Shown here: in pieces, positions 1 through 24,260 of the stretch
Position numbering within the stretch: the stretch's first letter is position 1
How the letters are laid out: each line of letters opens with the position of its first letter
From: a virus
Lineage: Duplodnaviria > Caudoviricetes
DNA: 24,260 nt
Direction: 5' to 3' (one strand)
IMG/VR virus record: IMGVR_UViG_3300033076_000166
Span: 1 to 24,260 of that record
Notes under the pieces: generated by a model
Database searches by the model: none
What the model was told of the DNA's origin: nothing
What the model saw: only the letters and a program-made list of their open reading frames with translations
Program-made: the position numbers and the translations under genes

Positions 1-257
1 TCTGCGTCATACGTGTCTCCTATAGCTGCGTATTTACCACGGAAGTTACCGTTGTAGCTCGTCTGAACCCAGCGGGTATCTGCGCCGAACAATGACTGGC
101 AGAACTCAACGCCTTTATCTTCGGACTCGATAACGCTAACAGCGATACTGCCGTCTTCATTTACAGACGTTTGCTTGCTGACTACAAGCTCGCTGTTATG
201 CACAGTGATGACTTGCAGTACTACGTTGTTTTCGTCAAGTTGTGCAAAATGTGCCAT
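1..257 (-). CDS. Phage tail-region hypothetical protein, 3' end outside the window
   Basis: Not in the ORF track. ATG at 257 reads MAHFAQLDENNVVLQVITVHNSE...WVQTSYNGNFRGKYAAIGDTYDA, open to the window edge. It directly follows the Gly-rich gene. Confidence 0.8.
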   Translation of the reverse strand, partial: MAHFAQLDENNVVLQVITVHNSELVVSKQTSVNEDGSIAVSVIESEDKGVEFCQSLFGADTRWVQTSYNGNFRGKYAAIGDTYDA

Positions 258-265
258 GCCGTACC

Positions 266-1147
266 TTAGAATGTAATCGTGCCAGAGCCAGTAAATGTGT
301 AGGTAACGTATCCGTTTGCGGTAGATATGGTTGGAGAGCCTGTAGTCGCCGCTGTGGGGTACGCCGCTGAATGCCTAATAATAACCACACCAGAGCCGCC
401 TGTGCCACCTGAACCGCCAGTAGCGTTACCTTGCCCACCCCCACCACCACCTGTATTAGCCGTGCCTGAAGTAGCAGTTCCGGCATTGTACGGGCCGCTA
501 CCTGCTCCACCACCTCCTGTACCCCCAGCTCCACCGCCTTGGGAGCCTCCACCACCACCGCCACCACCGGCATAGTAAGTAGGCGTTCCGGTTATCGCGG
601 ACATCAAACCAATGCCACCAATGCCAGAAGCACTAGCTGCACCATTGCCACCGACTGCGCCTGCACCGCCGCCCCCGCCTTGTGGGTAGTTTGTATTTAG
701 AAACGCGTTGCCGCCGTCGTTACCTTGCCCAGCGGTTCCAAGCCCGTTGTACCCAGTACCTACCACGTTAGTCGTAGCGTAAACACCACCGCCACCACCA
801 GAACCGCCGTTTTTGCCTGCGGTAGTTCCTTGACCACCGCCGCCACCGCCCAGCGCTGTTATTGCCCCAAAAACAGAATTCGAGCCAGTACTACCGGGCT
901 TGGTTCCAGTTGCTTGTCCTGCAGCACCGCCGCCACCAATGGTAACGGTATAAGTTGTGCTTCTAGCAAAATAAACGGTGGCCGCAGTTAACAAGCCCCC
1001 TGCGCCACCACCCCCACCACCATCTCCGCCACCACCGCCACCACCAGCCGCTACCAAATAGTCAAGCGGTATACCAGACGGGTACGTAAAGACGTTCGGG
1101 TTGTACCCGTTCGATACAAAGTTACCGGGGTTGGAACGCAGTCCCAT
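266..1147 (-). CDS. Glycine-rich virion/tail-fibre-like protein
   Basis: 293 aa with YLVAAGGGGGG, YYAGGGGGG, ANTGGGGGG and GGSGVVIIR motifs and a YTFTGSGTITF C-terminus, typical of Gly-rich phage tail domains. Located at the distal end of the structural operon. Confidence 0.8.
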   Translation of the reverse strand: MGLRSNPGNFVSNGYNPNVFTYPSGIPLDYLVAAGGGGGGGDGGGGGGAGGLLTAATVYFARSTTYTVTIGGGGAAGQATGTKPGSTGSNSVFGAITALGGGGGGQGTTAGKNGGSGGGGGVYATTNVVGTGYNGLGTAGQGNDGGNAFLNTNYPQGGGGGAGAVGGNGAASASGIGGIGLMSAITGTPTYYAGGGGGGGGSQGGGAGGTGGGGAGSGPYNAGTATSGTANTGGGGGGQGNATGGSGGTGGSGVVIIRHSAAYPTAATTGSPTISTANGYVTYTFTGSGTITF

Positions 1148-1157
1148 GCTTCACCTA

Positions 1158-1565
1158 TTAGGTAACAACTTCGAACGACGCGGTAAAAGTCAGGGCACTA
1201 GCAGTACCGCTGTATGCAGCGACCGATTGGTTCTCCGTGATGTACAGTGGCGTGGTTTTGTCGATAATGATCAAGGATGCGTTAGGAGGTACTGAAATCT
1301 GATACGCCGGGTAAGTCACCACAGTAGCTGAGCCAAACGTCGCGTTGTTACCCACAGCAATAGTCGCCGTAGCCGCGGAAGCCGTCGTGTTCGACACAAT
1401 AATTGTGTTGACTTTGTTTACTGAGTTAGTAGCCGGTGTCAGGCCAGTCAGCGACGTAGTTCCGTTGTAAGTCCAAGACGTTGTAGCCGTTGCAGCAGAT
1501 GAAGGGATCACATAGGCAGTGTTCCCAAAGACACTTACTGCGTTCTGAAGATTAGGGTTTGCCAT
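1158..1565 (-). CDS. Putative tail/virion structural protein
   Basis: 135 aa, Thr/Ser/Ala-rich beta-type sequence; AAGGA RBS; tightly packed in the operon. Confidence 0.7.
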   Translation of the reverse strand: MANPNLQNAVSVFGNTAYVIPSSAATATTSWTYNGTTSLTGLTPATNSVNKVNTIIVSNTTASAATATIAVGNNATFGSATVVTYPAYQISVPPNASLIIIDKTTPLYITENQSVAAYSGTASALTFTASFEVVT

Positions 1566-1574
1566 GATTTATCC

Positions 1575-1925
1575 TTAAATGCCGTAGACCATGTTGTTGA
1601 TTATTGCGCGACCTTGCGGAATGGCTCGCGCTGCAGGGTACGTAATAAATACGTCCTGCGTACCAGTAGAAAAGTTAACTGTGCTGCCAGCGTTGCTGGA
1701 AGAAAGAATCGTAGTGCGCTGAAGTGTATTAGCGCCAAGATAGGTCCCGATACCTACTTCCCAGTTAGCGCCTGTCTGATCTGCAATGGTGTAATAGCAA
1801 AGGTCATTCGTTGCCATTACTGAAGAGAAAGCACGGTAGCCAGATACAGCGCCAGCAAGACTGACGTTACCTGTACCCGGCGATACGGTAGTTTCTTTTA
1901 CGCGGTCTGCTTGAATAAGCGCCAT
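1575..1925 (-). CDS. Putative tail fibre-associated protein
   Basis: 116 aa beginning ALIQADRVKETT with WEVGIGTY and DVFITYPA motifs, resembling N-terminal modules of phage tail fibre proteins. Confidence 0.7.
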   Translation of the reverse strand: MALIQADRVKETTVSPGTGNVSLAGAVSGYRAFSSVMATNDLCYYTIADQTGANWEVGIGTYLGANTLQRTTILSSSNAGSTVNFSTGTQDVFITYPAARAIPQGRAIINNMVYGI

Positions 1926-1934
1926 GCTGCCACC

Positions 1935-2951
1935 TTAAATCGTATTAATTGGTATCCACGTACTCGGAATCTGAGTGTTAATTGGCTCCCAACGTGGGTT
2001 GTATACGGAGCCCGGCGAGCCTGTTGCTCCTGTACCGGTTAGCGCTACTGTAATAGTGAATCCGTCTGTGTTAACAAAACCGTCTGCACTTACGCCCGTA
2101 ATATCTACACCAAAGCCCGGAGCAACAGGACCAGCATAACCATTTGCCGCATCACCAGTCAGGGCAACTACAACGCCTTTGACAGTACCGATACTTCCAA
2201 CACTGCCTGCGGCTTGGTTTCCAGTTATTTCTCTGTTGCTTGTAGAGCTATGGTCAACTGTACCGACACTGCCCTGACCTTCGACACCCACGCCCGGCAC
2301 CGTTGGGATTGGGCTTCCTGTTTCTCCGTACGCGACATTGCCTGTCAGAGCCGCCGTGCTGGCCGCTCTTGGTGTTACAGAGCTAACTACGCCAGAAGCA
2401 CTTACACCAGTCAACGCTTTAAACGTGCCCGGCACTGCACCAACACTTCCAACACTGCCTACCTCGCCAACACCGGTAATCGGTAACGCGGTGTCAGGAG
2501 TAATCGTAGCTACGTCCGCAGTAGCAAACACGCCAGCCAAAGCAGCAAAGCTTTCAGCAAACGGCGATACAGAAGCTACATTACCGCGAGCAAAATTACC
2601 GGATAGCTCAACAACAGGGCCGCTGGCACCAACTACATCGCCAGCGTAGCCGTACGCTACAACATGGAACAACGAGGCTGACGAAGCATCAATAGTTCCA
2701 AACGTGCCCAGCAGCCCGTTAGCCGAAACACCTGTAATACCCGTGATCGAGTCAATAGACGGCGCAACAGTCCCACACAGACCTACTGCGGAAGCCCCCG
2801 TAAGCGCTGCTGACGATGTTGCCAGCGTACCTACAGTACCTGTAAAACCTGCGGCTGTTACCCCCGTTAAGGCGACCGTGATATTGGGAACGACAATGCC
2901 GCCCCCAGTATCACTATAAGGTGCCCCCGCGTAGGGAAAAAAGCCGTACAT
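1935..2951 (-). CDS. Low-complexity repeat tail/virion protein
   Basis: 338 aa with recurring (L/I)TGVxAxGxVG(T/S)V units, an aromatic N-terminus (MYGFFPYAGAPYS) and a WxPINT tandem at the C-terminus. Confidence 0.75.
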   Translation of the reverse strand: MYGFFPYAGAPYSDTGGGIVVPNITVALTGVTAAGFTGTVGTLATSSAALTGASAVGLCGTVAPSIDSITGITGVSANGLLGTFGTIDASSASLFHVVAYGYAGDVVGASGPVVELSGNFARGNVASVSPFAESFAALAGVFATADVATITPDTALPITGVGEVGSVGSVGAVPGTFKALTGVSASGVVSSVTPRAASTAALTGNVAYGETGSPIPTVPGVGVEGQGSVGTVDHSSTSNREITGNQAAGSVGSIGTVKGVVVALTGDAANGYAGPVAPGFGVDITGVSADGFVNTDGFTITVALTGTGATGSPGSVYNPRWEPINTQIPSTWIPINTI

Positions 2952-2957
2952 GTTTTA

Positions 2958-3443
2958 TTAGGTAGTAGCCAAACGCAGCAGAGCAGTCGAGGTAGTATTC
3001 GACGGCATGGTCAGAGTAAACGTACCGGAAGTCACGGTCTGGGCAGTGAAAGTATGTACGCTGACAGCCTTGTTGCTCTGGGTGCTGTTATAAATCAACA
3101 CGCAGTCAAACGAAGCAAAAGTCACCGGGCTACCAGCAGAGCCGTACACGATAGACGCCGAAGGAGTCCAATACGCAGTACCCGCAGTTGCCGAGCTATT
3201 TGCCGAGTTAGGTGCGGTAGCGTTAGTTACCGTTACACCACCCGCCGTATAGTTGGCGCTCGACACTTCGCCGGTAGCTGTATAAGCCGTAGTCGAAGCA
3301 TTGATCGTTGCCGAAGTCAGGTACAAAGCAGCTTTAAAAGTATCAGCCGCAGTGGTACCACGAGTCGGGGCGGTGCCAAAGTTGTGCGTAGCGGTCATCA
3401 GTTCTTGCATGAACGATGTGCACATTGCTTGAGTGTTTGCCAT
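2958..3443 (-). CDS. Putative tail structural protein (paralog of 3658..4074)
   Basis: 161 aa; TSF..E, DTFKAALY, YTAGG and LIYNSTQSNKAVSV motifs are shared with 3658..4074; GAGGA RBS. Confidence 0.75.
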   Translation of the reverse strand: MANTQAMCTSFMQELMTATHNFGTAPTRGTTAADTFKAALYLTSATINASTTAYTATGEVSSANYTAGGVTVTNATAPNSANSSATAGTAYWTPSASIVYGSAGSPVTFASFDCVLIYNSTQSNKAVSVHTFTAQTVTSGTFTLTMPSNTTSTALLRLATT

Positions 3444-3456
3444 TTTGGTCCTCTAC

Positions 3457-3648
3457 TTAAAAAGATGCGGCAACAGGCACGCCGCTTACGTCATACTTCT
3501 TCAAAATCATATCGACTGATCGGTGCACAAGTTCCCCATCCAGCCAATACTCAACCCAGTTAATCGTTTCTGCCTCGTTGTCGATGGTGCCGGTCTTCTT
3601 CTCCAGCAGGTTATCTTCCATCGGTCCTTTTGTTGTTTGAATTATCAT
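3457..3648 (-). CDS. Small hypothetical phage protein
   Basis: 63 aa, strong RBS TAAGGAG, WVEYWLDGELVHRSV motif; fills the gap between its neighbours. Confidence 0.75.
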   Translation of the reverse strand: MIIQTTKGPMEDNLLEKKTGTIDNEAETINWVEYWLDGELVHRSVDMILKKYDVSGVPVAASF

Positions 3649-3657
3649 GTATTCTCC

Positions 3658-4074
3658 TTAAGGGAAACGAATCAGCGCTGTGGAAGCCGCATCGACAGGC
3701 ATTACTATTTTAAAATCAGACATGGTTTTGTCAGAACCAAAATTTAAAACCGCAACAGATTTATTGCTTCTTGTCACGTTGTAAATCAACGCGCCTCGGG
3801 CAGTCAGATAAGACGCAGGCCAAACAACGTCAGAAAAGTTAACGTACACCGTGCCGTTTGTTGCGACTTTTATAGTCGCGCCGGTCAGCGCTTTGCCCCC
3901 AGCGTCATACCCTGTGCCCGTAATTTCGTTCAACGACGTGTACTCTGTCGTATTGGGGCCGATGTTTGCCATACCCGAATACAAGGCAATATACAGCGTG
4001 TCAGACGCCAAGTTCTGCTGCGCCTGCAGCATCTCTTGCTTAAAGCTTGTCGTCAGTCCTTGCTCAATCGCCAT
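3658..4074 (-). CDS. Putative tail structural protein (paralog of 2958..3443)
   Basis: 138 aa; TSFKQE, DTLYIALY, YDAGG and ARGALIYNVTRSNKSVAVLNFG motifs; start overlaps the upstream stop. Confidence 0.75.
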   Translation of the reverse strand: MAIEQGLTTSFKQEMLQAQQNLASDTLYIALYSGMANIGPNTTEYTSLNEITGTGYDAGGKALTGATIKVATNGTVYVNFSDVVWPASYLTARGALIYNVTRSNKSVAVLNFGSDKTMSDFKIVMPVDAASTALIRFP

Positions 4075-4997
4075 TATTGAGTCACCTTAATTCTTGCCTG
4101 ACCGTCGCGGTATGCGTCACCACGATCCAGACCAGTACCAAGACGGTTAAGCTGTCCGAGGGCTTCTTTAAACTTGGCTTCGTAGTACTTCATCATATCT
4201 TCTTCACCCTTCATGAAGATATAGGCTTCCACCAAAGAGCCGTACAGAAGCACGGGCGAATAATTGTCGCCCAGCCAAGAAGAGCCGTCGGGGTTAATCA
4301 AGGTATCAACCGGAATAGAGAAACCGGTACCCGCGCCTAGATACTGCGTGCTTGCGGAAAGAACATCGCCAGCCGTATAAAACGAACCACCGCTTCTAAG
4401 GGTTACTGACAGAATAGAACCGCCAGACACGGTAATGTCGGCAGTAGCCCCAGAGCCCGTACCACCAGTCAGCGGCACTCGATAGTAGCTACCATTGGTA
4501 TATCCCGAACCGCCTGTGATTGTGCCAAGCAACTTAATGATGCCCTGCACAATTGACACGGGGTAGTAGTAATAGTGCAACTCAATGTCGTAGTTGTCGT
4601 CCGGGGTAGGAGCCAGCATGAAGCTAAGTTCATTGGTTGCTTGCCTGTTCAAAACCTCGGGGCCAAACAGTGCGTAGTACTTGGGAACGCCTGTGTCGTT
4701 CGGGTTCGGGTACGCGGCGCGTAGGAAGTTAACGTCCTTGTTCAGCAGGTACTCATAGTTACCGTCGGCATCTATAACTGCCATAGAAAACGCGGACAAA
4801 AAGTCCGTTGGGCAAGTCAGGTACGGACTATTCTGCTGGGCTTGGCCGGTCGAGTTTCTACGCAGTGGGAGAATCTGCACCGTGTTGTAGATGCGTTCTT
4901 CCGCCTGCTGGACAAAGACAGGGATATTCGCCACGAACGTCTGTTCGTAGTTCTGCGTGTAGTCCTGTATGGTTTGCCAGAGTTCTGCGTAGTTCAC
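4074..4997 (-). CDS. Putative head-tail adaptor / tail tubular-type protein with an internal Gly-rich beta domain
   Basis: 307 aa, GTG start with GGAG RBS. Helical N-terminus (FVQQAEERIY), LAPTPD motif and LLYGSLVEAY C-terminal helix fit podovirus-type neck proteins. Function inferred from motifs and position. Confidence 0.65.
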   Translation of the reverse strand: MNYAELWQTIQDYTQNYEQTFVANIPVFVQQAEERIYNTVQILPLRRNSTGQAQQNSPYLTCPTDFLSAFSMAVIDADGNYEYLLNKDVNFLRAAYPNPNDTGVPKYYALFGPEVLNRQATNELSFMLAPTPDDNYDIELHYYYYPVSIVQGIIKLLGTITGGSGYTNGSYYRVPLTGGTGSGATADITVSGGSILSVTLRSGGSFYTAGDVLSASTQYLGAGTGFSIPVDTLINPDGSSWLGDNYSPVLLYGSLVEAYIFMKGEEDMMKYYEAKFKEALGQLNRLGTGLDRGDAYRDGQARIKVTQ

Positions 4998-5007
4998 TTA
5001 CCGCTCC

Positions 5008-5268
5008 TTAGCCCATTGGGCCGCGTGCCATTACGCCTTTGGTTGCCGCGCCAGTGCCGCGAATCTTGGTGCCAGACGTCTTCACGGCGTCGCCATTACG
5101 CTTGGACAGGTTGCCCACCGAAATGTTCATCGAGTCCATTTCAGCCGCGCCTGACTTGCCTTTGGACGGCGTGGCTTTCACTTCCTTGCCGGACATCGTG
5201 TGTGGCTTGGCATAGACACTGGCAGCGCCAATCTCTTTGCCTTTAACTTTTTCGGAATATTTAGCCAT
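5008..5268 (-). CDS. Small basic (Lys/Gly-rich) virion-associated protein
   Basis: 86 aa ending KIRGTGAATKGVMARGPMG; in operon register. Confidence 0.75.
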   Translation of the reverse strand: MAKYSEKVKGKEIGAASVYAKPHTMSGKEVKATPSKGKSGAAEMDSMNISVGNLSKRNGDAVKTSGTKIRGTGAATKGVMARGPMG

Positions 5269-5270
5269 GA

Positions 5271-5435
5271 TTACCCCGTCTTCTGGTTGTTGGCACGAGC
5301 CATGTTACGACCAACGGCTTTCATCTGGTCAGTGGTCACGCCGCCCTTAGCCATCTTCTTAGCGCCCTTGTGCATCTTCTGCTCGTGGGCACGAACTTCC
5401 TGCTTGGCGATACCGCGAACTTGTTTGGTGTTCAT
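5271..5435 (-). CDS. Small basic protein (54 aa), missing from the ORF track
   Basis: TAGGAG RBS, ATG at 5435, MNTKQVRGIAKQEVRAHEQKMHKGAKKMAKGGVTTDQMKAVGRNMARANNQKTG, TAA at 5271-5273; exactly fills the intergenic gap. Confidence 0.8.
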   Translation of the reverse strand: MNTKQVRGIAKQEVRAHEQKMHKGAKKMAKGGVTTDQMKAVGRNMARANNQKTG

Positions 5436-5443
5436 CTTAACTC

Positions 5444-5872
5444 CTACGCTGACGTAATTGTCACATTACCTACTAATCCTGCCGACACCAAATAGTTCGG
5501 AGTCAGCCCTGCATCGTTGGCGCTTGCCCCACCAACCGGCCTCCAGCCCCACTGAATCACACGGCTACCTGTGCTGGGCTCACCGCTGGATTCCGTCGAT
5601 GTGCCCGGCGTTTGCGTCAACTGCAAGCCCGTGTAGCCTGCTTGGTAGTAACTAAGATCAGGACGCGGATCGCGAATACCTTGCGGATCATCCACCGGAT
5701 ACATACCCAACTGCAACTGCGGGTGATCCGGGTCCCAGCAGGTCGGGCAGACCAGCAGGTTATACGTCTTGGTCTTAATTACTTCCTTCTTCAACTCCTT
5801 CAGCTTATACCTCTGGCCGCAACGATCGCACTCCGCGATCGCATTCTTGCCAGAAGCAAACCTGTTACCCAT
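5444..5872 (-). CDS. Zinc-ribbon-containing phage protein
   Basis: 142 aa with CDRC and CPTC pairs followed by a Pro-rich DHPQLQLG...DPRPD segment. Confidence 0.75.
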   Translation of the reverse strand: MGNRFASGKNAIAECDRCGQRYKLKELKKEVIKTKTYNLLVCPTCWDPDHPQLQLGMYPVDDPQGIRDPRPDLSYYQAGYTGLQLTQTPGTSTESSGEPSTGSRVIQWGWRPVGGASANDAGLTPNYLVSAGLVGNVTITSA

Positions 5873-6822
5873 TAATAACTACCCCCAATGAACATCTGAC
5901 GCGGCACAAAACGTACCGCTGCCCGGTCTTGATCTTCATTGGCGGCGTTTTGCCATGCCTCGTCATACTGCATTTTAAGGTCAGCCAGACGAGCGTAACC
6001 TTCGGGAATCTTCAAGGCTATGTAATACGCCAGCCCCGCCACCAGTGCTGGGACAAAACGAAACGGAACATCCATCGTCTTTGTGCCGCCGCTACCAGCA
6101 TCCTGAATACGGCGCATGCGCCAGTACACAAACTGATATTGGTAAGCTGAATCCGGGGTCGGCCAGACCGTGATGCTTTGTTTCTGAACCAACTTGATCG
6201 TATCGCCGCTTGAGTGCGGTGCCGCAGTCGTTCCGTCCTGACCCCGATTACAGTTCAGAAGATACGCCGGGCTGCCGCCAGCCGCAGGCTGAATTTCATT
6301 AAAAGCAATAAGCTCCGTGCCAATCTTGATAAAGCCTGCGTTGGGGACGCCCGCCACACTCGAAATCGGAATGCTCGTATCCGTCGCTGTCACGGTGCCG
6401 TCCACAGTTCCCGGCAGCGTGGATTCGCTGCCCGACAAACGCTGCACCCACACCTGAATCGGACGGCCTTGGATCAGTTTGTTGGGGATGGTGGCGTAAG
6501 TCGATACGGAAATGCGGGTGATTGTCAGATCAGCTTGGTTATTTGGGACGTTGGCGTTGGTTCGGATAACATGATCCAAAATGTCCACCGTATCGTCCGG
6601 CAATGCGTAAGTGGGCTGTCCTTGGGTAAGAATGATCGCGTTCTGTTCGAACGTCCACATGTTCACGCCACGGTTTGCCCAGTCCGCAAACAGCAGATTC
6701 ATGGACCTGCGAGCTGTCTTGAGGTCATAACCAGTGCGCAACTGCCCACCGGCACGCTCGAATGCTTCTTCGACGTACTCGTTCAGGTCAAGATTGAATG
6801 ATGCTGTGCCAGAAGTTGTCAT
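5872..6822 (-). CDS. Putative head-tail connector/adaptor protein
   Basis: 316 aa; EEAFERAG, ARRSMNLLFADWANRG, VWPTPD and ALVAGLAYYIALK motifs fit portal-adjacent adaptor proteins. Inferred from motif pattern and position. Confidence 0.65.
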   Translation of the reverse strand: MTTSGTASFNLDLNEYVEEAFERAGGQLRTGYDLKTARRSMNLLFADWANRGVNMWTFEQNAIILTQGQPTYALPDDTVDILDHVIRTNANVPNNQADLTITRISVSTYATIPNKLIQGRPIQVWVQRLSGSESTLPGTVDGTVTATDTSIPISSVAGVPNAGFIKIGTELIAFNEIQPAAGGSPAYLLNCNRGQDGTTAAPHSSGDTIKLVQKQSITVWPTPDSAYQYQFVYWRMRRIQDAGSGGTKTMDVPFRFVPALVAGLAYYIALKIPEGYARLADLKMQYDEAWQNAANEDQDRAAVRFVPRQMFIGGSY

Positions 6823-6825
6823 CTA

Positions 6826-7059
6826 TTATCTAAACCTTGCGGTTTTCTTAGCTATACCCTTGGGCTGCTTAACAAACTGCTTGCCTTTTGCTTTCCCTGC
6901 CCGCTTTGCCTTCGTTGTGGCAGCGTACTCGGCTGGGCTTAACGCCTTGATCGCCTTTTCCGGGAGATACCTCTCGCCGGTCTTTGACGATGGCTTTCCT
7001 GACTTTGTTCGCCATTTCTGGTCCCCCCAGTCTTTCAAGCTTTTCTGTGGCGCTTTCAA
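6826..7059 (-). CDS. Small basic protein, resembling the C-terminal half of DUF5872-like proteins
   Basis: 77 aa; TTG start overlaps the upstream TGA; SLKDWGDQKWRTKSGK and RYLPEKAIKALS motifs. Confidence 0.7.
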   Translation of the reverse strand: MKAPQKSLKDWGDQKWRTKSGKPSSKTGERYLPEKAIKALSPAEYAATTKAKRAGKAKGKQFVKQPKGIAKKTARFR

Positions 7060-7331
7060 TCCTTATATCCCCCACCTGCGGCCTTGTACTTCTTAGCCAC
7101 AAGCTGCGCTTTACGTGCAGACCACTGACCTGCTTTGGTGCCGTGGGTAGCTGCCGCTTTTACCTGCGACACGATCTTCTTGCGAAGACCCGGCTTGGTG
7201 TAGTTGCCTGCCGCGTTAACCTTCCCACCTTCTTTGTACTGCGTAAAGTCGGTGTCATCCCTACGGGCTTTCTTCTTACCCTTGGGCATCTTGGAGGGGG
7301 CAATGTCCCCCATACCCCGAGACGCCTTCAT
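7056..7331 (-). CDS. Small basic protein, containing the N-terminal half of DUF5872-like proteins
   Basis: 91 aa; YTKPGLRKKI...KAGQWSARKAQLVAKKYKAAGGGY motif. Confidence 0.75.
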   Translation of the reverse strand: MKASRGMGDIAPSKMPKGKKKARRDDTDFTQYKEGGKVNAAGNYTKPGLRKKIVSQVKAAATHGTKAGQWSARKAQLVAKKYKAAGGGYKD

Positions 7332-7332
7332 A

Positions 7333-7749
7333 TCAGCACTTACCGCCGCGTTTCATGCCTTTGCCGCCAGCCATAGAAATCATCTTGCCTTTGGTATGGC
7401 CTTTCTGCTGGATGGTGTGCTCGCCGTGCGGGCGCTTGCCGCCTGCAACCACTTTGCCCATTTTGGAAGCACCAACAGTGCCGCCTTTTGCGTATTTTTC
7501 AGCTTTCATTTCAGCTTCCTCGTGTTTAATCATGGATTTCGGAGCGCCCTTTTTCTTCATGAACGCCACTTCTTTGCCAATCATCTTCTTTGACTCAGCC
7601 ATACCGCCCTCCTTGAACTTCTTTCCCTTGTCCGCTTGCACGAACTCCTTACCCACGGACTGCGAAATGCCAAGACGTTTGGCAGCGGCTAGGTCGTGGG
7701 CGACCATAGCCATCAGATTATGCTGGGATTTACTCTTGCTTGGCATCAT
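7333..7749 (-). CDS. Lys/Met/Gly-rich basic protein with repeated xxxGG motifs (possible internal virion protein)
   Basis: Likely start is the ATG at 7749 or 7746 (MMPSKSKSQHNLM...), not the TTG at 7767. Contains FKEGG, YAKGG and MKRGG. Confidence 0.75.
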   Translation of the reverse strand: MMPSKSKSQHNLMAMVAHDLAAAKRLGISQSVGKEFVQADKGKKFKEGGMAESKKMIGKEVAFMKKKGAPKSMIKHEEAEMKAEKYAKGGTVGASKMGKVVAGGKRPHGEHTIQQKGHTKGKMISMAGGKGMKRGGKC

Positions 7750-7936
7750 CTTCTTTCTTGGTGCCAATAAGCACCGAGAATTGTTTGCCGGTCAGCATTT
7801 CCGCTATGCGCATTAACGTCCAAACCGCACCGATCAAACCGAAGACCGGCGTGAACAGGTTAAGGAAAGACCCGATAGCCGCAATAGCCGATACAAAGTC
7901 CAGCGTGTGCTTAACTGTGTCTTGATGTTGCGTCAT
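7730..7936 (-). CDS. Small membrane protein (holin-like candidate)
   Basis: 68 aa with a long hydrophobic stretch FVSAIAAIGSFLNLFTPVFGLIGAVWTLM and a charged C-terminus. Holin function is only an inference. Confidence 0.6.
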   Translation of the reverse strand: MTQHQDTVKHTLDFVSAIAAIGSFLNLFTPVFGLIGAVWTLMRIAEMLTGKQFSVLIGTKKEDDAKQE

Positions 7937-7937
7937 A

Positions 7938-8192
7938 TCAACACTTCCATGCCCTTAAACTTTTGTTAATACGGCTGTTCGGGTCTTTGGCTGTCTTGGA
8001 GCTAGTCAGCTTCTTTTTCATTCCTTCCATACGGGCACAGAATGACTTTTTCCGCGGACCGCCTTCCGGCTGTGGCGCTTTCAAACCGGGCTTACCGGGA
8101 TTCGCTTTGTTGTACGAAGCCCTACCCTTGGCGTTCAATCCGCCTGCAGGGTTTTTGCCTTCTTTGCGTTGCCACGCCGGGGTCTTAGCCAT
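7938..8192 (-). CDS. Small basic phage protein (DUF6321-like)
   Basis: 84 aa; GGLNAKGRASYN, RKKSFCARM and SRINKSLRAWKC motifs. Family name recalled, not verified. Confidence 0.7.
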   Translation of the reverse strand: MAKTPAWQRKEGKNPAGGLNAKGRASYNKANPGKPGLKAPQPEGGPRKKSFCARMEGMKKKLTSSKTAKDPNSRINKSLRAWKC

Positions 8193-8472
8193 AGAACACC
8201 GTCACAGTCGCGCTTGACAGCGTTGCGTAAATACCGTCGCTGCACAAAATGCCTTCGCCCGGCACAGGAATAAACACCGAACCAGCTGCAGCCGGGGCAA
8301 CAAACGCAAATGCTTTCGCTTGCCCAAGCCCCGGAGAAGTTGCCGTGTCGTAAATATCTACAGTACCGCCCGATGCGTATGCAATAAGAATGCCTTTCAC
8401 GCGTGAACGGTACGTAGTTACGGCACCCGATGTTGCCCGATAGCCGGACTTAACGTCTGCTTGCATAGCCAT
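8185..8472 (-). CDS. Putative virion structural protein
   Basis: 95 aa, AGGAGG RBS, small beta-rich sequence with a PGEGIL motif. Confidence 0.75.
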   Translation of the reverse strand: MAMQADVKSGYRATSGAVTTYRSRVKGILIAYASGGTVDIYDTATSPGLGQAKAFAFVAPAAAGSVFIPVPGEGILCSDGIYATLSSATVTVFYG

Positions 8473-8484
8473 AACGGCCTCCTA

Positions 8485-8940
8485 TCAGACGTTCTGCTGA
8501 CCTACCAGCGGATCGGCAACGAAGTAAGTGATGTAGCCGCCAACAGTACCTGCGCCAGACGTATCAATGGTCACGGTCACGTACGACATTTCAGAAGTTG
8601 CCGTCAGGGTCAGGCTGGAAGTTACGACGCCCGCAGAAGCAACCGACAGGCCGTTAGCGATAGCCGCACCGGTCACGGTGCCCGAAGTGTAGCCACGAGT
8701 GCCCAGATCAACAGAGCCTGCGCCTGCGTCGTTAATAGCGACGGACAGAACAACAGCTCCAGCTGGGAGAATTAGCGCGGGTGCGCCAGAAGCGGAAGAA
8801 ACTTTGACATTGGTTGCGGTAGCAACCGACGCATCGGCAATATAGAACTGCGCTGCCATCACGCCCGAACCGCAGTACGCAGTACGAGTTTGATCGCCGC
8901 CGCCCGAACGCCAAATGCTCTGGGTAGTGGAAACTGCCAT
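8485..8940 (-). CDS. Putative virion structural (head fibre/decoration-type) protein
   Basis: 151 aa, Ala/Gly/Thr/Val-rich with an LPAGAVV motif; first gene after the capsid gene; GAGGA RBS. Confidence 0.75.
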   Translation of the reverse strand: MAVSTTQSIWRSGGGDQTRTAYCGSGVMAAQFYIADASVATATNVKVSSASGAPALILPAGAVVLSVAINDAGAGSVDLGTRGYTSGTVTGAAIANGLSVASAGVVTSSLTLTATSEMSYVTVTIDTSGAGTVGGYITYFVADPLVGQQNV

Positions 8941-8947
8941 TTGATTG

Positions 8948-9023
8948 TCCTCACATGCGAGTTAGGTGTAAGCGATCTGCATGTCGTCAGCCGGGACTGT
9001 TCGCAAACACCGGGTATTCCCGG
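8948..9023 (-). ncRNA. Candidate structured cis-regulatory RNA (kissing-loop/double pseudoknot) in the 5' leader of 8485..8940
   Basis: Three helices on the minus strand: P1 CCGGGA(9023-9018)/UCCCGG(8996-8991); P2 GGUGU-UU-GCGA(9011-9001)/UCGC-UU-ACACC(8975-8965); P3 ACAUGC(8984-8979)/GCAUGU(8958-8953), abutting RBS GAGGA (8952-8948). Confidence 0.55.
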
Positions 9024-9040
9024 AGATACTTATTTATAGC

Positions 9041-9072
9041 ACACAAACAAGGGGGCGCGAAGCCCCCTTTTT
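9041..9072 (-). terminator. Intrinsic terminator after the major capsid gene (possibly bidirectional)
   Basis: AAGGGGGC-TTCGC-GCCCCCTT hairpin just after the capsid stop codon, followed by a weak T-rich tail on the minus strand and a T run on the plus strand. Confidence 0.7.
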
Positions 9073-9075
9073 GGT

Positions 9076-9990
9076 TTAACCGCCCGACGAGCCGTACATG
9101 CCCAGCGGATCAGACCAGCCGAACGAGTAACGCTCACGAGCTTTGTAACGCACGTTGCCGGTGTCGAAGTCACCATCCATCTTGGTGTCCAGAGCCACAC
9201 GCTCAAAGTGCTTCATGCCGTTAGGAACATCGGTGGTCAGGAACCACGCGTTCGGGTCGGTCAGCCAGTGGTTAATTGCGTAACCTTCCGGGATCGAACC
9301 GTTGTTCTTCAGGGCGTTGATGTCGTTGTCGTTGGTGCCGACACGCAGGCTGGTTTCCAGCAGACGAGTTGCAACGAATTGCAGGCTCGGCGGGATAATC
9401 AGCTTACGGGGACGGGCGGCGATCAGCAGGCCACGTTCGTCGGTCCAAGCAGCGATTTGAATGACTGCGTTTTCCAGCGAGGTTTCATTCAGATCGACAG
9501 GAGTCGAAGGAATGTTGCTGTTGACGCCGCCAGAGATCAGGGGGTGCGAAGCCGAGAACAGAGGCACGCCGTCGCCGCCGTAGTACTGTGCGGAGTTGGT
9601 GAAGCCGTTGTTCAGGACGGAAGCCGCCTTGACCTGTTTGGTGTAGGCCATTGAACGAGCCAGAGCCTTGGTATAACGAGCCGACAGGCTGTCATACAGG
9701 TTATCTTCGATCGCTTCTTCAGTGATCGAGAAGCCTTGGGCGATGGTCTCGTGGTTGTATCGAGCAGTCCATGCTTCCTGACCGTTGTCATACTCGATCG
9801 CTTGACCTTCATTCTTAACCGGAGCTGCGCTGAAGCCAGACAGCTTGGTTTCTTCTTCGAACGAACGCTCGGAAGTCTCGGTTTCGTAGATTTCCTTGTG
9901 CTCTTCGCCGTAGCGTGCATATTCCAGACCAAACAGGGCGTTCAGGCCGGGCAGCAGCTCTTTCAGTAGTTGTGCGCGTGAAATAGCCAT
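9076..9990 (-). CDS. Major capsid protein
   Basis: 304 aa, MAISRAQLLKELLPGLNALFG...YKARERYSFGWSDPLG. Size, position after scaffold and decoration genes, strongly biased codon usage, AAGGAG RBS and a downstream terminator all fit an HK97-fold capsid protein. Confidence 0.9.
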   Translation of the reverse strand: MAISRAQLLKELLPGLNALFGLEYARYGEEHKEIYETETSERSFEEETKLSGFSAAPVKNEGQAIEYDNGQEAWTARYNHETIAQGFSITEEAIEDNLYDSLSARYTKALARSMAYTKQVKAASVLNNGFTNSAQYYGGDGVPLFSASHPLISGGVNSNIPSTPVDLNETSLENAVIQIAAWTDERGLLIAARPRKLIIPPSLQFVATRLLETSLRVGTNDNDINALKNNGSIPEGYAINHWLTDPNAWFLTTDVPNGMKHFERVALDTKMDGDFDTGNVRYKARERYSFGWSDPLGMYGSSGG

Positions 9991-10002
9991 TTGTCAGACT
10001 CC

Positions 10003-10581
10003 TTAGACGCCAGTGGTGTTGTTGTACGTATGGGTGTTGATCTTGACGATCATTTCCACATACGCATCCGAACCGGTTGCAGTTGCCGGAACGACATCAA
10101 CAATACGAATCGGCAGGGTAGCCGTAGTATCGGTGGTGTCGTCGATCGCTTGCTTCGAGTCGCCCGTGTTGGCGTTGCCCGAGTTCAGGATGATCGAGGT
10201 GTTCTGACCGACAGCCGTACGACCCAGAGTAGCGATGGTGGTGCCCGAAGACACAACAGCTACTTGGAACAGTGCGGTGGGGTCATCCACAATGTAAGCA
10301 ACCACGTTGGTAACGCCCGACGCAGGTGCGTACTGTGCTTGCACAGTCTGGCCCGACGAGTTGGTGTACTGGACACCCATGCAAACACCGAGTGCTTGGG
10401 GAGCAGCGGTACCATCGGCAACAACCTTGCACTTGCCAGAGGACAGCAACTCGACCATATCACCGGTGTACATTGCGCCAGAGTCCACAGGGACTAGACG
10501 CGTAGAGCCCGCGTAGGGGTTGCCGCCGATACGATTGATCGGACGGAAACCATACGGAGCGCTTACAGTAGGATAAGCCAT
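10003..10581 (-). CDS. Putative capsid decoration/minor capsid protein
   Basis: 192 aa directly upstream of the capsid gene; APYGFRP, GVCMGVQYT and VDDP motifs; TAGGAG RBS. Confidence 0.7.
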   Translation of the reverse strand: MAYPTVSAPYGFRPINRIGGNPYAGSTRLVPVDSGAMYTGDMVELLSSGKCKVVADGTAAPQALGVCMGVQYTNSSGQTVQAQYAPASGVTNVVAYIVDDPTALFQVAVVSSGTTIATLGRTAVGQNTSIILNSGNANTGDSKQAIDDTTDTTATLPIRIVDVVPATATGSDAYVEMIVKINTHTYNNTTGV

Positions 10582-10605
10582 GTTTAACTCCTAGTTAATA
10601 AAATA

Positions 10606-11040
10606 CTACTTACTACCTTTGCCAAAGGTAGTCGTAGACTTCCGTTCGTTGAACAGAGGCATACGAGCATCGCTCTGGCGCATGAAAGTGTTGTCTACAG
10701 CATCCATATTCTTCTCAGACGCTTGCTGGTAATACTCATTACGGGCATTAGCCTTTTCTTCAGGCATCTTGCACAGTATGAGGCCACCATGTTCGACATT
10801 CCCACTTGCATTTACCGGCAGCATCAACTCCGGATGATCTTCTCCCCGTACAGGAACCCAACCTTCCCGCATACGCTGGGAGTATTGGGGATTTGGATGT
10901 CCATTAACGTGGGTTGCCACCCAACGGAATCTCCAACCCGGATCGGGAGTAGGGTCCGGCAGTGCCGACGGCGGTACATATACGGTACGCGTGCTTTTTT
11001 CGCGTGTGATCAAATCACGAGGGGTACGATCATTAGCCAT
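10606..11040 (-). CDS. Conserved head-module hypothetical protein
   Basis: 144 aa; PPSALP, FRWV, REGWVPV and GGLILCKMP motifs; lies between scaffold and decoration genes. Confidence 0.75.
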   Translation of the reverse strand: MANDRTPRDLITREKSTRTVYVPPSALPDPTPDPGWRFRWVATHVNGHPNPQYSQRMREGWVPVRGEDHPELMLPVNASGNVEHGGLILCKMPEEKANARNEYYQQASEKNMDAVDNTFMRQSDARMPLFNERKSTTTFGKGSK

Positions 11041-12028
11041 TTCTGTTCTCCAATTTAGCTACTTCAGCAGCGTATTGCTGCGGGGTCAGTCCGTACTTAC
11101 GCGCCAGCTCCATTTGTCTGGTGGTAAGTTGGATTTTCTTTTGTCCGGTCGAACGACTCGCTGGCGCAACAACGGATGCTGGCTGCTTTTTTGAAGGCGC
11201 AGGAGGAGTTTCGTCCTCTGGCTTCTCGTCACGGTCCTCACCGAATAACTCGGGGAACGTCTTTTTGAGGCGAGCGTCTATTTGCTCGAAGTATTGATCG
11301 CTGCGAGGGTTTATGCCCCCGTTCACTAGCTTCTGGTGCAGCCCTAGTGCAAAGCTGGTGTGTTCCTCAAACCCCGGTTGTCCGAACCACTGGTTTCTTG
11401 CCTGCCAGCGCAGGGTCTTTTCATCGACGGTCGGTTGGGTTTGTTGCGTTTGCTGAAACTGTTGCCTTTGTACCGGCTCGTCGTCTTCTTGTAAAGGGGC
11501 TGGCTTGAAGTTTTTGACACGTTCCAACCGCATTTTTGCATCGGTAAGTGCCTCTTGGGCTGCGATGATCGCATCAGTGTCAAATGCTTCCTGCGCTTCC
11601 TTCAACTGACGGCGGGCAGCAGCAAGCTGTGCCTCCGCAGCTTCATTGGCCGAAGACCGGACAATCTCCTGCCCTTGGTTGTACGACTGCTTGAGCTTTT
11701 TGTTCTCTTCAGCCATGTACTGAAGCAGGCGTTCCATCTCCTGCTTTTCACGCTCCAGTTCTTCCTTGCGGCGGCGCTCGTCGTGTCGGGCATGTGTTAA
11801 CTCTTTGATACGAGCTTGCACCTTGTCCGAATAGTTCTCGATCTCGTCGTCGGTCGGATCAGCCACTTCTTTGTCAAGCGGCTTACGACCACGGTCTTTT
11901 GCAGGGGTGTCGTCAATTATTTCAACTTCGACATCATCCTGCGCTTTGCCCTTAACGGCGGCATCGTCCTGATCTTGCTGGACAGTATCGTCTTGCTCAT
12001 CAGGAAACTTAAATTTTTCGTATTCCAT
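11033..12028 (-). CDS. Putative capsid scaffolding protein
   Basis: 331 aa with an acidic N-terminus, a long coiled coil and a C-terminal LTTRQMELARKYGLTPQQYA helix pair; upstream of the capsid genes; AAGGAGG RBS. Confidence 0.75.
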   Translation of the reverse strand: MEYEKFKFPDEQDDTVQQDQDDAAVKGKAQDDVEVEIIDDTPAKDRGRKPLDKEVADPTDDEIENYSDKVQARIKELTHARHDERRRKEELEREKQEMERLLQYMAEENKKLKQSYNQGQEIVRSSANEAAEAQLAAARRQLKEAQEAFDTDAIIAAQEALTDAKMRLERVKNFKPAPLQEDDEPVQRQQFQQTQQTQPTVDEKTLRWQARNQWFGQPGFEEHTSFALGLHQKLVNGGINPRSDQYFEQIDARLKKTFPELFGEDRDEKPEDETPPAPSKKQPASVVAPASRSTGQKKIQLTTRQMELARKYGLTPQQYAAEVAKLENRNG

Positions 12029-12037
12029 ACACCCTCC

Positions 12038-12466
12038 TTAAGCGCGCGAAATTCCGCGCGGATCGTCAACTATGCCGTCCACCTGATCGTCGTTAATGAT
12101 CCGGAACTCACGGCCATAGATTTTTAAGCGCGTGCCAGAATACGCACGTGTCAAGATAAAATCCCCTTCCTTGCACCAAGGACCGGACGGAAACTTCGCA
12201 GTGTCTTTGTAAGCGTCAGGGCCTACCGACACAACAAACAACACAACCGTGCTGTACTCTTCGACTTTCTTCAGGCTCTCAGCCTTGATGATCTCGGAGT
12301 TCTCAAACTTGTCTGAGATTTCAGGAATAGCGCAAACGATCTTGTATCCCGGAGCACGAGGAATCATGCGCCCACGTTGCTCAATAGGGACTTGTTCGTC
12401 TGGACTTTCGATTGGTTGAATTGGTTCCGGCATCTGAATCCCCGGAGGCAAAAGTAGCTCGCTCAT
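12038..12466 (-). CDS. groES: GroES/Cpn10-like co-chaperonin
   Basis: VVSVGPDAY, WCKEGDFIL, YSGTRLKIYGREFRIINDDQVDGIV match the Cpn10 pattern. Likely start is the ATG at 12466 (GAGGA upstream) rather than 12478. Confidence 0.8.
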   Translation of the reverse strand: MSELLLPPGIQMPEPIQPIESPDEQVPIEQRGRMIPRAPGYKIVCAIPEISDKFENSEIIKAESLKKVEEYSTVVLFVVSVGPDAYKDTAKFPSGPWCKEGDFILTRAYSGTRLKIYGREFRIINDDQVDGIVDDPRGISRA

Positions 12467-12662
12467 CTTCTTCCTCATCTTTCTGTTGTGCTTCTACAAG
12501 GTCTAACAAGTGGCGCTCTGCGAGGGCAAGACCTTGAATAACCCCACAGAGTTTTTGGTAAGCAGCGAAGTCGCCACAGACGCCACCAGCCATGTCGTCT
12601 GTGTACTCGTTCATGTCTTTACGAATTTTGGCGCGGAGAACGTCCGCGAAGTTATCGCTCAT
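12381..12662 (-). CDS. Small hypothetical protein downstream of the portal
   Basis: Start overlaps the portal stop (ATGA); helical core DFAAYQKLCGVIQGLALAE. The C-terminal part overlaps the groES-like gene. Confidence 0.7.
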   Translation of the reverse strand: MSDNFADVLRAKIRKDMNEYTDDMAGGVCGDFAAYQKLCGVIQGLALAERHLLDLVEAQQKDEEEDERATFASGDSDAGTNSTNRKSRRTSPY

Positions 12663-15148
12663 TTCTTGGGTTTCTCCTTAACTTTTATTGTCTGGCGCAC
12701 ATTCTGGATGTGCTGAACTGCCGCTTGCTTGCGTTGCAAGTCAAGTTTTTCCTTCTCGCGTGAGAGGTCTATGCCCATACGCATACCTTCCCGCTGTTCT
12801 TGCGCTTGAAGCTTTTGTTGCTCAAGCTGAATATCTGCCGCTACTTTGGCTTTCTCAAGCTCCAGCTTGTCTGCCTGTGCGGCAGCGTCTGCCGCAAGCT
12901 TCTTCTCTTTCAGTGAAACTTCTGCTTGTTTCAACTGAAGTTCTTGCTGCTGCAACTGGAACATCGGGTCTTGCTGAACTTGCTGCGCTTGCTGTTGTGC
13001 CGCACGCGCTTGGCTCTGGATCAACACTTGTTGTGCAGCCTGTGCCATCATGCCCGACAGGGCAGTCTCAATTTCTGGCGGTAGCTTCTCGTCTTCTGGT
13101 GGCAGCGGCATACCCAACTGCTGTTCGATCTTGGCGCGATATGCGTAAGCAACGTGTTCTGCTACGTGTGCAGACAACGCTGCCATGATCTGCGATGCTT
13201 TGGGGCTTTGGCCGACCAGTTGTTGAATCAGCGGGTCTTGGGCTGCTGCCATGTGCACTTGGATATGCGCTTCGTGATCTTGGTAGAAGAACGCTTTGGC
13301 TGGCTCGTTGCGCAGCAAATCCATGTTCTCCGTCACCGGGTCCTTCGGCTTCATGTCGTCTTCCAACGGCACGAGCTTCTCGGCATTCTTGATGCCCAAG
13401 ACGTTCAACATCGATCGATGGAGTTCCGGCAGGTTGTAGCTGTCCGGTGCCATCTGTGCCATCTGAATGACAGCTTGGTACTGCACCCCGCGCTGCGACA
13501 TGGTGGCCGCATTCGGATCAGACACAGGAATCAGATCAACCTTGTCGTAGTCCTCGCGCTTGGCTTTCTTGTTACCGTACTCCGGGTTGTATTCGTAGTC
13601 CGGCTCTGTGTAGTCGCGGATCAGCTCTTTCAATAACTTGAACTCGCGCTTCAAGGTGTAGTGCAGACGGGCTTGTACTGCCGTCATGACTTTCAACTGA
13701 CGCTCTAAGATAGCCAGCGTCGTACCAACAGGGCTGTTGGCCGACATGTCGGATACTTTCATATCCGCAGTCGCTGCAAAGCGACGACCTTCATCCACGA
13801 TCGTCGTCAACAGGTTATACAGTGTGGCCGACGGCTCTTTATACGGCAGCGGCAGGATCGAATCTCTGATGTTGCCCGAGGCTACATCCACATCTCGCCA
13901 TTCTCCCGGTGCAATGGGAGTGTCGTCACCCTTGATTCGCAGACCACGCGACTTGAGACCGCCCGGCAAGTTAGAAAGCGTACCGGCATCGACCAGTTGT
14001 CGCATGAGCGACGTAGCATTCTTGGCGAAGCCTCCGATAAGATGGAAGAGCCCGAACCCATAAGCCCCGAAGCCGGGAATGTACTGGTAATGCACAAAAT
14101 GCAAACGCTTAAGCTTAAGCGGGTCATCTTCTCTCCAGTTGCGACGTACTGCCAGAACAGTGTTGGTACCTTTTAACATCGTCACAACGTACGGCAACGC
14201 GATCCCAGTCTGCTCACCGTCATCGTCTTTGTCAGCGAACGGGTCTTCTGCGATGTGCAGATCAACGTGGCACTCATACAGGGTGTAGCGATCGTCACTC
14301 AGATCATTAAAGCCAGTTTCCTTATCCTTGGCTTTCTGAATGTCGGTAATGGTTTTGGTAGGATCGGGGAGGTCGATCTCGCGGTAGAAGCCGCCTTGTT
14401 GCAGCTTCATGATGTCGTTGTCGGTTTTGCGCATCTCGTGCGTCAACCGATGGCATGTGTCCAAATCTGTCGTGCCGTACGGCAGAATTACGTCTTCTGC
14501 TGGCACAAACATCGCCACTTGGCGTCCCAAATTGGGATCAAAATACACTTTCTTGAACGCCGAACCTGTTGCTGGCAGGCTCCAGAGCATCCTTTCATGC
14601 TCCGGGCGGTACTCTGACATGACTTCTGTCAGCTCAAAATTCATATCTTCTTCGACTCGCGCTGCTGCTTCGCGCACTTGTGGGGTTTCTTTCCCGATGA
14701 TTTTGGTTCTCACCGGCCCCTGCGCGGGGAATGTTTCTGTGATCGTCTCAGATTGAAAGCGGACAACTGCTTCGGTCAGCATCGGGTGGAACACACCACA
14801 CGCACCATTCCAAGGTTCTGTTCGCTCTTCAATCTGCAAGCCCAAAAGCTTCAGCCCGTTGACGTACGCTTTTTCCCAATCCTTGCGTGAGTTCTTGTCG
14901 TTCTCAATGTTATCGGCAAGATCGGCTGCGATCGACGTCAAGACGCCTTCTGACAAAGTTTCTGCCAAGTTCTCATTGAAGTCATTTTCCGCTTCAACCT
15001 GACGTAGCTCAAGCTCAAAACCGGGACCGGCTATGTTGACTTCTTCCGGGTCAACGACCTCAATTTCGATCGGTTCGTCTGCGGTGTTTAATGCTTCTAT
15101 ACCGCTTGGCACGTTGGGATACAACGCTTTGTCGATGTTGGTTGCCAT
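12659..15148 (-). CDS. Portal protein (long podovirus type with Gln-rich C-terminal coiled coil)
   Basis: ~829 aa following terminase; HPMLTEAVVRFQ, GSAFKKVYFD and RQLVDAGTLSNLPGG motifs. The ATG at 15148 overlaps the upstream stop (TGATG); a GTG at 15151 is the alternative start. Confidence 0.85.
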   Translation of the reverse strand: MATNIDKALYPNVPSGIEALNTADEPIEIEVVDPEEVNIAGPGFELELRQVEAENDFNENLAETLSEGVLTSIAADLADNIENDKNSRKDWEKAYVNGLKLLGLQIEERTEPWNGACGVFHPMLTEAVVRFQSETITETFPAQGPVRTKIIGKETPQVREAAARVEEDMNFELTEVMSEYRPEHERMLWSLPATGSAFKKVYFDPNLGRQVAMFVPAEDVILPYGTTDLDTCHRLTHEMRKTDNDIMKLQQGGFYREIDLPDPTKTITDIQKAKDKETGFNDLSDDRYTLYECHVDLHIAEDPFADKDDDGEQTGIALPYVVTMLKGTNTVLAVRRNWREDDPLKLKRLHFVHYQYIPGFGAYGFGLFHLIGGFAKNATSLMRQLVDAGTLSNLPGGLKSRGLRIKGDDTPIAPGEWRDVDVASGNIRDSILPLPYKEPSATLYNLLTTIVDEGRRFAATADMKVSDMSANSPVGTTLAILERQLKVMTAVQARLHYTLKREFKLLKELIRDYTEPDYEYNPEYGNKKAKREDYDKVDLIPVSDPNAATMSQRGVQYQAVIQMAQMAPDSYNLPELHRSMLNVLGIKNAEKLVPLEDDMKPKDPVTENMDLLRNEPAKAFFYQDHEAHIQVHMAAAQDPLIQQLVGQSPKASQIMAALSAHVAEHVAYAYRAKIEQQLGMPLPPEDEKLPPEIETALSGMMAQAAQQVLIQSQARAAQQQAQQVQQDPMFQLQQQELQLKQAEVSLKEKKLAADAAAQADKLELEKAKVAADIQLEQQKLQAQEQREGMRMGIDLSREKEKLDLQRKQAAVQHIQNVRQTIKVKEKPKK

Positions 15149-15831
15149 CACGTAATCCTTTTTGGAGATGTACCCTCTGCAATTGAGAGCGCTTCTTCTG
15201 TGTCATCAGGCAGCGTTGGCAACGACAGCCGCAGCCGCAACTTATTTAGGGTGTATCTGCGCTTAACGTATTTAAGCGAATCGGTATTAAAATCCATCTC
15301 TACGTTTTCAGGCAACGCATCAGGCATGCCTGTGTCTTGTATGTCTTCCCACGTCATGTAGGTGTCGCCGTATTCAACCATTTTCTCGTGACTAAACACC
15401 GGAGCCACGCGCAAAAGCAGCGGTACATCTTGTCCGGCAACGGCTTTTAACTCTTCGTAAGCGTGCTCAACTAATCTTCGTTCGGCTTCTACCGGGTCGT
15501 CGCCTTCAACACCAAAACACACTACTTTGTGGCTAAAACGAACGATGTCTTTGGCTTCGTCATAACTTCCAGCAAACTTTTCTTTCGGAACGTCAGCCAC
15601 ACTAAACCCGTACAGCGCTGGCAAATCAGCCATCCTTGCTTCCATATACGCCATCGGCGCTACGTCAGATACTTTGAAAGCCCCGCGCATCCATGTAGCC
15701 AACCCTGCGGCTGTGGCCGGTACTTCGGGAGCTGCACTTAAAATCTCTGGTGCTACCTCTTCTGCCAGCGCTGGCAACATGATGACTGCCGCGCTTGCGG
15801 CAAGCGACTGCAAAAATCCGCGTCTGTTCAT
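15148..15831 (-). CDS. Hypothetical protein with twin-arginine (Tat) signal peptide, inserted between terminase and portal
   Basis: N-terminus MNRRGFLQSLAASAAVIMLPALA-EE has an RRxFL motif, a hydrophobic region and an A-L-A signal peptidase site. Its translation start region is AAAGGAGAAGCAAATG. Confidence 0.8.
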   Translation of the reverse strand: MNRRGFLQSLAASAAVIMLPALAEEVAPEILSAAPEVPATAAGLATWMRGAFKVSDVAPMAYMEARMADLPALYGFSVADVPKEKFAGSYDEAKDIVRFSHKVVCFGVEGDDPVEAERRLVEHAYEELKAVAGQDVPLLLRVAPVFSHEKMVEYGDTYMTWEDIQDTGMPDALPENVEMDFNTDSLKYVKRRYTLNKLRLRLSLPTLPDDTEEALSIAEGTSPKRIT

Positions 15832-15843
15832 TTGCTTCTCCTT

Positions 15844-17370
15844 TTAGTAGTACGCCGCCCTGCGTGGGGCGAAGTATCTGTCGTCTTTTTCGTCTGAGTC
15901 GAGCGCAATGAACCCTCCTTGCCTAAAGCGCAAGAGCGCTTGGGAGGTCGTATCCACGTAGTCGTCGTGCTCGCCAACCGGGAATGCCGCCAGTTCTTCG
16001 ATCACTTCTCTGGCCCACCGGGTGTCCGGTGCCCAGACTTTACCAGATGTAAACAGGTCCGCAATAGCGTTAACGCGGACGATTTTGTCGTTGCCTCGGC
16101 TGGGGGAGAATTCTTGGACGGGGATACCCATTGCCCGAAGTTCTTGAATAAGCGGGGCACCAGCTGCCTTTTTCTCCACAATGAATGCATCGGGCTCCCA
16201 CTCCTTGTAGTGACGCAGTGCAGTTTGTTTTAATTCTGGAAACGCCATCCGGTCTTTGAACGCGTCGAGCAATATGACTTGCGGCTGGTCGTGCTCTTCC
16301 TCGTTGTAGAAGACGCCCCACGTGGTGCATGCCGAATAGTCGGCGGTGGTTTTGGCTTCGAACGCCGTATCCCAGCTCTGGATCACATACTCACACTGCG
16401 GCGGACTCTCATGCTCCCAGATGCGCCAGTCCTTCCTTGCCACGATCGCCGCGGACTCGGAAGTGGGGTTCTGCATGTACTGGGCGTTCCAATACCGAGG
16501 GTCCATCCCGCTTTTCTTGGCCTTCAGCTGATCCAACGGCCACTGCTCCGGCCAGAGCGACTTCTCGTTTTCCGTGTCTTCGTTCAGGATGGCCGGGAGT
16601 TCTACAATCTCCCACGGCTCCGTGTCGGGGTTTTTGGTCTGGTAGTCTATTAAACGACCGGTCAGGTCAAGCAACGACCACCGAGTCATGATGACGATTA
16701 TCGCCCCGTTGGGCATGAGGCGCTGCAGCGGGCCTGTTTGGAACCATGTCCATGCAGTATCGAAGGCAAGTCGAGAATTTGAGCGTACGTCCTGCTCAGA
16801 GTGAGGGTCATCAATAACGAAAAGATCAGCACCGCGACCGGCCAGAGCACCGCCGACACCTGCCGCATAGTACTGTCCACCGACGTCGGTAGACCACTTA
16901 CCCGAGGCTTTCTGGTCCTGAGACAGGTTGGTGTTTGGGAATAACTCACGATATTCTTCGCTATCTATTAAGTTTTTGACACGACGTCCAAAGTCTTCGG
17001 ACAGGCTCGCAGTGTGCGTGCCCATGATGATCTTCTTATCCGGGAAGTGCCCCATGAAGTACGCTGGGAACAGGTAGCTCGAAAACTCCGACTTACCCAT
17101 ACGCGGTGCAATATTGATAATTACCCGCTTCTTCTTCCCGGCGATGACGTCCTCGAATATCTTGGCAAGCTTCCGATGGTGCGGTCCGATCTTGAATCCC
17201 GGATACACGTGGGTTGCAAACCCCAGCATGGACTTTCGCCCGATCAGCTTGCTGGCACGGGCAGCGCGTTCTTCCAAGTCCCGCAGCAGCTCGGCCTTTT
17301 CGACGGCAGACAAGTGCGGAAGCACCTTCTGCAACGCCGCCATTTCTTCAGGACTCAGGATCGCTTTCAT
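15844..17370 (-). CDS. terL: Terminase large subunit
   Basis: 508 aa; Walker A APRMGKS, Walker B LFVIDD, coupling motif IMTRW, nuclease acidic motifs SWDTA, DYSA and HDDYVD. Confidence 0.95.
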   Translation of the reverse strand: MKAILSPEEMAALQKVLPHLSAVEKAELLRDLEERAARASKLIGRKSMLGFATHVYPGFKIGPHHRKLAKIFEDVIAGKKKRVIINIAPRMGKSEFSSYLFPAYFMGHFPDKKIIMGTHTASLSEDFGRRVKNLIDSEEYRELFPNTNLSQDQKASGKWSTDVGGQYYAAGVGGALAGRGADLFVIDDPHSEQDVRSNSRLAFDTAWTWFQTGPLQRLMPNGAIIVIMTRWSLLDLTGRLIDYQTKNPDTEPWEIVELPAILNEDTENEKSLWPEQWPLDQLKAKKSGMDPRYWNAQYMQNPTSESAAIVARKDWRIWEHESPPQCEYVIQSWDTAFEAKTTADYSACTTWGVFYNEEEHDQPQVILLDAFKDRMAFPELKQTALRHYKEWEPDAFIVEKKAAGAPLIQELRAMGIPVQEFSPSRGNDKIVRVNAIADLFTSGKVWAPDTRWAREVIEELAAFPVGEHDDYVDTTSQALLRFRQGGFIALDSDEKDDRYFAPRRAAYY

Positions 17371-17956
17371 GCGCCTCCTGCTCTGTCAAATCTTTTACAT
17401 CGACATCTTGGACTTCAGTAATCTCCACGATCTTCGCCATTTTGCTGAGCTTTTCCTTGATCCGGGCTTCCAGTTCAGCGTCTGACAGGTCGGTCTTCTT
17501 GACCTCAATCTTCTCCGTGAAGAGCCCCACTTCCGTCACCTTGCCCAAAAGGGCAAGTGCTTTTAGCCGCACAGACGCGGTGGGGTGGTTGGTCTCTTCC
17601 AGTATTTTTGCCACGGCGTAGCCGCGCAACTCCTTGGCGCGTTCAATGAATTCCCAGTCATAGGCGGATAGCATCCCTACAAGATGTTGGACAGCGGCTG
17701 GGGTTTTGACTTGGGCTACGGCGGTGTGGGCTACTTCATTGGGCTGGCCGCTGATTAAAGCGGTGAAAGCTTGGCGGGAGTGTTGGGCTTCAATATCTGT
17801 GATGGCTTCTTCGCCCACAGCACCCAGTTCCTTCAACCAATCTGTTGTTGCTACTTTAGCATCCACTGCGTCAGCGGGATGGGTTTTTTCAAGCGGCACG
17901 AACTCCGCGGAGTCGGGCTCCACAATGGGTTCGAAGTCGATAAGATGATCTAGCAT
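17348..17956 (-). CDS. Putative terminase small subunit
   Basis: 202 aa immediately upstream of and overlapping terL; helical RLKALALLGK motif and a LSDAELEARIKEKL C-terminal helix. Assignment mainly from position. Confidence 0.6.
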   Translation of the reverse strand: MLDHLIDFEPIVEPDSAEFVPLEKTHPADAVDAKVATTDWLKELGAVGEEAITDIEAQHSRQAFTALISGQPNEVAHTAVAQVKTPAAVQHLVGMLSAYDWEFIERAKELRGYAVAKILEETNHPTASVRLKALALLGKVTEVGLFTEKIEVKKTDLSDAELEARIKEKLSKMAKIVEITEVQDVDVKDLTEQEAHESDPES

Positions 17957-17966
17957 GCGATGGTCC

Positions 17967-17995
17967 TTGCAACCACGTTCGGCGCAGTGTATAGT
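17967..17995 (+). promoter_or_regulatory. Sigma70-type promoter driving the candidate sRNA
   Basis: -35 TTGCAA (17967-17972), exactly 17-bp spacer, -10 TATAGT (17990-17995). Points away from the putative terS gene and overlaps its RBS. Confidence 0.7.
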
Positions 17996-18001
17996 TCAAT
18001 C

Positions 18002-18100
18002 GGCAAGTGTGCAAGCATTGCGTGCCATTTGCTTCTCCTTCGTGGCACTTTCTCTCGCTTAGTGACCACTTTTCCCCCGGACATGTCTGGGGGTCTTTTT
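18002..18100 (+). ncRNA. Candidate trans-acting antisense sRNA with an anti-Shine-Dalgarno/anti-start-codon loop
   Basis: Bounded by a promoter and a terminator, with no credible plus-strand ORF. Hairpin 1 (18003-18021) has a GCAA tetraloop. Hairpin 2, GTGCCA(18022-18027)/TGGCAC(18043-18048), displays CATTTGCTTCTCCTT (18026-18040), the exact complement of four gene starts. Confidence 0.7.
18074..18100 (+). terminator. Intrinsic terminator of the candidate sRNA
   Basis: CCCCCGGA-CATG-TCTGGGGG stem (one G-U pair) followed by TCTTTTT. Confidence 0.7.
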
Positions 18101-18185
18101 CTGTACCGAGCATAAGCGGAAGCATCGACGGCTAATCTACCCCGTCTGAGGCCAGCGTCGGCCAAGAAACAGAACCGCGCAGGAG

Positions 18186-18209
18186 AGCCCCTTCGGGGGC
18201 TTTTTTGTT
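18186..18209 (+). terminator. Second intrinsic terminator
   Basis: AGCCCC-TTCG-GGGGCT hairpin (C-UUCG-G tetraloop) followed by TTTTTGTT. Confidence 0.8.
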
Positions 18210-18519
18210 ACTACATTTGTCAAAGGTTTGACAAGTATATTTATAATTTTTGCAAAATCTTGGGGGTGGGGGTTTGGTTTTGTGGAATTGTCAAAGTGAT
18301 AAATAGCTGCGGAGTGTGGTTGGGGAATAGTGTTCGTGTCGCAGCCCCTCCCCTCATCAAATTTTGGGGGATGGGGGGACGGTGGGGTTGTCAGATTGGC
18401 ATTTTTTAGCCCAAAACTAGGCAAAATCACGCTGGTTTTGCCTGACCAAATGCCTCACTTGCGACAATGGTGTCAGCCAATGGCAATTCCGCCACGGCAT
18501 CTACATGAAAGGACTGACC

Positions 18520-18900
18520 ATGAACACCCAAACTCAAGTCAACAAGCTTGTCGCCCGTTACCTTGACCAGCAAGACAACCTGTTAATCGAGATGCACGCC
18601 CTCGGATTAGATACCGCAGACCTTCAGCGCCCCTATGTCATCAAGGCAGTGTGCGCGGCACTGACAGCAGGCGAAGGATGGAACGAATCCGCGCAAGGCA
18701 AGGTCATGCTCGACACCAAACACGAGCGGTATGAGTTCCTGAAAACCCGAGTGCGCGACGTTATGAACGCGCTGAAGGGCGAAACCCGGACGAGCGCAAA
18801 CAGTAAGCACGAACCGGTCGATCCAGTGGAAAAGCTTTTGAAGCAATTCGACAAAATGTCAGCCGCAGAGAAGCGTCGCTTCCTGAAGGCCATCGCATGA
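18520..18900 (+). CDS. Hypothetical early protein
   Basis: Likely start is the ATG at 18520 after GAAAGGA; 126 aa; followed by a hairpin plus T tract. Confidence 0.75.
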   Translation: MNTQTQVNKLVARYLDQQDNLLIEMHALGLDTADLQRPYVIKAVCAALTAGEGWNESAQGKVMLDTKHERYEFLKTRVRDVMNALKGETRTSANSKHEPVDPVEKLLKQFDKMSAAEKRRFLKAIA

Positions 18901-18902
18901 AT

Positions 18903-18925
18903 CGGGTCAGCGTGACCCGTTTTTT
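18903..18925 (+). repeat. 17-bp palindrome CGGGTCA-N3-TGACCCG, copy 1 (with T tract, terminator-like)
   Basis: CGGGTCAGCGTGACCCG at 18903-18919 followed by TTTTTT. Confidence 0.85.
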
Positions 18926-19000
18926 CCGGGCGGCGACAAACAGAGGGGTTGCCGCTGTTTCATTCCTTGTCTAACCAAACCCAAACCGAAAGGACTCACC

Positions 19001-19150
19001 ATGCACAAGCTCTTAACCGCATTTCGCGCAAACCCAACCGATGCAAACCGCGCCAAGCTTCAGAACTACCTGAATAAGCACATGATGGCTGTGTGCCTTG
19101 CCACGCCTGAAGAACAGGCATTCCTGAAATCCAACGGCTTCAAACTCTGA
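19001..19150 (+). CDS. Small hypothetical protein (49 aa), missing from the ORF track
   Basis: GAAAGGA RBS; MHKLLTAFRANPTDANRAKLQNYLNKHMMAVCLATPEEQAFLKSNGFKL. Confidence 0.7.
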   Translation: MHKLLTAFRANPTDANRAKLQNYLNKHMMAVCLATPEEQAFLKSNGFKL

Positions 19151-19160
19151 AAGGAACGCC

Positions 19161-19274
19161 ATGAATTGCCGCAAATACTACCGACGCTACCTGATACGGG
19201 CGACACACCTTAACTTCCAAGCCGTAAGGTATTCCACATTCAAAGCCTGCTATGTCGCAGGCGTCATTCTCTGA
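19161..19274 (+). CDS. Small basic hypothetical protein (37 aa), missing from the ORF track
   Basis: GAAAGGA RBS overlapping the upstream stop; MNCRKYYRRYLIRATHLNFQAVRYSTFKACYVAGVIL. Confidence 0.6.
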   Translation: MNCRKYYRRYLIRATHLNFQAVRYSTFKACYVAGVIL

Positions 19275-19285
19275 AAGGAACCATC

Positions 19286-19504
19286 ATGCGCCTGATCTAC
19301 GAAACCACTGGCAAACCCGTCAACGTCGGGGACATAGCACACACCTTCCGAGGCGAAGCCGTCATCATCACAGGATGGCAAGAACCACGGCACGAGGGCA
19401 GCACTGGCCGCATCTACACACAGAGCACCGATGAAAGCCGCTGGCAAAACGCTTGGTACCCAAGCGTATGCGGCATGAAATGGGTAGGCGATACGAACTA
19501 CTAA
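19286..19504 (+). CDS. Small hypothetical protein (72 aa)
   Basis: GAAAGGA RBS overlapping the upstream stop; GKPVNVGD, STGRIY and YPSVCGMKW motifs. Confidence 0.75.
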   Translation: MRLIYETTGKPVNVGDIAHTFRGEAVIITGWQEPRHEGSTGRIYTQSTDESRWQNAWYPSVCGMKWVGDTNY

Positions 19505-19512
19505 CCCAAAAG

Positions 19513-19529
19513 CGGGTCAACGTGACCCG
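19513..19529. repeat. 17-bp palindrome, copy 2
   Basis: CGGGTCAACGTGACCCG, 8 bp after the stop of 19286..19504. Confidence 0.85.
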
Positions 19530-19544
19530 AAATGTACAAAATCT

Positions 19545-19870
19545 CGGGTGTCCGGGGTAGGCTGTCGTTTTATCATATTCGGACAGTTAAACGGACACCA
19601 AAAACCCGCGTAAACACTAGCGTATCCATAACAACAGTCCTATATATACATATATAAATATATTTACTTTACTAAACAAACTTGTTTATTTATATGTGGG
19701 CGACTGGCTGTCGTTTGTTTGGCGTTAGCTCTTTCCTTTTTCTGTTGGGTATAGTCTATTCTGTTTTATACTGAATTTTGGGACAACTCCGCTACAAGCG
19801 CCATTCTATGCGGTTTTTTCTGTCCTTTTTTCTGGACAAACTAGCTAAAATGTTGGACACTACCGGACGA
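19545..19870. other. AT-rich non-coding region with GGACA repeats (replication-origin-like)
   Basis: Near-pure A/T core at about 19641-19695. GGACA at 19581, 19593, 19781, 19834 and 19855; TGTCC at 19549 and 19821; imperfect inverted arms flank the core. Confidence 0.5.
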
Positions 19871-19902
19871 AGTATCCTTTTTTCACTTAACTACTAGCCA
19901 AA

Positions 19903-20712
19903 ATGAAAAGCTATTACTACCTGACTCACCTTTCAGACCGTGAACTGAACAACTTGTTAGTCAAGCGGGGCGTGCCTCGACCAGACATTCAACGTGTGCG
20001 AAGAGAGGTTGCCGCCTTAAAACTTGAGCTGCGAAAGCAGAAGGCAAGGAAGCGTGCCATCGATGACCTGTGGCGCAACGTGCTGAACCCCTTGGCAAAC
20101 GAGCTGCGCGTGGTACGGGCAATGCTTCGGTATGAAAACCGCAAGTACCCCAACCCCAAACGGCGCGAAGCTATCGACGCCTACATCAAGGTGTTATCCA
20201 AAGTGAAATTAAAACTGCGGGAGTACCGCTACTACAAAGAGCGCACGCCCAAGGAACAGGCCGAGTACATGAAAGAACTGGGCAAAACGATACCGAATGA
20301 CGGCGAGCACTGGACGGACTGGGTTCCTGAAAAGGTAAAGGCCGCGATCAGTGCCGCGTTCTTGGAAGCAAAGCAAACCGCACCAGCACACGCCAGAATC
20401 AAAGAACCTTTCCCGCGCACCATGACCAAGGCAGACAATCACCGCCTTCGTTATACCCACATCGTGACTGCCAAAAAAGAACTGCGAGAGGCGCAGCAGG
20501 AACTGACCATCATTCAGGACATGAATGGGTTTGATCCGAGCGAAGCCGAGCGGGATGCGAAAGCTAAGGTTGCCCACATACAGAACATCCTGAACTGGTT
20601 GATATGCGTAGGGGATACAGAGTTCATACCGAAAACATGGGGCGAACTGCTGACAGCAGACCTGCCGACCGTGACGCTGGAAGATGCACCGGAAGAAAAC
20701 GGGTCAGCCTGA
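19903..20712 (+). CDS. Hypothetical protein (basic, helical)
   Basis: 269 aa ORF, Arg/Lys-rich N-half, HWTDWVP motif; no recognisable family. Confidence 0.8.
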   Translation: MKSYYYLTHLSDRELNNLLVKRGVPRPDIQRVRREVAALKLELRKQKARKRAIDDLWRNVLNPLANELRVVRAMLRYENRKYPNPKRREAIDAYIKVLSKVKLKLREYRYYKERTPKEQAEYMKELGKTIPNDGEHWTDWVPEKVKAAISAAFLEAKQTAPAHARIKEPFPRTMTKADNHRLRYTHIVTAKKELREAQQELTIIQDMNGFDPSEAERDAKAKVAHIQNILNWLICVGDTEFIPKTWGELLTADLPTVTLEDAPEENGSA

Positions 20713-20716
20713 CCCG
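20700..20716. repeat. 17-bp palindrome, copy 3
   Basis: CGGGTCAGCCTGACCCG, containing the TGA stop of 19903..20712. Confidence 0.85.
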
Positions 20717-20750
20717 ATAAATCAGGCGGCAACCATGAAAGGAGAAGCAA

Positions 20751-21095
20751 ATGAAGATCGTGATGCCCGATTGGCGTGACACTTTGAAGGTAGGCGATGT
20801 GCTTATCTCACCGACGGGAAGCTGGCGCGTAGTGAGGGCGGTGTCTTACTGGAGCGAAGACAACTGGTGCGCGACACGGCGAGGGTTGCTGCAGTCCGTA
20901 ACCTTATCAATTAAGCGGTGCTCGTGGACAGGCAGGGCGTTCACATTAAAGATACGTTCCGATCTGGCACGCTGGCAAAAGCTTGAAGGCGCACGCGCCA
21001 AGTTATCAACCGAAGCAGATCGCAAACTACTGGAGGACATACGCAAATACACAACCAATCATTTCACCTGCTGCACTGTTAAACACATGATCTAA
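20751..21095 (+). CDS. Hypothetical protein
   Basis: 114 aa; start region AAAGGAGAAGCAAATG (20738-20753). Confidence 0.75.
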   Translation: MKIVMPDWRDTLKVGDVLISPTGSWRVVRAVSYWSEDNWCATRRGLLQSVTLSIKRCSWTGRAFTLKIRSDLARWQKLEGARAKLSTEADRKLLEDIRKYTTNHFTCCTVKHMI

Positions 21096-21106
21096 AGGAG
21101 AAGCAA

Positions 21107-21334
21107 ATGCCAAAAGTAATTTTTGAAAACGGAAAACCTATCCTGCGTGATGACTGGGACGAGGCAGATGTCCACGGCCAAGCTGGTGAGATGGACATCG
21201 AACTGACCGATGACGAGGCACTGGAAGTTATGCACTTGATTGCTCGCACATTCGACGCACACATAGGCGTTAACTGGGACGTTATCGGGCAAGCCATCGA
21301 AGCAGTGAAGGAGAGAGTAAATGAAAACGAGTGA
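21107..21334 (+). CDS. Small acidic hypothetical protein
   Basis: 75 aa; start region AAAGGAGAAGCAAATG (21094-21109); LTDDEALEV...FDAHIGVNWDVI motif. Confidence 0.8.
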   Translation: MPKVIFENGKPILRDDWDEADVHGQAGEMDIELTDDEALEVMHLIARTFDAHIGVNWDVIGQAIEAVKERVNENE

Positions 21335-21668
21335 GCTGACAGGCGCTGCCCTTGACTGGGCAGTGGCGGAGTGTGAAGAGGTTGGGGTGCGATGGAGTGC
21401 GCCGCACGAACAGCTATTGATTGAAGGTAAACCATATATAGTCTGGAACCCACATAAAAACTGGGCACAAGGCGGACAGATAATTGAGCGGGAAGGGCTG
21501 ACAGTGGAATATCTACATGACTCACGATGGATTGCAAAACATCCAACAGCGAAGCGGCATAGTCGCCCTATCTTTGGCGAAGGCACAACCCCACTCATCG
21601 CAGCAATGCGCTGCTATGTGGCATCGAAACTAGGTGAAGAAGTACAACTACCGGAGGAATTAAAATGA
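21321..21668 (+). CDS. Phage NinX/DUF2591-like protein
   Basis: 115 aa; ELTGAALDWAVA, WAQGGQIIERE and TPLIAAMRCYVASKLG motifs typical of this family. Confidence 0.75.
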   Translation: MKTSELTGAALDWAVAECEEVGVRWSAPHEQLLIEGKPYIVWNPHKNWAQGGQIIEREGLTVEYLHDSRWIAKHPTAKRHSRPIFGEGTTPLIAAMRCYVASKLGEEVQLPEELK

Positions 21669-21889
21669 CAATCACACTCATCAAACAAGAAACAATCCAC
21701 GCACAACTCAATGATGTTCAGTTGATCGAGGCAGCAGTGCGTATGTCAGAGCGCGGCGGAGGATTCGCAAGCTGCATAGGTAACGCATACCTACGCGCAG
21801 ACAGTGTTAACTCAGAGAAGCTATTGCGAACATTCCCTGAGTTGTTTATCAAGTTCGCACCTAGGAAAGAAGCAGACCCGTATCAATAA
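21665..21889 (+). CDS. Small hypothetical protein
   Basis: 74 aa; start overlaps the upstream stop; GGGFAS...AD..N...L...FPELF motif. Confidence 0.7.
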   Translation: MTITLIKQETIHAQLNDVQLIEAAVRMSERGGGFASCIGNAYLRADSVNSEKLLRTFPELFIKFAPRKEADPYQ

Positions 21890-21930
21890 GCAGCACAACG
21901 TAGTAACCACAACAATGAAAGGAGAAGCAA

Positions 21931-23406
21931 ATGTCTACACAATACAACGGACAGGAACGCTTGGAGTGGATGGTATCTCTCACTAGCGTACTGCGTGAGC
22001 GTGCAGCTATTGGCGATTTTGTTAATCGTTATGGTTGGAATGACTTACCCGACAGCTACAAAAAGATATACCCGGAGAATCAGGCACAACACTTAATCAT
22101 GCGTAGCTGGCGGCATGCACACATGCGCAAGTTCAAAACCATGCACGCTGTCATACGTGACGCAGTGATGTTAGCCCCGCCTCGTGACTGGCATCTATTA
22201 GTTCTTGAGTGGCCTCACAAAGCAGAGACAGACCCGTCACGCATAGCCTACACACGCGACGATAAGGCAGGCATGGCTGACAAGCAGACCGTGACCAGCG
22301 TAGGTAGGTATCTCACTCGGCATTTCCCTACGCTTGCTGACCATCAGATACGTGACCTAGCTGCACAATACATAGCTGTTAACGATACGTTCAAGATCGT
22401 ACGCACAACGGAACAGATTGTTGACTACCTACACCGTGGTCCGAACTCGTGCATGCTGTGGAACGATGGCGATGAAGATTGGGACGGTGATCCGTACGAG
22501 CATCCGTACGTAGCCTACGCGCCTGAGCTTGGCTGGGGTCTGGCTGTGCGTATGTCAGGCAGTACTGTAAACGGCCGTGCGCTTGTCAATGACAGACAGA
22601 AATGTTTTGTGCGTACGTACAAACGCAACGATGACGGCTACTCAGGCAATGACGATGCGCTGTCCTCGTGGCTTGTAGGTCAAGGCTATGCCAAGCAGAA
22701 CGGCTGGCCTGAAGGTACTGCACTGAAGAAAGTACCACGCGGTACTCGCTGGGGTAACAAGGTGTTCTGGGCTCCATACATTGACGGTTGCCATCAGGAC
22801 ATTGAGGTATGCGGCGACGAGTTACACATCTGCGCTTCAGGCGAGTACACATGCACCAACACTGACGGGTATCCGCAAGAGAACGAGATGTGTACGTGTG
22901 AGTCATGCGACGATCGTGTGCATGAGGATGATCGCTACGTTGTCGGACGTAACGAGGACTATGCGATATGTCGTTCATGCTTCGAGGATTATGTGCGTGC
23001 GCATAGCCGTCGTGGTCATTCATGCTACTTGCACACGGATGATGTCGTTCAGGTTGGCGAGAACTACTACGACACCGAGTATCTGTCCGACAATAACATT
23101 GTCGAGACTGACCAAGGCGAGTTCATGCACATCGATGACGCAGTGTGTATTGACGATACGTGGTATGACATTGACGATTCGCGTGTAGTGCGCTGCGAAG
23201 ATACCGACGAGTATGCCATCGAGGACGAGGGTTGCTGGCAGTGCGATAACAGCGGCAACTGGTACTCAGACTACGTGACACCGGTAAAACTGTGCGACAT
23301 GCACGGCGATGTGTTGCATATTCACCCAGACTTCGAGGACGAATACGAAGCCGACCTGTCTGTTGACCTGACCGCCGACGAAACACTAACAATTGAAGGA
23401 GCTTAA
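21931..23406 (+). CDS. Large hypothetical protein with Cys-rich, highly acidic repeated C-terminal region
   Basis: 491 aa; start region AAAGGAGAAGCAAATG (21918-21933). The N-half has GPNSCM, GRALV and PYIDG motifs; the C-half has CESC, CRSC and CWQC in Asp/Glu/Tyr-rich units. Confidence 0.85.
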   Translation: MSTQYNGQERLEWMVSLTSVLRERAAIGDFVNRYGWNDLPDSYKKIYPENQAQHLIMRSWRHAHMRKFKTMHAVIRDAVMLAPPRDWHLLVLEWPHKAETDPSRIAYTRDDKAGMADKQTVTSVGRYLTRHFPTLADHQIRDLAAQYIAVNDTFKIVRTTEQIVDYLHRGPNSCMLWNDGDEDWDGDPYEHPYVAYAPELGWGLAVRMSGSTVNGRALVNDRQKCFVRTYKRNDDGYSGNDDALSSWLVGQGYAKQNGWPEGTALKKVPRGTRWGNKVFWAPYIDGCHQDIEVCGDELHICASGEYTCTNTDGYPQENEMCTCESCDDRVHEDDRYVVGRNEDYAICRSCFEDYVRAHSRRGHSCYLHTDDVVQVGENYYDTEYLSDNNIVETDQGEFMHIDDAVCIDDTWYDIDDSRVVRCEDTDEYAIEDEGCWQCDNSGNWYSDYVTPVKLCDMHGDVLHIHPDFEDEYEADLSVDLTADETLTIEGA

Positions 23407-23409
23407 ATC

Positions 23410-24260
23410 ATGAGAAACCAATCCATACTAATGCACACACTTGACCTGGCACTGTCAATGAAACGCCCACACTACGGCGACGGAGCTACCGAGTTTACAT
23501 TACTCATCTGGGATTTACTGCCCGACCATCTGCGCGAGATAGCTACTATCGATGACTGCGCCAATCTGCATGTAGATAACCGCCACGGTACTAGCAAAAC
23601 TCTGTTCGTTGCGCACGTAGATACGGTTCACCACAAGGACGGCAAGAACAAGATAAGGAAGACCAAGACACACTGGTATGCCAAGGGCGATGTGCTCGGC
23701 GCAGATGACGGTGCGGGTGTTGCCTTGCTTATGCACATGCTGCACAACGATGTGCCGGGCTATTACATATTCACGCAGGGCGAAGAGCGCGGCGGTATAG
23801 GTGCAACCTACCTAGCCAAGCACAAGCAAGACTTGCTTGCCCAGTTCGACCGTGCCATTGCGTTTGACAGGCGTGGGCTTGACAGTGTGATTACACACCA
23901 AGGCTGGGGACGTTGCTGCTCTGACGAGTTCGGCAGTGCGCTATGCTACGAGCTTGGCAAAGCCAATGACAATATGATGCACTTGAACGATGACACTGGC
24001 GTATACACTGACACCGCTGAGTTCACCGAGATTATCCCTGAGTGTACAAACATATCGGTTGGCTATGACCACGAGCACAGCCAGAGAGAAGAGCTTAACC
24101 TTGTTTACTATCAACAACTCTCTTCTGCCGTTTTGCTTGTCGATTGGGAAAGCTTGCCGGTCAAGCGTGATCCTACGCAACCAGACCCGGACGACCGGTT
24201 CGGCATGTATTCATGGCGTGGGTATAGCACTGCAACCAGCTCGGTTGTTCCAACCGGCAC
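23410..24260 (+). CDS. M28/M20-clan zinc metallopeptidase-like protein, 3' end outside the window
   Basis: Not in the ORF track. ATG at 23410 after GAAGGAG; open frame with AHVDTVH, LGADDGAG, QGEERGGIG, AFDRRG, YTDT and SVGYDHEHS, the metal-ligand series of aminopeptidase-clan enzymes. Confidence 0.85.
   Translation, partial: MRNQSILMHTLDLALSMKRPHYGDGATEFTLLIWDLLPDHLREIATIDDCANLHVDNRHGTSKTLFVAHVDTVHHKDGKNKIRKTKTHWYAKGDVLGADDGAGVALLMHMLHNDVPGYYIFTQGEERGGIGATYLAKHKQDLLAQFDRAIAFDRRGLDSVITHQGWGRCCSDEFGSALCYELGKANDNMMHLNDDTGVYTDTAEFTEIIPECTNISVGYDHEHSQREELNLVYYQQLSSAVLLVDWESLPVKRDPTQPDPDDRFGMYSWRGYSTATSSVVPTG

Follow-up and report, generated by a model that had tools for sequence, protein, structure and literature searches.

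The c4 RNA of phages P1 and P7 is excised from the very operon transcript under its control, and the sites on which it acts to control ant lie in one mRNA. The sar RNA of P22 and the OOP RNA of lambda are transcribed opposite a single target, to which each is fully complementary, and in T4 two proteins, the translational repressor RegA and the endoribonuclease RegB, shut off phage early genes via their ribosome binding site (RBS) regions. To our knowledge, the phage small RNAs (sRNAs) known so far act mostly on one neighbouring gene or on host genes. In the portions of two reports that were available, the specificity of c4 is placed in a few seed bases (PMC12197685, PMC8198154), and the first of these also covers the antisense action of sar and OOP (PMC12197685, available in part). 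A shared start-site tag has been described in the cluster K mycobacteriophages, in which the SAS, an identical 13-bp sequence that includes AGGAG, lies 3-7 bp before the starts of many non-structural genes (PMC3203893, available in part). Conservation of the SAS exceeds the part that can pair with 16S rRNA, and one copy lies in reverse orientation away from gene starts; in the available sections of the same paper the reader of the tag, RNA or protein, was left open (PMC3203893), and in an extract from 2024 the role of the SAS is still called ‘ill-defined’ (PMC11373665). The literature at hand, some of it in extract, describes neither the RNA that is the subject of this report nor any other sRNA that reads a start tag.

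The DNA analysed here, called the window throughout, is the whole of IMG/VR record IMGVR_UViG_3300033076_000166 (24,260 bp, estimated to be 38% complete). A packaging and head operon of minus-strand genes runs down from 17956, the plus-strand genes begin at about 18505, and the sRNA unit falls in the divergent gap between the two (Table 1). The terS-like protein of the packaging operon gave no family match in Pfam/PHROG-type searches, and its gene was used as the anchor for locating relatives. A megablast search of positions 15000-23000 against phage records returned no match. An Rfam scan of the whole window at E<=1 gave nothing in the sRNA region, C4 included; the only match was to DUF2693-FD elsewhere, at 8119-8152 on the minus strand, and was weak (24.9 bits, the gathering score being 44.5; E 0.13).

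The 15-mer AAGGAGAAGCAAATG is present in five exact copies in 24 kb. The expected number is 0.03 and none of 100 shuffles reached five, which bears out the view, put forward in a first-pass annotation of this DNA, that the repetition is not due to chance. Four of the five copies span the Shine-Dalgarno sequence (SD) and spacer and end in the ATG of an ORF; these ORFs are 227, 114, 75 and 491 aa long. That annotation had further proposed that a 15-nt stretch within a candidate sRNA is the complement of the starts of the genes at 20751, 21107 and 21931 on the plus strand and 15831 on the minus strand, and a 15/15 match was indeed found at all four.

The proposed promoter of this RNA, TTGCAA-17-TATAGT, was located on the plus strand as described and agrees with the consensus at nine of 12 positions, and the proposed intrinsic terminator also held up, a terminator-like hairpin being followed by TCTTTTT. 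The 5' end was placed at the seventh base past the -10 box and is, like both of the promoters discussed below, a consensus prediction only; a simple promoter scan of the window found one site against 1.0 expected in shuffled sequence. The 99-nt RNA so defined folds at -37.6 kcal/mol (z = -4.4), in a form that departs from the one first drawn. A GTGCCA/TGGCAC hairpin holding the 15-mer in its loop is absent from the minimum-energy fold and from the folds of the relatives. The 15-nt complement, taken to be mostly single-stranded, is so over 7-8 nt only: UCUCCUUC is unpaired, the seed core having a mean unpaired probability of 0.89, whereas CAUUUGCU (18026-18033), the first 8 nt of the complement, is paired inside stem-loop 1 (SL1) as its 3' strand. 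Relatives (e.g. L013) have a GCAA tetraloop, which the fold of the window itself lacks. Nor is the unit free of ORFs, as had been supposed, since it holds mechanical plus-strand ORFs of 35, 51 and 42 aa and a 10-codon ORF on the minus strand.

Table 1. Coordinates of the predicted sRNA unit, its predicted targets and the neighbouring genes in the window
Feature	Coordinates	Strand	Details
sRNA promoter-like element	17967..17995	+	-35 TTGCAA 17967-17972, 17-nt spacer, -10 TATAGT 17990-17995
Predicted sRNA, ~99 nt	18002..18100	+	3' end is the terminator U-tail
Stem-loop 1 (SL1)	18002..18033	+	5' GGCAAGUG pairs with CAUUUGCU
Complement of the 15-mer start tag, CAUUUGCUUCUCCUU	18026..18040	+	Exact complement of AAGGAGAAGCAAATG
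Single-stranded seed UCUCCUUC	18034-18041	+	Between SL1 and SL2 (minimum-energy fold)
Stem-loop 2 (SL2), GUGGCACU / AGUGaCCAC	18042..18069	+	Window fold; UGGCAC belongs here
Intrinsic terminator, CCCCCGGA/UCUGGGGG hairpin then UCUUUUU	18074..18100	+	Hairpin itself 18074-18093
Candidate weak terS-operon promoter	17986..18014	-	-35 TTGCAC 18014-18009, 17 nt, -10 TACACT 17991-17986
10-codon ORF, MARNACTLAD and stop, after the minus-strand tag copy	17996..18028	-	Not conserved in relatives
terS-like gene, 202 aa, in small-terminase position	17348..17956	-	Directly upstream of the large terminase gene
Large terminase gene	15844-17370	-	Packaging/head operon
Portal gene	12659-15151	-	Packaging/head operon
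Major capsid gene	9076-9990	-	Packaging/head operon
AAGGAGAAGCAAATG copies	15829-15843(-), 18026-18040(-), 20739-20753(+), 21095-21109(+), 21919-21933(+)		Exact match
Predicted target: start of 114-aa gene 20751-21095	20739..20753	+	Seed duplex -25.3 kcal/mol
Predicted target: start of 75-aa gene 21107-21334	21095..21109	+	Seed duplex -24.0 kcal/mol
Predicted target T1: start of 491-aa gene 21931-23406	21919..21933	+	Seed duplex -24.8 kcal/mol
Predicted target: start of 227-aa gene 15148-15831	15829..15843	-	Seed duplex -24.3 kcal/mol
Weaker predicted target: start of NinX-like gene 21321-21668, GAAGGAGAGAGUAAAUG	21304..21323	+	-22.2 kcal/mol, fifth of 40 starts

A search of IMG/VR with the terS-like protein gave 313 relatives, from which 80 loci, 58-85% identical in this protein, were kept. 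At least 215 nt of upstream DNA was present in 77 of them, giving 53 distinct sequences; 47 were aligned, L006 (identical to the window), four near-duplicates and L050 being left out. The sRNA unit is kept upstream of the terS-like gene in these 47 distinct sequences, all of which carry TTG-17/18-TAnAnT on the plus strand. Their -35 boxes are TTGCAA (19), TTGAAC (14), TTGAAA (6), TTGTAA (4) and TTGCGT (4), their -10 boxes TACACT (23), TATAGT (17), TATATT (4) and TATACT (3), and 42 have a 17-nt and five an 18-nt spacer. The invariant columns of the alignment comprise two abutting -10 boxes (TAnAnT on the plus strand and TACAnT on the minus strand, sharing TA), the TTG/TTGC of two -35 boxes, the seed motif, the G's of the terminator and the T-run. 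A GC hairpin followed by a run of 5-8 T is present on the plus strand in 47/47; read on the minus strand, the hairpin has A7-8 ahead of it and no T-run behind it in any relative. With a T-run after the hairpin on one strand only, the element would be a terminator for the plus strand alone.

As RNAalifold on the MAFFT alignment recovered the terminator alone, each sequence was folded singly (39 sequences and eight long forms). SL1, a single-stranded UCUCCUU, SL2 and the terminator were found in 46 of the 47 folds, L060 having no SL2, even though the stems of SL2 and of the terminator differ widely in sequence. In the eight relatives with a 30-35-nt insertion the tip of SL1 is lengthened and its helix is not broken. 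The mean unpaired probability of the seed core is 0.74-1.0 in 42 of the 47 and 0.48-0.57 in five. When pairs of the outer SL1 and the terminator, named by the analyst, were counted on alignment A2, 87% were paired compared with 38-56% when the partner was slid. Folding also distinguishes the strands: the plus sense folds better than the antisense in every one of the 47 (mean over 39 sequences -38.1 against -29.5 kcal/mol), and G.U accounts for 103 of 521 SL1 pairs, reaching five of ten in the L073 group, where these pairs would be A.C on the opposite strand. A start codon after the motif is absent from 24 of the 47 leaders, and the other 23 open 1-31 codons in varying frames. The lack of a start codon in 24 leaders argues that the motif is not kept as a ribosome site, and the comparison of strands suggests that what is conserved is its nucleotides as plus-strand RNA. 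The earlier proposal of a separate plus-strand sRNA gene is thus supported by comparison of these sequences, with promoter, seed and terminator kept in 47/47 and the plus strand favoured in 47/47.

Both a regular expression and a covariance model placed one copy of the unit per genome in 11 of 11 genomes. The model scored 63.1 bits in the window and 49-77 bits, once each, in the 10 other genomes, most of the scored sequences being members of its own training set. Relatives that keep the tags and have lost the complementary RNA would have spoken against a link between the two; all 11 genomes keep both. More widely, about 140 IMG/VR stretches carry the pattern of -10 box, TTTGCTTCTCCT and T6. 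Outside the training set, a truncated unit, cut by the contig end and scoring 30 bits, was seen beside a 63%-identical terS-like gene on a 1.7-kb contig (L121) of a metagenome-assembled genome (MAG) titled uncultured Limnohabitans, which is a faint hint of the host or else a mis-binned phage contig. The cultured relatives DSL-LC04, 023Pt_psg01, HTVC027P and MinM2, with large terminases about 44-52% identical and other gene orders upstream of terL, gave no covariance-model match at E<=1.

On the minus strand the tag copy within the unit reads AAGGAG...ATG, has the orientation of the terS operon and precedes the terS-like ATG by 72 nt; the first-pass annotation did not mention this orientation. 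In L011, L028 and L031 the reading frame opened by the ATG that follows the motif runs without a stop into the terS-like gene, which would gain 25-31 residues; in the window a TGA at 17998-17996 ends this frame. A candidate promoter facing the terS-like gene, read from the sequence and not reported by the promoter scan, matches the consensus at seven of 12 positions only. In relatives (alignment A1) its TTGC and TACAnT are invariant or nearly so, and this TTGCAC-17-TACACT element could drive terS. Its -10 box abuts that of the sRNA promoter, the bases TA being common to both, and because two bases are shared RNA polymerase would probably serve only one promoter at a time. Synthesis of the sRNA would then be linked inversely to late transcription. 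A transcript from the candidate terS promoter would start downstream of 18002-18100, and the sRNA overlaps only the 10-codon ORF and DNA of a possible terS leader.

Several further elements were observed on the plus-strand side of the gap. A second module of about 105 nt (18101-18209, plus strand) lies between the sRNA terminator and the putative operator described below, and ends in a terminator of its own (AGCCCC-TTCG-GGGGCT, then T6). L009, L010 and L011 have this module, L008 and most relatives do not, and its inner hairpin co-varies (GGCC/GGCC and GGTC/GACC). The module may represent an additional sRNA, or the first sRNA in a version extended at its 3' end. The perfect palindrome TGTCAAAGGTTTGACA at 18218-18233 (plus strand) is preserved in relatives as TGTCnAAnnTTnGACA. 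A TTGACA -35 box makes up its right half and is followed 17 nt on by TATAAT/TATAAA in relatives and by TGCAAA in the window (approximately 18228-18256). Read by eye in this way, the palindrome is likely to be an operator over a promoter of the plus-strand genes, and the position of TGTCnAAnnTTnGACA and the promoter-like site after the terminator would place the sRNA immediately ahead of the operon in which most of its predicted targets are found. Another palindromic hairpin, GGGTCAnnnTGACCC, occurs in three copies (0.05 expected) at the ends or starts of plus-strand genes (18904-18918, 19514-19528 and 20701-20715, plus strand); it also stands before T1 in G001, G002 and G004, in the last of which it ranks with the most frequent 11-mers.

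Below the five predicted target starts of Table 1, the other 35 starts in the window pair with the seed at -20.4 kcal/mol or more weakly. With 300 shuffled seeds the fourth-best duplex energy averaged -14.5 kcal/mol, with a minimum of -19.2 kcal/mol. The gene at 21321-21668 has a Pfam match to NinX, and the 227-aa gene lies between the large terminase and portal genes; the N-terminus of its product gave a weak TAT-signal-like match (E 0.0052, below the Pfam cut-off). The T1 gene, upstream of a gene for an M28-type peptidase, has orthologues of 490-580 aa in nine other genomes, but its function is not indicated by any Pfam or PHROG family, and Atlas gives viral hypothetical clusters only. A single-protein search for relatives of T1 returned two loci only, which were left unused. 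A further predicted target, T2, lies outside this window and is a SNF2-type helicase of about 520 aa that is about 80% identical among genomes.

The relatives fall into several seed classes, and in a number of these a change in the seed is mirrored in its predicted targets. The class F seed has an extra U (complement GGAGAAAGCAA); T1 (AAGGAGAAAGCAAUG) and T2 (GGAGAAAGCAUG) both carry the matching extra A, and class F genomes hold 0-1 copies of GGAGAAGCAA. A G/A difference between G006 and L049 affects one and the same position of the seed and of the T1 site, and in class C a lengthening of the spacer by 2 nt is seen in the seed and in T1 alike, AUGCAAC being common to the two. The odd seed of G009, UUUGUUUCUCUCUC, makes 17 contiguous pairs with its T2 site, GAGAGAGAAACAGAUGG (-29.0 kcal/mol). 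In classes B and D, by a reading made by hand, the leader changes (ATG to ACA, G to A) still permit pairing with AAGCAAAUG targets, as G.U wobbles when read in the sRNA sense, and in mismatched tags nearly all of the free positions can change in the wobble-compatible direction alone. Counts of start sites matched over at least 11 pairs are block-diagonal for classes A and F: class A seeds match 10-15 starts in G001/G003 and 0-5 in G004/G005, against 6-10 in G004/G005 and 1-5 in G001/G003 for class F seeds. Mirrored variants at T1/T2 were seen across classes A, C, D, F and G. The co-variation of seed and target between phages, for which the first-pass annotation had proposed a check, is found at T1/T2 in several lineages, but not at T1 in classes E and G or at T2 in class D. 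No extended target was found in class E (G010, 12.9 kb), no extended seed match at T1 in class G (L080, L078) and no seed match at T2 of G006 in class D. On T1 the own seed is better than the best foreign-class seed in eight of 13 comparisons only, and foreign seeds also give many 11-nt start matches, the anti-SD core pairing with any strong SD. The co-varying lineages are few, perhaps 4-5 events, and are mutually related. Identical start tags of another kind exist in these phages. The tag GGAGAAGAAC(A)ATG marks five neighbouring genes in each of G002 and G004 and matches the seed over 9 nt only, from which it follows that identical tags do not need this sRNA. In longer form, (AAGCT)AAAGGAGAAGAAC(A)ATG, this tag lies on small genes at 53653-55020 (minus strand) of G002 and 18417-19182 (plus strand) of G004 (loci L092 and L098), the sRNA seed match not extending beyond AAGGAGAAG.

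Judged by consensus and conservation, the locus has its own promoter and terminator, a conserved fold with an accessible seed, and complementarity kept in evolution, as is expected of an sRNA gene. We consider it probable, from these sequence comparisons, that the plus-strand RNA gene at 18002-18100 is real and represents a new family of phage sRNAs. The reading of its role with the best support is that it represses translation of the tagged phage genes, the balance being tipped slightly in favour of this. In this model the sRNA would be transcribed from 18002, its single-stranded pyrimidine seed, UUGCUUCUCCUU, would pair with the SD/AUG regions of several phage genes, and pairing over SD and AUG would block ribosome loading, giving repression and not activation. 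The blocking step is modelled on sRNAs such as c4 and sar, as treated in the available part of PMC12197685. The earlier description of a master translational switch overstates the evidence: these phages carry other identical start tags unmatched by the seed, and half of the complement is paired in SL1.

The sRNA may be real with its seed serving another end, such as pairing with host SDs, activation or stabilisation of mRNA, or binding of Hfq or S1. An unpaired UCUCCUU is a generic anti-SD sequence, the many starts matched by foreign seeds and the lineages with no extended phage target would be accounted for, and we regard this as unlikely though deserving of weight; a generic anti-SD has no need of a 15/15 match at four starts or of mirroring at T1 and T2 that goes beyond the SD. 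It is improbable, in our estimation, that the element instead acts on the minus strand as a long leader of the terS operon, with AAGGAGAAGCAA as the ribosome site of a mini-ORF or a stand-by site, the hairpins as leader structure and the 18026-18040 copy as a fifth start tag. The motif does lie in the operon sense ahead of the terS-like ATG, with an ATG next to it in 23 of 47 leaders and in frame with terS in three (L011, L028, L031), to which a minus-strand reading may apply. A leader peptide or upstream ORF would be expected to keep start codon and frame, yet 24 of the 47 have no start and the frames vary. On this strand, moreover, the GC hairpin has its A-run before it and no T-run after it, the fold is worse in 47/47, the G.U pairs would turn to A.C, and visual inspection of the DNA upstream of the hairpin revealed no promoter-like site.

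The tags, the terS-side copy included, might also be operators for an RNA- or DNA-binding protein of phage or host, acting in the manner of RegA with no RNA-RNA pairing. All copies change together between lineages, as they would with a shared protein reader, and the authors of the cluster K work allow RNA or protein for the SAS (PMC3203893, in the part available). Such a protein would leave the plus-strand promoter, the terminator and the G.U-rich hairpins at the terS-side copy unexplained, and gives no account of why that copy keeps its pairing potential and not its start codon; we give this reading little credence. It is very unlikely, finally, that the five tags are simply copies of a strong, favoured ribosome site that duplication or recombination of gene starts has spread, with promoter, hairpins and terminator arising by chance. 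The existence of other identical tags in these phages and the yield of the promoter scan, no higher than in shuffled sequence, agree with such an origin, but it is disfavoured by retention of the whole unit in 47 distinct sequences and 11/11 genomes and by the roughly 140 pattern matches in IMG/VR, the relatives being far from near-identical (58-85% in the terS-like protein).

If the sRNA is a repressor of tagged genes, a broader proposal can be made. The start tags would be address labels read by a dedicated sRNA whose promoter is interlocked with, and mutually exclusive with, the late packaging promoter, and a single seed would set the translation of a replication and early gene set. Taken as one joint claim this is speculative, and we think it doubtful that all of its parts will hold. 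What is predicted here is one conserved RNA that reaches several scattered phage genes by way of a common start-site tag, a highly conserved SNF2-type helicase being among the predicted targets, and the family extends over hundreds of uncultured aquatic phage contigs while being absent from Rfam. Were this prediction true, it would amount to a simple RNA-based scheduling of phage translation and would offer a ready-made pair of seed and tag.

With c4 the predicted RNA shares the character of a small structured phage RNA whose exposed sequences pair around the RBS and block translation in trans. It differs in having its own promoter and terminator, in its position beside terS and in matching at least 4-5 dispersed genes. 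Like sar and OOP it would be a short phage antisense RNA that pairs with phage mRNA and prevents expression, but its targets are at least 2-4 kb distant and are matched over 11-17 nt. The contrast with RegA and RegB of T4 lies in the predicted reader, which here is RNA. The arrangement of the cluster K SAS is alike, and the arrangement alone: sequence, host and phage group differ, no sRNA was proposed there, and the 13-bp consensus GGGATAGGAGCCC is not the tag of the window, which is AAGGAGAAGCAAATG. In Adephagia (JF704105; L242 46670-46715, at about 58669-58714 of the record), which has 16 forward copies, the sole reverse SAS carries one mismatch and lies in a 432-bp gene-free gap, where it sits in the loop (CCUCCUAUCC, 10 nt) of a hairpin with some 19 pairs. 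Conservation of the hairpin region, whose z is -6.0 over 171 nt, extends to 131 mycobacteriophage records, and six aligned sequences show G.U pairs and compensatory changes on the plus strand. Co-variation of SAS and loop was not found in DarthP, in which the loop differs while 13 SAS copies do not, and the parallel stays a lead. By analogy, the address-label logic may nevertheless extend to the cluster K SAS, whose reverse copy sits in a hairpin loop, and if true it would supply a concrete hypothesis for a mycobacteriophage tag whose reader has been open since 2011.
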